From: Promethearchaeota archaeon
GTDB lineage: Archaea > Asgardarchaeota > Lokiarchaeia > Sigyniarchaeales > SOKP01
NCBI GenBank assembly: GCA_048938895.1
Contig: JBHLLU010000001.1
Location: 64,001-128,000 of the forward strand
Length of the DNA: 64,000 nucleotides
Direction of reading: 5' to 3'
In this document: positions 1 through 64,000 of the stretch, one piece after another
Position numbering within the stretch: the stretch's first letter is position 1
How the letters are laid out: each line of letters opens with the position of its first letter
Translations under genes and position numbers: made by a program
The notes under the pieces: model-generated
The model's input: the letters and a program-made list of their open reading frames with translations, nothing else
Databases searched by the model: none
What the model was told of the DNA's origin: nothing

Positions 1-1
1 C

Positions 2-1378
2 TGTGATAAACTAAATGAAGAATTATTAGACCTTATGAAAATGGCAGGTTTCAAATCAATCGGTTTTTCTTTAGAGAGTGCTGTACCGAGAGTATTGAGA
101 GCTATTGGTAAGGTTAGACCTGTGGATGTTGGCGATCCGCTGGATTTTGATAAAGAAGTTGAATACATTGAGAAATTAAAGCACATGACAAAGTATGCAA
201 AAGAGATTGGGATGTTTCCTGTCTTTTTAAGTATTATGATTGGACTGCCTGGTGAATCCCTAAAAGATGCACAAAAAACCTTAGAAATGATAAAACAATT
301 AGAAATTGACTATTATACTCACAATCTACTACATATTTTTAAAGGTACACCTTTATTTCAAGATCATGGCAAATATGGTTACAAAATTACCCCTATGGGT
401 AAAAATAATCAAGTATTCACGATAAACAATTATCCATTTGATATAACAAAAATACATTTAGCTGACAACTCTACTAAAGAAAGGAATAGTAAGGTTATGG
501 ATTATGATGTTTTTAATATTATATCTTTAAGATATATTCAAAAAGATTCAGAATCTCTTTTTTTCAAAAACATTATTATTGATAAAGATATAATTGAGCC
601 CTCGTTAGTAAAATGGATGCAGGATATACTTGCAATTAATGGTATAATTATACATTTATATTCAAGCAAAAAGAATTATTTAAAATTCCATGAAAAAAAC
701 GAAATGACCCTCTATAACGAATATTCTCCAACTAAAACATACGAATGTTACTATTGGGAAAATTTAGATAGGAGTCAACGATTAAAATCTGGCAGATTGC
801 TTACTTATGGCGAGAAGGTAGGATTAAATATTGAAGTTAAAAGCACTGGTCTCGCTTTGGAAGAATATAATAAAGGATATAACACTGATTGTTTTATTGG
901 GGCAAGCAGAACGAAAAATGATTCAGATTCTCTATATAAACTATTCCAAGAAATATCGAATGCGGAAAATAGTTTCAATTATTTATTAGACAATAACGCT
1001 CTCCCTCATTTCCAGAATCTATGTAGATGGATCAAAAATCAGGCAAATTGTGAGAAACTAGAAACAGTTATAGTTGATAAAAATAATTCCATTCGATTTT
1101 GTTGGCATTCAAGTCCAGTAGGAAAAGTTGGAATGCGCTTTTCTGAAATTAAAAGAAAGATAAATGACTTAAAAAAACAAGTAATAAAAATTAGAGGCTG
1201 TTATCAATGTAGTCAAGAACAATCTTGTCAATTATGTTTATCCCCTTTTCCTTTATCATCAAAAGAATATTGTGAGTACAAAATTTCTCAAGATACTAAT
1301 ACACCTGCCAATTTAATAAATGTATTTTATGTGATAAAAGATTTATTTTACAAACCAATTAATCCATATGATTTCTGA
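2..1378 (+). CDS. Radical SAM protein (B12-dependent class B-like C-terminal half) with C-terminal SPASM-like Cys cluster; 5'-truncated
   Basis: Frame is open from position 2 (CDKLNEELLDLMKMAGFKSIGFSLESA), then SIMIGLPGES and FKGTPLF, typical of the B12-rSAM barrel. C-terminus has C-x8-C...FCW...CYQC-x5-CQLC...C. The CxxxCxxC motif lies outside the window. Confidence 0.7.
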   Translation, partial: CDKLNEELLDLMKMAGFKSIGFSLESAVPRVLRAIGKVRPVDVGDPLDFDKEVEYIEKLKHMTKYAKEIGMFPVFLSIMIGLPGESLKDAQKTLEMIKQLEIDYYTHNLLHIFKGTPLFQDHGKYGYKITPMGKNNQVFTINNYPFDITKIHLADNSTKERNSKVMDYDVFNIISLRYIQKDSESLFFKNIIIDKDIIEPSLVKWMQDILAINGIIIHLYSSKKNYLKFHEKNEMTLYNEYSPTKTYECYYWENLDRSQRLKSGRLLTYGEKVGLNIEVKSTGLALEEYNKGYNTDCFIGASRTKNDSDSLYKLFQEISNAENSFNYLLDNNALPHFQNLCRWIKNQANCEKLETVIVDKNNSIRFCWHSSPVGKVGMRFSEIKRKINDLKKQVIKIRGCYQCSQEQSCQLCLSPFPLSSKEYCEYKISQDTNTPANLINVFYVIKDLFYKPINPYDF

Positions 1379-1481
1379 TTATTGAATTAAACTTTTAAGT
1401 TAGTCTTTCTTCTTTTGTTTCATAAACCTTTAAAAAACACCAAGATTGCTCTGACGTAATTTTTTCTTAAGTAAATAAAAA

Positions 1482-3527
1482 ATGGAATCCATTATTAAAC
1501 CAGAGGAATATCTTCAAGCTGAAGAATTGATTTACCAGGCAAAATTTGATGATGCACTTGAATTGATCTCAAATTTCAAAAGAAGCACAAAAAAAGATTC
1601 TATGGAGTGGCTCTGGGGCTTAATATTAGAGGGAAGAATAAACTGCTATAAAGGTCAATATAAAAGAGCTATAGAAATTGGGAATATTGCTTATCTTCTT
1701 AGCCGAAAATTGGACCTTGTCCTTGAATCAGTGGAAGCTCTTCTAATCAGGGCTCATATAATATATTTAGCTAAAAGAGAAGAAGCTTTTGAAATTATCA
1801 CTTTAGCTGAAAAAATTTTCAATTCGCTTCTTAATGATTCTACGTCTAATTATCCTCGACAAAAAGCAGAAATTCTATTATTAAAATCTGAAATCTATCG
1901 TTCGAGGGGTGAACTTAATGAAGCATTTGAACTAGCTCGAGAATGTTTACTAATACAACAAAATCTAAAAAATAAAATTGATATTTCAAACGTTTATTAT
2001 CACTTAGCAAACCTATATCTTTACAATAGTGATTCTAATTCAGGTTTAGAATACGCATTGAAAAGTTTAACAATTCAAGAAGAACTTGGTTATCAGTCAG
2101 GAATTGCAGGTAGTTTGTACTTAGTAGGTACAAGTTATTTTGTTAGAGGTAACTTTGATCAAGCTTTGAAATTAGGGCGACAAAGTCTAAAGAGCAAAGA
2201 AATTAGCACTCTTACAAAACTCGAAGTATTAGATCTATTAGCAATGGTCTTTTTAGTCACTGGTCAATTAGATAGGGCATTAAAATATCGTAAAAGAGCA
2301 GCTATTATAGCTCAGAAAGAAAACTACGAGGAACAGTATATAATAAGTACTTATGGAATTGCAACAAATTTAAGAGCTAAAGGTGAATTTGATCTGGCTG
2401 TAGATTATCTTAAGAAAAGTTTGAAATTATCTGAAAATACAAATTCTACATTTGGGATAATGGCTTCACTTTTTCATCTAATTCTTACGACTCTTGATAA
2501 CAATAATCCTGAACAAGCTAAATTTTACTTGAGTCAGTTAGAAAAATATTGTGATCAAACAGAGAGTGATGTATTTAAAAATGTATATTTAATTTCAAAA
2601 GCATTAGTGTTAAAAAATAGTGGAAGAATTCGAAATCTTTCAGAAGCAGAAATAATACTGAGGGGGTTTACTGAAAAAGAAATTGAAACACCTCTTATAT
2701 ATCGATTAGCAATGGTCAATTTATGTGAACTTTTCTTAGAAGAACTAAAATTTACAAATAATGTTGAAGTTTTAGAGGATATTATTCCCTTAATTAACAA
2801 AATTTATAAGATTGCAGAGAAACAAAGTGCATATGCTTGGCTGGTGGAAATTAAAATATTGCAGGCAAAAATTTCCTTAATTCAAATGGATTTTGATGCC
2901 GCAGAACAATTATTAACTCAAGCTCAACGAATCGCAGAATTACAAGGTCTCACACTGTTAGCACTAAAAATATCTAGTGAACATGATAATTTACTGAACC
3001 AATTGAGTGAATGGAATAATCTTAAAAAAATAGACGCTCCTATGTCAGAGCGAATAGAGTTAGCTTCTTTTGATGGGGTTGTAGAACGATTACAAGGAAA
3101 AAGCACAATTGATCCTCCTTTAATAACTCCTGAAACTCCTGTATTGCTCCTTATTATTGGTCAGGGTGGATTCCCCTTATTTTCCAATCAATTTGAAGAG
3201 GGACATCAATTTGAAGAAGATCTTCTTAGTGGTTTTTTAGATGCAATTAATTCATTTAGTGGAGAACTTCTTTCTAAACAATTGGATCGTGTTAAATTTG
3301 AAGATTATATGATACTTATGCAAACCGTGGAGAACTTTTCTGTAGGGTATTTATTCAAAGGACAAACTTACATTGCTAAACAAAAATTAACTCAATTTAC
3401 AGAAAGTATTAAGAAAGATTCCACAATATGGCATACCTTAAATGTTTATTTCAACACAAGTCGGGTAGTAAAATTAGAGGATTTACCTTCTCTTCAAGCT
3501 TTAATCTTTAATATTTTTATTAAGTGA
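1482..3527 (+). CDS. TPR-repeat (MalT-like) protein with C-terminal longin-like domain
   Basis: Repeated TPR helices (G-x-F-D-x-A-L-x-Y). C-terminal ~130 aa (VLLLIIGQGGFPLFSNQF...LLSGFLDAINSFSGE...VKFEDYMILM) has a longin/profilin-like pattern common in Lokiarchaeia. Confidence 0.75.
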   Translation: MESIIKPEEYLQAEELIYQAKFDDALELISNFKRSTKKDSMEWLWGLILEGRINCYKGQYKRAIEIGNIAYLLSRKLDLVLESVEALLIRAHIIYLAKREEAFEIITLAEKIFNSLLNDSTSNYPRQKAEILLLKSEIYRSRGELNEAFELARECLLIQQNLKNKIDISNVYYHLANLYLYNSDSNSGLEYALKSLTIQEELGYQSGIAGSLYLVGTSYFVRGNFDQALKLGRQSLKSKEISTLTKLEVLDLLAMVFLVTGQLDRALKYRKRAAIIAQKENYEEQYIISTYGIATNLRAKGEFDLAVDYLKKSLKLSENTNSTFGIMASLFHLILTTLDNNNPEQAKFYLSQLEKYCDQTESDVFKNVYLISKALVLKNSGRIRNLSEAEIILRGFTEKEIETPLIYRLAMVNLCELFLEELKFTNNVEVLEDIIPLINKIYKIAEKQSAYAWLVEIKILQAKISLIQMDFDAAEQLLTQAQRIAELQGLTLLALKISSEHDNLLNQLSEWNNLKKIDAPMSERIELASFDGVVERLQGKSTIDPPLITPETPVLLLIIGQGGFPLFSNQFEEGHQFEEDLLSGFLDAINSFSGELLSKQLDRVKFEDYMILMQTVENFSVGYLFKGQTYIAKQKLTQFTESIKKDSTIWHTLNVYFNTSRVVKLEDLPSLQALIFNIFIK

Positions 3528-3551
3528 AATTGCTTTAGTTCAGGAAAAATT

Positions 3552-4106
3552 TTAGTTCTCCTTTAAAAATTCATAACCTGCATTTAAAGCTTTTAAGTTT
3601 ATTTCTATAAATCGAAGTGGAATAGATTCGGAGATAGATTTTTTAATTGCATTTAATGAAACAAGCTTAGTTTTTTTAATTAAAGCACCCAGCATTATAA
3701 TATTCACCAATTTTAGGTTTTTAAATTCTTGAGCAATACTATTAGCAGGTATTGGAAAGGTCATATCTGTAATATTTTCTAATTTTATCAGATCAGAATT
3801 TATAAATCTTAAACCCGAAGATTTCACCTGATTTGAGTAAAAATTATATGCATCATCACTATAAGCTACTAATATATCAACTTCAGATTCGGTAGGATAA
3901 GACGTTAACTCCCCTTCTGCAATAATTATATCACTTTTTACACGAGTACCTCTTTGCTCAGGACCATATGACTGAGTCTGTATGGCGTTTTTATTATCAT
4001 AAAGAGCTGCTTTACCTAAAATTATACATGATAAAATAACACCCATTCCACCGATTCCACAGAATCGAATGTTAACTTCCCCTTGCTCTTTTCTCCCAGA
4101 ATTCAT
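3552..4106 (-). CDS. korC: 2-oxoacid:ferredoxin oxidoreductase gamma subunit (2-oxoglutarate type)
   Basis: IRFCGIGGMGV, TQSYGPEQRG and NIIMLGAL motifs; last gene of a D-A-B-C operon. Confidence 0.9.
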   Translation of the reverse strand: MNSGRKEQGEVNIRFCGIGGMGVILSCIILGKAALYDNKNAIQTQSYGPEQRGTRVKSDIIIAEGELTSYPTESEVDILVAYSDDAYNFYSNQVKSSGLRFINSDLIKLENITDMTFPIPANSIAQEFKNLKLVNIIMLGALIKKTKLVSLNAIKKSISESIPLRFIEINLKALNAGYEFLKEN

Positions 4107-4953
4107 TTTTACTTGTTTCTTTTAATTTTTTGTATAATTCGTTAAAGGAGGGTTTATCAATATCAACTATTTCCCCAACGATTATTTTTCCTTCATAAGT
4201 ACCTGTGAAAGATTCTTGGTAGTCTTTCAATACACGAGCAGATGTTTCATCTTGTACTTTTTTTGAATATTTTATAGTTTCATCTAAAAAATACCTCAAC
4301 TGTTCTCTTGGATTTTTAAATTGTTTCTTATTTACAGGACAAGCAGAAATAATTTCAATGAATGAAAACCCTTTTTTTTGTAAGGCTTTTTTTATAGATC
4401 TAATCACTTGGAAAGAGTGCGCTGTAGTCCAACGTGCTACATAGACAGCCCCTGCTGCTTTGGCTAAAAACGAGAGATTGAATGCAAATTCAAAATTTTT
4501 ATATCGTGAAGTGCTACTTATTTCTCCTACAGGCGTGGTTGGTGATAATTGTCCTCCAGTCATACCATATGTTTCATTATTAATGCATATTACCAAGATA
4601 TCAAGGTTCCTTCGCACGGCTTGGAGAAAATGGTTTAAACCAATAGCCGCTAGATCTCCATCCCCGCTAAAAACGATTACCTTTAAATCAGGATTGGTGA
4701 CCTTTATACCTGTAGCAAATGCTATAGCACGTCCATGAGTAGTGTGGATTCCATCAGTATCAATATATGCAGGTAATCTGGATGAGCACCCAATTCCAGA
4801 GACAAAGACCAAGTCATTTTTGGAAATGTTTAAGTCATCAATCGCACGAATAGTATAGTTTAAAATTTGACCATTCCCACAACCAGGACAGAACATTGTA
4901 GGCATTAAATCTTTCCTTAAGTATTCATTTAATAATTCAGTCGATGATCTCAT
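4072..4953 (-). CDS. korB: 2-oxoacid:ferredoxin oxidoreductase beta subunit
   Basis: FCPGCGNG, SGIGCSSR, HTTHGRA and GDGD...NNETYGMTGGQ in canonical order. Probable start MRSSTELL at 4953 (ORF track start 5016). Confidence 0.92.
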   Translation of the reverse strand: MRSSTELLNEYLRKDLMPTMFCPGCGNGQILNYTIRAIDDLNISKNDLVFVSGIGCSSRLPAYIDTDGIHTTHGRAIAFATGIKVTNPDLKVIVFSGDGDLAAIGLNHFLQAVRRNLDILVICINNETYGMTGGQLSPTTPVGEISSTSRYKNFEFAFNLSFLAKAAGAVYVARWTTAHSFQVIRSIKKALQKKGFSFIEIISACPVNKKQFKNPREQLRYFLDETIKYSKKVQDETSARVLKDYQESFTGTYEGKIIVGEIVDIDKPSFNELYKKLKETSKNEFWEKRARGS

Positions 4954-6133
4954 TACTTTTTTCACCCTCTTTAATTTTTTTAAAAATATCTTCAGGAGAG
5001 GGAATAGCTCCTCCAATTCGACTTATTCTGTCGACATCACAATCCCCAATAGCATGTTCTTTTATTTTATGATATATCTGTCCGAGATTCATCTCTACCA
5101 CAATGAACTTTTTAATTCTTTGAGCCATTTCAGAGACAATATCATGGGGGAAAGGCCATATCGTAATTAATCTTAAATATCCAACTTTTAATCCTTCCTT
5201 ACGTGCTCTTTCAACTGCCATAAGTGTAGTTCTCGAAGATATACCATAGGATACAATAATAATTTCAGCATCTTCAATGTATTTTTCTTCATAAGTAATA
5301 ATATCTTTTCTGTTATCAGCAATTTTTTCATAAAATCTTCTCACGAGTTGTATATGAGTTTTTTCGTCATCTGTGGAGGGATAAGCTTTCCAATCATGAG
5401 TCAATCCTGTTAAATACGTATGATATCCGTTTCCAAATTTATCCATCTCTGGTACTTTTGTAGGATGAGAATAGCCTGTCCTAAAAGGATGATATTTTTC
5501 TTTTTCAATTGTTACTGGTACTCTTTTGACAATATCAACTTCTTTTTGAAAAGGAATAACTAATTTTTCTCTTGTATGAGCTATAGCTGCGTCGGATAAT
5601 ATTATTACTGGAACTCTATATTTATCAGCTAAATTAAAAGCTCTAATGGTCATCCATAAGTTTTCTTGTACACTATTCGGATAGACAGCAATTACATAAT
5701 GATCTCCATGAGTCCCCCAACGTGCTTGCATTATATCTCCTTGTGCTGCTTTTGTGGGTTGACCCGTAGAGGGTCCTGATCTTTGAACATTGACAATTAC
5801 GCAAGGAGTTTCTGTCATACATGCATATCCAATGTTTTCTTGCATGAGAGAAAAGCCAGGACCAGATGTAGCAGTCATTGTTCTATAATTATTCCAGCTT
5901 GCCCCTATTATCGCTGCCAATGAGCTAATTTCATCTTCCATCTGTAAAGAGTATCCATCCTCTAGGATTGGTAAATACTTCATCATCAATTCCAATATCT
6001 CAGTTGCAGGAGTAATTGGATATCCTGCAAAAAATCGACAATTTGCTAACAAAGCCCCATATACTATAGCTTCATTGCCCGTGGCAAATTGTAATTTGGG
6101 TGTTATTAATTCGTTAACTGTTGGACTTTTCAT
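4937..6133 (-). CDS. korA: 2-oxoacid:ferredoxin oxidoreductase alpha subunit
   Basis: GNEA, AGYPITPATE, QMEDEI, TATSGPGFSLMQE and QRSGPSTG motifs. Probable start 6133 (ORF track start 6154). Confidence 0.93.
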   Translation of the reverse strand: MKSPTVNELITPKLQFATGNEAIVYGALLANCRFFAGYPITPATEILELMMKYLPILEDGYSLQMEDEISSLAAIIGASWNNYRTMTATSGPGFSLMQENIGYACMTETPCVIVNVQRSGPSTGQPTKAAQGDIMQARWGTHGDHYVIAVYPNSVQENLWMTIRAFNLADKYRVPVIILSDAAIAHTREKLVIPFQKEVDIVKRVPVTIEKEKYHPFRTGYSHPTKVPEMDKFGNGYHTYLTGLTHDWKAYPSTDDEKTHIQLVRRFYEKIADNRKDIITYEEKYIEDAEIIIVSYGISSRTTLMAVERARKEGLKVGYLRLITIWPFPHDIVSEMAQRIKKFIVVEMNLGQIYHKIKEHAIGDCDVDRISRIGGAIPSPEDIFKKIKEGEKSNEIID

Positions 6134-6137
6134 TTGT

Positions 6138-6344
6138 TCAATCCTCCTCTTCAACAGTTATTGCCATTTCTGGACAAATCAATTCACATTGTTTACATGA
6201 TGTGCAAGATGTTTCATTATCGACTCTAGGTAAGAAATATCCCTTTTTATTCAAGATATCAGATTCAACTAATACTTTTTTTGGGCAAATTTCAATACAA
6301 TATCCACAACCCTTACAATAATCTTCAAGTATTTGTATTGTCAT
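6138..6344 (-). CDS. korD: 2-oxoacid:ferredoxin oxidoreductase delta subunit (2x[4Fe-4S] ferredoxin)
   Basis: CKGCGYCIEICP and CTSCKQCELICP; first gene of the kor operon. Confidence 0.9.
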   Translation of the reverse strand: MTIQILEDYCKGCGYCIEICPKKVLVESDILNKKGYFLPRVDNETSCTSCKQCELICPEMAITVEEED

Positions 6345-6574
6345 TCAATGCCTCTTTTTTAATGCTCCTAATAGTATTATAAAGAATTTATTAAAATATT
6401 AATCTTTATTCGATCTATTTTATAAGAGTTCCTCCTTAGAAATCTTTATTTTAGAAATTTTTACTAAATAAAATCACCTAAGCTTTTAATGGTTCTTTTT
6501 AAAAGCATAATATGAATTTATTTTTGATAAAACATAATAAATTACTTATATAATCTTGAGATGAGAAATGAAAA

Positions 6575-7453
6575 ATGGATGCTATCGAATTAGAAGAAAA
6601 GATAATATCACTCATAAAGTTAGCAGTATTAGAATTGCCTTCCGATGTCGTTAGGAGCCTTGAGACTGCTTTTAAAAAAGAAACAAACGCTACAGCAAAA
6701 AATCAATTAGAAGCAATTCTTGAGAATGTAAAACTTGCTAAATCTCATTCAATACCAATTTGTCAAGATACAGGAATTCAAATCTTTTTTGTTAACGTTG
6801 GAACGAATTTTCCTCTTATTGGGAAATTGTCGTCAATTATAAGGGATTCAGTTAAAAAAGCTACACCTATAATTCCTTTAAGACCTAATACTGTAAATCC
6901 TTTAACAAATGAAAATCCTGGAGATAATAATGGATTAAGTATCCCATGGATAAATTGGAGGATTAATGAGGGAGATAATTTAGAAATTACAGTTTTCCCG
7001 AAAGGGGGTGGTTCTGAAAATATGTCTCAGTTATCGATGCTTACACCCGGACAAGGAATAAAAGGAATGAAACGCTTTGTAGTTGATACTGTTATAGAAG
7101 CTGGAGCAAAACCTTGCCCACCTACTATAATCGGGATTGGGCTAGGTGGTGGAGCAGATATTAGTATGAAGATTGCAAAGGAACAACTTCTTCGCCCATT
7201 AGGTCAACGTCATACAGATCATAAGATCGCAGAAATTGAATTGGAATTACTTGATGCACTAAATCAAACAGGAATTGGACCTATGGGTTTAGGGGGGAAT
7301 ACTACTGTCTTAGATGTTCATATTGGAACAACTATGAGACATCCGGCTTCATTCCCTGTAGGTCTTGTAATTCAGTGCTGGGCAGCGAGACGAGCATCAG
7401 CAACCATTACTAAAGATGGAAATATGATAATTACATCTCACGAGGTGAATTAA
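6575..7453 (+). CDS. fumA: Class I Fe-S fumarate hydratase (tartrate dehydratase family), alpha subunit
   Basis: PICQDTG, KGGGSEN, KPCPP, GIGPMGLGG and IQCWAAR motifs. Confidence 0.9.
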   Translation: MDAIELEEKIISLIKLAVLELPSDVVRSLETAFKKETNATAKNQLEAILENVKLAKSHSIPICQDTGIQIFFVNVGTNFPLIGKLSSIIRDSVKKATPIIPLRPNTVNPLTNENPGDNNGLSIPWINWRINEGDNLEITVFPKGGGSENMSQLSMLTPGQGIKGMKRFVVDTVIEAGAKPCPPTIIGIGLGGGADISMKIAKEQLLRPLGQRHTDHKIAEIELELLDALNQTGIGPMGLGGNTTVLDVHIGTTMRHPASFPVGLVIQCWAARRASATITKDGNMIITSHEVN

Positions 7454-7456
7454 GCT

Positions 7457-8053
7457 ATGGAATATGAATTAACTACACCAATATCTGAAGAAGACATTCG
7501 TAAATTACATGTAAACGATGTTATCTATATTACTGGTACGATATTTACAGCGAGGGATGAAGCACACGAAAGAGCTTTAGAATGGTTTAAAGAAGGAAAA
7601 CAACTACCAATTGATCCACTCGGTTTAGCCGTTTTTCATTGTGGCCCTATTGTTCGTAAAGTCGATGAGGGATGGGAGATGGTTGCCGCTGGTCCAACCA
7701 CGAGTACCAGGATGGAGATGTTTGAAGCTGAGTTTATAGAAGCATTTAAACCTCGCGTAATAATCGGAAAAGGAGGCATGGGTTCTAAAACAGCAGCGGC
7801 TATGGAAAAAATTGGGGCTGTATATGGGGCTCATGTCGGTGGAGCAGCCGTATTAGCTGCAAAGGCTGTGAAAAGGATTATCGATGTATCTTGGTTGGAT
7901 CTCGGTATGCCTGAAGCATTATGGATAATGGAGGTTAATCGGTTTGGGCCGTTAATAGTTGCAATAGACACGTATGGCTCTAATTTATATGAAGAAGTTA
8001 AAAGAAATGTAGGACAAAATCAAATAGAAATCTATAAAAAATTAGGATTTTAA
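7457..8053 (+). CDS. fumB: Class I Fe-S fumarate hydratase, beta subunit
   Basis: TARDEAH, HCGP, GPTTSTRME, IGKGGM and DLGMPEA motifs; 3 bp after the alpha subunit. Confidence 0.9.
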   Translation: MEYELTTPISEEDIRKLHVNDVIYITGTIFTARDEAHERALEWFKEGKQLPIDPLGLAVFHCGPIVRKVDEGWEMVAAGPTTSTRMEMFEAEFIEAFKPRVIIGKGGMGSKTAAAMEKIGAVYGAHVGGAAVLAAKAVKRIIDVSWLDLGMPEALWIMEVNRFGPLIVAIDTYGSNLYEEVKRNVGQNQIEIYKKLGF

Positions 8054-8057
8054 TAAT

Positions 8058-9635
8058 TTACTTTAATTTTTCACCACGATAAGAAGCTGCAAGCAAATCT
8101 ATAACGTTCATAACCTTAATATCCAAATTTTTGCGTTTAATTCCATCTGCGATTTGTATGAAACAAAAAGAGCAAGAAGTTGCGATCACATCTGGATTAG
8201 GTTCAGTGAGTATATCTAATTTAATATTCGAAATCTCTTCTGAAAGCTCACGTCGACCTGCTCGTACACCTCCTCCTGCTCCACAACACCTATCACTCTG
8301 CTCTACATCGATGAATTCAATTCCAGGGATTAATCTTAATAACATGCGTGGTTCTTCACTGATTTCCTGGTGACGATTTAAATGGCAAGGATCATGATAA
8401 GTAACCTTTATATCAAGAGGTTTTAAATCTTGAATATTTAGATTTTCTACTCCGATTTCTCTAATAAGGTATTCATTAATATCAAATGGTTCAAATTGAT
8501 ATGGTTTTTTACCTAGTTCATGTAAAACCACAGGCCAATCTTGCTTTATTGTGGACATGCATCCGGGGCAGAGACCTGCGAGTTTATTCACTCCAAGTTT
8601 TTCAAAGTATTCTGTGTTTTTTAATACCATTTCATAAGCTACATCTCGTGAACCTGTACGAAAAGCTACACTCGTACAACACACAAAATCTTTCGGGATA
8701 TACACTTGAATGCGATTTCGCTTTAAAACTTCTATAATATTATGACCTATATGTTGAAGTCTTAAATTTATTAAGCAACCAGGGAAAAAAATCAGTTTGT
8801 CAATAGGATCATTCACTTCAATAACATCTGGGACTTGTTCAGTAAATGGTTTATCAGCTACTTCAACTGCGTATCCGGTACTTTTAATCTGGTCAATAAA
8901 ATTTTGGTGTCCCTCTAAGGGACCCATACCACGTTCTACAGCTCTCGCTCGTAAACTTTCTACTGCGTTTCGTCGTGAATCAATATGTTTAGGGACACAA
9001 ACCTCTTTACATATACCACAACTGGTACAATCATAGAGTCCACTGGTTACGGCAATTTGAACTCGATCACCCTCATCTCTAGGATCAAATTCAAAACTTG
9101 CTAATTCACGCATTGCAATAGGTCCAGAATATTCTTGCTTAGCTGATTCTACTGCTGGACAGGCGGCATAACATGAAAAACATTCAATACAAGATCTAAG
9201 GTTCATAGAGGTGGAAACATCTTCTCTTGCAAGTCTTTCTGGTCGATTTGGAGTTGAAGTTCGTTCTAAATAGGGACGAAGTTTTGATAAACGTTTAAAT
9301 CCTGGACCAAGGTCTACGACGAGATCTCGTATAACTGGGAAGTTTGTTAAAGGTTCTAAAATATAATTTTTTATTGGATTTACAATTGTTCGACATGCAA
9401 GACCAGGAGTACCATTAATGTTAATCGCACATGAACCACATTGTCCTGTTCTACAATTCCAACGAAATGCTAATGTGGAATCTAAGTTTTTAAATATATA
9501 TTGCAATACATCTAAAACACCAGTACGATCTGAATAAGGAATATCATAATCAACGAAGTAGGACTCATCATCTAAATCGGGATTAAAACGAAGAATTTTA
9601 AATTTTACTATCTTTTTCTCAACCATTCTTATCAC
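8058..9635 (-). CDS. tfrB: Thiol:fumarate reductase-like Fe-S subunit (SdhB/FrdB domain + two CCG domains, HdrD-like)
   Basis: [2Fe-2S] CRTGQCGSC; two [4Fe-4S] motifs CIECFSCYAACP and CTSCGICKEVC; CCG domains FPGC...CCTS...CPGC and HDPCH...CCGAGG...CSFC. Start may be the ATG at 9626. Confidence 0.85.
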   Translation of the reverse strand: MIRMVEKKIVKFKILRFNPDLDDESYFVDYDIPYSDRTGVLDVLQYIFKNLDSTLAFRWNCRTGQCGSCAININGTPGLACRTIVNPIKNYILEPLTNFPVIRDLVVDLGPGFKRLSKLRPYLERTSTPNRPERLAREDVSTSMNLRSCIECFSCYAACPAVESAKQEYSGPIAMRELASFEFDPRDEGDRVQIAVTSGLYDCTSCGICKEVCVPKHIDSRRNAVESLRARAVERGMGPLEGHQNFIDQIKSTGYAVEVADKPFTEQVPDVIEVNDPIDKLIFFPGCLINLRLQHIGHNIIEVLKRNRIQVYIPKDFVCCTSVAFRTGSRDVAYEMVLKNTEYFEKLGVNKLAGLCPGCMSTIKQDWPVVLHELGKKPYQFEPFDINEYLIREIGVENLNIQDLKPLDIKVTYHDPCHLNRHQEISEEPRMLLRLIPGIEFIDVEQSDRCCGAGGGVRAGRRELSEEISNIKLDILTEPNPDVIATSCSFCFIQIADGIKRKNLDIKVMNVIDLLAASYRGEKLK

Positions 9636-9638
9636 TTC

Positions 9639-11348
9639 CTATGTAGAATTGCTTATCCATGGTGGATTCCATTTAGTTATTAATACGGGTGATTTTTCTA
9701 GCACCATTTGCTGATTTTGGTTTTTGATTATAATATTCGAAAGCCAGTTCGCAGGATCTGCTTTTGGATAATCAGTTCGATAATGAGCTCCTCTCGATTC
9801 TTTACGCATTAATGCTGAACGAACAAGCATTTCACATACAATTAACATATCAAACAATTCTAAGGAACTTACCCATTCTGTATTATATCTAGTTGCCTTG
9901 TTTTTCACCATTAATTGATTTACAACTTGATTTTGTTGCTTTTCAATGAAATTTAATGCAAAAGAGAGATCTTCCTCATTTCTGAATATCCCTGCTTTAT
10001 CCCACATTACTTTTTGAAGTTTAGCTTTTTCTTCAGCTGTGGTTAAACCCTCTTCCCTGTCTAAGATAGCTTTAACTCTATTATATTCTTGATCAATAAT
10101 TTTTCTATCAATTCTTGGAACTGAAACGACTGTAGCATGTTTCGATGCATTTCTTCCAGCTATATGTCCAAATACCTGAGTATCAGCAAGAGCATTACCC
10201 CCAAGACGATTCCCTCCATGTATTCCGCCTACAACTTCACCAGCAGCATATAACCCTTTTAAATTTGTTTCTGACTTATTATTAATCTTAATCCCTCCCA
10301 TCATATGATGAGCAGTTGGTGTAACCTCCATTGGCTCCTTTCGAATGTCAATTCCAATATCAAGAAAGTCTTCTAACATTGTTGGGAGTCGTTCTTCTAT
10401 TATTCTAGCTGGGATGAATGAAATATCTAGATATACTGCGTCATTTTCAGTTCCACGTCCTTCCCGGATCTCAGTTGCAATAGATCGAGCAACTTCGTCC
10501 CGACCGGCTAATTCCATTGAAGTAGGATTATATTTCTTCATAAATCGTTGACCATCTTTATTAAGAAGTATTCCTCCTTCTCCCCTAACACCCTCAGTAA
10601 CAAGGCGTCCCCTAGCTGAGGGAGGTATAGCTGCTCCTGTGGGGTGGAATTGGAATTGTTCCATATCAACCAGCTCAACACCAGCCTTATAAGCCATTGA
10701 ATAACCACTCCCTACATCGGCTTGGGCGTTAGTTGTGGTTTCATAGATTCTTCCTGCACCCCCTGCTGCCATTACTATGGCAGAAGCACGAATGGCTTTA
10801 AAATTTCCTGATTTAATATCAACGATTGTAACTCCAGCTACTCGATTATTATCTCTAAGTAGTGAGGTTGCATAAACTTCATCAATAAGCGTAATTTCTC
10901 GTCTTCTTATCTCATCCGTTAAAGTTGCCAAAATTTCATGACCTGTTCTGTCTCCCGCATAACAAGTTCTTCGATAACTCTGATGTCCAAAAGGTCGTTG
11001 CATAATTAAACCGTCTGGAGTTCGAGAAAATATACCACCAAAATTTTCAAGATCATAAACTCGATCTGGTGCCTCTTTCGCAAGGATTTCAACAAGAGTT
11101 TGATCATTTAAATAAGCTCCCGCGTTCACTGTATCATTTGCATGATATTCCCATGTGTCATCAGGATCTAAATTTGCTAAAGCTGCATTATATCCCCCTT
11201 CAGCCATAACTGTGTGAGCCTTCCCTAATACATCTTTAGTAATGATAAGAACATCTTGATTTAGATCAGATGCTGCTATTGCAGCCCGACATCCTGCTCC
11301 TCCTGCTCCTATAATTAAAACATCAGTATCTATGATTTCAAAAGTCAA
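9639..11348 (-). CDS. tfrA: Fumarate reductase / succinate dehydrogenase flavoprotein (TfrA-like)
   Basis: GAGGAG, AHTVMAEGG, QFHPT, TEGVRGEGG, HHMMGG, HGGNRLGGN and ESRGAHYR motifs. TTG start after GGAGG; no membrane-anchor genes adjacent. Confidence 0.88.
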   Translation of the reverse strand: MTFEIIDTDVLIIGAGGAGCRAAIAASDLNQDVLIITKDVLGKAHTVMAEGGYNAALANLDPDDTWEYHANDTVNAGAYLNDQTLVEILAKEAPDRVYDLENFGGIFSRTPDGLIMQRPFGHQSYRRTCYAGDRTGHEILATLTDEIRRREITLIDEVYATSLLRDNNRVAGVTIVDIKSGNFKAIRASAIVMAAGGAGRIYETTTNAQADVGSGYSMAYKAGVELVDMEQFQFHPTGAAIPPSARGRLVTEGVRGEGGILLNKDGQRFMKKYNPTSMELAGRDEVARSIATEIREGRGTENDAVYLDISFIPARIIEERLPTMLEDFLDIGIDIRKEPMEVTPTAHHMMGGIKINNKSETNLKGLYAAGEVVGGIHGGNRLGGNALADTQVFGHIAGRNASKHATVVSVPRIDRKIIDQEYNRVKAILDREEGLTTAEEKAKLQKVMWDKAGIFRNEEDLSFALNFIEKQQNQVVNQLMVKNKATRYNTEWVSSLELFDMLIVCEMLVRSALMRKESRGAHYRTDYPKADPANWLSNIIIKNQNQQMVLEKSPVLITKWNPPWISNST

Positions 11349-11802
11349 TTTGATGCCCTCCTAAGTTTGTTGTTTTTATAAAATTAACTGGCGAATCAAG
11401 TTCTATTTTTTCAAGATTAAATTCTTTTTTTATTAACTCAACAATATTTTGAGAAACCCAATCATGAGCTTTTTTCTGTCCTAACTCATAATCTTCAGCC
11501 TCAATATTACGATCAATTCTCATAAAAATATTATATGGTTCATCTTCTGAAAATTCTTTTGAAAGTACCCAGAAAGATTTACTTCCTTCAGGAATATCTA
11601 TCGAACCAGTAATTTCATACCATTCTTTAATTGTCATTTTTCCATGTAATTCTTCATCTTTTCTTACCTTCATCATTTGAACATTCTTTAGAGAAGATAC
11701 CCTCTTTAAACTCGTAAGTAACTTTTCACTTGATTCAATTAAATTAAAGTGTATGATTCTGATTCTTAGATATAAATCAGCTCTAAATATCGGCAATATC
11801 AT
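11338..11802 (-). CDS. Hypothetical protein, overlapping the tfrA start
   Basis: 154-aa ORF preceded by AGGAAGGT; overlaps tfrA by 11 bp; no motif recognised. Confidence 0.6.
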   Translation of the reverse strand: MILPIFRADLYLRIRIIHFNLIESSEKLLTSLKRVSSLKNVQMMKVRKDEELHGKMTIKEWYEITGSIDIPEGSKSFWVLSKEFSEDEPYNIFMRIDRNIEAEDYELGQKKAHDWVSQNIVELIKKEFNLEKIELDSPVNFIKTTNLGGHQIDF

Positions 11803-12019
11803 TTACCTTCCTGTTTTTAAATCAAAACCTAGCAAATAATAGTGTTTAAAGTTTAATACCTTTAAAATTTTTTATTTTATTGATAAAATATTTCCATCGA
11901 ACTAGTGTTTTGATTAAAAGACATTGGTTTATATTTGTAGCAATTTTGTTCCAAACTTAATAAAACTTAATACAAAGAAGTATTTTATAATAACAATCGT
12001 ATAAAAGGATGATATAATA

Positions 12020-12373
12020 TTGGAAAACACGCTTAAAAGTTCTGCAGTAAAATGCAAAAAATGTGGCTACCTACAACATAATTCTCATGTAAGATGTTTG
12101 AGTTGTAAATACACCAAATTTGAAACTATTTATCCCTCGGGGAAATGTAAACTTCTAACTTATACTATTTTGACAGCACCACCCGCTGAATTTAGGAAAA
12201 ATCCTTTTTATGCTCTAGGGATTGTTGAATATGAAAACGGTGTAAAGGCTCTTGGACAATTAAGTACTCAAGAAAATTTAAAAACGGGTATGGAACTAAA
12301 ACCTGTATATACTAAAATCTGCGATGATCTAGATGGAAAAGAAATATATAATTTTATTTTTACACCAGATTGA
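12020..12373 (+). CDS. DUF35-family Zn-ribbon + OB-fold protein (acyl-CoA associated)
   Basis: CKKCG...CLSC zinc ribbon followed by LLTYT...PFYALGIVEYENG...GMEL OB-fold. Confidence 0.85.
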   Translation: MENTLKSSAVKCKKCGYLQHNSHVRCLSCKYTKFETIYPSGKCKLLTYTILTAPPAEFRKNPFYALGIVEYENGVKALGQLSTQENLKTGMELKPVYTKICDDLDGKEIYNFIFTPD

Positions 12374-12470
12374 TTCTATCTAAAGAGGTATTAGGAAAAT
12401 GTTTTCTAATAAAGGAATTGAAAAGATTAAAACGAAACTGGAATTTTAATGAAGCTTCTGAATAAAAAAT

Positions 12471-13904
12471 TTATGTTTTGACTCTTTTATTATACTCTGA
12501 TATTTTTCGTAACAAAGGGATGACTTGGAGTGGATCACTAAAAATAGGAACTTTCCTTTCTGCCAGTTTTGCGGCTACTCGTTCTCTATCTTCTGGTCGA
12601 TTTAACCGTTGAATAATTGGAATAACAGGTTTATTATATTTATGCCCTAAACTAAGACTTTCAATTACGATCGATTCAAAAGAATTGCTATATCTTGATC
12701 GTGTAAAAATTGGTGTTAAATAAAAACTGGGCATATCTATTATTAATCCATCGATATTTTTATCTGATAAAGCAAGATTTAAAACATCATATATAAAACT
12801 TTCAAAAAAGAAATGCGCTGCCATATCTAAAGGATTTTTAGGGCTTGTCCCTGGCAAAATGAATTTAGAATTTAGTTTTTCTTGAATATCGGAACTAAAT
12901 TGAGGTAGATTAAATCCATATTTTTCCAATAGATCTATCATAACTACTCCATATCCACCGCTAACGCTTGCCACTGCTAAATTATTAATTTCAAAATTAC
13001 CATAGCAATCGATAAGGTGAGCTGTATGTAAAAGTTGCTCGAGTGAATCAACTTCTATAAGGTTGTATTGTCTAAAGAATGCTTTCCACAACTTATCATT
13101 ACCTGAAATTGAAGCAGTATGGGTTTTAGCTGCTATTGAACCGCTTTTTGATTGACCCCCTTTAAGACATATAATGGGTTTTTTATTTTGCTCTAAAACT
13201 TTCTTAAGAACATCAATTCTACCATTTTTAATTCCTTCTAAATAGCATAGAATTATATCCGTTTCAGGATCTTCACTTAGAAAATAAATTAAATCCACAG
13301 GATCTAAATCTGCTCCATTTCCAAATGAAAACGCTTTAGAATACTTAATTCCAAAAGCTTTTGCCCCATATATTGATATATTACACATCCCACCTGATTG
13401 TGCAACTAATCCTATATTTCCTGCTGTCATTGGGAATTGTGAACGATAGGCTATCCCCAATTTCGGATAATATAAACCCATTCCATTTGGCCCTAAAATT
13501 CTCACTTTACTTTGAGCCCTTCTTAGCAATTCTTGTTCCAATTTTAACCCTTCCTCGGTTCCGGAATCAGAAAAATCAGAACTAAAAATAGTTACAAGTT
13601 TTACTCCTTTTTCAACACAATCATAGATTACATTTAGTACTTGAGAAGCAGGTACTGTAATCCATGCATAATCAATATCTTCTTTGATTTCTTTTAGAGT
13701 AGACGCTATCAAATCCTTACTGAACCCAGGAATTTCTTTTAAAGTGGGATGGACCGCATAAACATTACCCTTGAAACCCTCCGCATGACTCTTATAGAAG
13801 TAATAATCTCTTTTTTTGGAAGGACCAATTACTGCAATAGTTTTAATATCATTGATAAATGAAATATCTTTTACATCTAAATTTGAATGTCCTACTTCAG
13901 TCAT
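12471..13904 (-). CDS. acdA: ADP-forming acyl-CoA synthetase (acetate-CoA ligase family), alpha subunit
   Basis: CoA-binding IAVIG, RILGPNGMG, QSGG, SFGNGADL, YLEG, phospho-His AKTHTAS, SGGYG and KNPLD. Probable start 13904 (ORF track start 13928). Confidence 0.85.
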   Translation of the reverse strand: MTEVGHSNLDVKDISFINDIKTIAVIGPSKKRDYYFYKSHAEGFKGNVYAVHPTLKEIPGFSKDLIASTLKEIKEDIDYAWITVPASQVLNVIYDCVEKGVKLVTIFSSDFSDSGTEEGLKLEQELLRRAQSKVRILGPNGMGLYYPKLGIAYRSQFPMTAGNIGLVAQSGGMCNISIYGAKAFGIKYSKAFSFGNGADLDPVDLIYFLSEDPETDIILCYLEGIKNGRIDVLKKVLEQNKKPIICLKGGQSKSGSIAAKTHTASISGNDKLWKAFFRQYNLIEVDSLEQLLHTAHLIDCYGNFEINNLAVASVSGGYGVVMIDLLEKYGFNLPQFSSDIQEKLNSKFILPGTSPKNPLDMAAHFFFESFIYDVLNLALSDKNIDGLIIDMPSFYLTPIFTRSRYSNSFESIVIESLSLGHKYNKPVIPIIQRLNRPEDRERVAAKLAERKVPIFSDPLQVIPLLRKISEYNKRVKT

Positions 13905-14031
13905 TACATAGAAAAATAATTTAATCATTTTATTTTTTCATATTTTAACTATTCCAAAAATGTCTATGGTAAACTTTTTATGCGATGGGATAACCAACCC
14001 ACCTTATCTCTTTTTAGTTATAACAAAAAAT

Positions 14032-14046
14032 GAAAAATTTTAAATA
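14032..14046 (+). promoter_or_regulatory. Putative archaeal BRE/TATA promoter for the secreted peptidase
   Basis: GAAAAA followed by TTTTAAATA about 160 bp upstream of the ATG at 14206; the AT-rich context lowers specificity. Confidence 0.35.
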
Positions 14047-14205
14047 AGAAAGCTTCAAATATTAAATTCAACGAAAGCCTTGAAATTGTTTTTCATTTTC
14101 AAGTATGCTTGTCGATGTTCAAAATATTTCATTTTTTCTGCGGAAACCAATGAATTTTAAAGAACAAAAAACAAATTTTTAAAAAAAAAATGAGTTGATA
14201 AAAAA

Positions 14206-16509
14206 ATGAGAAAAAAACAATTACTTGTACTGCTAATAGTCTTCATCTTTTTAAATGTTGCTAGTCTAACTTTCGTAATCAGTGCAAAAGGCGCAACTAA
14301 CAATAACATACCTACTCCTGAAGAATTATATGCTCAAACCCACGATGGTGATTTAGTTGGAATCGATGGTACAGACCGATTTCGAGGTATACCTTTAATA
14401 ACTGATGTGGAACCAGATAAAGGGAATACTTGGACAGTCCCTGTTATAAATGATTGGACTGGTGGATGGGAATGGATGGATTTTGAGTGTGTTTTGAGTG
14501 ATGAACATGCCAATATCTGGATTGGACTCTGGCCCGATGTTTGGGACGGTGGATTCCAAGATTATTATGATCCTGGATTTGAAGGTTTTGAAGATGATAC
14601 TTGGTATTTTGCCTACCCATGGAGTTCAGAAGGAGCCAACGCTACACTATGGGGTGCTCCTGATCCTGATAATGATGGATGGTATATGACACCAGGCTAC
14701 ATGGATTATATCACAGGGCAAGATTTAATGAATGTTATGGAGGAATTTGAAACTAACATCTATGAAACAGATACTGCTTACTTTGGTATGTATGCTGATC
14801 GACCTGGACCATTAGATGATTATAAGATTCAAATCTTAATATTCAATATTCGAGATGGTCTCTATTATGATCCAATTAATGCTGGTTGGTTTACAGCAGG
14901 ATACTTCTGGTCCTTTGCTAGTGAATATAATGACGCAAATATTTTCCACATGGATACCTATCAATGGTGGAGGAGACAAGGGTATCGAGAAGAACCATTG
15001 CCATTTGGACTCAATCCCCTTTCATATGATTATGAGGGCACATTCGCTCATGAATTTCAACATCTTATCCATTATGATGTAGATTCTAATGAATTATCTT
15101 GGGTCAATGAAGGATGCTCAACATTGGCTGAATGGTTATGCGGATATGGTGCTCCGTATGGGCACATAGGAGATTACTTTTTCTATTACTGGGATGTTTC
15201 GTTGGTACTTTGGGGTACCAGTACATTTACAGGTTTAGGTCACTATGGAGTGGATTTCTTGTGGACATTTTATATGTTTGAACATTATGGTGGAGCCGAT
15301 CTCATATGGAATCTTGTTCATGATCAAGCTAATGGAATCGAGGGATGGCAAAATGCGCTCAAATCGATGGGTATATGGAGAACATTCGATCAAATCTTCC
15401 ATGATTGGTCAATTGCAAACTATATAGATGACACATCATTTGGACGGGGTAGATATGGTTATTATGGTATAGATTTTCCCGACGATTCGGATGGAATAAC
15501 TTTACCAATGATGGTGTATTATTGGAACCTTTGGAATCCTTGGCTTGATACATATGTTGAAGAATATCCTAATTATGGATGGGCATATCCGTTTGGAGGC
15601 ACATTACCATATACTCCGAATTATATCGAATTTCACCCCGAAGATAATGGGTTTATGACAGTTGAATTTGATGGGGATGATATTAGTGGTGTTTTAGCTG
15701 TAAGTGGAGATTATAAATGGTATTCTGAAGGAGATGCATGGGCATACTTCAAATTGGGTCAAATATTTGACATACCTGTTGGAGGTGCAACCTTAAATTT
15801 CATGAATTACTTTGATATTGAAACAGATTGGGATTTTGGTTATGTAGAAGTCCACGATCTTGATACAGATGAGTGGTATACGTTGGCCGGTCTAGGCACA
15901 ACAACTTCAATTGGTTATAATTATATGACCGATAATCCAAACTGTCCAGGCGATATGGATGATTGGGGTATTGAACCTACAGCTTATGTCGATGCTGGAA
16001 GATGGAATGCCTTTACAGGTTCAAGCGGTGGTTGGTATGCTGAATCAATGGATCTCTCTACATTTGCAGGGCATCAAATTGAATTATCCTTTACATACTG
16101 GACTGATCCCTATACACTTGGAGCGGGATGGTATCTCGATGATATTGAAATACCTGAACTTGGTTTCTCTGATGATGTCGAAACCGATACTGCTGGATGG
16201 AGTGTAGGTGGTTTGTGGCACAGAGATAATGTAGTTATTCCAAATAACTTTGATGTAAACTTTATAAACATTTTAGAGTTTTACGACTGGCACGGTGAAT
16301 TAAGAGGATCATTCACTACTATAGACCGAATGTGGGTTAATCCAGATACAGAACAAGGTAAAGAATTTATCTTTTTGACTGACAATAAATATTGGTATTC
16401 ATATTCTGTAATGGTGATTGCTAATCAACCTGGGTTTGAACATACATTTGCAGCTGGTTATGAATTTGTCGCTGACAAATTTAATTGGAAATGGTGTTTT
16501 CACTGTTAA
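14206..16509 (+). CDS. Secreted zinc metallopeptidase (HExxH gluzincin, M30/M6-like) with immune-inhibitor-A-type C-terminal beta domain
   Basis: Signal peptide MRKKQLLVLLIVFIF; AHEFQHLIH + NEG; C-terminal DIETDWDFGYVEV, FTGSSGGW, DLSTFAG and GWYLDDI motifs. Confidence 0.8.
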   Translation: MRKKQLLVLLIVFIFLNVASLTFVISAKGATNNNIPTPEELYAQTHDGDLVGIDGTDRFRGIPLITDVEPDKGNTWTVPVINDWTGGWEWMDFECVLSDEHANIWIGLWPDVWDGGFQDYYDPGFEGFEDDTWYFAYPWSSEGANATLWGAPDPDNDGWYMTPGYMDYITGQDLMNVMEEFETNIYETDTAYFGMYADRPGPLDDYKIQILIFNIRDGLYYDPINAGWFTAGYFWSFASEYNDANIFHMDTYQWWRRQGYREEPLPFGLNPLSYDYEGTFAHEFQHLIHYDVDSNELSWVNEGCSTLAEWLCGYGAPYGHIGDYFFYYWDVSLVLWGTSTFTGLGHYGVDFLWTFYMFEHYGGADLIWNLVHDQANGIEGWQNALKSMGIWRTFDQIFHDWSIANYIDDTSFGRGRYGYYGIDFPDDSDGITLPMMVYYWNLWNPWLDTYVEEYPNYGWAYPFGGTLPYTPNYIEFHPEDNGFMTVEFDGDDISGVLAVSGDYKWYSEGDAWAYFKLGQIFDIPVGGATLNFMNYFDIETDWDFGYVEVHDLDTDEWYTLAGLGTTTSIGYNYMTDNPNCPGDMDDWGIEPTAYVDAGRWNAFTGSSGGWYAESMDLSTFAGHQIELSFTYWTDPYTLGAGWYLDDIEIPELGFSDDVETDTAGWSVGGLWHRDNVVIPNNFDVNFINILEFYDWHGELRGSFTTIDRMWVNPDTEQGKEFIFLTDNKYWYSYSVMVIANQPGFEHTFAAGYEFVADKFNWKWCFHC

Positions 16510-16541
16510 ACCGTGAACCCTTTTAATTAAAAATTATTTAA

Positions 16542-16563
16542 TTTTTTTTTTTTATTTATTTTC
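16542..16563 (+). terminator. Oligo-T tract, likely archaeal intrinsic terminator
   Basis: Long T run shortly after the stop codon at 16509. Confidence 0.5.
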
Positions 16564-16741
16564 TATCCTAGAAGAATTTTTCTTCAAAAGATTATCTTTC
16601 CAATGAAGAGAAATTTTAAAATGACTGAAAGGTTGTTAAGATTTATCTAGCCTTAACATTTTTAGGTAATTGGCTTCATTAAGATAATTAATACATAAAA
16701 TAATTAACAGATAATAATAAAGAAAAAAAATTCCATACATA

Positions 16742-17242
16742 ATGATGATTCAAAATAATGAAAAGAAAGACAGATCAAATCGTTTAGTGAAATTATTCAA
16801 TACCTTTAAAGGGAAGAATTTGAAGGACTTTCCAGTTCCACCTTTCACGAAATGGCTGAATGGTTCGATTGTTAAAGCGGAATATGGGGAAATCGTCTTA
16901 GAATTTGATATTCGGTCAGAAATGGCAAATCCAACGGGTTTATTGCACGGAGGAATGCAATGTGCTTTAATGGATGATACAATTGGGATGATGACAGCGA
17001 CTCTGGGCTATGAGGGATTCCCAATAAGCATTGATTTTCATGTAGATTATCTAGGAAAAGTAAAAGTGGGGGAAAAAGTAAAAGTAATTGGAAAGATGAT
17101 CAGAGAAGGACGAAATATTATACACGCCGTTGCGGAAATTTATGATATAGGTGGAAAGCTTATATCTACAGGGAATTCAAACCTGTTAAAAACGAGTTTT
17201 GTTCCTGAATATATAGAAAAAGCAGATGAGTTTTCAGAATAA
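16742..17242 (+). CDS. PaaI-family hotdog thioesterase
   Basis: NPTGLLHGGMQCALMDDTIG motif. Confidence 0.9.
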   Translation: MMIQNNEKKDRSNRLVKLFNTFKGKNLKDFPVPPFTKWLNGSIVKAEYGEIVLEFDIRSEMANPTGLLHGGMQCALMDDTIGMMTATLGYEGFPISIDFHVDYLGKVKVGEKVKVIGKMIREGRNIIHAVAEIYDIGGKLISTGNSNLLKTSFVPEYIEKADEFSE

Positions 17243-17281
17243 TGAACAATTGGTTAAAACATTTAAAATACATATTAGATT

Positions 17282-18208
17282 ATGGATAAGAAAAATTTGG
17301 AACTCTTATTGGAAGCGCTTAGGAGAAATAACTCTTCAGGGGCCAATGAGATTGTTAAGGAAGCTCTTAAAATTATAAAAGTTCGATTAGATCTAATAGA
17401 AAATTCAAATATGGATATAACTGAAGAAATTCATTTATTACTTAAGAAAATTATTGACACCAGACCCACTATGGCACCTTTAATTAACGTAGTTGGTTTT
17501 CTCCTTAATAATTTAACTATAATAACGAAGAGATCTTTTGAAAACAAAATTAAACAATTACAAAAGAATCAAATTGAGAAAAATAAAGATCTTGAGCGTA
17601 ACTTTAATAAATTTTTACATGAGAGAAAGAAAGACCTGAAAAAAATTATGCTCATATCATATAGTTCAACTATTTTTAACCTTTTAAAAAAGAATAAAGA
17701 TTTTGAATTAGAACTATTTGTTTTAGAATCTAGACCTCTCTTAGAAGGACGAAAAACTGCGAAATTTCTGTCTAAATATTTTAAAACAACTCTTATTATA
17801 GATGCTGCTATGGGAAAATTCCTAGAACAAACTGACTTAGTTCTAATAGGTACTGATAGTATCTTAAGAGATGGCTCAATAATTAACAAGATTGGCTCAT
17901 ATCCTTTAACAGTATTAAGTAAATTAAAAAATATTGATGTCTTTGTTGTAGGAGATTCTCTTAAATACAACCTTAGAAGTCATTATGGTTATGAGATTTT
18001 AATAGAAGAGAAATTGAGTAGCGAAGTTTTTGATATAAATGAAGATACAAATATAGATGTATTGAATTACTATTTTGAAGTAATTCCCTCAGAGTATATC
18101 TCGGGGATAATTTCTGATTTAGGAATACTAAGTATCCAAGAATTTACAGAAAGGGTGAAAAACCTTCTTCCAATCGAGTGGTTTAAATATTTTATAAATG
18201 ATCATTAA
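17282..18208 (+). CDS. eIF-2B alpha/beta/delta-family protein (aIF-2B / R15P isomerase-like)
   Basis: SGA, RPTMAPL, SYSST, ESRPLLEG, GTDSI..DG..INKIGS, NYYFE and ISDLG motifs. Confidence 0.85.
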   Translation: MDKKNLELLLEALRRNNSSGANEIVKEALKIIKVRLDLIENSNMDITEEIHLLLKKIIDTRPTMAPLINVVGFLLNNLTIITKRSFENKIKQLQKNQIEKNKDLERNFNKFLHERKKDLKKIMLISYSSTIFNLLKKNKDFELELFVLESRPLLEGRKTAKFLSKYFKTTLIIDAAMGKFLEQTDLVLIGTDSILRDGSIINKIGSYPLTVLSKLKNIDVFVVGDSLKYNLRSHYGYEILIEEKLSSEVFDINEDTNIDVLNYYFEVIPSEYISGIISDLGILSIQEFTERVKNLLPIEWFKYFINDH

Positions 18209-18315
18209 TCATCCATTTCGCATAAAGAACTACATTCTATTGACTTTATATATCGTCTTCCATTATAAGTAACCTATGAAATATCAAAAGTGGTGAATGA
18301 ATTATAAAAAAAGAA

Positions 18316-20244
18316 ATGATTGGTACATTTCAAGGAATTCCCATTGAAGGTTTATCTTATCAAACTCCTACACTTTCAGGAATTATGGATATAAAAGGTC
18401 AATTTCGTTATAATGCAGGAGAATCTGTGGTATTCTCAATTGGTAAATTGATTCTTGGAGAAATTATTGGCAAAGAGACGATATCTCTAATCGATATTGT
18501 CCCAGGAGCAGAGAATTCCAGTGATCAACGTGTTATAAATTTATGTGTCTTATTACAGACGCTAAATGAGGAAGGCAATATAAACAAGGGAATTCGAATA
18601 TCAGAAAATGTAGTTACTATTGTTTCAGAATTTAGTGGACAACTGAATTTTAATCAACCTCCTAAAGCATTTCGATCCGATCCTAAATTGAGAGCTTTAG
18701 TAGAAAAATTGAATTCTAAGAAATTATTTCCAGATACTGGCAATTTTGGTATGCGAACCATACGATACCCTTCAGCAGCTCAAGCTAGTTTTGAAGCAAG
18801 TTTAGATCCGAAGCATTTGGAATCAGACTGCCACAAAATCGTAGAAATATCATCAGGTAAAATTAATGGTTATGCTACTAGCAACAATACATTTACATGG
18901 TTAGGTATTCCTTATGCTAAAGCCCCAGTAGGAGATCTGCGTTGGAAACCACCGCAAAAAATTACTTCGTGGGAAGGAGTACTCGATTGCACCCAGTGGG
19001 GAGATCAATGCGGTCAAGGAGATTTGGGACCGGCTAGTTTTGGCAATTTGAGTGAAGATTGTCTGAACCTGAACGTTGTAGCACCCAAAAGTATTGGCAA
19101 CAAGAAATTACCTGTAATGGTCTGGTTTCATGGGGGAGGATTTCATGCCATGTCAGCCAACAATTTTACGTATAATTACACAGCTCTTCCTGCCAAAGGT
19201 GTAATCCTTGTCAGCGTAAATCATCGGCTTGGTCCATTAGGATATATGGCTCATCCAGCATTAACTGCGGAATCAGAGAATGGAGTTTCTGGGAACTATG
19301 GTCAATTGGATTTGATTGCAGCATTGAAATGGGTTAAAGAAAACATTTCCATATTTGGAGGTGATGCTGATTGCGTAACAATTTTTGGTGAATCCGGCGG
19401 TGGTGGTAAAACCTTTTATTTGATCGTTTCTCCCCTTGCCAAAGGACTATTTCATCGAGCAATTATTCAAAGTGGGGTAGGTCTAATAGGTGAACGACAT
19501 ATTCCACGTCTAAACGAGGCTGAAGCCCGAGGAGTGACTCTCGTGGAAAAAATGGGTATTAAGGGCGATAAGGATGTACTTAAAAAAATGAGGGAAAAAC
19601 CCTGGCAGGATATAATAAAAGCTAGTCAAGAGATAAATTTTAACGATATACGTCTAGTTACAATCGATAATTGGTATCTTTTGGATGACCCAGCTTCTGT
19701 GTTTGAACAAAAACGGCATAACGATATACCTATTATTATCGGTGCATGTCGCACAGACATGGCTTATGGAATGATAAAAGGGATTACGGATTGGGCCAGT
19801 TTGATAAGTAAAAACAGTCAATCAAACATATATACTTTTCTTTTTGGACATGTTCCTACAAGATGGCGAAAGGAAGGTGTTGTGGCATTTCATGGAATAG
19901 AAGTTCCATATGTTTTTGGTTGTCATCGAGTAGGCCTAAAAACCCCTACTATGCTGAATCTCTCTAGAACTGGAGGTGCTAAACAACCAGATCCAGGCAT
20001 TGATGAAATGGATGATTATATAGCTAATAAGATGACAGACATGTGGACCCAATTTGCTAAAACAGGTGATCCCAATACAAAAGGAAAAATTACTGATAAG
20101 ACCACATGGAACCCTTACAACAGTGCGAAAGACAATTTTCTTCTTATAAGTGACGATGAGGTCCCTCTGTCGATGGAAACAGGTGTTGCTGAGCACTATG
20201 AACCACCACCGAAAGACACACCCCCATTAATACCGGTTAGATAA
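18316..20244 (+). CDS. Type-B carboxylesterase with extra ~170-aa N-terminal domain
   Basis: LGIPYAKAPVGDLRWKPP, SEDCLNLNV, WFHGGG, GNYGQLD, FGESGG (catalytic Ser) and FHGIE (His). Confidence 0.9.
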   Translation: MIGTFQGIPIEGLSYQTPTLSGIMDIKGQFRYNAGESVVFSIGKLILGEIIGKETISLIDIVPGAENSSDQRVINLCVLLQTLNEEGNINKGIRISENVVTIVSEFSGQLNFNQPPKAFRSDPKLRALVEKLNSKKLFPDTGNFGMRTIRYPSAAQASFEASLDPKHLESDCHKIVEISSGKINGYATSNNTFTWLGIPYAKAPVGDLRWKPPQKITSWEGVLDCTQWGDQCGQGDLGPASFGNLSEDCLNLNVVAPKSIGNKKLPVMVWFHGGGFHAMSANNFTYNYTALPAKGVILVSVNHRLGPLGYMAHPALTAESENGVSGNYGQLDLIAALKWVKENISIFGGDADCVTIFGESGGGGKTFYLIVSPLAKGLFHRAIIQSGVGLIGERHIPRLNEAEARGVTLVEKMGIKGDKDVLKKMREKPWQDIIKASQEINFNDIRLVTIDNWYLLDDPASVFEQKRHNDIPIIIGACRTDMAYGMIKGITDWASLISKNSQSNIYTFLFGHVPTRWRKEGVVAFHGIEVPYVFGCHRVGLKTPTMLNLSRTGGAKQPDPGIDEMDDYIANKMTDMWTQFAKTGDPNTKGKITDKTTWNPYNSAKDNFLLISDDEVPLSMETGVAEHYEPPPKDTPPLIPVR

Positions 20245-20253
20245 GGAGATCGT

Positions 20254-21096
20254 ATGAAAATTAAATCCAATAGAAAACTCCTTTTACAATTTATTAATGA
20301 TTATCTCGAAGCACTCTTGGTTCATGACCACACTCGGTTAAGGTTAGTTGAAAATTATAAGGCTACTGAAAATGGTGACCCCTTGATTTTAGGTGAAGGG
20401 ATATGGCAGACGGTTCGAACTATTATTTTGAGAAAATCGTTTGTAGATGCTTCAGAAAATCAAGCAGGTTTTTGGGGTGTCTTGGAAGAAATTGGGGGCG
20501 AGAAAGCATTGTTTGTGCTTCGTTTAAAAATCATTGATAATAGGATTACAGAAATCGAAACATTGCTCTCGAGAAAAGGTTGTCATCCTTTATTCAGTCC
20601 AGATACAGCGCGAAACAATCCACTTTGGGACATATTAATCCCCGAATCGGATCGATTGACGCGCAAAGAACTTATTAGAATTGCGGACGGATATTTTGAA
20701 GGCATTGAGAAATCGGATGGATCGATTGTTATGTTGCATCCAGATTGTCAACGCAAAGAGAACGGTATTAAAACAACAAATAACTCCAATTTACTAAATT
20801 TCAGCACACAAGCCGGACTTTATCGAATGGATTATATCAAAAAAGTTCGCGAACGACGATATCCTATCGTAGATATTGATAGAGGTATAGTTTGGGGTAT
20901 AGCTGTTTTTGACATACCAGGGACAAATATAAAAAATGAACAATTACCCGATGGTTCTGTACAACAGGAATTGCGTACTAAGCCACGATCTTTATTGCTC
21001 CATGAGATGTTTAAAATCGAAGATGGCTTGATCCGGGATATCAATGCTTTTATGACCAACGCTCCTCTTAACGCCACCCATGGATGGAGTGATTGA
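20254..21096 (+). CDS. Hypothetical protein with two related halves (SnoaL/NTF2-like fold suspected)
   Basis: Internal duplication: YLEAL..H/TENG/LKIIDNRITEIE versus YFEGIEK/KENG/FKIEDGLIRDI. AAGGAG RBS; 9 bp after the esterase. Confidence 0.65.
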   Translation: MKIKSNRKLLLQFINDYLEALLVHDHTRLRLVENYKATENGDPLILGEGIWQTVRTIILRKSFVDASENQAGFWGVLEEIGGEKALFVLRLKIIDNRITEIETLLSRKGCHPLFSPDTARNNPLWDILIPESDRLTRKELIRIADGYFEGIEKSDGSIVMLHPDCQRKENGIKTTNNSNLLNFSTQAGLYRMDYIKKVRERRYPIVDIDRGIVWGIAVFDIPGTNIKNEQLPDGSVQQELRTKPRSLLLHEMFKIEDGLIRDINAFMTNAPLNATHGWSD

Positions 21097-21142
21097 ATTT
21101 CATTCTCGAGCAGTTTAAATATTTTATAAATGATAAAGAATT

Positions 21143-22390
21143 ATGATTCTTAATAGGAAAGCAACAAAAGATGAAAAATTCAAATCTACTTCTAATAGAA
21201 CGAAAGGTCTTGATAAATTGATAGATGTACAAAATGCATATAGAATCACAGATAGATTAGCCTTTCCCAGACTTATTGGTTCTAAAGGTGAAAAAAAGGC
21301 AATTGAGATAGTAGTTGATGAATTTAAGAATGCAGGGTTTATTTCTGTTAATCGTCAAAAATTTATGACTTCTTTTCATAATTTTATATACTCCCGATAT
21401 ATATTTCTAATACTTGGGACAGGATTGATTTTCTTGGGATTGTCCTATTATATTAATGTTTTTTTAACATTAAGTTTAATCTTTTTATCTCTTTTTATCT
21501 CCTTTAAAGCCCTTCAAACATCTACAAAAATGAAATTAAGTAGAAATAAGAGTAATAATTATGAAACAGAAAATATATGGGTAAATTTGGAAAATAAAAA
21601 TTCCAATAGTAGAGTTGTTTTTATGGCTCATTGGGATTCTAAATCACAAACATTTCCCTCTACTATGCGAGTTATGATATTTTTAATTTTTTCGTTTGGG
21701 GCTCTCCTATTATATTTGATCTTTTTCATTTTAAGCATAATTAAAATTTTTGTCAATTTCAATATACCTATATTAAAAAATGTTTTATTAGATGTTTGTC
21801 TAATAATTGCTCTGATTGGAGGACTCAACTATTTTAATAAAACTGGAAATTTTTCTCCGGGTGCTTTTGATAATGCTGCAGGTGTAGGGGTTATTATAGA
21901 ACTCGCAAGATATTATAAAATAAATCCTCCTCATAATCTTGATTTGACATTTTTTAGTCCTGGTTCAGAAGAGTTAAATTTAGGAGGTGCTATTCGATTT
22001 ATAGAAAAACTGAAAAACCAATTGAGTAAAGATAAAACTTTTTTTATTAATTTGGATTTAATTGGGGGTGCAGAAATAATTAGATTAACTAGTTCATATG
22101 GAATTCCACGAAAAATTTCTTCGAAGAAATTGAATGCGCTATTCAAAGAAAGCGCTAAAGAGAATCAGATAGAAATGAAAGACATTTATTCACCTACAGG
22201 TTCATGGTCTGATTTCATGCCGATTGTACAAGAAGGATTTGAAGCATGTTGGCTAGGTTCTCAACCTGGATTAAAATATGTTCATACAAAGAAAGATAAT
22301 ATGAGTTTAGTATCCAAAGAAGGTCTTAAGAATATTATTACTTTATGTATCGACATTGTTAAGAAATTAGATCTTGAGTTTTGCCAATAA
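21143..22390 (+). CDS. Membrane-embedded M28-family metallopeptidase
   Basis: AHWDS, PGAFDNAAG, SEELNLGG, NLD, SDF and HTKKD ligands, with hydrophobic TM hairpin insertions. Confidence 0.85.
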   Translation: MILNRKATKDEKFKSTSNRTKGLDKLIDVQNAYRITDRLAFPRLIGSKGEKKAIEIVVDEFKNAGFISVNRQKFMTSFHNFIYSRYIFLILGTGLIFLGLSYYINVFLTLSLIFLSLFISFKALQTSTKMKLSRNKSNNYETENIWVNLENKNSNSRVVFMAHWDSKSQTFPSTMRVMIFLIFSFGALLLYLIFFILSIIKIFVNFNIPILKNVLLDVCLIIALIGGLNYFNKTGNFSPGAFDNAAGVGVIIELARYYKINPPHNLDLTFFSPGSEELNLGGAIRFIEKLKNQLSKDKTFFINLDLIGGAEIIRLTSSYGIPRKISSKKLNALFKESAKENQIEMKDIYSPTGSWSDFMPIVQEGFEACWLGSQPGLKYVHTKKDNMSLVSKEGLKNIITLCIDIVKKLDLEFCQ

Positions 22391-22486
22391 TTAAGCTAAA
22401 CCTATAAAATATTGTATAAAACTTAAATTAGTTTCTAAGATTTATTTTATCGATATTCATTTAAAATAAAATACTAGTTATTGAAA

Positions 22487-23473
22487 ATGTTAACTCCAGA
22501 ACAAGTTAAAAAAGTATTAAAGGATCACGTAATTAACCTACGGTTTCATGCCAGAGGAGGCCAAGGAGGCGTAACAGCATCAAATTTATGTGTAGAAGCT
22601 TTTTACGGCTATGGTGTGTGTCAACCACTTTTTGGTGCCGAAAGGATGGGGTCTCCTACGGAAAGTTATGTAAGGCTCTCTGCTAATGAAGATTTGGTAC
22701 GGTCAAATGAACAAGTTTATGGGCCACATTACGTCTCTGTATTAGATCCTTCGTTATTGGGAGAGATTGATGTTACTGCGGGAATGCCTAGAGGAGGGTG
22801 GTTAATTGTAAACACAGTTTTGAATCAACAAGAGATTCAAGACATTGTTAATCGGCACGATATCAATGTTGCTACTATTGATGCAACGAGAATAGCTCTG
22901 GAGGTTTTAGGTAGAAATATCACGAATACTATTATTTTGGGAGCATTAATCCGTGTTTCTCATATTTTTTCTGTTGAGGAGTTGTCTGATGCAATTGCAA
23001 GAAGATTTAAAGGTGAACTTGCGGGGAAAAACATCCAAGCAATTAAACAGGCAATTGAAGAAACATGCGTTTATGATCTCGGGATTGATGCTGATTATTC
23101 TGTTGATACTAAAGTCCCTTGGCAACAAGTTAAACCAGGACTCCCTGGATACAAAGACCTAGACAAATCTGGAGTCTGGTATTGTGATGAGGATGTCATT
23201 GAGGTTGGAAGCTCTCAAGTAATGACAGGAACGTGGGGAGAGTGGGAAATCATTTGGGATGAGGAAAAGTGTACAGACTGTGCTCAATGTTGGTACATAT
23301 GTCCCGATTTCGCCATAATTAGGGAAAAAGGTGAGGATGGCTTATGGCATATGGCAGGTATAGATAGCTTCCATTGTAAGTCATGCCAGAATTGTTTAAA
23401 AGTATGTCCAGTAGAGGCAATAAGTAAAGAATTAAAACAAGGCCCGGCGTCATGTGCGGTGCCTGAAGAGTAA
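22487..23473 (+). CDS. porC: POR-type 2-oxoacid:ferredoxin oxidoreductase fused gamma-delta subunit
   Basis: RFHARGGQGGVT, FGAERMGSP and NTIILGAL (gamma), plus C-terminal CTDCAQCWYICP and CKSCQNCLKVCP (delta). ATG at 22487 or TTG at 22481. Confidence 0.88.
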   Translation: MLTPEQVKKVLKDHVINLRFHARGGQGGVTASNLCVEAFYGYGVCQPLFGAERMGSPTESYVRLSANEDLVRSNEQVYGPHYVSVLDPSLLGEIDVTAGMPRGGWLIVNTVLNQQEIQDIVNRHDINVATIDATRIALEVLGRNITNTIILGALIRVSHIFSVEELSDAIARRFKGELAGKNIQAIKQAIEETCVYDLGIDADYSVDTKVPWQQVKPGLPGYKDLDKSGVWYCDEDVIEVGSSQVMTGTWGEWEIIWDEEKCTDCAQCWYICPDFAIIREKGEDGLWHMAGIDSFHCKSCQNCLKVCPVEAISKELKQGPASCAVPEE

Positions 23474-23486
23474 AGGAGGTAAAAAC

Positions 23487-24716
23487 ATGAGTATTGAACC
23501 AATGAGAATATTTTTTAATGAAATTAAAGAACCAATAGAAACTACCATGATTGGAAATTATGCTGTTGCGGGAGGTGTGACTCAAACCGATCCTGATGTC
23601 ATATGTGCCTTTCCGATAACGCCTCAAACTCAATCAGTTGAAGGATTATCAGATGTAGTTCATCATGGGAGACTTAAAGCAGCCTTCATAAACGTCGAAT
23701 CAGAACTTGCCGCAATAAGTTATTCAACCGCAGCATGTGCTGCGGGAGCAAGAACCTTTACAGCAACAGCATCACAAGGTTATCTGTTAATGACTGAAGC
23801 TTTACCAATGGCAGTGGGGTGGCGAGTCCCTTTAACAATGCTAATTAGCGCTCGAGCGTTTAATGCGCCAAATTTATCAATATGGAATAGTTGGGAATTT
23901 ACCCAAACTAATTCAGAATTGGGTTGGAATTGTTTTGTGTCTGAAAATGTTCAAGAAACCTATGATGCTGCTATATTATCAGTAATGATTTCAGAGGATT
24001 CACTATTCCCAACAATGTTTGTTCATGATGGTTTTATTATTTCACATTCTGTACAGAAATTAACTTTAATTCCCGATGAAATTGTTAGAAAATTAACTCC
24101 CAAGAAACCAAGACACCACATTTCTACAGAAAAACCAGGAACTTGGGGAGGAATTGTAACACCTGATTATTTTATGGAAGGAAGGAAGAGACTTGATGAG
24201 GAAAAACAACCCGTTTTAAGAATAATGAAGAATTCATTTGATGAATTTGCGAAAGCAACTGGACGTCAATATGATCTAATTGAAACATTCAACTTGGATA
24301 ATTCTTCTAAAACAGCTTTTCTCACAATGGGATCTATGTGTGGAAATATTATCAGTTGGATGACAAAAAATAAAGATATTGGACTTATTAAAATAAGAGC
24401 TTATCGTCCGTTTCCTCATGAACAACTGCGAAAAATAGTTGAAGAGCATAACATTGAGAAAATTATTATTTTAGAGAAGTCTGATGCATTAAATGGAATG
24501 TTACCTCCATTTTCAATGTCAATTGCTTCAGCATTATATCCTATTGGCACTCTATTTAGAAGCTTTGTTGTTGGTTTGGGAGGAAGAGATGTTACACGAG
24601 ACGAATTTGCTATTGCTAAAAAGAAAATGGCCACAGTAACAGATATGAAAGGGAAACTTTATATGTATCTCGGTGTGAGAGAAACAAAATCGAATATATT
24701 GGGAGTGGAGTTATAA
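23487..24716 (+). CDS. porA: POR-type 2-oxoacid:ferredoxin oxidoreductase alpha subunit
   Basis: FPITPQT, ESE, TATASQG, DGFIISH, RPFP and GLGGRD motifs. AAGGAGGT RBS before the ATG at 23487. Confidence 0.9.
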   Translation: MSIEPMRIFFNEIKEPIETTMIGNYAVAGGVTQTDPDVICAFPITPQTQSVEGLSDVVHHGRLKAAFINVESELAAISYSTAACAAGARTFTATASQGYLLMTEALPMAVGWRVPLTMLISARAFNAPNLSIWNSWEFTQTNSELGWNCFVSENVQETYDAAILSVMISEDSLFPTMFVHDGFIISHSVQKLTLIPDEIVRKLTPKKPRHHISTEKPGTWGGIVTPDYFMEGRKRLDEEKQPVLRIMKNSFDEFAKATGRQYDLIETFNLDNSSKTAFLTMGSMCGNIISWMTKNKDIGLIKIRAYRPFPHEQLRKIVEEHNIEKIIILEKSDALNGMLPPFSMSIASALYPIGTLFRSFVVGLGGRDVTRDEFAIAKKKMATVTDMKGKLYMYLGVRETKSNILGVEL

Positions 24717-24717
24717 A

Positions 24718-25806
24718 ATGTCAGGACCAGAGAGAAATTTAATTAGAATCGAAGATCTCTTGGCGAGAGAAGGAAAGAGTAATGTGTTATTCCTTAATTA
24801 TGATAATGAAGCGTTCATGAATACAGGGATTCAAGAAAGTGGGGGAACTCCCCCATATGCATCAACAACAACAGGCCCCGCAGGAGAGAAAATACCTGGT
24901 AAAGTAGGAGTAAAGCAGGACTTAGTAACACCTTTTGGTTTTTATGGCTCAAATTCATTGTTTTTAGCAACACTCAATCCCGCATATCCCAATGATTTTA
25001 TGGGAAAAATTATTGAAGCTCTAAAAACAAACGGATCTGCATTCGTTCAAGCCTATTCTGATTGTATGAGAGGTTGGAGGCATGCTTCAGAAGATGCTGT
25101 AAAGATCTCAAAACTAGCTACAGATTGTGGTTATTGGCCTCTATATACAATACGTGTGAAGGATGGTATTCCTACATTTTCATACTATCGTGGGTTAGAT
25201 ATTGATAAAGACAAGTTTATTGAGTATCTTAGGTCTATGGGCCGATTTAGACATTTGTTTCGGCCAAAATTCATGGAGAAAGAAATTGATGATATCATTT
25301 ATTATACAGAGCATAGGAATAATAAATTGAAAGCTTTGATCAAAACTTTTGGAGCAGATAAACCTATCGACGTATATAGAGTTAATCGTAAATCTTTAGA
25401 ACCTCAGTCTCATTTGTATCCAGGACATGGTCTATGCCCCGGATGTGGCGCTGGTATGGTTCTAAATCAACTAGCAACAGCTGCTCAAGCCGTAGCAGGT
25501 AATAATATTGTGTATGTAAATAATACATCTTGTACAGAAGTATCCACCTCAAAAGACAATGTAACTTCTTGGAGAGTACCCTGGGTTCATCACCTCTTTG
25601 AATCAGGTGCCACAATAGCAGAAGCAATAAGTACTGCATATAAGATTCGAAAATCCAAAGGTCAATTTGATGGGGAGGTTCCCTATGTGATTCATATAGG
25701 GGGTGATGGCTCAACTTATGATATCGGATTTCAATTCCTGAAAGCAGCTTTAATCAGAACAAGTACTATGGTTGATATGAATATTTACTTAAAAAATCAA
25801 AAGTAA
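24718..25806 (+). CDS. porB: POR-type oxidoreductase beta subunit, circularly permuted
   Basis: YDNEAFMNTGIQES (normally mid-protein) is at the N-terminus, while GHGLCPGCG, SCTEV, PWVH..FE and GGDGSTYDIGFQ (normally the N-terminal half) are at the C-terminus. Confidence 0.88.
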   Translation: MSGPERNLIRIEDLLAREGKSNVLFLNYDNEAFMNTGIQESGGTPPYASTTTGPAGEKIPGKVGVKQDLVTPFGFYGSNSLFLATLNPAYPNDFMGKIIEALKTNGSAFVQAYSDCMRGWRHASEDAVKISKLATDCGYWPLYTIRVKDGIPTFSYYRGLDIDKDKFIEYLRSMGRFRHLFRPKFMEKEIDDIIYYTEHRNNKLKALIKTFGADKPIDVYRVNRKSLEPQSHLYPGHGLCPGCGAGMVLNQLATAAQAVAGNNIVYVNNTSCTEVSTSKDNVTSWRVPWVHHLFESGATIAEAISTAYKIRKSKGQFDGEVPYVIHIGGDGSTYDIGFQFLKAALIRTSTMVDMNIYLKNQK

Positions 25807-25847
25807 TTTCTTCTAAATTATTTATTTCTTTTATTCTTATTTTCTTT

Positions 25848-26618
25848 ATGGCAATTAAAATTGAAAAGAATTATCCTGTTTTTACAGTTATAATCGATAA
25901 TCCTGAAGTAAAAAACGCTGTTGATCAACAAACTGCGAATCAATTAGCAGATGCTTTTCGAATATTTGATTCAGATGAGAAAGCCTTAGTTGCTGTTTTA
26001 TGGGGTGCTAATGAAACTTTTTGTTCAGGGGCAAATCTAAAAAGTATTGCCGAGGGAGGGGGAAATCGAAAAGAGAGAGACGGAGATGGTCCAATGGGTC
26101 CAACTAGACTACAATTGTCTAAACCTGTGATTGCTGCTGTAGCAGGATATGCAGTTGCTGGAGGTCTTGAGCTTGCCTTATGGTGTGATATGCGAGTTGT
26201 TGAAAGAAATGCTGTGTTTGGAGTTTTCTGTAGAAGATTTGGAGTACCTTTGATTGATGGTGGGACAGTTCGTCTTCCAAGACTTATTGGATTAAGTAGA
26301 GCTCTTGATATGATTCTTACTGGACGACCAATAAATGCTGAAGAAGCATATGAATGGGGACTTGCTAATAGGATTGTCGAAATTGGTCAATCTAGACATG
26401 AAGCCGAGAAACTTGCTAATGAAATAGCGAATTTTCCTCAAACCTGCATGAGAAATGATCGAATGTCAACTTATAATCAGTTAGGTTTAGACATAAAAAA
26501 AGCAATGAACCAAGAATTTGAATTTGGATTGAAGACCTTGGAAACTGGAGAACATATTCTAGGAAGTAAGACTTTTACACAAGGTAAAGGAAAACATGGA
26601 AGTTTTAATAACAATTAA
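25848..26618 (+). CDS. Crotonase / enoyl-CoA hydratase family protein
   Basis: FCSGANL, KPVIAAVAGYAVAGGLELALWCD and GVPLIDGGTVRLPRLIG motifs. Confidence 0.92.
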   Translation: MAIKIEKNYPVFTVIIDNPEVKNAVDQQTANQLADAFRIFDSDEKALVAVLWGANETFCSGANLKSIAEGGGNRKERDGDGPMGPTRLQLSKPVIAAVAGYAVAGGLELALWCDMRVVERNAVFGVFCRRFGVPLIDGGTVRLPRLIGLSRALDMILTGRPINAEEAYEWGLANRIVEIGQSRHEAEKLANEIANFPQTCMRNDRMSTYNQLGLDIKKAMNQEFEFGLKTLETGEHILGSKTFTQGKGKHGSFNNN

Positions 26619-26647
26619 ATAAATTAAAATAATATTGTGGTTCAATC

Positions 26648-27064
26648 ATGATATTTTTTGAAGAATTTAAGGTTAAAACACCAGAAAGAGAAATCCTTCT
26701 TGATATAACACCTGAAATTAGTAAGAGAGTAAGAAATTCAAATATAAAGGAGGGTGTTTGTAGAATTTTTATACCTCATACAACAGCAGGGGTTACAATA
26801 AATGAGAATGCTGATCCTTCCGTAAAAATGGATATTCGTTATTTCTTCGAAAAATTAATTCCGAAGGGTGGAAGATTAGGATACTCTTTTAGACATAGAG
26901 AAGGAAACTCAGATGCTCATATAAAATGCACTCTGACAGGACATACTGTTGAAATCTTGATTCATGAGAAAAAGTTAATGCTTGGAACATGGCAAGGCAT
27001 TTTTTTTGCTGAGTATGATGGCCCCAGAAATAGAAGCGTCTATGTACAAATTCAAGGGGAATAG
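26648..27064 (+). CDS. yjbQ: YjbQ / UPF0047 family protein
   Basis: PHTTAGVTINENADP, HREGNSDAHIK, LGTWQGIFFAEYDGPR. Confidence 0.92.
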   Translation: MIFFEEFKVKTPEREILLDITPEISKRVRNSNIKEGVCRIFIPHTTAGVTINENADPSVKMDIRYFFEKLIPKGGRLGYSFRHREGNSDAHIKCTLTGHTVEILIHEKKLMLGTWQGIFFAEYDGPRNRSVYVQIQGE

Positions 27065-27118
27065 GAACATTCATAATCCTTAATTTTGGTTAAATATTAA
27101 AGTTCATAATAAAATTGG

Positions 27119-28195
27119 TTGGTGTTTAAATTGGAATTAGGAATTAACTCATTAGCTAGTTTAGCAAAAATCAAAAAGAACGTGACCAGAAAAAGAATAT
27201 CTAGTTATGATGTTACTGGGGCAAATATGGATAATGTACAAATTGACAGCAAGGGAAAATATGAAATTTGTAATATTGAAAACGCTGGAATAATCAAGCA
27301 TGTTTGGATGACTCTCGCATCAAAAAGCCCAAATTACTTAAGAGAAGTATTAATTAGAATGTGGTGGGATGGAGAAGCAAATCCTTCGGTTGAGTGTCCA
27401 ATTGGTGATTTTTTTGGAGTTGGACATGGAAAAACCGTAAACTTCTGGAGTTTACCATTATCAATGGGGCCTCAAGATGGAAAAGGATTTAATTGTTTCT
27501 TCCCAATGCCTTTCTCCAAGAATGCTAGAATCGAAGTTGAAAATCAAAGTGAGGAAATATTAATTTGCTATTTTTATATTGATTATGAAGAACATGATGA
27601 AATAGATTCCTCTTTTGGTAGATTTCACGCCTCTTGGAACAGATCAAACCCATGTGAAGGTCAAGATTACGAATATTTAATGAAGAGAAATTTAAAATCA
27701 GAAAGATTTACTAAAAAAAATGTAAGTCATGAAAATGATTATTTAGTCTTAGAGGCGGAGGGTGAAGGCCATTTTGTTGGTTGTCATTTGGATATCCATA
27801 ATTTGTTTGAAACTGAAAGATTTAATTGGCCAGGTGAGGGTGATGATTTTATTGAAATCGATGATGGTAAAATTATTCTCTATGGAACAGGGACAGAAGA
27901 CTATTTTTGTGGTTCTTGGTGTCCTACCCAATTTTATTGTTCTCCTTATTTTGGAGTTACTTTACCGGGTGGGAAAAACTGGAGTGGGAAAATCTCTTAT
28001 TATCGTTATCATATTGAAGATCCTGTATATTTTCATAAGAATATTAATGTGAAAATTGAACATGGGCATGCTAATCAACGTTCAGACGACTGGTCTTCAA
28101 CAGCGTATTGGTATCAAACAGAACCTCATAAAACTTTTAAATTATTACTTCCTGTAGATGAGAGATTACCTAGAGAAGAGCCTAAAGAAATATAG
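27119..28195 (+). CDS. DUF2961 / glycoside hydrolase family 172 protein
   Basis: HVWMT, WDGE.PSVECPIGDFFG, FPMPF, GEGD, GTGTEDYF, EHGHAN and AYWYQ motifs. Confidence 0.88.
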   Translation: MVFKLELGINSLASLAKIKKNVTRKRISSYDVTGANMDNVQIDSKGKYEICNIENAGIIKHVWMTLASKSPNYLREVLIRMWWDGEANPSVECPIGDFFGVGHGKTVNFWSLPLSMGPQDGKGFNCFFPMPFSKNARIEVENQSEEILICYFYIDYEEHDEIDSSFGRFHASWNRSNPCEGQDYEYLMKRNLKSERFTKKNVSHENDYLVLEAEGEGHFVGCHLDIHNLFETERFNWPGEGDDFIEIDDGKIILYGTGTEDYFCGSWCPTQFYCSPYFGVTLPGGKNWSGKISYYRYHIEDPVYFHKNINVKIEHGHANQRSDDWSSTAYWYQTEPHKTFKLLLPVDERLPREEPKEI

Positions 28196-28204
28196 GATAA
28201 ATAA

Positions 28205-29563
28205 TTATAATCTTTCTATTTTTTCTAATTCTTCCCAATCAAAATCTATTTTAATAAATTTTCTCGAATAAAGATATGCAAATATTAATACCAATGAACC
28301 TATAGGACCCCATATTACATAACCAACAGAATAATCTAAACCTAATTTTGGCAGATCTAACAAAATACCTATCACAAATAACCCAAAAGCCTGAAACAAG
28401 TTTAATATAATACTAGGAAATCCCGTATAAATTCCCGCTTTTAACTCACCAGTTATTTTTTCGTCATCTTCAGCAATATCTGCAAAGATAATACTCGGTA
28501 AAAGAAACCACCCGCCCATACACGCTGCTATTCCAAGAATAAATAAAATTCCAAATATAAAGTAAGTCTCCATTCTTATTGCCCCAAATAGGGTAGTTGG
28601 AAGGAATAAAATACCTACTAAAAAGATATATAGAAGACTCTTTTTCTTTCCGATCTTTTGAATTCTCTTCCTCCATAAAAAGATAAAACCTAAAATACCA
28701 ATCACCATCAATCCTGCAACAATATAGTAATCTGTATCTTCAAATTTAAGAACAATTTCAGTATACTGAAGAACTGTTTGTCCAATCATTATAAAGGCAA
28801 TACTGGCTATCCCTTGCATGAGTGTTACCAAAATAAAATTTTTATTTTTAACTATAACCTTCAAATTTTCAATCATATTTGATCTAATCTTAAAATGAGG
28901 CTCAGTAGGGATAACGATCGCTGCTATTAGAAAGAGTTGTGTTGGCAAAATCGAAAATATTATTACAGCAAATAAAAAATCAGAAGGGATTAGTGTTGGC
29001 TCAATTTTGATTTTTTTAACTGTATCTGTTAAAATTATAAAGGAAAATATAGACATACATGCAGAACCTATTAATGCAAAAATGTTATTATATTGAGAAG
29101 CAAAAGGTCTTTCGTCTGATGTAAACTGTTCTGCCATCCATGACCCATAAGGTGTTGTAATACCATAACTAATATTGAATAAGATATTCCATACTAATAA
29201 CCAAATAAAAGTGGAATTTTGACTATTTATATCTATGACTAAATTCGGTAAAAGTAAAAAGAAGAAAGAAAAGCTTAAAAGTGGGCTGAGTAAGATTAAG
29301 AATGGTTTTCTTCTTCCCCATTTAGTATATTTTACGTCACTTATCCAACCAAATAAAAATTGAGATATCGCAATTGTGATCTTTCCTAAAGCCAAAGCAA
29401 TTCCGATAAGAAATGCTGAATCGATATATGCAAGTTTATAAAGTGAAAACAAGGCAAAATCAGCAAATCCTATAACAATTGAAGTCGACATTCTTGGTAG
29501 TCCATATAAAATTGATCTTCCAAGCAAACTGTTTCCTTTTTTATTTAATACACTTTTAACCAT
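28205..29563 (-). CDS. MFS transporter, GPH (MelB-like) family
   Basis: About 12 TM segments; GWISD...TKWGRRKPF motif; ADIAEDDE...G.Y.G motif. Confidence 0.88.
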   Translation of the reverse strand: MVKSVLNKKGNSLLGRSILYGLPRMSTSIVIGFADFALFSLYKLAYIDSAFLIGIALALGKITIAISQFLFGWISDVKYTKWGRRKPFLILLSPLLSFSFFFLLLPNLVIDINSQNSTFIWLLVWNILFNISYGITTPYGSWMAEQFTSDERPFASQYNNIFALIGSACMSIFSFIILTDTVKKIKIEPTLIPSDFLFAVIIFSILPTQLFLIAAIVIPTEPHFKIRSNMIENLKVIVKNKNFILVTLMQGIASIAFIMIGQTVLQYTEIVLKFEDTDYYIVAGLMVIGILGFIFLWRKRIQKIGKKKSLLYIFLVGILFLPTTLFGAIRMETYFIFGILFILGIAACMGGWFLLPSIIFADIAEDDEKITGELKAGIYTGFPSIILNLFQAFGLFVIGILLDLPKLGLDYSVGYVIWGPIGSLVLIFAYLYSRKFIKIDFDWEELEKIERL

Positions 29564-29576
29564 AACTATCCCTTGA

Positions 29577-30266
29577 TTATTCTAATGCCTTTTTTATAGC
29601 AGCTCTTGCAAGCATCCTGGTCGAATCCAAGACTGGTAAAGGACAATTATTTGGATCAATCAGTAATGGAATTTCAGTACAACCCAGAACCACGGCATCA
29701 CAACTCTTATCTTTTAGTTTTTGAATTACCTTGTTGATGTACAACCTTGATTTTTCTGAAAACTTTCCATTGACAAGTTCTTCAAATATCAAATTATTTA
29801 TCCTATCTTGATCCATCTCTTCAGGAATTTCATAAGTAATTCTATATTTTTTAAGAGCATCAGGATATATTGAAGAAGCCATGAGATATTTTGTTCCCAA
29901 AATTCCCAAATGCCTAAATTTTCTCTGCTTGGCGCCTTCACCTACTACTTCTGCAATATGCAACCAAGGGATAGGAGATTTAGAAATCATTAGTTTAAAT
30001 GCTTGATGAATTGTATTATCAGGGCAAATTGCAAAATCAGCACCTGCCCTTGCCACAATTTCGGTAGAAGTAAGCATCAATTCCGCTACTTTTTCCCAAT
30101 TTCCATCCCATATATATTGCATATAATCCGAAAAAGGTGGGGTGTGCATCGTTATTTCAGGATGCCTATATTTAAACAGTTTCTCTTGAGCTTCAATACA
30201 GATTGTAGTATAGCATAAAGCTGCTCCCTCAGCACTACAAGCAACAATACCAATATGTTTAACCAA
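29577..30266 (-). CDS. Aspartate/glutamate racemase family protein
   Basis: GADFAICPDNTIH, PWLHIAE, LGILGT, LGCTEIPL and DSTRMLA motifs. TTG start after AGGTG. Confidence 0.88.
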   Translation of the reverse strand: MVKHIGIVACSAEGAALCYTTICIEAQEKLFKYRHPEITMHTPPFSDYMQYIWDGNWEKVAELMLTSTEIVARAGADFAICPDNTIHQAFKLMISKSPIPWLHIAEVVGEGAKQRKFRHLGILGTKYLMASSIYPDALKKYRITYEIPEEMDQDRINNLIFEELVNGKFSEKSRLYINKVIQKLKDKSCDAVVLGCTEIPLLIDPNNCPLPVLDSTRMLARAAIKKALE

Positions 30267-30300
30267 ATTTTACACCTTCTATTATTATATTAAATTTTTT

Positions 30301-31104
30301 TTATAAACCCAATATTTTCCTTGCCTTTAAGGGATCTGCCACCTCTCTCCGTACATGCTTACAAATATCAACATAATTCTTTACAATTTCAGCGTTATTT
30401 CTAGCAGGTTCTCCTTTTTTGATAAATGGGTAATCTTCGGTACCTACTCTTATATTTCCCCCATGAGTAAGGACAAACACCAATAGTTTCATTTGATCCT
30501 CTCCTAATACACTTACAGTATGAACACTATCAGTGGGTATAAATTTTTTTCTATACATATATTCTTGATAATTTGGAGGACTCCATAATCCTCCTGGCCA
30601 ATTAAATAACAAAGTTAAGATGTGTGGTTTTGACCATTCCAATAAACCGCTTTTAATTAAATAATCTAAATTCCAAGAAGAACCTGTATGCCATAGTTCC
30701 CATTCAGGCTTAATATTTGCTTCTTTAAGCTTCATACAATATTCTTCTAATTCCTTTATTGGATGCAAAACTTCAATTATAGTTTTATCATAATGTTCAG
30801 AGTGATGATTTAACATTACAGACATCATATCAGGTTTGGCTTCAAAATCTCCTTTTCGTTGACTAATTGTTTCCCTTGACATACCTGCTTGAATAATAAT
30901 ATCACATCTTTCTCGAATTTTTTTAATAGTTTCAACTTCTTCTCCGCGAGGTAAGTGAACGTGAGCAACAGACGCCCCTGCTTCATAGCATTCTACAACA
31001 TCATCAACCAATTGTTCAGTCTTATTCGCCCAGTTTTTCAATTCAGGATACACTAAAGAATTCGCTGTAGTCACTGTTATGATTATTTTTTGATTATCTT
31101 TCAT
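30301..31104 (-). CDS. BKACE (DUF849) beta-keto acid cleavage enzyme family protein
   Basis: CYEAGASVAHVH (HxH Zn ligands), IKPEWE and GGNIRVGTED motifs. Confidence 0.88.
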   Translation of the reverse strand: MKDNQKIIITVTTANSLVYPELKNWANKTEQLVDDVVECYEAGASVAHVHLPRGEEVETIKKIRERCDIIIQAGMSRETISQRKGDFEAKPDMMSVMLNHHSEHYDKTIIEVLHPIKELEEYCMKLKEANIKPEWELWHTGSSWNLDYLIKSGLLEWSKPHILTLLFNWPGGLWSPPNYQEYMYRKKFIPTDSVHTVSVLGEDQMKLLVFVLTHGGNIRVGTEDYPFIKKGEPARNNAEIVKNYVDICKHVRREVADPLKARKILGL

Positions 31105-31226
31105 AATTTAATAAATTCTTATGATATCTTCTATTATATAAACTTTATATTTGACAATCTTGGTCATGGCCTTTTCACACCAAATCCCCAATTAATAACC
31201 AGCATTATAATTGAATTTCTTCAGAA

Positions 31227-32414
31227 TTAAACGTATTCTATAGTTGCTGGCGGCTTTTCTGTAACATCGAAATATACGTTTTTTGTTATAGGATTTTTAA
31301 GTAGTTCTGATTTTAAAGTATCTAATAATTCAATCGGCAAATTGGTAACAGATGCAGTTCTCGCATCTTTACTATTAATAGACCTAATTATAACGTCTAA
31401 TTTGCCTAAAGGATTATTTCCTAACTCAAATAAAACTCTTGCAAATCCTTTTATATTAGATCCTTTCTCTATAAGTCTATTATAATTCCATTCTCCTCTT
31501 TCAATTAAAGGGAATTGATAAGTTCTACTTCCCTCAAATAAGCCAGTTACCTTTTGATTGCTAATATCTGCACTCACTGCCGCAAAGACTTGGAATGGTT
31601 CTTGTTCACCATTATCGTTAATTATCATGATTTTTCCATAACTTTCTTTATAAAAATCCTCCACATGAGATTCTACAAGATCATGGACTTTTTTCTCAAA
31701 CTCTAAATTTTCTTCTGAAACTGGACCGATTATTCTTGCGGCTAGAGCTGGGCCTGGAAAAGCTTTCCTGAAAACAAGGTCGTCTGGCATTTCAAGATAA
31801 CTAAGTACTTCTCTGACCTCATGTTTAGTAAGACTTGCTACAGGTTGGATTGTTGCCTTAACATCATATTCGATTTCTACATTATGTTGGCTTTTTACAA
31901 ATCCAGTAATATTTTTATTTTTTAAGGTAAGTTCTTCCTCAAGTGACATTGTTTCTTTTAAATCAGTAATTTTAACTCCAAAACTCTCTTCAATATCTGG
32001 GAGGATTGTTCCATCTGCGAGAAGATCACACTTTTCCTCCTTAATTACTTTACTAATGGTCTCTGAATATGCATCTTTAAATAAATGTCTTTTTTTCTCA
32101 GCATCCCCTTCACCGATTATCTTAGGAAGAAATTGATTTCGGATATCTAAAACCATAACATCCGGGAATAATTTTTTTATATATTCTCTCTCTTCAACAC
32201 CTCTGATTATTCTCATAAGCCCATGGTCAATAAACACTGGGATTGTATTGATTTTTGCTTCCTTAAGTAGAAGATATGTAGCAGAACTATCTATTCCTCC
32301 AGACAGAGCACAAAAGACTTTCTTACTATTTGCATGTTTTTGCAGGAATTCAATTGCTGCTTTTACAAACTTCTTAGGTCTTTTTGGTGGATTGATTAAT
32401 CTATGGTTTAACAT
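31227..32414 (-). CDS. guaAB: GMP synthase ATP-pyrophosphatase subunit (subunit B)
   Basis: PP-loop ALSGGIDS, DHGLMR, GTILPD..ES, KSQHNV, FPGPALAAR and C-terminal DVTEKPPATIEY. No glutaminase domain. Confidence 0.88.
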   Translation of the reverse strand: MLNHRLINPPKRPKKFVKAAIEFLQKHANSKKVFCALSGGIDSSATYLLLKEAKINTIPVFIDHGLMRIIRGVEEREYIKKLFPDVMVLDIRNQFLPKIIGEGDAEKKRHLFKDAYSETISKVIKEEKCDLLADGTILPDIEESFGVKITDLKETMSLEEELTLKNKNITGFVKSQHNVEIEYDVKATIQPVASLTKHEVREVLSYLEMPDDLVFRKAFPGPALAARIIGPVSEENLEFEKKVHDLVESHVEDFYKESYGKIMIINDNGEQEPFQVFAAVSADISNQKVTGLFEGSRTYQFPLIERGEWNYNRLIEKGSNIKGFARVLFELGNNPLGKLDVIIRSINSKDARTASVTNLPIELLDTLKSELLKNPITKNVYFDVTEKPPATIEYV

Positions 32415-32472
32415 AGAAATTAGTAATCCATTTCTAAAAAAAAAGTTAGTTATTAATTAGTTATGAAAAGTA

Positions 32473-32967
32473 TTAGTTTTGGATAAATTCTTCTAGTTGA
32501 ACAAAAATCCCATCGGGATCCAAAGCTGTAGCAATTTTAATTAGATCTCTTCCTGGATTTTCAGGGGTTAAGTCTGCAATTTGAGGAGGACTAATAAATT
32601 CAACACCTTTGGATTTCAGTTCCTGGTACATTTTATCTAAATCGTCAACTTCGAGAGAGATCCGAGTAATCCCAACATTGTTTATTCTATCATAAGGTTT
32701 TCCAGTTGAGGGTGGTTTTGTCCATTGAAGCAGATCAAGCACTGTAGCATTTTTATCATAACCCCATCGGATAAGCCAACCTTTATATTCTGCTGTATCA
32801 CCCAATCCAAGAGCAATTCCGACTCCATCACTCTCAGTTTTTCTTTTAAGAATAGCTGTCTTTTCTCTATTTCCAAGTAAATGTCCTCCTAATAGATCAA
32901 CATAGAATTCTAAAGATTTTTCTAGGTTTGAGCAAACTACATTAAAATGTATGATCCTCTTTATCAT
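32473..32967 (-). CDS. VOC / glyoxalase family protein
   Basis: HFNVVCSNLEKSLEFY.DLLG, VDDLDKMYQELKSKGVEF and DPDGIFVQLEE motifs. Confidence 0.88.
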   Translation of the reverse strand: MIKRIIHFNVVCSNLEKSLEFYVDLLGGHLLGNREKTAILKRKTESDGVGIALGLGDTAEYKGWLIRWGYDKNATVLDLLQWTKPPSTGKPYDRINNVGITRISLEVDDLDKMYQELKSKGVEFISPPQIADLTPENPGRDLIKIATALDPDGIFVQLEEFIQN

Positions 32968-33128
32968 TTTATATTCTTATCTTTGATTTTCTTTTAATTT
33001 TCATATAGAACTCAATGAAATAAAATGGATTATTAAGTGGTTGTGATTTATGAATTATTTATCTTAATTTAAAGGAATTTAATATTTATAAGGCAAAGAA
33101 ATAATTGCTTGATAACTGTTTAACAATT

Positions 33129-33986
33129 ATGGAAAGTATTAGAAAAGTAAAAGTATCTCTTAAAAGTAGACCCACTTTTGAAGGTGCTGGTGTTCGATTA
33201 AAGCGAGCTTTTGGATATGTTGATCCATCACTTGATCCCTTTTTACTACTTGATGACTTTCATTCAGACAATATCAATGATTATATCAAGGGATTTCCAT
33301 GGCACCCTCATCGTGGTATTGAAACTATAACATATATGCTACACGGCAATATTGAACATGGTGATAGTTTAGGTAATGGAGGAGTGATCCATGCTGGTGA
33401 TGTGCAGTGGATGACGGCAGGGTCAGGAATTATTCATCAAGAAATGCCTAAAAGTGACCCTGATGATACCCTGCTCTGGGGGTTCCAATTGTGGGCGAAT
33501 TTACCATCTTCACACAAAATGATGGATCCTAGATACCGAGAACTAAAAAATGATGAGATCCCCGAAATTTCTTTAAATGGTGGCAACGTAAAAGTCAAGA
33601 TAATCTGTGGTGAAATTAATGGAACATTAGGCCCAGTACAAGATATAATTACTGAACCAGAATATTTAGACATCACGATCAACCCAAATTCTGAATTTCT
33701 ACATCATATAAAGAACGAACATAACGTTTTTGCTTATATAATAGAGGGGGAAGGATTTTTCGATGAAGTTAAAACAGAATTAATCGGAAAAGAAACACTC
33801 ATTATTTTCCGAGAAGGAGATTCAGTAAAAATAAGCACAAAAAATCAAAAGGTACGGTTTTTATTAATCTCTGGAAAGCCTTTAAAAGAACCAGTTGCTT
33901 GGCGTGGACCCATTGTAATGAATACTGAAGAAGAACTCAGTATTGCTTTTAATGAATATCAGAATGGTACCTTTATTAAGCACTGA
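33129..33986 (+). CDS. Pirin family protein
   Basis: EGAGV, DPFLLLDDF, HPHRGIETITY, QWMTAGSGIIHQEMP and GPIVMN motifs. ATG at 33129 (ORF track start TTG 33105). Confidence 0.93.
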   Translation: MESIRKVKVSLKSRPTFEGAGVRLKRAFGYVDPSLDPFLLLDDFHSDNINDYIKGFPWHPHRGIETITYMLHGNIEHGDSLGNGGVIHAGDVQWMTAGSGIIHQEMPKSDPDDTLLWGFQLWANLPSSHKMMDPRYRELKNDEIPEISLNGGNVKVKIICGEINGTLGPVQDIITEPEYLDITINPNSEFLHHIKNEHNVFAYIIEGEGFFDEVKTELIGKETLIIFREGDSVKISTKNQKVRFLLISGKPLKEPVAWRGPIVMNTEEELSIAFNEYQNGTFIKH

Positions 33987-34086
33987 TAGAGGTCTTAGAA
34001 GCTTCCAAGAAGGTTAAAGTTTTTTATTTGTATAATTTTAAATGATCAAATTTTTATCAATTAATCAAAATCATTCAGGTGAATAC

Positions 34087-34359
34087 ATGGTGGATGAAGA
34101 AATTTCCTCAGAATTGAAAGAAATAATCCAGGAAAATGTGGATAAAGTCTTTGGAAAGTGGCTTGAAAAAGTTTCTAAGGGTGAATCAATAGAAGGAGTA
34201 GTGAAAGCTCTTATAGTTGAAAAAGTAATGAATATTTTAGGTGCCTTAATTAAAAGAACAGTAGTGAAAAAAGTAGCTAAAAAATTGGTTAAAAGAAGAG
34301 TGGATAAATTCTGGGAAAAAAACAGAGATATGATACTTGAGAAAATCAAAACTTTATAA
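34087..34359 (+). CDS. Small helical hypothetical protein
   Basis: 90 aa from the ATG at 34087, which follows an AGGTGA RBS; Lys/Glu/Val-rich and amphipathic. Confidence 0.65.
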   Translation: MVDEEISSELKEIIQENVDKVFGKWLEKVSKGESIEGVVKALIVEKVMNILGALIKRTVVKKVAKKLVKRRVDKFWEKNRDMILEKIKTL

Positions 34360-34447
34360 AACTATATTTAGTAAATTTATTTTTTGAACAAGATTTACTC
34401 TATTTAAATTAAAAAATATACTTTTTTTCATCTGTAGGTGATAATAT

Positions 34448-35305
34448 ATCTCAGGAAATGATTTCAGAATATTCGATGCCCATTTACACACTTACGGTGT
34501 TTTCTTAAATCCTTATGAGGATCTAATTAGTTATATGGATCATTACAATGTTGAAAAAGCAATTATCACAACAATAAATAGAACCAGATATTACGATAAA
34601 CAGAAAGAATATCTATCTACAAATAATGAAAAAGATAATGTCACTAAATTTATGGATGATTTTAAGTCATTGATGAATACTGGGCAACTTGATCACTCTG
34701 ACGTTAAAGACATCACTAAAAAGGCACCAGATCGTTTCTATAAATTCTTTTGGTTTAATCCAAATATGGATCCAGAAGAAGAAGAGAATGATTTTAAGAT
34801 TTTAGAAGAACATTTCAAAGAAGGATTTTGCGGCGTAAAAATCCACTCTGGTTTTCACGCAATTAGAGTCCCTAAAGATATTGAGAAATTAATTTCTTTT
34901 ATGCAAGAGTATAATAAAGATTTTATCTTCTATATCCACTCTCTCCCCAAAACTTCGTTTTTTGGTGGAGTGTCTACAAGAGATATTGCTAAATTGGCTG
35001 AAAAATACCCTAAATTAAGAATTATCGTAGGTCATGCGGCTAATACAATGTCTTACTCCGTTGATGTCAGTATGACATTAAGAAGTTATCAAAATATTTA
35101 TTTTGAGACCTCTTGTTCAGTTTCTTTCGGTATCTATAATTTAATCAAGACCATAGGTCATAATAAAATCTTGTTTGGATCAGATTCACCAACAGCTTCA
35201 CCATTAGGACTTGAAATCGATAAGATTCTCTCCCTTCCAAGGATTTCACATGAGGTAAAACAAGATATATTTTATAATAATGTGAAGCATCTTCTAAAAA
35301 TTTAG
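34448..35305 (+). CDS. Amidohydrolase-2 family metal-dependent hydrolase
   Basis: GVKIH, IHS, IVGH, YFETS, ILFGSDSP and NNVKHL motifs. The N-terminal IFDAHLH metal motif is in frame at 34469-34489, upstream of the first ATG (34535); putative ATC start at 34448. Confidence 0.85.
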   Translation: MSGNDFRIFDAHLHTYGVFLNPYEDLISYMDHYNVEKAIITTINRTRYYDKQKEYLSTNNEKDNVTKFMDDFKSLMNTGQLDHSDVKDITKKAPDRFYKFFWFNPNMDPEEEENDFKILEEHFKEGFCGVKIHSGFHAIRVPKDIEKLISFMQEYNKDFIFYIHSLPKTSFFGGVSTRDIAKLAEKYPKLRIIVGHAANTMSYSVDVSMTLRSYQNIYFETSCSVSFGIYNLIKTIGHNKILFGSDSPTASPLGLEIDKILSLPRISHEVKQDIFYNNVKHLLKI

Positions 35306-35580
35306 GTTAATAAATTTCTTATATTATTATTAGCAAGATAATACTAATTTTCAAAATTGTATTAGTTATTTGCCATCAGTTAATCTATTAATAAGAAATC
35401 CTCTTAATATTTATTGTTGTCTTTCTTTATTATTAACCATTCAATTTTTTATCAACTTATTATTAAATTTTGAAATATATCGTTGTACCAATCATTTATT
35501 TCTATTTTAATAATAAATCAATTAAAAGAGAAATCCTATTTTATCTTAATTATTAAGTATAAAATTCATAGGATGATTAA

Positions 35581-36150
35581 GTGAGTTATTTAAGGGATAA
35601 TAAAGTCTGGGAAGAAGAAGAGGATCTGAACTGGGATGTTATAGAAATTTCGAAAGTTAACGACAAAATTATTAGATATTTACTTGATAGCTTAAAATTG
35701 GATACACCTGATTTATCCGAAAATTTTTTCATTGCATTTGAGAGTTTGTTAAAAATTGGTAAGAAAGCTCGAAATGTCTTAAATTCTTATATTAACGAAA
35801 CTAATGAAATTCATAATTTCAAAGTTGATATTTTTAACTTTTTGCTTGATTTTATCAATGATAATTATACAGAATATCTATTAGTTCCACACTTATATGC
35901 CCCAGATTTTATTACAAGAGCTCGTACTGTATTTAAAATTCAACAAGCAAAGGATAAGAATTACCTAAAATTTATTCTACCATTGTTAAAAGATCCTGAT
36001 GATTCAGTTCGTTATGCCATTTTAAGATTATTAGATGCGTTAAATCTGGTAACCTATCCTTTAGTCTGTAATGAATTGAAATGTTTTATAGAAAATGAAT
36101 CAAATCCCATAATAAAAGAGAAATGTAAAGAACTTATTAAAAGTTCATAA
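35581..36150 (+). CDS. HEAT-repeat domain protein
   Basis: LPLLKDPDDSVRYAILRLL and ENESNPIIKEKC HEAT-like motifs. GTG start after AGGATGA. Confidence 0.7.
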   Translation: MSYLRDNKVWEEEEDLNWDVIEISKVNDKIIRYLLDSLKLDTPDLSENFFIAFESLLKIGKKARNVLNSYINETNEIHNFKVDIFNFLLDFINDNYTEYLLVPHLYAPDFITRARTVFKIQQAKDKNYLKFILPLLKDPDDSVRYAILRLLDALNLVTYPLVCNELKCFIENESNPIIKEKCKELIKSS

Positions 36151-36374
36151 CGTCTTTTAAGAGTTTATTTAAAGGTTTGAGAATTAAACTCAAAACCAAC
36201 CTAAAAAAATATCTAATAATATTTGTCCTACTAACTTAAACAAAAAAAAATTCAGATTATATTTATAAGAATCTATTTCCATTAAAATTATAATTATCAC
36301 TCGGTATATTAATATAAAAATATATTAGATCGACCAATAATTAATATATTTAATTATAATAAGGAATTATAATA

Positions 36375-36905
36375 ATGTCTCATTACGATTACACTTTCAA
36401 GATCTTACTACTTGGAGATGCATCCGTTGGAAAAACGTCCTTCACTAAACGATACTGTTACAATATATTCAATCCAAGTGAAAGATTAACAATTGGTGTT
36501 GACTTTCATGTAAAAACAATTGAATTAAATGATATTAAAATAAAACTTCAGATTTGGGACGTCGGTGGAGAAGAAAGGTTTAGGTTCCTCTTGCCAACTT
36601 ATTGTTTGGGTGCAAATGCAGCATTTTTACTTTATGACATAACTAGACCATCAACATTAGATAACATTTCAGAATGGATGACTATTGTAAGACAGAAGGG
36701 TGGACTTATACCAATAATGCTTGTAGGTTCGAAAATCGATCTTTCAGATAGTTCTCGACAAGTTCCACGAGAATATGGCATTCAAATCGCGGAAAAAAAT
36801 AATATGGCAAGTTTTGTTGAAATTTCAGCTAAAGAGAACATAAACGTCAACGAAGCGTTTAAGGTTCTTACAGAATTGACACTAGAAAAGACAAATAATG
36901 GGTGA
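36375..36905 (+). CDS. Rab-like small GTPase (Ras superfamily; eukaryotic signature protein)
   Basis: G1 GDASVGKTS; RabF1 IGVDF; RabF2 KLQIW; G3 DVGGE; RFR; YDIT; G4 SKID; G5 SAK. No C-terminal prenylation Cys. Confidence 0.93.
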   Translation: MSHYDYTFKILLLGDASVGKTSFTKRYCYNIFNPSERLTIGVDFHVKTIELNDIKIKLQIWDVGGEERFRFLLPTYCLGANAAFLLYDITRPSTLDNISEWMTIVRQKGGLIPIMLVGSKIDLSDSSRQVPREYGIQIAEKNNMASFVEISAKENINVNEAFKVLTELTLEKTNNG

Positions 36906-36909
36906 TATA

Positions 36910-37872
36910 ATGGAAGATACCAAATATTTATCTCTGAGCCAATTGTTTGATTCAATTGGTGTTATTGAAAAAGGGATTGAAAGGATTTATCATTATCTCC
37001 TCATAAATAAACGAATCGACAATCTAAAGGAAGTATGTAATGAGTTTAATCTCTCTTTAAAACGAGGGTATAAAATATGTTCTGTGCTCAGTGATTTAGA
37101 ACTTGTTCAGATCTATGATAGACCAATGAAAATCCATCTTGCGAATCCAATCTTGGGTTTATGGCAAAATTTAGTCAACAAAAGAATCGAAAACCTTCAG
37201 AATGAATTTGATGAAAAAAGAGATAAATGTGAAACATCACTAGAAGCATTCATAAACAATTTTAACTTAGATGCTCATGTCGCTCAGGAACCAGTTGAGT
37301 TTGTTAACTATGATGTGAAAAATTTCGATGAAAGTTATTATTCCTTGTTAGCTGAAAAAGAATGTAAAATAGCTATAGGTATTAGATATCACAATCCTTT
37401 GATCGATTTAATCCAAAACTATGGATTTACTCGAATCCCTGAAGATATAAGCATAGCTATGAAGATAGGAATGACAAGGATTAAAGAGAATCTTGACAAT
37501 ATCGAGGTTCAAGTAATTTTCCATTCTGAAGTGATAAAGGATTTAATAAACAGTGAAGAATTTAAACTTCTTACGAAACATGTAGATCCTTTGAATATTA
37601 AATTTAAAGACCTTAAAATTCATGTTACAGAGGAAAATTTTAGTAATTTTAGCCTAACTGATAGTGAACTGATTCAACCAAGTTTTGATCCGTCAAATAT
37701 TTTAATTGGGGCATATATCTCTCGAAATAAAAATATTTATTCAATTTTCGATACAAAATTTAATGAAATCTTTAAAACAGGAATTCCGATTGAAGATTTT
37801 CTGCAAAAAGATAAAAACTTGCACTTGGATTCGATTACAGACACACAATCCTTTGTCCTATGTGTTTTGTAA
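36910..37872 (+). CDS. Putative TrmB-like transcriptional regulator
   Basis: N-terminal wHTH-like segment (IYHYLL...GYKICSVLSDLELVQIYDRPMK...NP), a coiled coil, then an effector-like domain. ATG at 36910 follows GGTGA. Confidence 0.55.
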   Translation: MEDTKYLSLSQLFDSIGVIEKGIERIYHYLLINKRIDNLKEVCNEFNLSLKRGYKICSVLSDLELVQIYDRPMKIHLANPILGLWQNLVNKRIENLQNEFDEKRDKCETSLEAFINNFNLDAHVAQEPVEFVNYDVKNFDESYYSLLAEKECKIAIGIRYHNPLIDLIQNYGFTRIPEDISIAMKIGMTRIKENLDNIEVQVIFHSEVIKDLINSEEFKLLTKHVDPLNIKFKDLKIHVTEENFSNFSLTDSELIQPSFDPSNILIGAYISRNKNIYSIFDTKFNEIFKTGIPIEDFLQKDKNLHLDSITDTQSFVLCVL

Positions 37873-37893
37873 AAATTTAAAGAATAAAATTGA

Positions 37894-39420
37894 TTATTCT
37901 TTTTTTCTTTGCATTGAATTTCTAAATTTCTCTAACTGTTTACGAGGAGTAACTGTAGGTCTTTCATATCTTTTAGCTTTAGATTTTATCCCGAATATAT
38001 ATTTTGAGATATTTTTAAGCTTTTCTGTATCATATCTTAACATCATTGTAATTGTTTCCATCTGAGGTGAACCTCCTCCATGAACTCCTGCAACTTGCAT
38101 CACACCTCCAAGATCAGATACTAAAAGTGTCTCTATTCCTTTAAAACAACGATATATATTTTCTGGTTTAACTCGAGGATTTCTCTTTAAATATTTCATC
38201 GCAAGTTCCCCAACCTCTTCGGAGAAGAATGTATCCTCATACGGTAATGTAGCTACTAATCCACCCGAGAGATCAGCTAAAATCTTCATCTCTTCATAGA
38301 TATTTTCACCTGCTAATCTTCGACCTGCATTGGTTAGAATCTCATCGGGGATTTGAGTACCAGAGGGGGATTTTTCTGAATGTTTAGCGCTTGATTCACC
38401 TGCCGCGAATACCAATTCTGCTATACCAATGATGTGAGAAATTTTCTCTTGTACATGTTTGGTATTCTCAATGCCATTGTATTCTGCCACTAATGTCGCA
38501 GCACTTGCAATAACTTCTGACACGGCAGGTTTGCATCCTGTATATGTATGACGATGATAATGAGCAAACATCAGTGCTAAAAATCCCGCATAAGGTGTTT
38601 GACGCGGATCAGCTTGTCCGTTCATAAATATCCTTTCATTTGGGACAAAAACATCATCAAAAATAATAAAAGTTTCTGCGTCTCCTATATGCATACCTGG
38701 CGCATCAAGATTTTTACCTTTTCTAACGTGAGCAGGTCTAGTGAGAAGTTTTACACCTTCCCAATCTGCAGGTAACGCAAATGCAACAGCATAATCTTTA
38801 TCCTCAGGCCCCATATAACGACATGGTACAGCTATCAACTCATCTGCATATGGAGTATTTGTTATATTGATCTTACAACCTCTTACAATTATCCCATCAT
38901 CTCTTGTTTCAATAACCCTGAGATATTGATCAGGATCTTCCTGTTCATGAGGCCTTTTTAATCGATCTCCCTTTGCATCTGTCTGGGCACAACTAGCTAC
39001 AATATCTTGGTCTTGAAAGAATTCCATATACTTCCTAAAATTTTCATAATATTTTGTCCCAAGAGCTTGATCCATCTCGTAAGTTATAACTGAAAGAGCG
39101 TTTAAAGCATCAATACCCATACATCTCTGTATACAACCCCCGACACGATGACATAGCACTCTTGTCATCATTTGTTTCTTAAGTAAATCTTCTTTATTCT
39201 GGTGAATATGACAAAAGCGATTTATTTTTTTTCCTGTAAGATGAGATGTAGTTACCATTAAATCTTCATAATCTGGATCATACGCACGATCAAGAGTTTC
39301 TTTGATAATATACATTCCACCTTGTAATCGAGGGTCGTCTCGACCAACCTTTTCGTCACCGATATATATATTCGGTTTCATTTTCAATAGATCTTCCACA
39401 TATTGTTCATAAGTTCGCAT
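37894..39420 (-). CDS. abfD: 4-hydroxybutyryl-CoA dehydratase / vinylacetyl-CoA isomerase family
   Basis: GGCIQRCMGID and YHRHTYTGCK (Fe-S ligands), QTDAKGDR, HGGGSP. Confidence 0.85.
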   Translation of the reverse strand: MRTYEQYVEDLLKMKPNIYIGDEKVGRDDPRLQGGMYIIKETLDRAYDPDYEDLMVTTSHLTGKKINRFCHIHQNKEDLLKKQMMTRVLCHRVGGCIQRCMGIDALNALSVITYEMDQALGTKYYENFRKYMEFFQDQDIVASCAQTDAKGDRLKRPHEQEDPDQYLRVIETRDDGIIVRGCKINITNTPYADELIAVPCRYMGPEDKDYAVAFALPADWEGVKLLTRPAHVRKGKNLDAPGMHIGDAETFIIFDDVFVPNERIFMNGQADPRQTPYAGFLALMFAHYHRHTYTGCKPAVSEVIASAATLVAEYNGIENTKHVQEKISHIIGIAELVFAAGESSAKHSEKSPSGTQIPDEILTNAGRRLAGENIYEEMKILADLSGGLVATLPYEDTFFSEEVGELAMKYLKRNPRVKPENIYRCFKGIETLLVSDLGGVMQVAGVHGGGSPQMETITMMLRYDTEKLKNISKYIFGIKSKAKRYERPTVTPRKQLEKFRNSMQRKKE

Positions 39421-39718
39421 ATTTCTTACCTAAAATTATTACTATATATGGTAATTATTTTCAGTTTATAAATAAACCGACTTAGAGTTTAAATCATTCT
39501 AAGAGGTTGATAAACATTCATTTTTAACATTATTATACTAATTAATATTAAACAAATTAATAACAAAACCTAATAATTATATACTATTGTTCAGTCTTAA
39601 TAATAGTAATATCTTTTTTTTCTATATATTTTCAAGGAGTTCTAAACTTTTTTCAATAATTTTATTAATGTACAATAAATAATATTATTAGTCTATTAAC
39701 TATATCGAGTTTTGAGTA

Positions 39719-41038
39719 ATGGATAATCGAATTTATCTTCTGGATGTTACCAACAGAGATGGAGTTCAAACCAGCCGTTTAGGCTTAGCTAAGCTAGAAA
39801 AAACAGTATTGAATATCTTATTAAACAGAATGGGTATCTACCAATCTGAAATTGGCTTCCCCACTACACTTCACGAAACTAACTATATTAATGCAAATTT
39901 GGAACTTGCTAAAATAGGAGTGCTTCATCCTATTATATTATCAGGTTGGATGCGAGCTATTGAATCAGATGTAGAAAAGGCAATGGAACTTACAGAATTA
40001 GAACACGTGAATTTATCAATTTCTACATCACGTCAAATGATTAACGGCAAATTTCAGGGAAGATATAATAGTAATGATATTATCGATATGATGGTTGCAG
40101 CTGTTCAAAGAGCGCAAGATTACGGTATAAAAACTATTGGAGTAAATGCTGAGGACGCCAGTAGAACCGATATGAAATTTCTTATAAAATTCTCCTTAGC
40201 GGCAAGAAAAGCCGGTGCTCATCGCATCCGATATTGTGATACTCTCGGATATGAAACACCTTTTCGAATTCATTTCCGAATGAAAGATCTAACTAAAGCT
40301 GTGGATCTACCTATTGAATTACATTGCCATAATGATTTAGGGATGGCCGTTGCTAATTCAATAATGGGTGCGAAAGGAGTCATTGAAGAAGGTCAAGATG
40401 CTCTTATCAATACTGCAGTTAATAGTATGGGTGAACGTGCAGGAAATGCTGATTTAGTTTCAACTACTTTGGCATTACAATATGGAGCGGAAATTGAAGA
40501 TCTTGGAATGGTTGATCCTCGGATTGATCTATCAAAAGCATGGAAAATTGCTACTTATGCTTCTTATGCTTTTGGAGTTCCTATTCCTGTTAATCAGCCG
40601 GGAGTAGGAGATAATGCTTTTGCTCACGAATCAGGAATCCATGCCGATGGTGCCCTTAAAGATAGAAAAAACTACGAATTATATGATTATAATGAACTGG
40701 GGAGAGGGGAAACAATTATGATTGAAACAGGAAGAAAAGTCACCACTGGAGAATATTCTGGAATATCCGCATTTACACATAGCTACAATCATTTTAATAT
40801 AGAGTTCAAAAATGATGAAGAAGCACGTCAAATTTTAGAGCTGGTAAGGTATGCAAATGTTCATAAACAACGTCCGTTGGTAAAAGAAGAATTCATCTTT
40901 ATTGCAGAATATCCCAAGATTGCTCAGAAAATATTAACAATGACCCCTCCAGATATTTCAATAGATCGTCCTCATTACGATTTAGCGAAAAAAAGAAAAT
41001 CAAAAGGATTTATGGCAATCAAACTTATGAAGAATTAA
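39719..41038 (+). CDS. Homocitrate synthase-like DRE-TIM enzyme (NifV/AksA type)
   Basis: DVTNRDGVQ, NAEDASR, YCDTLG, HCHNDLGMAVAN, GERAGNA and FAHESGIHADG motifs. Confidence 0.8.
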   Translation: MDNRIYLLDVTNRDGVQTSRLGLAKLEKTVLNILLNRMGIYQSEIGFPTTLHETNYINANLELAKIGVLHPIILSGWMRAIESDVEKAMELTELEHVNLSISTSRQMINGKFQGRYNSNDIIDMMVAAVQRAQDYGIKTIGVNAEDASRTDMKFLIKFSLAARKAGAHRIRYCDTLGYETPFRIHFRMKDLTKAVDLPIELHCHNDLGMAVANSIMGAKGVIEEGQDALINTAVNSMGERAGNADLVSTTLALQYGAEIEDLGMVDPRIDLSKAWKIATYASYAFGVPIPVNQPGVGDNAFAHESGIHADGALKDRKNYELYDYNELGRGETIMIETGRKVTTGEYSGISAFTHSYNHFNIEFKNDEEARQILELVRYANVHKQRPLVKEEFIFIAEYPKIAQKILTMTPPDISIDRPHYDLAKKRKSKGFMAIKLMKN

Positions 41039-41106
41039 CTATTTTTACTTATATTCATTTAGGAATATAAATAATAGGGAATAAAGTCAAATTTTCCTAA
41101 TAATAT

Positions 41107-42093
41107 ATGAAAGAAGAATTAACTCCAGTAAAAATCTATAAAAATTTTCAAAATGGAGATTTAAATAAGGAAGATGCTGCTGATCTTTTAACCTCAATCA
41201 TTAACGGGAGCGAGGATGCAAAAGTTCGGAAAGAAAGCATTGAGTTCTTGGAAAAAATTAATTATAAAGATGATAACATTTTTAAGATTTTGGAAAATCA
41301 TCTTTTATCTGATGAAGATGCAGGTGTAAGAGCCTCAGCAGCAAAAATCATTATCTTGAACTTTCTAGATGAAGGATCTGAACCAATAGAATGGAGTTCT
41401 AAGCATGAAAAGTCGCCCCTTGTTATTAAAGCTATTATTGATACTTTAGAAAATAAAAAAAATAATCAACAAGAAGCAATTAGAGAGTGCTTAACAAGCT
41501 TTTTAGCTCAGTTTGCTGTAGATCTGGGAGTGGTCCATGAAGAAGCTAGGTTTTTTTTGGATCTAGAAGCAATTTTTTCGTTTGGGAACGCAAATTATGA
41601 AATTAAACCCCAAGATTATAAGAATTTTGAGAGATTGCAAAATAATATAAATTCTGAACCTTGGTTAATTATAAACAACAAACACGTTGAGACTCTTAAT
41701 CTTAATTTGTTTAGCTGGTATTTCATAAAAGCAAATGTTGAGATCTTCGATTCATTTGTAAAGATTAATTACTTAGATTTATATCTCAATACCATTAGGA
41801 AATATACTAAACTTAATTTTAATTCTACTATTATACCTGAATCGATAGGTACATTATCCTTCCTTAAAAATTTAGGGTTGTCGCGTAATCACTTACAAAC
41901 TATTCCTAAATCAATAAAAAATTTGAGTTCACTTAAAAACTTAGACTTAAGTCATAATCAATTTCCTGAAATTCCTCAAATCTTGAAATCACTGTCTTCT
42001 CTTGAATATTTAAACATGAAATATAATAATTTTAGAAATATTCCCCAATCCATGAAAAATTTTGTTAATTCTCTCACAAAATTTGAGTTATAA
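41107..42093 (+). CDS. HEAT + leucine-rich repeat protein
   Basis: N-terminal SDEDAGVRASAA HEAT motif; C-terminal LRRs (IPESIGTLSFLKNLGLSRNHL, IPKSIKNLSSLKNLDLSHNQF). Confidence 0.85.
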   Translation: MKEELTPVKIYKNFQNGDLNKEDAADLLTSIINGSEDAKVRKESIEFLEKINYKDDNIFKILENHLLSDEDAGVRASAAKIIILNFLDEGSEPIEWSSKHEKSPLVIKAIIDTLENKKNNQQEAIRECLTSFLAQFAVDLGVVHEEARFFLDLEAIFSFGNANYEIKPQDYKNFERLQNNINSEPWLIINNKHVETLNLNLFSWYFIKANVEIFDSFVKINYLDLYLNTIRKYTKLNFNSTIIPESIGTLSFLKNLGLSRNHLQTIPKSIKNLSSLKNLDLSHNQFPEIPQILKSLSSLEYLNMKYNNFRNIPQSMKNFVNSLTKFEL

Positions 42094-42152
42094 TTGAAAT
42101 TATTACTTAAATATTAAAACTGAGATTAATTCCATTAATTAAAAATGTCTTA

Positions 42153-43871
42153 GTGATGATTATGACAAATGGTAAAAAAATCTATGGTGGCGATATTTTA
42201 GTTAAATGTCTTTTAGAAGAAAATGTTAAATATATGTTTGGTATTCCTGGTGGGCAATTATTGAGAATGTATGATGCTGTACATAGATGGGGAAGAGAAA
42301 AGGGTATAGAAACTGTAATGTTCCGTCACGAGCAAGCTGCAGCACATGCCGCAGATGCATGGGCAAGACTGACGAATACTCCCGGAATATGTTTTGGTAC
42401 TGTTGGTCCAGGGGCTACTCATCTCGTCCCTGGCATCGGTGCGGCATGGAGCGATAACATCCCTGTGGTGGCAATCGTTCCGCAAGTGGATATAGCTCTT
42501 GCTGACAGTTTTTCATTACAAGGTAATCTTGATCAAGTTTCATTATTTAAACCAATTACCAAATATCAAAAATCAGTTCGAAAAGCCGAAGAAATTCCAG
42601 ACGCTGTTCAAAAAGTATTTAGAGAGGCTACAGGTGGACGTCCCCGTCCTGTTCTCTTAGAATTATACCATGATGCTCTTTATGAACAAATAGAGGAAGA
42701 TAAAGTACCAATTCTAGCAGCAGAACAATATCGGGCATTGAGTAAACCTGCAATATCTAAAGACTTAATTTCCAAATCTCTAGAGCTATTATTAAGCGCA
42801 GAAAAACCTATAATAATATCGGGAGGAGGAGTTTCTCGTTCAGAAGGTTGGAAAGAACTTCAGGAGTTTGCTGAATACCTTCAAATTCCTGTAATTACCT
42901 CAACGACGGGAGTTGGTACCATTCCAAACACATCTAGTGCATTTTTAGGATCTGGAATTGGTATGGCTAGTTTTTTTGCTTCAAGTCAAGCTGATGTGGT
43001 TTTAGCTTTAGGTACTAAATTTTCTTTTACCTTAGGGTATGGAAAACCTCCTTTATGGAATAAATCACAAAAGTTAATTCATGTTGATATAGATCCTTCC
43101 ATTATTGGGCGTAGTAAGCCAATCGCCTTAGGAATTATAGGTGATTGCAAATTATTCTTAGAGCAAATTCTTGAAGAAGTTAAAAAGGTTCCAAAAGTTG
43201 AAAAAAGACCTTGGATGGATTCTTTAACTAACAACAGGAAAAGTATTGTTAAATCAAGGACTAAAATTGCAGAAAGTGATGAAATTCCTATAAAACCTGA
43301 GAGAATGATTAAGGATGTCTATGAATTTATGGATGAGGATGCTATACTAGTAATTGATGGAGGCAATCTTGCAGTCTATGCTATTGAGCAAATAGATTTT
43401 TATAAATCTCGTCCACCACTTTCAACACTTCAAGCAATTGGGATGGGCCACTTAGGAACTTCAGTTCCATATGGTATTGGAGCAAAATTAGCCAAACCGG
43501 ACAGACAGGTAGTATCAATCTCAGGAGATGGGAGTTTTATGATTAATATTCATGATTTAGAAACAGCAGCAAGACTTGGTTTAAAAAATCTAATTTATGT
43601 AATAGGGAATAATAGCGCGTGGGGAATGATAAAGACTGAACAAGAATTCCGTTATAAAAAGCGTTATATAGATGTGGATTTTCCTGACTTTGATTTTAGT
43701 CGTGTTGCTGAAGCTTTTGGTTGTTATGGAGAATTGGTAACTGATCCAAATGAAATTACACCTGCTCTTAACAGAGCTAAAAACTCAGGAAGACCTGCGG
43801 TTTTAGATATTAAAATCAAATATGATACTCCCGAATTTATGAAGTTGGCAGCTTCAAGGGGAGGTTTATAA
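42153..43871 (+). CDS. ThDP-dependent enzyme (acetolactate synthase / 2-hydroxyacyl-CoA lyase-like), paralog 1
   Basis: FGIPGG, RHEQAAAHAAD, GPG and GDGSF...NNSAWGMIK motifs. Confidence 0.88.
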   Translation: MMIMTNGKKIYGGDILVKCLLEENVKYMFGIPGGQLLRMYDAVHRWGREKGIETVMFRHEQAAAHAADAWARLTNTPGICFGTVGPGATHLVPGIGAAWSDNIPVVAIVPQVDIALADSFSLQGNLDQVSLFKPITKYQKSVRKAEEIPDAVQKVFREATGGRPRPVLLELYHDALYEQIEEDKVPILAAEQYRALSKPAISKDLISKSLELLLSAEKPIIISGGGVSRSEGWKELQEFAEYLQIPVITSTTGVGTIPNTSSAFLGSGIGMASFFASSQADVVLALGTKFSFTLGYGKPPLWNKSQKLIHVDIDPSIIGRSKPIALGIIGDCKLFLEQILEEVKKVPKVEKRPWMDSLTNNRKSIVKSRTKIAESDEIPIKPERMIKDVYEFMDEDAILVIDGGNLAVYAIEQIDFYKSRPPLSTLQAIGMGHLGTSVPYGIGAKLAKPDRQVVSISGDGSFMINIHDLETAARLGLKNLIYVIGNNSAWGMIKTEQEFRYKKRYIDVDFPDFDFSRVAEAFGCYGELVTDPNEITPALNRAKNSGRPAVLDIKIKYDTPEFMKLAASRGGL

Positions 43872-43989
43872 CAAATATTCTTAACTTTTTTTTATTATAC
43901 TCTTTTTAGGTCATTATTTTAGATAAATATTTAAGATTTGAAAACAAAAATAACAATTATTACCTAAATTTTGGCATTAGGTGAAAATT

Positions 43990-45702
43990 TTGACAGAAGA
44001 GAAGAAAAAGTTGAATGGGGGGGATGTACTAATAAAATGTCTCCTCCAAGAAAATGTAAAATATATGTTTGGTATCCCAGGTGGGCAATTTCTAAATATG
44101 TATGACGCTGTTTATAAATGGGGCCGCGAGCAAGGAATTGAAACAATACTTTTTAGACATGAGTCAGCTGCAGCACACGCTGCTGATGCATTGGCACGAG
44201 TGACCAATAAACCGGGACTATGCTTTGGAACTGCTGGTCCTGGTGCAAATAATCTAGTCCCCGGGGTCGCTGCAGCATGGGCAGACAATATTCCTGTAAT
44301 TGCATTAGTACCTCAAGTAAATACAAAAATACAAGATACATTTACATTGCAAGGAAATCTTGATCAAATTACAATGTTCAAACCAATTACTAAATACCAA
44401 AAAAGTATTCAGAAAGTTGAAGATATTCCTGATGCAGTTCAAAAGATATTCCGAGAAGCTACTGGGGGACGTCCTCAACCTGTTTTATTAGAGATTTTTG
44501 AGGATGCTTTTCTAGAAGAAATTGAAGAAGAAAAATTATCTATCATAGAATCAAATAGATACCGCGCACTTCAAAAACCTTCAATAAGTAAGGAGTCAAT
44601 AAAAGAATCTTTAGAACTATTAATTAATGCGAAGAAACCTTTAATAATATCTGGTGGAGGTGTATCACGTGCAGAAGCGTGGCAAGAACTTCAAGAGTTT
44701 GTTGAGTATTTACAAATACCTGTGATGACCACTATAATGGGAATAGGTACTATATCAAATAAGTCTAAATGTTTGATTGGAGCTACTGCTGCTGGACCTT
44801 GTATGCAAGCCGCGATGGAAGCGGATGTGGTATTAGCACTTGGATGCAAATTTTCATTTACTATGGGTCATGGGGATGAACCGTTTTGGAAGGATTCCCA
44901 AAAAATGATTCAGGTCGATATTGATCCCTCTATAGTTGGAAGAGCAAAACCAATTACCCTAGGAATTGTAGGTGATTGTAAAGAATTTTTAAAATTGATT
45001 CTTTCAGAAGCAAAAAACCATAAAAAAGTCGAACAGAGGGAATGGCTGGACTCGTTAGTTGCATCCAGACAAAATACAATTCAAAGTTTAGTTAAAAAAG
45101 CCTCTAGAGACAAAACACCTATTACACCAATGAGATTAGTAAAAGATATCTTAGAGTCTATTGATGATGACGCAATTTTAATCCTTGATGGTGGTGATAT
45201 CAATGTATATGCCATTGAACAAATAGATTATCATAAACCTCGTCCGCCAATTTCAACGCTTCAAGCAGTATGTATGGGGCAGTTAGGTACTTCGGTTCCT
45301 TACGGCATTGGAGCCAAACTTGCTAGACCAGACAAACAGGTGGTTTCCATATCTGGTGATGGCTCTTTTATGATAAACATACAAGATCTTGAGACTGCTG
45401 CTAGATTGGGTTTAAAAAACTTAGTTTATGTTATTGCTAATAATAATGCATGGGGTATGATAAAGAGTGGTCAAAAACTTGCTATGGGCAAGCGGTATAT
45501 CGATGTAGATTTACCTGATTTTGATTTTGCAAAATGTGCTGAAGGATTCAGTTGTTATGGAGAATTAGTTACCGATCCAAATGAAATTAAACCTGCTTTT
45601 GAAAGGGCTAAGTCTTCTGGAAAACCAGCAATACTAGATGTAAAAATAGGATTCGGAACTCCCGATGGGACCAAATTGATGTTGAGTATGGGGATTTTAT
45701 AG
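43990..45702 (+). CDS. ThDP-dependent enzyme (acetolactate synthase / 2-hydroxyacyl-CoA lyase-like), paralog 2
   Basis: Same motifs, collinear with paralog 1. Probable TTG start at 43990 after AGGTGA (ORF track start GTG 43981). Confidence 0.88.
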   Translation: MTEEKKKLNGGDVLIKCLLQENVKYMFGIPGGQFLNMYDAVYKWGREQGIETILFRHESAAAHAADALARVTNKPGLCFGTAGPGANNLVPGVAAAWADNIPVIALVPQVNTKIQDTFTLQGNLDQITMFKPITKYQKSIQKVEDIPDAVQKIFREATGGRPQPVLLEIFEDAFLEEIEEEKLSIIESNRYRALQKPSISKESIKESLELLINAKKPLIISGGGVSRAEAWQELQEFVEYLQIPVMTTIMGIGTISNKSKCLIGATAAGPCMQAAMEADVVLALGCKFSFTMGHGDEPFWKDSQKMIQVDIDPSIVGRAKPITLGIVGDCKEFLKLILSEAKNHKKVEQREWLDSLVASRQNTIQSLVKKASRDKTPITPMRLVKDILESIDDDAILILDGGDINVYAIEQIDYHKPRPPISTLQAVCMGQLGTSVPYGIGAKLARPDKQVVSISGDGSFMINIQDLETAARLGLKNLVYVIANNNAWGMIKSGQKLAMGKRYIDVDLPDFDFAKCAEGFSCYGELVTDPNEIKPAFERAKSSGKPAILDVKIGFGTPDGTKLMLSMGIL

Positions 45703-45753
45703 TCACTACTCTTTTTTTTCTTAATTAGTTAAAGCTACCAAAATACGTGTTAT

Positions 45754-46776
45754 GTGATGAAAGGTGTAATTTTTGAAGGGAAACACAAGCTTTCCATTAG
45801 AGATGATTTAGTAAAACCAGAAATCAAATCAGATGAGGTTTTAATTAGAGTTAAGAATGTAGGTATTTGCGGGACCGATGTCGGTTCCTATGAGACTGGA
45901 GGACCGTATCTACCGGATAAAATAATCGGCCATGAATTCTCAGGGGAAATTGTTGAAATTGGGGAACATGTTAAAAAATTAAAAGTTGGGAATCGTGTAA
46001 CTGTCAATCCGCAGATTCCTTGTGGTGAATGTTATTACTGTATTCATCATCAAGAAAATATGTGTAAATTACAAAATTATTCTCTAGGTACAACTGAAAA
46101 CGGAGCTATGCGAGAATATATTAACGTTAAAGCTGAAAGAATACACATTCTACCCGAAGAATTTCCCATTGAATATGGGGCAATAGTAGAGCCTTTATCT
46201 ATTGCGTTAAATGCAGTTTGTGACTCTGGTTTTAAGATTGGTGATACTGCAACTGTTATAGGAGCTGGTCCCATAGGATTGTTTTTAATTCAAGTTTTAA
46301 AAGCGACAGGAGCAGACAGAATTTATGTTATTGAACCTGTGGAATCAAAACGGAAGAAAGCTCTTGATATGGGAGTAGATAAAGCATTTATCCCGGACAA
46401 TTGGGCTAAAATAAGAAGATTTACTGATAAATTAGGACCAGATCATATCTATGATTGTGTAGGGCTCTCATCCACAATTACTAATTCTCTTTCTCTAATA
46501 AAAAAAGGAGGATGTATAACGTTAATTGGTATGCATTCCAGTACTTTTGAAATTAAAAATGCTTTGCTTTTAACTACTAATAATATTACTCTTAAAGGTG
46601 TATATGGGTACAACCAAGATATATTTAAGACAGCAATTAATTTATTAGAACAGGGGAAAATAGATGTTGAATCTATAATTACTAACCGCATTATAATAGA
46701 TGAAGTGCCTCAGATGTTTGAAAAATTAGCTAATCCCCCTCATGATGAATTAAAGGTCATTGTAAACCTTGATTAA
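45754..46776 (+). CDS. Zn-dependent medium-chain dehydrogenase (sorbitol/butanediol dehydrogenase-like)
   Basis: GICGTD, GHEFSG, CGECYYC..C, VEPL and GAGPIG motifs. Confidence 0.9.
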   Translation: MMKGVIFEGKHKLSIRDDLVKPEIKSDEVLIRVKNVGICGTDVGSYETGGPYLPDKIIGHEFSGEIVEIGEHVKKLKVGNRVTVNPQIPCGECYYCIHHQENMCKLQNYSLGTTENGAMREYINVKAERIHILPEEFPIEYGAIVEPLSIALNAVCDSGFKIGDTATVIGAGPIGLFLIQVLKATGADRIYVIEPVESKRKKALDMGVDKAFIPDNWAKIRRFTDKLGPDHIYDCVGLSSTITNSLSLIKKGGCITLIGMHSSTFEIKNALLLTTNNITLKGVYGYNQDIFKTAINLLEQGKIDVESIITNRIIIDEVPQMFEKLANPPHDELKVIVNLD

Positions 46777-46884
46777 CTGTTTATTAATCCTTTCTTTTTC
46801 TTATTTTTTTCATAAAAATATTTTAAGAATTTGAACTACTACTAATTATACTTTAATTTTATATTTCTACTGAGAATTAAGATT

Positions 46885-48165
46885 ATGTTTAACAAAAAAG
46901 GAGAAGTTCAATGCATCGATGATGAGATACTTGAAAAATTGAGTTTAAAATATCGCTACAGTTTTTTAAACAACAATTTGATGAGTATTTTAAAACCTGA
47001 GGATTTTAATTTTTTAAAAAAGACTCAAAAATTTTTTCTAAGGTTTGAAAAGAATAAAAATATAACTCATAATGAAGATTTCTATGATTGGTTTCCAGAA
47101 ATAGGTGAAGCAGGATTACTTACTAGAGTAAACAAATTTCAGGAATTGGGTTTAAATTATGAACCACATGGAATGACAGCAGAATTTATGAGATGCTTAG
47201 CTACTGATTTTTTCGACCCTCAATTAGCAATGGGAATTGGTGCTAATGTTTTATGTGTAAATCCGTTAATGTTTCATAATGATGATGTAGAAGAACGATT
47301 GAATGCACTTAAAGATTTGGTTACTGGACAAAAAATTGGATGTATATGCATTACAGAACCAGAGAGAGGTTCAGATGCAGTACATATGCTAACTACATGT
47401 AAAGAGAATGAAGATGGTAGCTATATCATGAATGGAGAAAAAATCTATCAGACTAATGGAGCTAAGGCAGATTTAGCAATAGTTTATGCTGTAGCAGAAC
47501 AAAATAATGGAAATACAATGGCCCAATTTTTAGTAGATACAACCTGGGAAGGTTGGGAAGTAGAAAGATTAAATATTCCCTGGACACCAAGAGTTTTTAT
47601 TGGGAAAGAGACTTTTACAAACATAATAATTCCCTCAGAATATGTTTTAGGCAAACCGGGTAGAGGGAGAGAACACCTTTTTGAAGGATTAAATTTGGAA
47701 AGATTAGGGATTGTTCTTCTCAATATCTCAGAAGCCTGGAATGCAATTTCTCATGCGACAATATACGCGAATATGAGAAAACAATTTGATCAAGAAATTT
47801 TAAAATATCAAGGAGTAGGCTTTCCATTAGCCGATATGTGGGCTAAAACAATGGGTTTGACTTTAGCAGCATTGCACATTTGTCAAATAATTGATGAAAA
47901 AATGGAACAATTCGGAACACTTCCCCAAAATTTTAATTTAGCTCTAGTCGCAACAGCATCTCAATTAAAATCTCAGAGCGCTAAATTATCTGAACGTGTA
48001 TGTTTTGGTTGCGCCGATCTAATGGGGGGAGCTGGATTGTGTGATAATACATTAATGAGCGATTTGTTGGGAATCTCAAGAATTCATCGAGTTGGGGGAG
48101 GAACATCCCAGATTCAAAAGTATATTATGAGTTTAGCCTTACGTCAATTGTTTAAGATGCTTTGA
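46885..48165 (+). CDS. Acyl-CoA dehydrogenase
   Basis: ITEPERGSD, NGEKIYQTNG, GLNLERL, RKQFDQ..YQGV, MGGAG and GGGTSQIQK motifs. Confidence 0.9.
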   Translation: MFNKKGEVQCIDDEILEKLSLKYRYSFLNNNLMSILKPEDFNFLKKTQKFFLRFEKNKNITHNEDFYDWFPEIGEAGLLTRVNKFQELGLNYEPHGMTAEFMRCLATDFFDPQLAMGIGANVLCVNPLMFHNDDVEERLNALKDLVTGQKIGCICITEPERGSDAVHMLTTCKENEDGSYIMNGEKIYQTNGAKADLAIVYAVAEQNNGNTMAQFLVDTTWEGWEVERLNIPWTPRVFIGKETFTNIIIPSEYVLGKPGRGREHLFEGLNLERLGIVLLNISEAWNAISHATIYANMRKQFDQEILKYQGVGFPLADMWAKTMGLTLAALHICQIIDEKMEQFGTLPQNFNLALVATASQLKSQSAKLSERVCFGCADLMGGAGLCDNTLMSDLLGISRIHRVGGGTSQIQKYIMSLALRQLFKML

Positions 48166-48183
48166 AAATAGGGTCGAATTTAT

Positions 48184-49005
48184 ATGAAAATTGAAGATTT
48201 AAGCGAAATAATTTATGAAAAAGAAGAAAATGGAATTTGTACTATTACTTTCAACACTCCAAAAAGAAGAAATGCTTTGTCTTATGTAAGTTTTTTAGAA
48301 CTTTGGACTGCTATTGACGATATGGAAAAAGATGAAACTGCTAAGGTACTTATAATGACAGGTTGTAGAAAAGCTAACGCTTTTTCTTCAGGAGGATATT
48401 TTAACATGAAATATATTACGTCAGTTTCTCCAGAAATTATGAAGGAAATCGATTTAATGGATATTGCGCAGAAAAAATTATGTATGAAGCTTTGGAATTT
48501 TAATAAACCTGTTATTGCCGCGATCAATGGATTGGCTGTTGGTATCGGAATTACAATGCCTTTAGTTGGAGCCGATTTAATATATATGTCAGAAGATGCA
48601 TGGTTGGGATTTTATTTTGTTAAACGTGCGGTTATCCCTGAATTTAGCACTTCATTTGTCCTCCCTTTCTTAGTAGGGTTTCATAAAGCAAAAGAGATTA
48701 TCTTTTTTGGTGATAAAATTACAGCTAGTGAAGCAGAACGACTTGGATTAGTAAACAAGGTGTTACCTCCCGATGAATTGATGTTATATACAAGAGAACA
48801 AGCTCTCCGTTTAATTCCCCCCAAAGGACCTTCACTCTCTCTCAGTCGAATGAAAAAAGTAATGCATGAATATTTCAAAGAAATTTTATCTAAGACGTTA
48901 GATTTAGAAAATGAAGCACTTAGAGCATCTATCGAAACAAGTGATTTTAGAGCAGCAACAAAATCGCTTATAACCAAGAAAGATCCTGAATTTAAGGGCA
49001 AATAA
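48184..49005 (+). CDS. Crotonase-family enoyl-CoA isomerase/hydratase
   Basis: AFSSGG, KPVIAAINGLAVGIG, IPEFST (single Glu, isomerase-like) and AERLGLVN motifs. Confidence 0.88.
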   Translation: MKIEDLSEIIYEKEENGICTITFNTPKRRNALSYVSFLELWTAIDDMEKDETAKVLIMTGCRKANAFSSGGYFNMKYITSVSPEIMKEIDLMDIAQKKLCMKLWNFNKPVIAAINGLAVGIGITMPLVGADLIYMSEDAWLGFYFVKRAVIPEFSTSFVLPFLVGFHKAKEIIFFGDKITASEAERLGLVNKVLPPDELMLYTREQALRLIPPKGPSLSLSRMKKVMHEYFKEILSKTLDLENEALRASIETSDFRAATKSLITKKDPEFKGK

Positions 49006-49133
49006 TTAAATTATTTTAAATTTTTAAAAATTTATTTTCCTCAACGAAACTCTTATTAAATGTGGTTGATATTTTATATTTTTATTTTGAACGATATATA
49101 AAATAACTTAATTATCTAATAAACATCGAGAAT

Positions 49134-50819
49134 ATGAATACAAACTGTAAATTTGTTTTTGTAACTGGAGGAGTTATGTCTGGAATTGGAAAAGGCGTAG
49201 CGACCGCTAGTATCGGAAAAGTTCTTCAATTTCGAGGTTTTAAAATATCTGTGGTTAAAATCGATCCTTATCTTAACGTAGACCCTGGCACTTTGAATCC
49301 TATAGAGCATGGAGAATGCTTTGTAACTGAGGATGTGTGGGAATTCGAACCAGTTTACGAATCTGATGAAAGATCATATCGAATTTCAGAAATAGATCAA
49401 GATTTCGGGACTTATTCTCGAATTTTGGGTATCGAAATGCATCCTTCCCATAATATTACCTCAGGGCAAATATATCTTTCTACAATTCTTAGTGAAAGAA
49501 AGGGTAAATTTTTAGGAAAAACTGTACAAATTATTCCTCATGTCACTGATATTATCAAAGAAAGGCTATTGGAAATTGCTGAAAAAGAGGACTTGGATGT
49601 GTTGTTAATAGAATGTGGGGGAACAGTTGGGGATTTAGAATCAAGCATTTTTTTAGAAGCTTTTAGACAAATAAAATTGGAATCACCGAAGAGAACAGCT
49701 TTCGTCCATGTGACTTTGGTTCCTTATTCTAGAGCAGTAGGACAGCAAAAATCCAAACCTACCCAGCATTCTGTTAAGGAGCTCCAAAGTATCGGATTAC
49801 AACCGGATATAATAATCGGTAGGAGTGAAAAACCTTTAGATATTGACATTAAACGTAAAATTTCACTTTATTCAAATGTACCTGAAAATGCAGTTATTTC
49901 TAATCCTGATTTAGACGTAGTATACGAATTACCTTTACTATTTGAAGAACAAGGATTAGGAGATTTAATTTGTGAATTAATTGATCTTAAAGCAAAACTG
50001 GTATCCTATAGTGAAGTTACTAATTATTCTGAATGGGTTAAGATGGTCGAAATATTTAAAAAGACAAGTGATACAGTGAAAATTGCTATGCCTGGGAAGT
50101 ATTTCAATATCTCAGATTCGTATATTTCAATTAATGTTGCTTTAGAAGACGCAGCTGCACATCATGGGTATAAAACAGAATTGAAGATGATAAATATTGA
50201 TGAAAACATAAATATTCAAAAAGAATTGAGCGATTGTGATGGAATTTTGTTAACACCGGGATTTGGGGAAAGAGCCGTACAAGGAATGATTGAATCCGCG
50301 GAATTTGCAATGGAAGAAAAAGTTCCCTTTCTTGGCATTTGTTTTGGAGCTCAATTGTTTTTTGTAGCATTTTGCAGAAAATATTTAGGGTTAAATGAGG
50401 CAAATTCTACAGAAATAGTTCCTAATACACCATATCCAGTTATTGATCTTCTAGAAAGTCAGAAAAGTGTCAATGAAAAGGGAGGTTCTATGAGATTAGG
50501 TGCTCAAAAAATTATTATCAAAGAAAATACAAAATTATATAACGCATATAAAGAAAAAGTGATTTTAGAAAGATTTAGGCATAGGTGGCATATTCAGGAG
50601 CGATTTATCACAGAAGAAGCTAGAAATAAGGATATGGTAATATCTAGTCGTGATGAAAGCGGAGAAATAATAAATAGTATTGAACTTAATAGAGAGGATC
50701 ATTGGATGGTTGGTGTCCAATTTCATCCTGAATTTAAATCAAGACCATATAAGCCTTCACCATTGTACTATGATTTCATTAAAGAGTGTATTAAGTATAA
50801 AAAATCAAAGAAAAAATAG
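49134..50819 (+). CDS. pyrG: CTP synthase
   Basis: [56 protein letters not shown] and QFHPEF motifs. Confidence 0.97.
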
Positions 50820-50824
50820 TACTT

Positions 50825-53677
50825 TCAAAAAATTGTGATTTCTGACATTTCTCTTAATTCCTTGATGTGAGTAGTGAATTCCTCACTAGAACAGAGATTT
50901 GCCAGTTCCTTTTTTGATAATTCAGCAGCATCATATTTTTCTCGAAATTCAAAAGGTGAAAGAATGCCAGAAGTACTCTTTTCCTTTAATTTTTCTACAA
51001 TATTATCTATGTCGTTATCAAAATTATCCAAGTTTTGTAATCTTTCAGATAATGCTGCAGGAAGACTAGAATGTATCTTTTTCAGAGAATTTGAATAGGT
51101 TAAAAGTGTTTTAGAAAAGTTCAGTCTGGATTCTATAATAGCATGAAGATTTTTTGATTCATCCGTTAATTTAAACATGATTTCATAAAACTTAATTTCA
51201 TTTTTATCTCTATTAAGAAACTTCATTAAATTTGTGATTTTTTGAGAAGCATCAAAATCCTTGAAGTTTTCATATTCAGTAATTTTTCTTTCTGTATCTC
51301 TTATATCAAGTTGTAATTGCTCCAATTTTTGGCTGCTAAGATATTTATCTAACTTCATTATCTTCTTTTGGTATTCTTGCTCTTCTAATATTGTTCTCAT
51401 AGTTTCAAATACTCCTGGTAATGGATGATATAAATACTTTAAGAGGAGAATATATAATGCATGTTCAGTATTCGCTACTTTTTTATTAAAAAATTCAAGA
51501 GTATCAACATTTTCACTGATATCAACTAATAGTTTAAAGAATTTTCGAATGATTAACATATTTTGTTGAGCATCAAAAGCAATTTGATACATCTCTTCGA
51601 AATATTTTTTGTAAAATCTGGTAGCTAAATCGAGATTATGAAGAAAATTATTAACTAAAGGTATTAATTCTCCTGTAAAACCGGATTTCTTATACTCTGT
51701 ACCAATATCTTTTAGTCTTTCCTCTTCTCGATATGATATTAACTTAACAATTAAATCTGGAAAATCTTTTGTACTAATGTCATATGTTTTTATGAAATAC
51801 CCTTTTTTACTTAAAACAGGTATGATTGTACTAATTGTCATCGTCCGCTGTTGAATAGCCTTAAGATCCTCTTCTAAAATTCGATTAATATGCTCATCAA
51901 TATTTTTCTTTTTTTCTACATTTGCAATTTTTCTGTCTTTTAGTAATTGGTTTAGTCTAATCCCTCTAATTTGGGCATTTCTACCACCATATATTTCAAT
52001 AAAGATTGTTCCCAAAACTCTAAAAGCGAGAGCTGCTGTTAATTTCTTATCCTTCTCTTCATCCACTAGAATTTGATTTACAAGCATGTTTAGTAATCGA
52101 AACATGAATGTCTTTTCCTTTTCTCTCGGAGTTTCTCTTAGATTTTCTCGGTATTGCTCTACAATTTGATCTTCAGGAAACCTACTTTGCCATAATAGAT
52201 CTAATATTCTCTCACCTTCTGGATTTGGAAGAATTTCTAAAAATCGTGGTATAATCTCTGCAATTGCTTTTGCCCATCTGGAGTGTTCTATTGATAAAGG
52301 AATCTCATTATGAAAATCTGCTAATAAATCATGAATTAATCCTCCTTGCTCAATTACTTTAGGTCCTTCATATCTACCGAGTGTATGAATAAGAATTTCA
52401 TCAAAAGAAGGATTTAAAGATAATGGCATACGTATCTGTATTTTTTCATAGAAAGCTTTAAATAACTCAAATAAGCTTCGGACTCTGTGGTCAGATCGAT
52501 TTATTATGAATTGGTTGATTTCAGCATTATTAAGATCTTTTAGTTCCATTAAAGAATTAGCAAACATGATTGCACCATTAAAAACTAGTTCAATCTTCTC
52601 TGGTTCATGGTAAGAAGCCGTTTCTGAAAATTTGAATAGAAACTTCGCCAGATCTGAACCAAGATATTCTCTATGCTGCTCTGGTATTTGATCAATTGCT
52701 TCTAATAATTCCTCCATAAGCATTTGAATCATATCGTGACCAACTATTAATGAATACTTTTTTTCAGCCCGTTTTAAAAAAGCCTCGACGTCGGTGAATT
52801 GAACACGTTTTTCTTCTTCCCCAAATAAATAAGCGAGAATATCTTCAAAGCTATTGCATGATTCAATTGGATTACCTTGCTTTACGGTATTAATGTACCT
52901 TATAAATAAATCAAGCAGAGTATGTACCGTATTTTTGCTTCTTCTTATGATCTCTTGATTAACTTGTTCTTTAGTCTTTCCATTTAGATTTGAACTTGCT
53001 TCATTAAATACTACCACCTGTTTCAGCTTTTCTTCTGTTAGTTCCATAGACCATCCTTCTATATTCTGTGAAAACTTAAATAAATATTTAGGGATTTCAG
53101 ACTCCAAGTAATCTCGAACATTTTCATCAGTATTTGATAATGATTTAATTATTTCTTCTGAATATTGGTGTGCTCTTTCTTTTCCTATAATTGGTATGAA
53201 ATTTTTTTCAGCTCGCTTTATGAATAATTCAACATCATTTAATTGGATAACCCTAACTTCATCCCCGAAAACATATGTAAGAACATCATCGAAATTTCCT
53301 TGATTTACTATTGTTTTGCCATCCTTAGCCTTTTCTACAACCGAGTTAAGCAAATCAGAAAGATTCCTCATCTTATTATTGCTTCTATTAATTAATAGCT
53401 GATTAACCTGATTTCTGTCTTTATTAATTAGATCTTTTAGTGAATGAGTAAAAATTATAACATGGTTAAGTACAGCTTCAGTCATCCCTGGAGAAACGTC
53501 TTCAATCTCCTGTGAATAATTAAACAAAAATCTTGGAATTTCTGAACCAATTACCCGTCTGAATTTAGCGGGGATTTCATTAGTTGCCCTTTTTACTTGA
53601 TCTAATATAGAGACAGCTTTAGACTCTCCTAACTTCTCTTTAAATGATTTTTCTGCTCTCTTTAGGAAAACTTCCAT
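50825..53677 (-). CDS. Large all-helical hypothetical protein with three N-terminal 148-aa tandem repeats and a C-terminal coiled coil
   Basis: F(L/I)KRAEK at aa 6, 154 and 302 (numbering from 53683). GGGAG RBS before the ATG at 53677. Confidence 0.8.
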   Translation of the reverse strand: MEVFLKRAEKSFKEKLGESKAVSILDQVKRATNEIPAKFRRVIGSEIPRFLFNYSQEIEDVSPGMTEAVLNHVIIFTHSLKDLINKDRNQVNQLLINRSNNKMRNLSDLLNSVVEKAKDGKTIVNQGNFDDVLTYVFGDEVRVIQLNDVELFIKRAEKNFIPIIGKERAHQYSEEIIKSLSNTDENVRDYLESEIPKYLFKFSQNIEGWSMELTEEKLKQVVVFNEASSNLNGKTKEQVNQEIIRRSKNTVHTLLDLFIRYINTVKQGNPIESCNSFEDILAYLFGEEEKRVQFTDVEAFLKRAEKKYSLIVGHDMIQMLMEELLEAIDQIPEQHREYLGSDLAKFLFKFSETASYHEPEKIELVFNGAIMFANSLMELKDLNNAEINQFIINRSDHRVRSLFELFKAFYEKIQIRMPLSLNPSFDEILIHTLGRYEGPKVIEQGGLIHDLLADFHNEIPLSIEHSRWAKAIAEIIPRFLEILPNPEGERILDLLWQSRFPEDQIVEQYRENLRETPREKEKTFMFRLLNMLVNQILVDEEKDKKLTAALAFRVLGTIFIEIYGGRNAQIRGIRLNQLLKDRKIANVEKKKNIDEHINRILEEDLKAIQQRTMTISTIIPVLSKKGYFIKTYDISTKDFPDLIVKLISYREEERLKDIGTEYKKSGFTGELIPLVNNFLHNLDLATRFYKKYFEEMYQIAFDAQQNMLIIRKFFKLLVDISENVDTLEFFNKKVANTEHALYILLLKYLYHPLPGVFETMRTILEEQEYQKKIMKLDKYLSSQKLEQLQLDIRDTERKITEYENFKDFDASQKITNLMKFLNRDKNEIKFYEIMFKLTDESKNLHAIIESRLNFSKTLLTYSNSLKKIHSSLPAALSERLQNLDNFDNDIDNIVEKLKEKSTSGILSPFEFREKYDAAELSKKELANLCSSEEFTTHIKELREMSEITIF
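52364..53677 (-). repeat. Three in-frame protein-level tandem repeats, period 148 aa (444 bp)
   Basis: Anchors at identical spacing: FxKRAEK (6/154/302), S(E/D)xx(R/K)xLFxxS (47/195/343), RS (100/248/396), F(D/E)(D/E)xL....G (131/279/427). Confidence 0.85.
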
Positions 53678-53846
53678 TAACAACTCCCGTTTAAAGTTTA
53701 TAACTTGATTATTGCTTAGTTCAATTTAGAAATCAATTCAAATAATCAATTAGTTAAATAAATAACCTAGGTGATAAATTTAAATTTATGTTTTAAGGAG
53801 TATTATGCTTCTAAAAAGAGCAACTTTGAATTTAAATAAAAAAAAA

Positions 53847-55604
53847 CTAATTATCTAGTATCTCAGTCCTTTCTTGTGGTGGTAATTTTCCTCTCAATGC
53901 AACTGGAGGATTCACGCACCAAATATAGTGTCCTTCTTCAATTTTTATTGGATGAGGCGTTTCACTCATACACTCTTTCGTCCTTGCCTCTGAAATACAC
54001 CTAGGATTAAAAGTACAACCGGGAGGTGGTGCAATTGGACTCGGAACTTCACCTTTTATGATATATTTTATTTCTTTATCTGAAGGATCAAGCTCAGTTC
54101 TTGAGGATAATAATGCAATGGTGTAAGGATGAGTTGGGTTGGAGAAAATTTGTTCGGTATTTCCCACTTCAACGAATTTCCCGAGATACATGACTGCAAC
54201 TTTATCAGCAATATGATTCACGACCGCTAAGTTGTGAGTTATAAACAGAAATCCATAATTATATGTTCTCTGTAACCTTTTTAATAAATTAAGAATTTGA
54301 GCTTGAACTGAAACATCTAAAGCAGAGGTTGGTTCGTCTAATATTACTAATTCTGGATTACTTGCAAGGGCTCTAGCAATAATAATTCTTTGCTTTTGAC
54401 CTCCGGAAAATTCATGTGGAAAGCGATCCATATGTTCTCGTTCTAATGAGACTTCATGTAGTAAATTCAAAACACGCCTTCTTATCTCATCTTTCTTTGT
54501 TATACCTAATAAATTTCTTAATGGTTCTGCTATGATATCAACTACTTTCATTCGTGGATTTAATGATGCATCAGGATCCTGATATACAATTTGGATCTTT
54601 TTTCGTAGATATTTTGTATATTCATTAGGTATTGGTTCATCATTAAAAATTATTTCTCCTGCTTCTTTTGGGACCAAGCCTAAAATAGCTTTGGCTACAG
54701 TTGTTTTTCCACAACCACTTTCACCAACCAAACCGAGAGTTTCACCAGTTTTTATATTGAAACTAATACCATTAACTGCTTTAACAGATCCGAACTGTCT
54801 TTTTAGCATACCTCCAATCAATGGATAATAAACTTTAAGATCTTTTATTTGTAGTAATTTTTTATCTTTTTCTAGAACTGTCAATTCTCTGTATCTTTGG
54901 AAAGTTAAATTCATTTGGGCTATATATTTCACAACGGAACTTACTATTAACGTAATTATTAATCCCCATAGTATATAAGTAAAAAAACCTCGAATAAAAG
55001 CTTCCTTTAGCACTTGATACACTTGTCCTAAATAGAAAACTCCAGGAATTAAAGTGAGGATTGTTATAATATTTCTATTTTCAATAAATTGTGCCTTATT
55101 ACCCCAATTTATGAAAAAAGTATTCACACCTAGAATAATAAGGAATGTGAAAAAAAGTGCTACACCCGATGAATACACATCATCGTTCTCAGCGGTTACC
55201 ATGGTTCTCACAATATTAAAGACAATTCTCAGTAAAAAAGCTAAACCATAGAGAATCGCTTGAAATATTGCAATGAATAGTATGGATTCTACGTAGTTTT
55301 TATTCGCCGATTTCCTTACTATATTTGAAGATATCAGGATTGCTCCCGTATTAATTACAACATCAGCAATTATAATTATTACAAATTTATTTCCAATAAA
55401 ATAGAAAAATACAAATTTGAGCCCTAGATTTAATAAGAACCATACCAAATTCACATCAATTGCGAAAGTAACATCCATCTCTTTCTTTTTTACATATGAT
55501 TTTATAAAGGATATGCCATAAAGGAATACTAATAAAGAGATAAGATATGCAATGACTAATTCAGACATAAATGTCCCAATAGTTATATTTGAGGGTAGTT
55601 CCAT
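53847..55604 (-). CDS. oppF: Oligopeptide ABC ATPase (OppF/DppF) fused to an N-terminal multi-TM domain
   Basis: Walker A GESGCGKT, FSGGQKQR, LDEPTSALDVSVQAQ, HPYT and GCTFNPRC. The first ~235 aa are strongly hydrophobic. Confidence 0.88.
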   Translation of the reverse strand: MELPSNITIGTFMSELVIAYLISLLVFLYGISFIKSYVKKKEMDVTFAIDVNLVWFLLNLGLKFVFFYFIGNKFVIIIIADVVINTGAILISSNIVRKSANKNYVESILFIAIFQAILYGLAFLLRIVFNIVRTMVTAENDDVYSSGVALFFTFLIILGVNTFFINWGNKAQFIENRNIITILTLIPGVFYLGQVYQVLKEAFIRGFFTYILWGLIITLIVSSVVKYIAQMNLTFQRYRELTVLEKDKKLLQIKDLKVYYPLIGGMLKRQFGSVKAVNGISFNIKTGETLGLVGESGCGKTTVAKAILGLVPKEAGEIIFNDEPIPNEYTKYLRKKIQIVYQDPDASLNPRMKVVDIIAEPLRNLLGITKKDEIRRRVLNLLHEVSLEREHMDRFPHEFSGGQKQRIIIARALASNPELVILDEPTSALDVSVQAQILNLLKRLQRTYNYGFLFITHNLAVVNHIADKVAVMYLGKFVEVGNTEQIFSNPTHPYTIALLSSRTELDPSDKEIKYIIKGEVPSPIAPPPGCTFNPRCISEARTKECMSETPHPIKIEEGHYIWCVNPPVALRGKLPPQERTEILDN

Positions 55605-55671
55605 TTTAAAACCTTTTTTTGTTTTATTTTAAATATATTTATGTTTTATTTTCAGTTAAATAATCTCTAAT

Positions 55672-58600
55672 TTAATTTTCTGCTTTTCTTATTGAGATCT
55701 CTGCAAGGTCCTTGTATTCAGGGTCAAATAGATGACATGCAACAAAATAATCTGGTTCAACCTCAATATTCTTAGGGATCTTCGAATCACATGGTTCAAA
55801 ACAGTATTGGCAACGAGGATGAAATCTACATCCTGAGGGAGGATATATCAAATTTGGTACCATTCCAGGAATTACATCTAACAATTCTCTCTTTTTGCCC
55901 ACAATGGGTACAGAAGCTATGAGACCTCTTGTATAGGGATGATAAGGTGTTCTAAATAATTTATTTATATCACCATATTCAACAATAAAACCGCTGTACA
56001 TTACAGCTACACGGTCACACATTTTTGAAATAATTCCTAAATCGTGAGTGATAAAAAGTATCGAGGTGTTATACTTTTTCTTAAGATCTTTCATCAACTG
56101 TAATATTTGGTTTTGAATTGTTACATCAAGAGCCGTAGTAGGCTCGTCTGCAATTAATAACCTCGGACCACACGCTAGACCCATTGCGATTTGAACTCGC
56201 TGTCGCATACCACCACTTAATTCATGGGGATATCGATCAAAAATGACTCGTGGAGTCGGAATATTTAAATCTTTTAATATTTTTCGACTCCATTTTCTTG
56301 CAATGTCATATATACTTGTATTAGCCTTAACAGCTTCAATCAAAAGCTCATTTTGCATATGAAGTCGATAGACTTCTGCTATCTGATCCCCAATTTTATA
56401 TACAGGATTTAATGAGTTAAGTGGATCTTGAAAAATCATAGTAATTTTGTTCCCACGAAATTTTAAAAATTCTTCCATACTTTTCCGGTGTAAATCTTCC
56501 CCTTCAAAATAGACTTTTCCACTTTCAATTTTGCCTGGGGGACGAACTAATCGAAGAATCGATAATGCGGTTACAGATTTACCACATCCCGTTTCTCCAA
56601 CAAGACCAAGAGTTTCCCCTTTGTATATTTTAAATGAAACTCCTTCTACAGCTCTCACAACACCTTCTTCTGTATAAAAATATGTTATGAGATCTTGGAC
56701 ATCTAAGATGACCTGTCTTTCCTTTTTTGATATATCCTGATATTGATCTTCATAAGTTGTTATGGAAGCACGGAACCTATCACCGATCTTCTCAGAGGAT
56801 TCTGTAGTCATTTTTATTCGTAGTGATCCTAGAAGTGAAACTATATAGATACCAGAAGCAACAATTAAAGGAACTCGGGGATCTGTCAAACTGTAACGAT
56901 ATGATAAGATGAGAGATTGGAATAATCCAAGAAATACAGTAAGAAAAATGGCAAATAAATAGACAACAATATAAGATAAAAGTATGAATTTTACCGATTC
57001 ACTTATTTTTCGTTTATAAATTCTTGAAACAAGAAATATTCCAATGATAATATTAATAGCAGCAATAATAAATTCATTAAATAAAATTGGAATTAATAAA
57101 TCATATTCTGTTGGCCAAACATGATCTACCCAAAATCGCGACAATATATCTGTATACTTGATTCCCACGCCTGAAAAGATGAAAAATGATAAGATTCTTA
57201 ATGGTAAATCTATAATTAACCAGACTAAATTAACTCTAGATGCCTTTTTCTTAACATAGGAAGCATTTTTCATGGCTGCATCCCACATTTTTATTGATGT
57301 AGCATACCACCATATAACTCTTGATCCTGTTATAAACAATGCGATCGAAAAGGTAATTATGAATAATAAGTTTATAAGAACTGTCTCAGTTATGAGGATG
57401 AATAAATATAAAAATATAGCAAAGAAAGGTACAATCCATATTAAAAATGTAAGTAGCCCCCCATAAATTGCAGAATGTTGAAGAATTATTTTCGATACCC
57501 TCGTATTTACAGGATTAATTCTATTCAACAGATATGTAATAGCTAAATCTCCAACAACCATAAAAAAAGCGCTTATACAACCTAGAAAAAGAACTCCTGC
57601 CAATGTATATGATTTATATATATATAAAAATAAACTAAATATCATGGTTTCTACAATCAAACCCCATATCAACCCAGCAATAATTTTATTTGATTGTTTA
57701 TTAAAATTACTTTCTAATAATGAATTTTTTTCGAGGGATTTAGATTTAGTAATTTTCTTAAATAAATATGTATAAAAATGAAGAGAAATTCCCTGTGGAA
57801 AGCGAGGTTCATTTTCTTCACTAATATCACTGAATATCGAGTCCCGATCTTCTAATACTAAGCCTGAATTAGTGCTCGTTTTTGCTTTTTTAATTTCAAA
57901 ATCTAACAATTCTTTAACTTTCCTTGTACTTTCAACGCTAGCTTCAGGCAAAAATTTACATTTCAGTAAATTAAAGAAGACTAGAATATATAAACCGGTA
58001 ACTACAATGATTAAAACTCGTATATCTTGTATAATCAATTGAAATCCAAGCCATTTATTAAGATATATTTCAAATACGACTATCTGTATAAACCATAAAC
58101 CGAATGCTATTATTGCGGCACCGTAACTAGCATTCCTTAGTATTTTTTTCTCTATACGTTTCTCATCTGCTAAAAACCTATTAATTATAGAAGTAAAAAT
58201 GAGGCATACAAAAACTAAACTAATACTCCAAAATGTTCCTAAACCAAAATTGGAAGGGTATTCTGGAAGCTCAGGATCTCGTAAAGGGATTTGAAGAAAT
58301 GCAATCGAAACATATATTGCTGACAAAACCCATGCTGCAATAATTAATAGTTTAATTATTTTCGTAAAACGACCCTTTTGAAGTTCAATCTCATCTGAGG
58401 TCTCTCTTAATCCGAATTTCCTGACAAATGGTTTATGGAGAAAAAGGAATATTGTAAGCATTATCGCAAAGTGCAATGCATCCTTATTCAAAATTTTAAA
58501 TAATACACCAATGGTTTCAAATACCCCAAGCGTTTCAAATAACATTCGAATGCCTAAAGTAATTCCTAAAAGAATTGCACTAGTTGCCAGTGAACTTAAT

Positions 58601-58740
58601 CTATATATTTTTACAATTGAATCATCTTCAAAGACAAATTTGGTAACTATATATAGAATTAATAATATTACCACAAATGAAAACATAGCTTCTATAATTG
58701 CAAATCCATAGTTCGCAACTTGAAATGTTATACCAATAAT
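55672..58740 (-). CDS. oppD: Oligopeptide ABC ATPase (OppD/DppD) fused to a very large N-terminal multi-TM domain
   Basis: Walker A GETGCGKS, LSGGMRQR, ADEPTTALDVT and GCRFHPRC...ACHL, preceded by ~650 hydrophobic aa. Start uncertain (ATT 58740/58737 after GAGGCGTG, or ATG 58686); the ORF track start at 58875 overlaps oppC. Confidence 0.85.
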   Translation of the reverse strand: MIGITFQVANYGFAIIEAMFSFVVILLILYIVTKFVFEDDSIVKIYRLSSLATSAILLGITLGIRMLFETLGVFETIGVLFKILNKDALHFAIMLTIFLFLHKPFVRKFGLRETSDEIELQKGRFTKIIKLLIIAAWVLSAIYVSIAFLQIPLRDPELPEYPSNFGLGTFWSISLVFVCLIFTSIINRFLADEKRIEKKILRNASYGAAIIAFGLWFIQIVVFEIYLNKWLGFQLIIQDIRVLIIVVTGLYILVFFNLLKCKFLPEASVESTRKVKELLDFEIKKAKTSTNSGLVLEDRDSIFSDISEENEPRFPQGISLHFYTYLFKKITKSKSLEKNSLLESNFNKQSNKIIAGLIWGLIVETMIFSLFLYIYKSYTLAGVLFLGCISAFFMVVGDLAITYLLNRINPVNTRVSKIILQHSAIYGGLLTFLIWIVPFFAIFLYLFILITETVLINLLFIITFSIALFITGSRVIWWYATSIKMWDAAMKNASYVKKKASRVNLVWLIIDLPLRILSFFIFSGVGIKYTDILSRFWVDHVWPTEYDLLIPILFNEFIIAAINIIIGIFLVSRIYKRKISESVKFILLSYIVVYLFAIFLTVFLGLFQSLILSYRYSLTDPRVPLIVASGIYIVSLLGSLRIKMTTESSEKIGDRFRASITTYEDQYQDISKKERQVILDVQDLITYFYTEEGVVRAVEGVSFKIYKGETLGLVGETGCGKSVTALSILRLVRPPGKIESGKVYFEGEDLHRKSMEEFLKFRGNKITMIFQDPLNSLNPVYKIGDQIAEVYRLHMQNELLIEAVKANTSIYDIARKWSRKILKDLNIPTPRVIFDRYPHELSGGMRQRVQIAMGLACGPRLLIADEPTTALDVTIQNQILQLMKDLKKKYNTSILFITHDLGIISKMCDRVAVMYSGFIVEYGDINKLFRTPYHPYTRGLIASVPIVGKKRELLDVIPGMVPNLIYPPSGCRFHPRCQYCFEPCDSKIPKNIEVEPDYFVACHLFDPEYKDLAEISIRKAEN

Positions 58741-58757
58741 TTTTACACGCCTCTTAA

Positions 58758-59750
58758 TTATATATGTAATCGAGGATCTAATGCATCCCTCAATCCATCT
58801 CCTATTAACATAAACCCAATAGCCGTAATTGCAATAAAAAGACCGGGCCAAAATACTGCACCATAAGCACCCCAATGATTACGTGCATAATTAATATCGG
58901 TACCCCAGTCTGAAAATGAAGCATCCCCTAATCCCAAGAAAGCAATTGATGTAAAACCTAAAATCGCTCCTGCCATAGCTCCGAAAAAACCAATAATAAC
59001 GGGAGATATAGCATTTGGCAACACATGTTTAAACATAACTTTAAATTTCTCGGCTCCACTTGTTACTGCCGCTTCAACATAAACATTTGTTTTTACCTGC
59101 AATACAAGAGCTCTTACCCATCGAGTAGAACCAGGTATACCAAGAACTCCATAAAGGATGAGAATATTATATAAATTATTGCCAATCATAGGAGCTAATA
59201 TAATCACAAGAATTAAGGTAGGAAAGGAGAACCAGAAATCACAAAACCTCATGAGTAATGAATCTATTCTTCCTCCAAAATATGCAGAAATTGTTCCAAG
59301 GGCAAGTCCACCAAGCGTACCTATAATAACCGGAAGAGCAGCAGCCGTCAAAGCTGTTCTCGCACCCCAAATTAATCGTGCTAGAATATCAAATCCATAT
59401 TTTGTCGTACCTAATGGATGGTTTGGTGATGGGTCTTGGAATGGCGTTTCAGGGAGAACATCTCCCCCCGGTGTAATATTATCTAAGGTAAATGGGGTTA
59501 ACCAAGGACAATACATACCTAAAACGGCAATGAATAGAATCAATATTATTCCTGCAATTGTTAAAGGAGTAAGAAGACGTCTAAATAATTTTCTTTTCGA
59601 TTTGATTTTACCGATTTCATATTCGATTTCGTCAAACTCTGGTACTCGCCAGCCAGGTATTAAATAAAACTTTATTAGGTGAGAGAATTTAGTTTTCTGT
59701 TTTAATTGAATTTTATTTTGTTTTATTTGTTCTAGAGAAATTTGTGTCAT
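58758..59750 (-). CDS. oppC: Oligopeptide ABC permease OppC/DppC
   Basis: HPLGT..G.DI..RLIWGAR, YVEAA..SGA, HVLPN and GDGLRDALDPR motifs. Confidence 0.93.
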   Translation of the reverse strand: MTQISLEQIKQNKIQLKQKTKFSHLIKFYLIPGWRVPEFDEIEYEIGKIKSKRKLFRRLLTPLTIAGIILILFIAVLGMYCPWLTPFTLDNITPGGDVLPETPFQDPSPNHPLGTTKYGFDILARLIWGARTALTAAALPVIIGTLGGLALGTISAYFGGRIDSLLMRFCDFWFSFPTLILVIILAPMIGNNLYNILILYGVLGIPGSTRWVRALVLQVKTNVYVEAAVTSGAEKFKVMFKHVLPNAISPVIIGFFGAMAGAILGFTSIAFLGLGDASFSDWGTDINYARNHWGAYGAVFWPGLFIAITAIGFMLIGDGLRDALDPRLHI

Positions 59751-59765
59751 TTTTATTCACTTTTT

Positions 59766-60836
59766 TTAATATAATATTCTTGGATCTATAATAGTATAGG
59801 CAACATCCGCAATGAGAGTGCCTGAGATTATAATGAGTGTTGAAAAAACTAAGAGACCGTTAATGACCATAAAATCACCAAGTATAATAGAAGTGTACAT
59901 GGTAAACCCAAAACCTGTGTAGTTAAATGTTACCTCTACAAACAGCGACCCGAGTAAAGCTGCTGCAGTCCCCGAGATTACAAGATGACTGGTAGGAAGT
60001 ATAGCATTCCGGAGTGCATGTTTGTTAATGACATCTTTTTCCATAACCCCTTTTGCACGAGCAGTTCTAATATAATCCTGATCTAGTACCCCTAACATAC
60101 TGGATCGAGTTTGTCTTGTAACCCCAGACAAGGATACGAAAATCATACAAAATACAGGAAGAATCAGATGAACAAGTGTATCCCAAAGATAAACCTGGTC
60201 ATTATATAAAATACTATCAATGAGTCTAAATCCCGTACCCGCACCTTCTGCTGGTACAGGAGTAAATAATATGGGATTATTAGGATTTACTACTTCCAAG
60301 AGTACACCTCCATGGGTGAAATCTCTTAGGGTAAGCCCAATAAAAAATTGTAACAATATGGCAAGGTAAAAGATCGGATATCCTGCCCCAAGAATAGCAA
60401 TTCCTCTAATTAGCGTATCCCTCGGTTTATCCTTATATTTTGCAGAGGTCACCCCTAGTTTAATTGCTATAATTGGAACAATAATTATAGAAAAAAGCAT
60501 TAGTTCGATTGTTTTAGGAAAGATTTCTGCGATAAGAGTAATGACGGGAGTTCCCTCATCTACAATAAATGATTCACCCCAATCTCCTTGGAAGAAATTT
60601 TTAAGATATATTCCAAGTTGTATATACCACGGATCATAATAACCAGATCGACGTAGTACTCTTTCATACCTAGCACGGTCACCAATTGCTGTACCCGGAA
60701 TCTTATTTAAAGCAGGATTTACGGCCATCATATGTGATAATATCCAAGTAAATATCAAGACCGCTAATAAAATAGGAAACATAAGTAAAATGCGTTTAAT
60801 CACATACTTGATCATATTTCGAGCCTGACGAGTCAT
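59766..60836 (-). CDS. oppB: Oligopeptide ABC permease OppB/DppB
   Basis: YVIKRIL, GDWGES, QDYIRTARAKG, HALRNA and DPRI motifs. AGGAGAGG RBS. Confidence 0.93.
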   Translation of the reverse strand: MTRQARNMIKYVIKRILLMFPILLAVLIFTWILSHMMAVNPALNKIPGTAIGDRARYERVLRRSGYYDPWYIQLGIYLKNFFQGDWGESFIVDEGTPVITLIAEIFPKTIELMLFSIIIVPIIAIKLGVTSAKYKDKPRDTLIRGIAILGAGYPIFYLAILLQFFIGLTLRDFTHGGVLLEVVNPNNPILFTPVPAEGAGTGFRLIDSILYNDQVYLWDTLVHLILPVFCMIFVSLSGVTRQTRSSMLGVLDQDYIRTARAKGVMEKDVINKHALRNAILPTSHLVISGTAAALLGSLFVEVTFNYTGFGFTMYTSIILGDFMVINGLLVFSTLIIISGTLIADVAYTIIDPRILY

Positions 60837-61033
60837 TTTCTTCCTCTCCTTTCTTAAAACTCATTAAACAATAAGAATACAATAAATAGGGTTGTTTGAT
60901 GTTTCTTTTTCTTATTGTTGATATAAAATTTATAATTTTTTTCTTATTCTGAATATTGATTGTAAAAAAAATTCACTATATTTAACGATTACCATTTGAT
61001 TAAGGATATTTACGTTCGTAATCGAAGTATTTT

Positions 61034-61047
61034 GAAAACTTTAAATA
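61034..61047 (+). promoter_or_regulatory. Putative BRE/TATA promoter for oppA
   Basis: GAAAAC-TTTAAATA in the divergent oppB/oppA spacer; AAGGAG RBS at 61127-61132. Confidence 0.45.
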
Positions 61048-61140
61048 GTAAATTGTCGTAACCTTATATTATCTTTACTTCGTAAAGTAAATTTTGTAAA
61101 AAAACTAAAAAAAAAGGTAGTTCGATAAGGAGAAAAAAAC

Positions 61141-63672
61141 ATGAATAAATCTACAAAAAGTTTAGCTTTTTTCTTGCTATTATCGTCGATAATCCTGCCT
61201 GTTTTACCAGCAATTACAGTTGCTCAAGGCACTACTCATGTCTTTAAATTTGGTGCTTCGGCTTTACCTGATGAATGGGATCCCGCTGTTACCGATTGGT
61301 ACAATGTAATATGGGGATACTACGGAGTATATGCTCTTGAATATCCTATGTATTATCCTTCCACCTATTCCCAAGGAACAACAGGACCTATAGAAGATGA
61401 GTGGGTAGGGGCGCTTTGTACTGATTGGGTGCTTGAGCGATGGCCCTCGGAAAATAATTCCAAAGGATTCTATAATACGGGTGGAATAAAAACAGCCACC
61501 TATACTCTTCGTGAAGGTGTAAAATTCCACGATGGGTCCGATTGGAACGCAACAGTATGGAAGTGGAATATTGATCGAGTTAACATGATTAATGGGAATT
61601 ATACCGGTTTATGCCAAAATACAGTGGATAATGATGCTGAAGGAAATAATATGCACACTGTTTTTGTAGAAGATTATAAACCTTATTTTACACCATCATG
61701 GAATATGTCTAGTTATGACTCACCAAATCTTGGAGTAACACCTCCTGCGACGGATCCGGGAGTTAACGACTATGCATATTTTAACTTAGGACCTAATGCC
61801 TCTTTAGTTGATTATGGTGATGCTGTTAATGCCCTAATCTTACCAAATAATACAATTCGCAATCCAACTCCTTATGGTGGTTGGGATTATGCTGCAGGAA
61901 ATGCCATTCACTATGCACCTTATGATAGGTATCCTATTGTTAATTATGTGGAAATCCTTGAAAATCCTCAATCAGGAGGAAAGATCAGAGTTCATTTTAA
62001 CCATTGGACTATCTCAGGGTTAACAGGGGCTGTAAATTTCCCTATGATTTCATACAAAGCTTATCATGATGATTACACTACGAGAGGAATCTACGGATAT
62101 GAAAATGGTGTAAATGATGATAGAAATGCAGGACCAGTCACTCACATGATTGGTACAGGACCTTACATATATGTAGAACATGATCAAACAGGTACCCCTC
62201 CTGGAGGGTATATGTTAAAGAATCAGAATTATTGGAATAGAACCGCTCTTGAAGCAGAGGGATGGTTTGAAGCTGATCGATATGAGCTGATTAATTTCCC
62301 TACAGGGCAATTAGGTAAAGATGCACAAAATACTGCTATGCTTACCCATGCTATAGATTTTGCGTATGATTCTATGTACATGCCTTTAGATTATGACGCC
62401 GTAACTGCAAATGATAATATCCGATATGAAACAACAGGCTCTACAGAGTATAAAACAAATATCGTACTAAATTCAATTAATGAAACGTGGTGGGCGTGGC
62501 CGTGGGCTGACACTTGGCGACGAGGATTTTATACTGGAGCAGGTGATAAGCCTGCAGGTGGGATGCCTCGAGCGCTACGAAAAGCCATGGGATATGCGTT
62601 TAATTATGACCTAATGATCCATACTTATCTTAACGATCGTGCGATTCGGGGTGCTGGCATGCTGGCTGTACCAGATATTTATTATAATGCCACTTTAGTT
62701 GGATCTGACTATTTAGCTTACTATAATAAAACAAAAGCTCGGGAAATTTTACTTACCACAGAAACAGATCCTCTATTGTTCAATGTATCAACTCCTGTAC
62801 CTCATGCAATAAATCCTCTCTATAGCGCAGGTTATCCTTTCGGGGATCATAATTACAAGACTCTTAACCCAGATCTCTATAATTTTAGTAAGATGTGTGC
62901 TGATAGGGGGTTAGATGCAAGTAGTACAGACGCTGACTGGCAATGGGTAGCTGATAATAATCCAATATATGTCGTTAACTTCTATTGGGACTCTGCTCAT
63001 GAAGATGTAAAAAATGTGTTTCTTTCATCCCTTCGTAATATTGGATGTACATTAAAAGATAAAACGGGAGTTACCAATAGAGTTACCACAATAATATGGG
63101 ATACAGTACGTATAGGTCATTTGACTACGTTTGATGGAACTTATAGTCTCTTTTCCTGTAATGCGTGGGTAATGGACGAACATTTACCACATGATTCTCC
63201 AGAGTTAAATCTCTTTTGGGCTCATGTTGATCCTGATAGAGGTCGATGGCGACAATATGGGGCAGGTGGAATTCAGAGCTGGCATTATTGGGGAAATTAC
63301 GGATTTAATTTTGATGCGGAAGCTGATCGTCTGAACGATAAAGTTGCTGTGTCTGATCCTATGGTAAGAAAGAGAATAATTAATGATTGGCAAATTGTTG
63401 AACAAACAGATGTTTACCCAAAAATATGGTGTTATGAAGCCAAAAGTGGTTGGGCTTTATGGAAAGATTGGGAGTATTTCACCCGACCTAATAGATTAGG
63501 ATTCCAAGATGGCTTCTATGGTGGTATGTCACCCTCTTTCTTGAGATTTGTGGGACTTCCAGAAGAGTATGCACTAATTCCTGGCTCTCCATTGTTTATT
63601 ATATTAACCGTTTCAGCAATTTCAACACTTGGAATTATTTACGCGATAATAAAAAGAAAAAAATTTCGATAA
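61141..63672 (+). CDS. oppA: Family-5 (OppA/DppA) substrate-binding protein with C-terminal sorting/anchor tail
   Basis: Signal peptide; YTLREGVKFHDGS.WNA..KWNIDR, IGTGPY, KNQNYW and RKAMGYAFNY motifs; C-terminal IPGSP-TM-KRKKFR; many N-x-S/T sequons. Confidence 0.88.
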   Translation: MNKSTKSLAFFLLLSSIILPVLPAITVAQGTTHVFKFGASALPDEWDPAVTDWYNVIWGYYGVYALEYPMYYPSTYSQGTTGPIEDEWVGALCTDWVLERWPSENNSKGFYNTGGIKTATYTLREGVKFHDGSDWNATVWKWNIDRVNMINGNYTGLCQNTVDNDAEGNNMHTVFVEDYKPYFTPSWNMSSYDSPNLGVTPPATDPGVNDYAYFNLGPNASLVDYGDAVNALILPNNTIRNPTPYGGWDYAAGNAIHYAPYDRYPIVNYVEILENPQSGGKIRVHFNHWTISGLTGAVNFPMISYKAYHDDYTTRGIYGYENGVNDDRNAGPVTHMIGTGPYIYVEHDQTGTPPGGYMLKNQNYWNRTALEAEGWFEADRYELINFPTGQLGKDAQNTAMLTHAIDFAYDSMYMPLDYDAVTANDNIRYETTGSTEYKTNIVLNSINETWWAWPWADTWRRGFYTGAGDKPAGGMPRALRKAMGYAFNYDLMIHTYLNDRAIRGAGMLAVPDIYYNATLVGSDYLAYYNKTKAREILLTTETDPLLFNVSTPVPHAINPLYSAGYPFGDHNYKTLNPDLYNFSKMCADRGLDASSTDADWQWVADNNPIYVVNFYWDSAHEDVKNVFLSSLRNIGCTLKDKTGVTNRVTTIIWDTVRIGHLTTFDGTYSLFSCNAWVMDEHLPHDSPELNLFWAHVDPDRGRWRQYGAGGIQSWHYWGNYGFNFDAEADRLNDKVAVSDPMVRKRIINDWQIVEQTDVYPKIWCYEAKSGWALWKDWEYFTRPNRLGFQDGFYGGMSPSFLRFVGLPEEYALIPGSPLFIILTVSAISTLGIIYAIIKRKKFR

Positions 63673-63695
63673 AATAAATCAAAAATTAAAATCTA

Positions 63696-63723
63696 TTTTC
63701 TTTTTTTTTAATTTACTTTTTTT
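63696..63723 (+). terminator. Oligo-T tracts after oppA, likely intrinsic terminator
   Basis: TTTTCTTTTTTTTT followed by a second T run, starting about 25 bp after the stop codon. Confidence 0.45.
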
Positions 63724-63781
63724 ACTACAAAACTAAAAGTGTTTTATTACTAGTCTAATTTCATAAGAAAAAGATAAAAAA

Positions 63782-64000
63782 TTAAACACTCTTTCTGCTA
63801 ACCATATAACGTTTAGTATACATACCAGCAATAGCCCCGGAGATTGCTATCCCAAATAACACGATAATATCAATCCAGCCTCTTATATCACCAAATTTTA
63901 AGATCAATGGTTCTGCTGAAAGACCAAACATAATGGCATAAAATATAAAACCTTCAGCAATAATAAGAGGTACTAACCAGATAGAAGCTTTAATACCATA
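63782..64000 (-). CDS. C-terminal fragment of a membrane protein (5'-truncated by the window edge)
   Basis: Open frame YGIKASIWLVPLIIAEGFIFYAIMFG...IIVLFGIAISGAIAGMYTKRYMVSRKSV* with two hydrophobic segments; not in the ORF track. Confidence 0.65.
   Translation of the reverse strand, partial: YGIKASIWLVPLIIAEGFIFYAIMFGLSAEPLILKFGDIRGWIDIIVLFGIAISGAIAGMYTKRYMVSRKSV

Follow-up and report, generated by a model that had tools for sequence, protein, structure and literature searches.

Across the families of ThDP enzymes, the PYR and PP domains occur in different orders or on different chains, and these domain rearrangements indicate that the site tolerates varied chain connectivity. Two described complexes lie closest to the gene studied here. 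The best solved relative is PorB from the Methanosarcina acetivorans pyruvate:ferredoxin oxidoreductase, a heteromeric enzyme (9bt4 chain C; sequence E 5.9e-46, Foldseek E 1.5e-10), followed by the beta subunit of the Moorella thermoacetica oxalate oxidoreductase (5c4i, 5exd, 5exe; E 4.5e-43), whose order is canonical. In the canonical order, the ThDP/Mg motif reads as GDG, ∼26 residues, and then N. OFORs are central to the proposed amino-acid-fermenting, syntrophic lifestyle of Asgard archaea (passages of PMC7015854, in which no permuted beta subunit is mentioned).

We analyzed a 64,000-nucleotide stretch of DNA (hereafter, the window) from a Promethearchaeota draft genome (174 contigs; contamination, 7.5%). 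One of its genes probably specifies, in a naturally circularly permuted yet working form, the beta subunit of a three-gene OFOR, the other two genes being those for a fused gamma-delta subunit and an alpha subunit. The three genes lie in this order on the plus strand, and the OFOR partner genes are, hence, present. The gamma-delta gene (22481–23473; 330 aa) carries the Pfam POR and Fer4 domains, with POR gamma at aa 26–193 and a two-[4Fe-4S] ferredoxin at aa ∼257–316, and scores 166 bits with NCBIfam PorC and 56 bits with PorD. The alpha gene (23454–24716) is PorA-like, with POR_N and PFOR_II domains, and reaches 301 bits with PorA_Arch against a cut-off of 550. As listed, it opens with a GTG at 23454; however, the majority of alpha matches begin at query residue 10–12, and M12 (ATG at 23487) is the likelier start, because most homologues align only from there. 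The porA stop codon (TAA, 24714–24716) is followed by one spacer base and then by the ATG of the beta gene at 24718, which encodes 362 aa plus a stop and, as the earlier note had it, begins 1 bp after porA. Within the 3′ end of porA, 8–17 nt upstream of the beta ATG, lies a purine-rich, Shine-Dalgarno-like stretch (24701–24710, plus strand) that may serve coupled translation.

The same gene neighborhood recurs in related genomes. In 77 of 80 close loci, porA ends 3–12 nt upstream of the permuted beta gene, the other 3 loci being without upstream sequence. Of these 80 loci, 67 carry a gamma-delta gene, which lies directly upstream of porA in 65 and ∼2.4 kb further upstream in 2, while the remaining 13 lack the upstream DNA where it would sit. 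Among 20 distant loci, with beta subunits of 52–60% identity, 19 have alpha as a neighbor and 17 have gamma-delta; the exception is a single-contig genome (G279) in which the beta gene lies ∼540 kb from its alpha gene.

Judged by sequence comparison, the beta ORF (24718–25806) is a real circular permutation of a PorB-type beta subunit. A BLASTP comparison with the genome's two canonical paralogues paired query residues 16–193 with canonical residues 115–292 and query residues 222–352 with canonical residues 2–123. The NCBIfam PorB model (NF008819) also matched in two stretches (212.3 bits vs. a cut-off of 405), the best of which set aa 18–196 against profile positions 116–288 of 300. With Pfam TPP_enzyme_C (PF02775), only the last half of the profile (72–150) was matched, at the N-terminus (22.4 bits vs. 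21.9), and PDB chains 9bt4_C and 5c4i_C each aligned as two stretches in swapped order. A canonical HMM, on which GDG is position 102 and DNE is position 130, gave two matches in swapped order in all 13 diverse members of the permuted family, with sequence ∼18–210 falling on HMM ∼120–300 and sequence ∼224–350 on HMM ∼5–124. When the two segments of the chain were re-ordered in silico, a single collinear HMM match resulted (9–296; 273 bits). The halves are, thus, swapped relative to PorB, as the earlier note had proposed; the collinear alignment to canonical PorB that would have spoken against it appeared solely after this re-ordering. By contrast, the KorB-type beta subunit of the same window (4072–5016, minus strand) has the normal order, again in agreement with that first reading. 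Four further representatives, taken up as possible permuted forms because of their match positions (P0198, P0255, P0218, and P0184), were rejected, being canonical-order fragments or fusions.

The place of the cut could be read from the same alignments. In the permuted chain, GDG comes 299 residues after YDNE. The cut falls at HMM position ∼120–124, past the helix that follows GDG and ahead of the strand leading into YDNE, and this position, read from the HMM alignment, is inside the ThDP/Mg motif GDG..N, which is also where the cut had been placed at the outset. All coordinates reported earlier for the ORF and for D29, C116, C240, C272, and G329 were found to be correct on re-reading of the sequence. 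The account of the termini stood in part: the chain does open in the YDNE region, but it does not end at ..AALIR (R347), since 15 more residues (348–362) are present.

Following the chain from its start, a tail of aa 1–17 (24768 being its last base, from 24718) is unalignable to the canonical HMM and was modeled as a strand (6–10) and a helix (11–15); within it, I9, D13, and L15 are kept in 77, 69, and 73 of 82 sequences, respectively. A 31-residue, gap-free alignment of the N-terminus to canonical GDG..DNE, made by eye, was dropped, as HMM homology holds only from about residue 18. The homologue of the canonical C-terminal half then runs over aa 18–210 (24769–25347; HMM 119–299), opening with the beta strand that precedes YDNE. 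It contains YDNEAFMNTGIQES (aa 28–41; 24799–24840), which supplies the later part of the ThDP/Mg motif, with D29 at 24802; in this stretch, Y28, D29, N30, E31, A32, N35, T36, G37, Q39, and S41 are found in 82/82 sequences. C116 (25063–25065), in DCMRGW, aligns with the Cys of canonical PorB PCPxGW and is the fourth cysteine of the proximal [4Fe-4S] cluster; it is also invariant. A linker of aa ∼211–226 (25348–25395), lying in the gap between the HMM matches and modeled with a strand at 212–221, joins the old C-terminus to the old N-terminus, and, in this region, L207 and Y220 occur in 82/82 sequences and Q230 in 81/82.

The homologue of the canonical N-terminal half follows at aa 227–352 (25396–25773; HMM 9–125), as delimited by the HMM, BLASTP, and PDB-chain alignments. 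It holds the invariant CPGC (25435–25446), in which C240 and C243 are cluster cysteines 1 and 2, the invariant C272 of SCTEV (25531–25533), which is cluster cysteine 3, and GDG (aa 329–331; 25702–25710), the first half of the ThDP/Mg motif. G329 lies at 25702, within GGDG; this triplet is likewise invariant and is followed by a helix to ∼354. The chain ends with a tail of aa 348–362 (25759–25803), in which N355 is present in 66/82 sequences and residues 355 and 357–358 contact alpha in the complex model. Over the 82 homologues, with identity down to 52%, GDG, YDNE..NTG, C116, C240, C243, C272, and R347 are invariant, and the cofactor residues are invariant too in 53 operon-derived sequences. 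The four cluster cysteines align with canonical cysteines in both the BLASTP and PDB-chain comparisons. The four Fe-S cysteines and both half-motifs that the earlier note had listed are, hence, retained in all 82 sequences.

Structure prediction was carried out for the beta subunit and for its complex with alpha. AlphaFold2, run on the 82-row alignment, gave a mean pLDDT of 84.0 and a pTM of 0.88, with a pLDDT of 89–95 over aa 11–30, which hold the N-terminal strand (21–29), and of 92–95 over aa 211–230, which hold the linker strand. The C-terminal helix (338–354) runs on from GDG. Two loops that should wrap ThDP/Mg (aa 32–43 and 52–65) were predicted with a pLDDT below 50, and they may need the cofactor to order. 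Foldseek at E ≤ 0.001 matched solely OFOR beta subunits and PFOR domain VI; its coverage was about half, with a TMq of 0.43, as expected of a sequential aligner, which cannot score a permuted match.

For the complex, a 53-row alpha alignment was combined with the beta alignment, a [4Fe-4S] cluster, and Mg. The alpha–beta model passed, with a median ipSAE of 0.88, compared with 0.00 for the best of three controls; among reference cases, 58 of 80 solved complexes scored this well, as did 2 of 110 mismatched pairs. Contact agreement between runs was at least 97%, and the partner pLDDT was at least 90. The modeled interface consists of beta residues 262–347 together with the tail residues, and, on the alpha side, residues beside the invariant ESE motif make contact with the helix that follows GDG. 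Since alpha–beta OFOR complexes have already been solved, this pass speaks for likeness of the interface rather than for binding; the likeness is predicted only and may derive in part from the solved relatives.

The permuted gene is widespread within one part of the Asgard phylum. At E ≤ 1e-60, a sample of 400 phylum genomes, surveyed for the same permutation as had been suggested, contained it in 130, several of which are single-contig genomes. It was found in 128 of 160 genomes in families f1–f7, which cover the window's family, order, and class labels, and in 1 of 239 elsewhere; this outlier (G075) holds a 266-residue piece with 80% identity and is probably a misbinned contig. Among species-representative genomes, 121 encode a relative, and the best 80 of these are full length, with 77–94% identity. 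A search of 1.84 billion representatives returned 1358 matches at E ≤ 0.001. Among the best 150 of these, P0122 (53% identity) was the sole full-length collinear match, P0123 was a permuted fragment, and five further short pieces had 61–83% identity; most of the rest matched in two stretches, like canonical PorB, and a few covered only the first half of the query. Of 120 database clusters listed, 108 align over 93% or more of the query, with 55–90% identity, and all listed clusters with a source name come from Asgard MAGs.

Shorter or interrupted forms were also encountered. The remaining 12 of the 120 listed clusters are 246–282 aa long; of four that were read, three have an internal Met as their first residue and lie on contigs of 17–148 kb. 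In one Helarchaeota MAG, the gene appears as two adjacent calls, and 5 of the 130 carrier genomes have a stop within the match. These short, split, or stop-bearing cases may reflect local gene breakage in some lineages or assembly errors.

Selection was estimated from 72 genes (the window plus 71 loci), among which 86 of 2556 pairs, not independent of one another, had a dS of 0.1–1.0. None of the 72 permuted beta genes contained a stop, in keeping with the uninterrupted ORF first described for the window. Over these 86 pairs, dN/dS was 0.056 for the whole gene, 0.007 for GDG and its helix (aa 329–347), 0.017 for the YDNE block, 0.050 for the C-terminal tail, 0.098 for the N-terminal tail (aa 1–26), and 0.104 for the linker (aa 201–232). 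By these sequence measures, purifying selection has kept the rearranged order across ∼130 related genomes.

Such constraint bears on an alternative in which the permuted subunit would be a non-catalytic relic, either in decay or given a new role, such as that of a scaffold that has lost ThDP binding. Scores under all curated family cut-offs, a stem branch that is long relative to crown depth, and ThDP loops modeled at low confidence would all fit a relic, and the presence in the genome of other OFORs with canonical beta subunits creates a redundancy that could permit loss of function. However, GDG, YDNE..NTG, and the four cysteines do not vary even among homologues of 52% identity, the two motif halves have dN/dS values of 0.007 and 0.017, and the partner genes for alpha and gamma-delta are conserved alongside. 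We consider a relic improbable and, from the conservation, the operon context, and the passing alpha–beta model, infer that the permuted beta subunit is functional.

The chain might, instead, be cut post-translationally in the linker, or be translated in part from an internal start, giving two beta fragments that are split rather than permuted. The linker does connect two units that could fold side by side, some database calls begin at an internal Met, and the two adjacent calls in the one MAG would be consistent with a split. Nevertheless, the ORF is continuous in 72/72 genes, and the linker is itself under selection, with two invariant residues (L207 and Y220), and is confidently modeled as a helix end and a strand. 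Moreover, the internal-Met calls use three different starts within the first half, none of them at the linker. Division into two fragments is, in our estimation, quite improbable.

Finally, an assembly artefact, whether through contig chimerism or through faulty joining of a tandem porB, is refuted for practical purposes and has next to no probability: The architecture is the same in the 130 carriers, single-contig genomes included, and in 80 loci from many projects. The draft, partly contaminated state of the source genome had given some reason for such a suspicion, as had three short joints in Logan contigs from runs X1 and X2 (24520 to 24787, 24594 to 24798, and 25925 to 26277), with sides of 25–30 nt. 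Junction support was drawn from Logan contigs. A contig from another study (X5, record 19; 24009–25224, 48 differences) spans the porA/porB junction, and another (record 21; 25195–26700), also from another study, spans the linker and the 3′ end. Pieces from X1, which may be the source sample, cover 24491–25085 and 25174–25847 with 0 differences. Loose ends at 24798 and 24834 translate like the canonical paralogue on contig C130; the loose ends and short joints are explained as cross-matches, because they fall at the conserved YDNE..NTG codons and read like that paralogue.

For a working permuted subunit, the following arrangement can be proposed. The chain would start with the strand and the YDNE..NTG loop that canonically follow the GDG helix and would continue through what is ordinarily the C-terminal half, where the fourth cluster cysteine lies. 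A conserved linker of ∼15 residues would lead into the usual N-terminal half, with CPGC and the third cysteine, and the chain would close with GDG, its helix, and the 15-residue tail. Both chain ends would meet in the folded subunit, where D330 and N30, which we take to be the Mg ligands by analogy with solved OFORs and from the present alignments, would jointly bind the Mg-diphosphate of ThDP. ThDP would be seated between alpha and the permuted beta subunit, with alpha giving the pyrimidine-binding half of the site. C240, C243, C272, and C116 would hold the proximal [4Fe-4S] cluster, from which electrons would pass to the two gamma-delta clusters and on to ferredoxin. Cofactor binding by both chain ends and enzyme activity are presumed in this proposal. 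As to the substrate, the best family scores (archaeal PorA/PorB) hint at a pyruvate type while lying below every curated cut-off; the equivalog models, every one of which stays under its cut-off (PorB 212 vs. 405; PorA_Arch 301 vs. 550), do not allow it to be assigned.

To place the permuted family among canonical subunits, a FastTree phylogeny of 99 sequences was built, in which the 13 permuted sequences form one clade with a support of 1.0. The stem of this clade measures 0.83 substitutions per site, compared with a mean crown depth of 0.46. By distance, the nearest canonical tip is P0128, in the Bathyarchaeia PorB cluster, whereas the two canonical paralogues that accompany the permuted gene in its genome come 63rd and 74th among the 86 canonical tips; these ranks argue that the permuted gene is not a recent copy of either paralogue. 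The sister group in the tree (P0245 + P0176; support 0.947, midpoint root) was not relied on, in view of the long stem. The simplest reading of the sequences is a single event in the ancestor of this Asgard class.

Duplication, fusion, and truncation are the usual route to circular permutants, and a tandem duplication whose copies fused and then shed the two outer parts is the most likely origin here, although support is thin. BLAST aligned canonical residues 115–123 to both chain ends, but the termini overlap on the canonical HMM by 0–7 positions, which is a weak footprint of duplication. No tandem or intermediate form of porB was present among the best 150 of the 1358 representatives. An intein in P0126, the best-scoring canonical relative (Altiarchaeales), sits after the strand, just before CYDNE, at ∼8–10 residues from the permutation cut; it was rejected as a clue to the origin.

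Beyond neutral rewiring, the permutation could be adaptive: With the termini at the ThDP/Mg site and a conserved C-terminal tail on alpha, the complex might differ from every known OFOR in cofactor loading, exchange, or gating, or it might have its own substrate range in the amino-acid-fermenting metabolism of this Asgard class. The long stem branch and the persistence of the permuted subunit beside canonical OFORs would fit a functional shift, yet we regard adaptation as rather unlikely.

In NCBI records, proteins of the permuted family carry the name "hypothetical protein" or a generic beta-subunit name. The permuted beta subunit escapes standard naming because family models expect the canonical order, and, owing to this naming gap, metabolic reconstructions may score the complex as incomplete. 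Although the proteins are already in public databases, neither a permuted OFOR beta subunit nor a permutation inside a ThDP-binding domain was found in the open literature searched; this agrees with the earlier note, to which no description of one was known. The rearrangement also offers a clean, clade-defining rare genomic change within one Asgard class.

Set against the known systems, the locus combines familiar parts in an unfamiliar order. The permuted beta subunit shares with M. acetivorans PorB (9bt4 chain C) the ThDP motif residues, the four cluster cysteines, and a PorA-type alpha partner. However, the halves are swapped, with query residues 228–347 corresponding to chain residues 5–115 and query residues 22–192 to chain residues 118–281, and a sequential fold alignment extends over 208 columns with a TMq of 0.43. 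Unlike the M. acetivorans system, the beta subunit of the window has a new linker and two new tails, and gamma and delta are fused. In this last respect, the complex resembles the M. thermoacetica oxalate oxidoreductase, whose third subunit likewise unites gamma-like and ferredoxin domains in a single polypeptide; with the NCBIfam model for the delta subunit of oxalate oxidoreductase, the gamma-delta subunit of the window aligns over aa 54–315, with 67.5 bits against a cut-off of 230. Oxalate is, nonetheless, not indicated as the substrate, because all oxalate oxidoreductase models, including those for beta (181 vs. 590) and alpha (143 vs. 500), score far below their cut-offs.

Within the same genome, the canonical PorB paralogues on contigs C163 and C130 and the KorB-type subunit of the window belong to the same superfamily, share its motifs, and each adjoin an alpha gene of their own. 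The C163 and C130 paralogues, however, are canonical in order and only 32–35% identical to the permuted beta subunit in the better half. Rearrangements known from the ThDP families move whole domains, whereas the cut described here falls within the PP domain and, more narrowly, within the GDG..N motif. The permuted beta subunit, in which this motif is apparently supplied by the two ends of one chain, therefore offers a natural test of how much variation in chain connectivity the ThDP fold can tolerate.

The gene for the OFOR alpha subunit, which lies on the forward strand between the fused gamma-delta gene and the gene for the permuted beta subunit, is listed with a GTG start at 23454, giving a 20-nt overlap with the end of the gamma-delta gene. 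Most alpha homologues align only from M12 (ATG at 23487) onward, and in several alpha loci a stop codon occurs shortly upstream of the equivalent point. The true alpha start is probably at 23487.

Downstream of the OFOR genes, on the same strand, are an enoyl-CoA hydratase gene (25848-26618) and a UPF0047 (YjbQ-like) gene (26648-27064). Orthologues of the hydratase were found downstream in 40 of the 80 close loci, i.e., the best 80 of the 121 species genomes encoding a relative of the permuted beta subunit (77-94% identity). Thiamine-phosphate synthase activity has been reported for some UPF0047 proteins, and to have such a gene next to those of a ThDP enzyme would be curious. Further neighbours, all on the forward strand, encode a carboxylesterase (18316-20244), a membrane-anchored M28 peptidase (21143-22390) and a DUF2961 protein (27119-28195), and the position of the peptidase gene upstream of the OFOR genes is conserved across many of the close loci. 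The window also carries a second group of OFOR genes, KorA/KorB/gamma in type, at 3552-6154 on the reverse strand, which comprises a KorA-type alpha gene (4937-6154), a KorB-type beta gene of canonical order (4072-5016) and a gamma-like gene (3552-4106).

The permuted beta gene stands alone in one single-contig genome (G279:C1; L111, L118), where its upstream neighbours are on the opposite strand and the cognate alpha gene (64% identity) is located ~540 kb away. Three database representatives (P0108, P0109 and P0092), from contigs of 17-148 kb, are calls of 246-268 aa that begin at an internal Met, and one Helarchaeota MAG shows the gene divided between adjacent calls, 223 and 104 aa long (P0310 and P0311). 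These short or split calls may reflect frameshifts, local pseudogenes or assembly errors. Two carriers, a contig labelled as a Nanopelagicaceae bacterium MAG (L058) and a locus at 80% identity within a genome of another class (G075:C23:2002-2799), both look like misbinned Asgard contigs.

Among the database representatives, P0126 (852 aa), whose cluster members carry the name Candidatus Altiarchaeales, is a PorB in canonical order interrupted by an intein of ~535 aa (Pfam Intein_splicing at 133-667) that includes a LAGLIDADG domain (LAGLIDADG_3). This intein is inserted within the ThDP motif, immediately ahead of CYDNE, a site that is near, but not identical to, the permutation cut of the permuted beta subunit.
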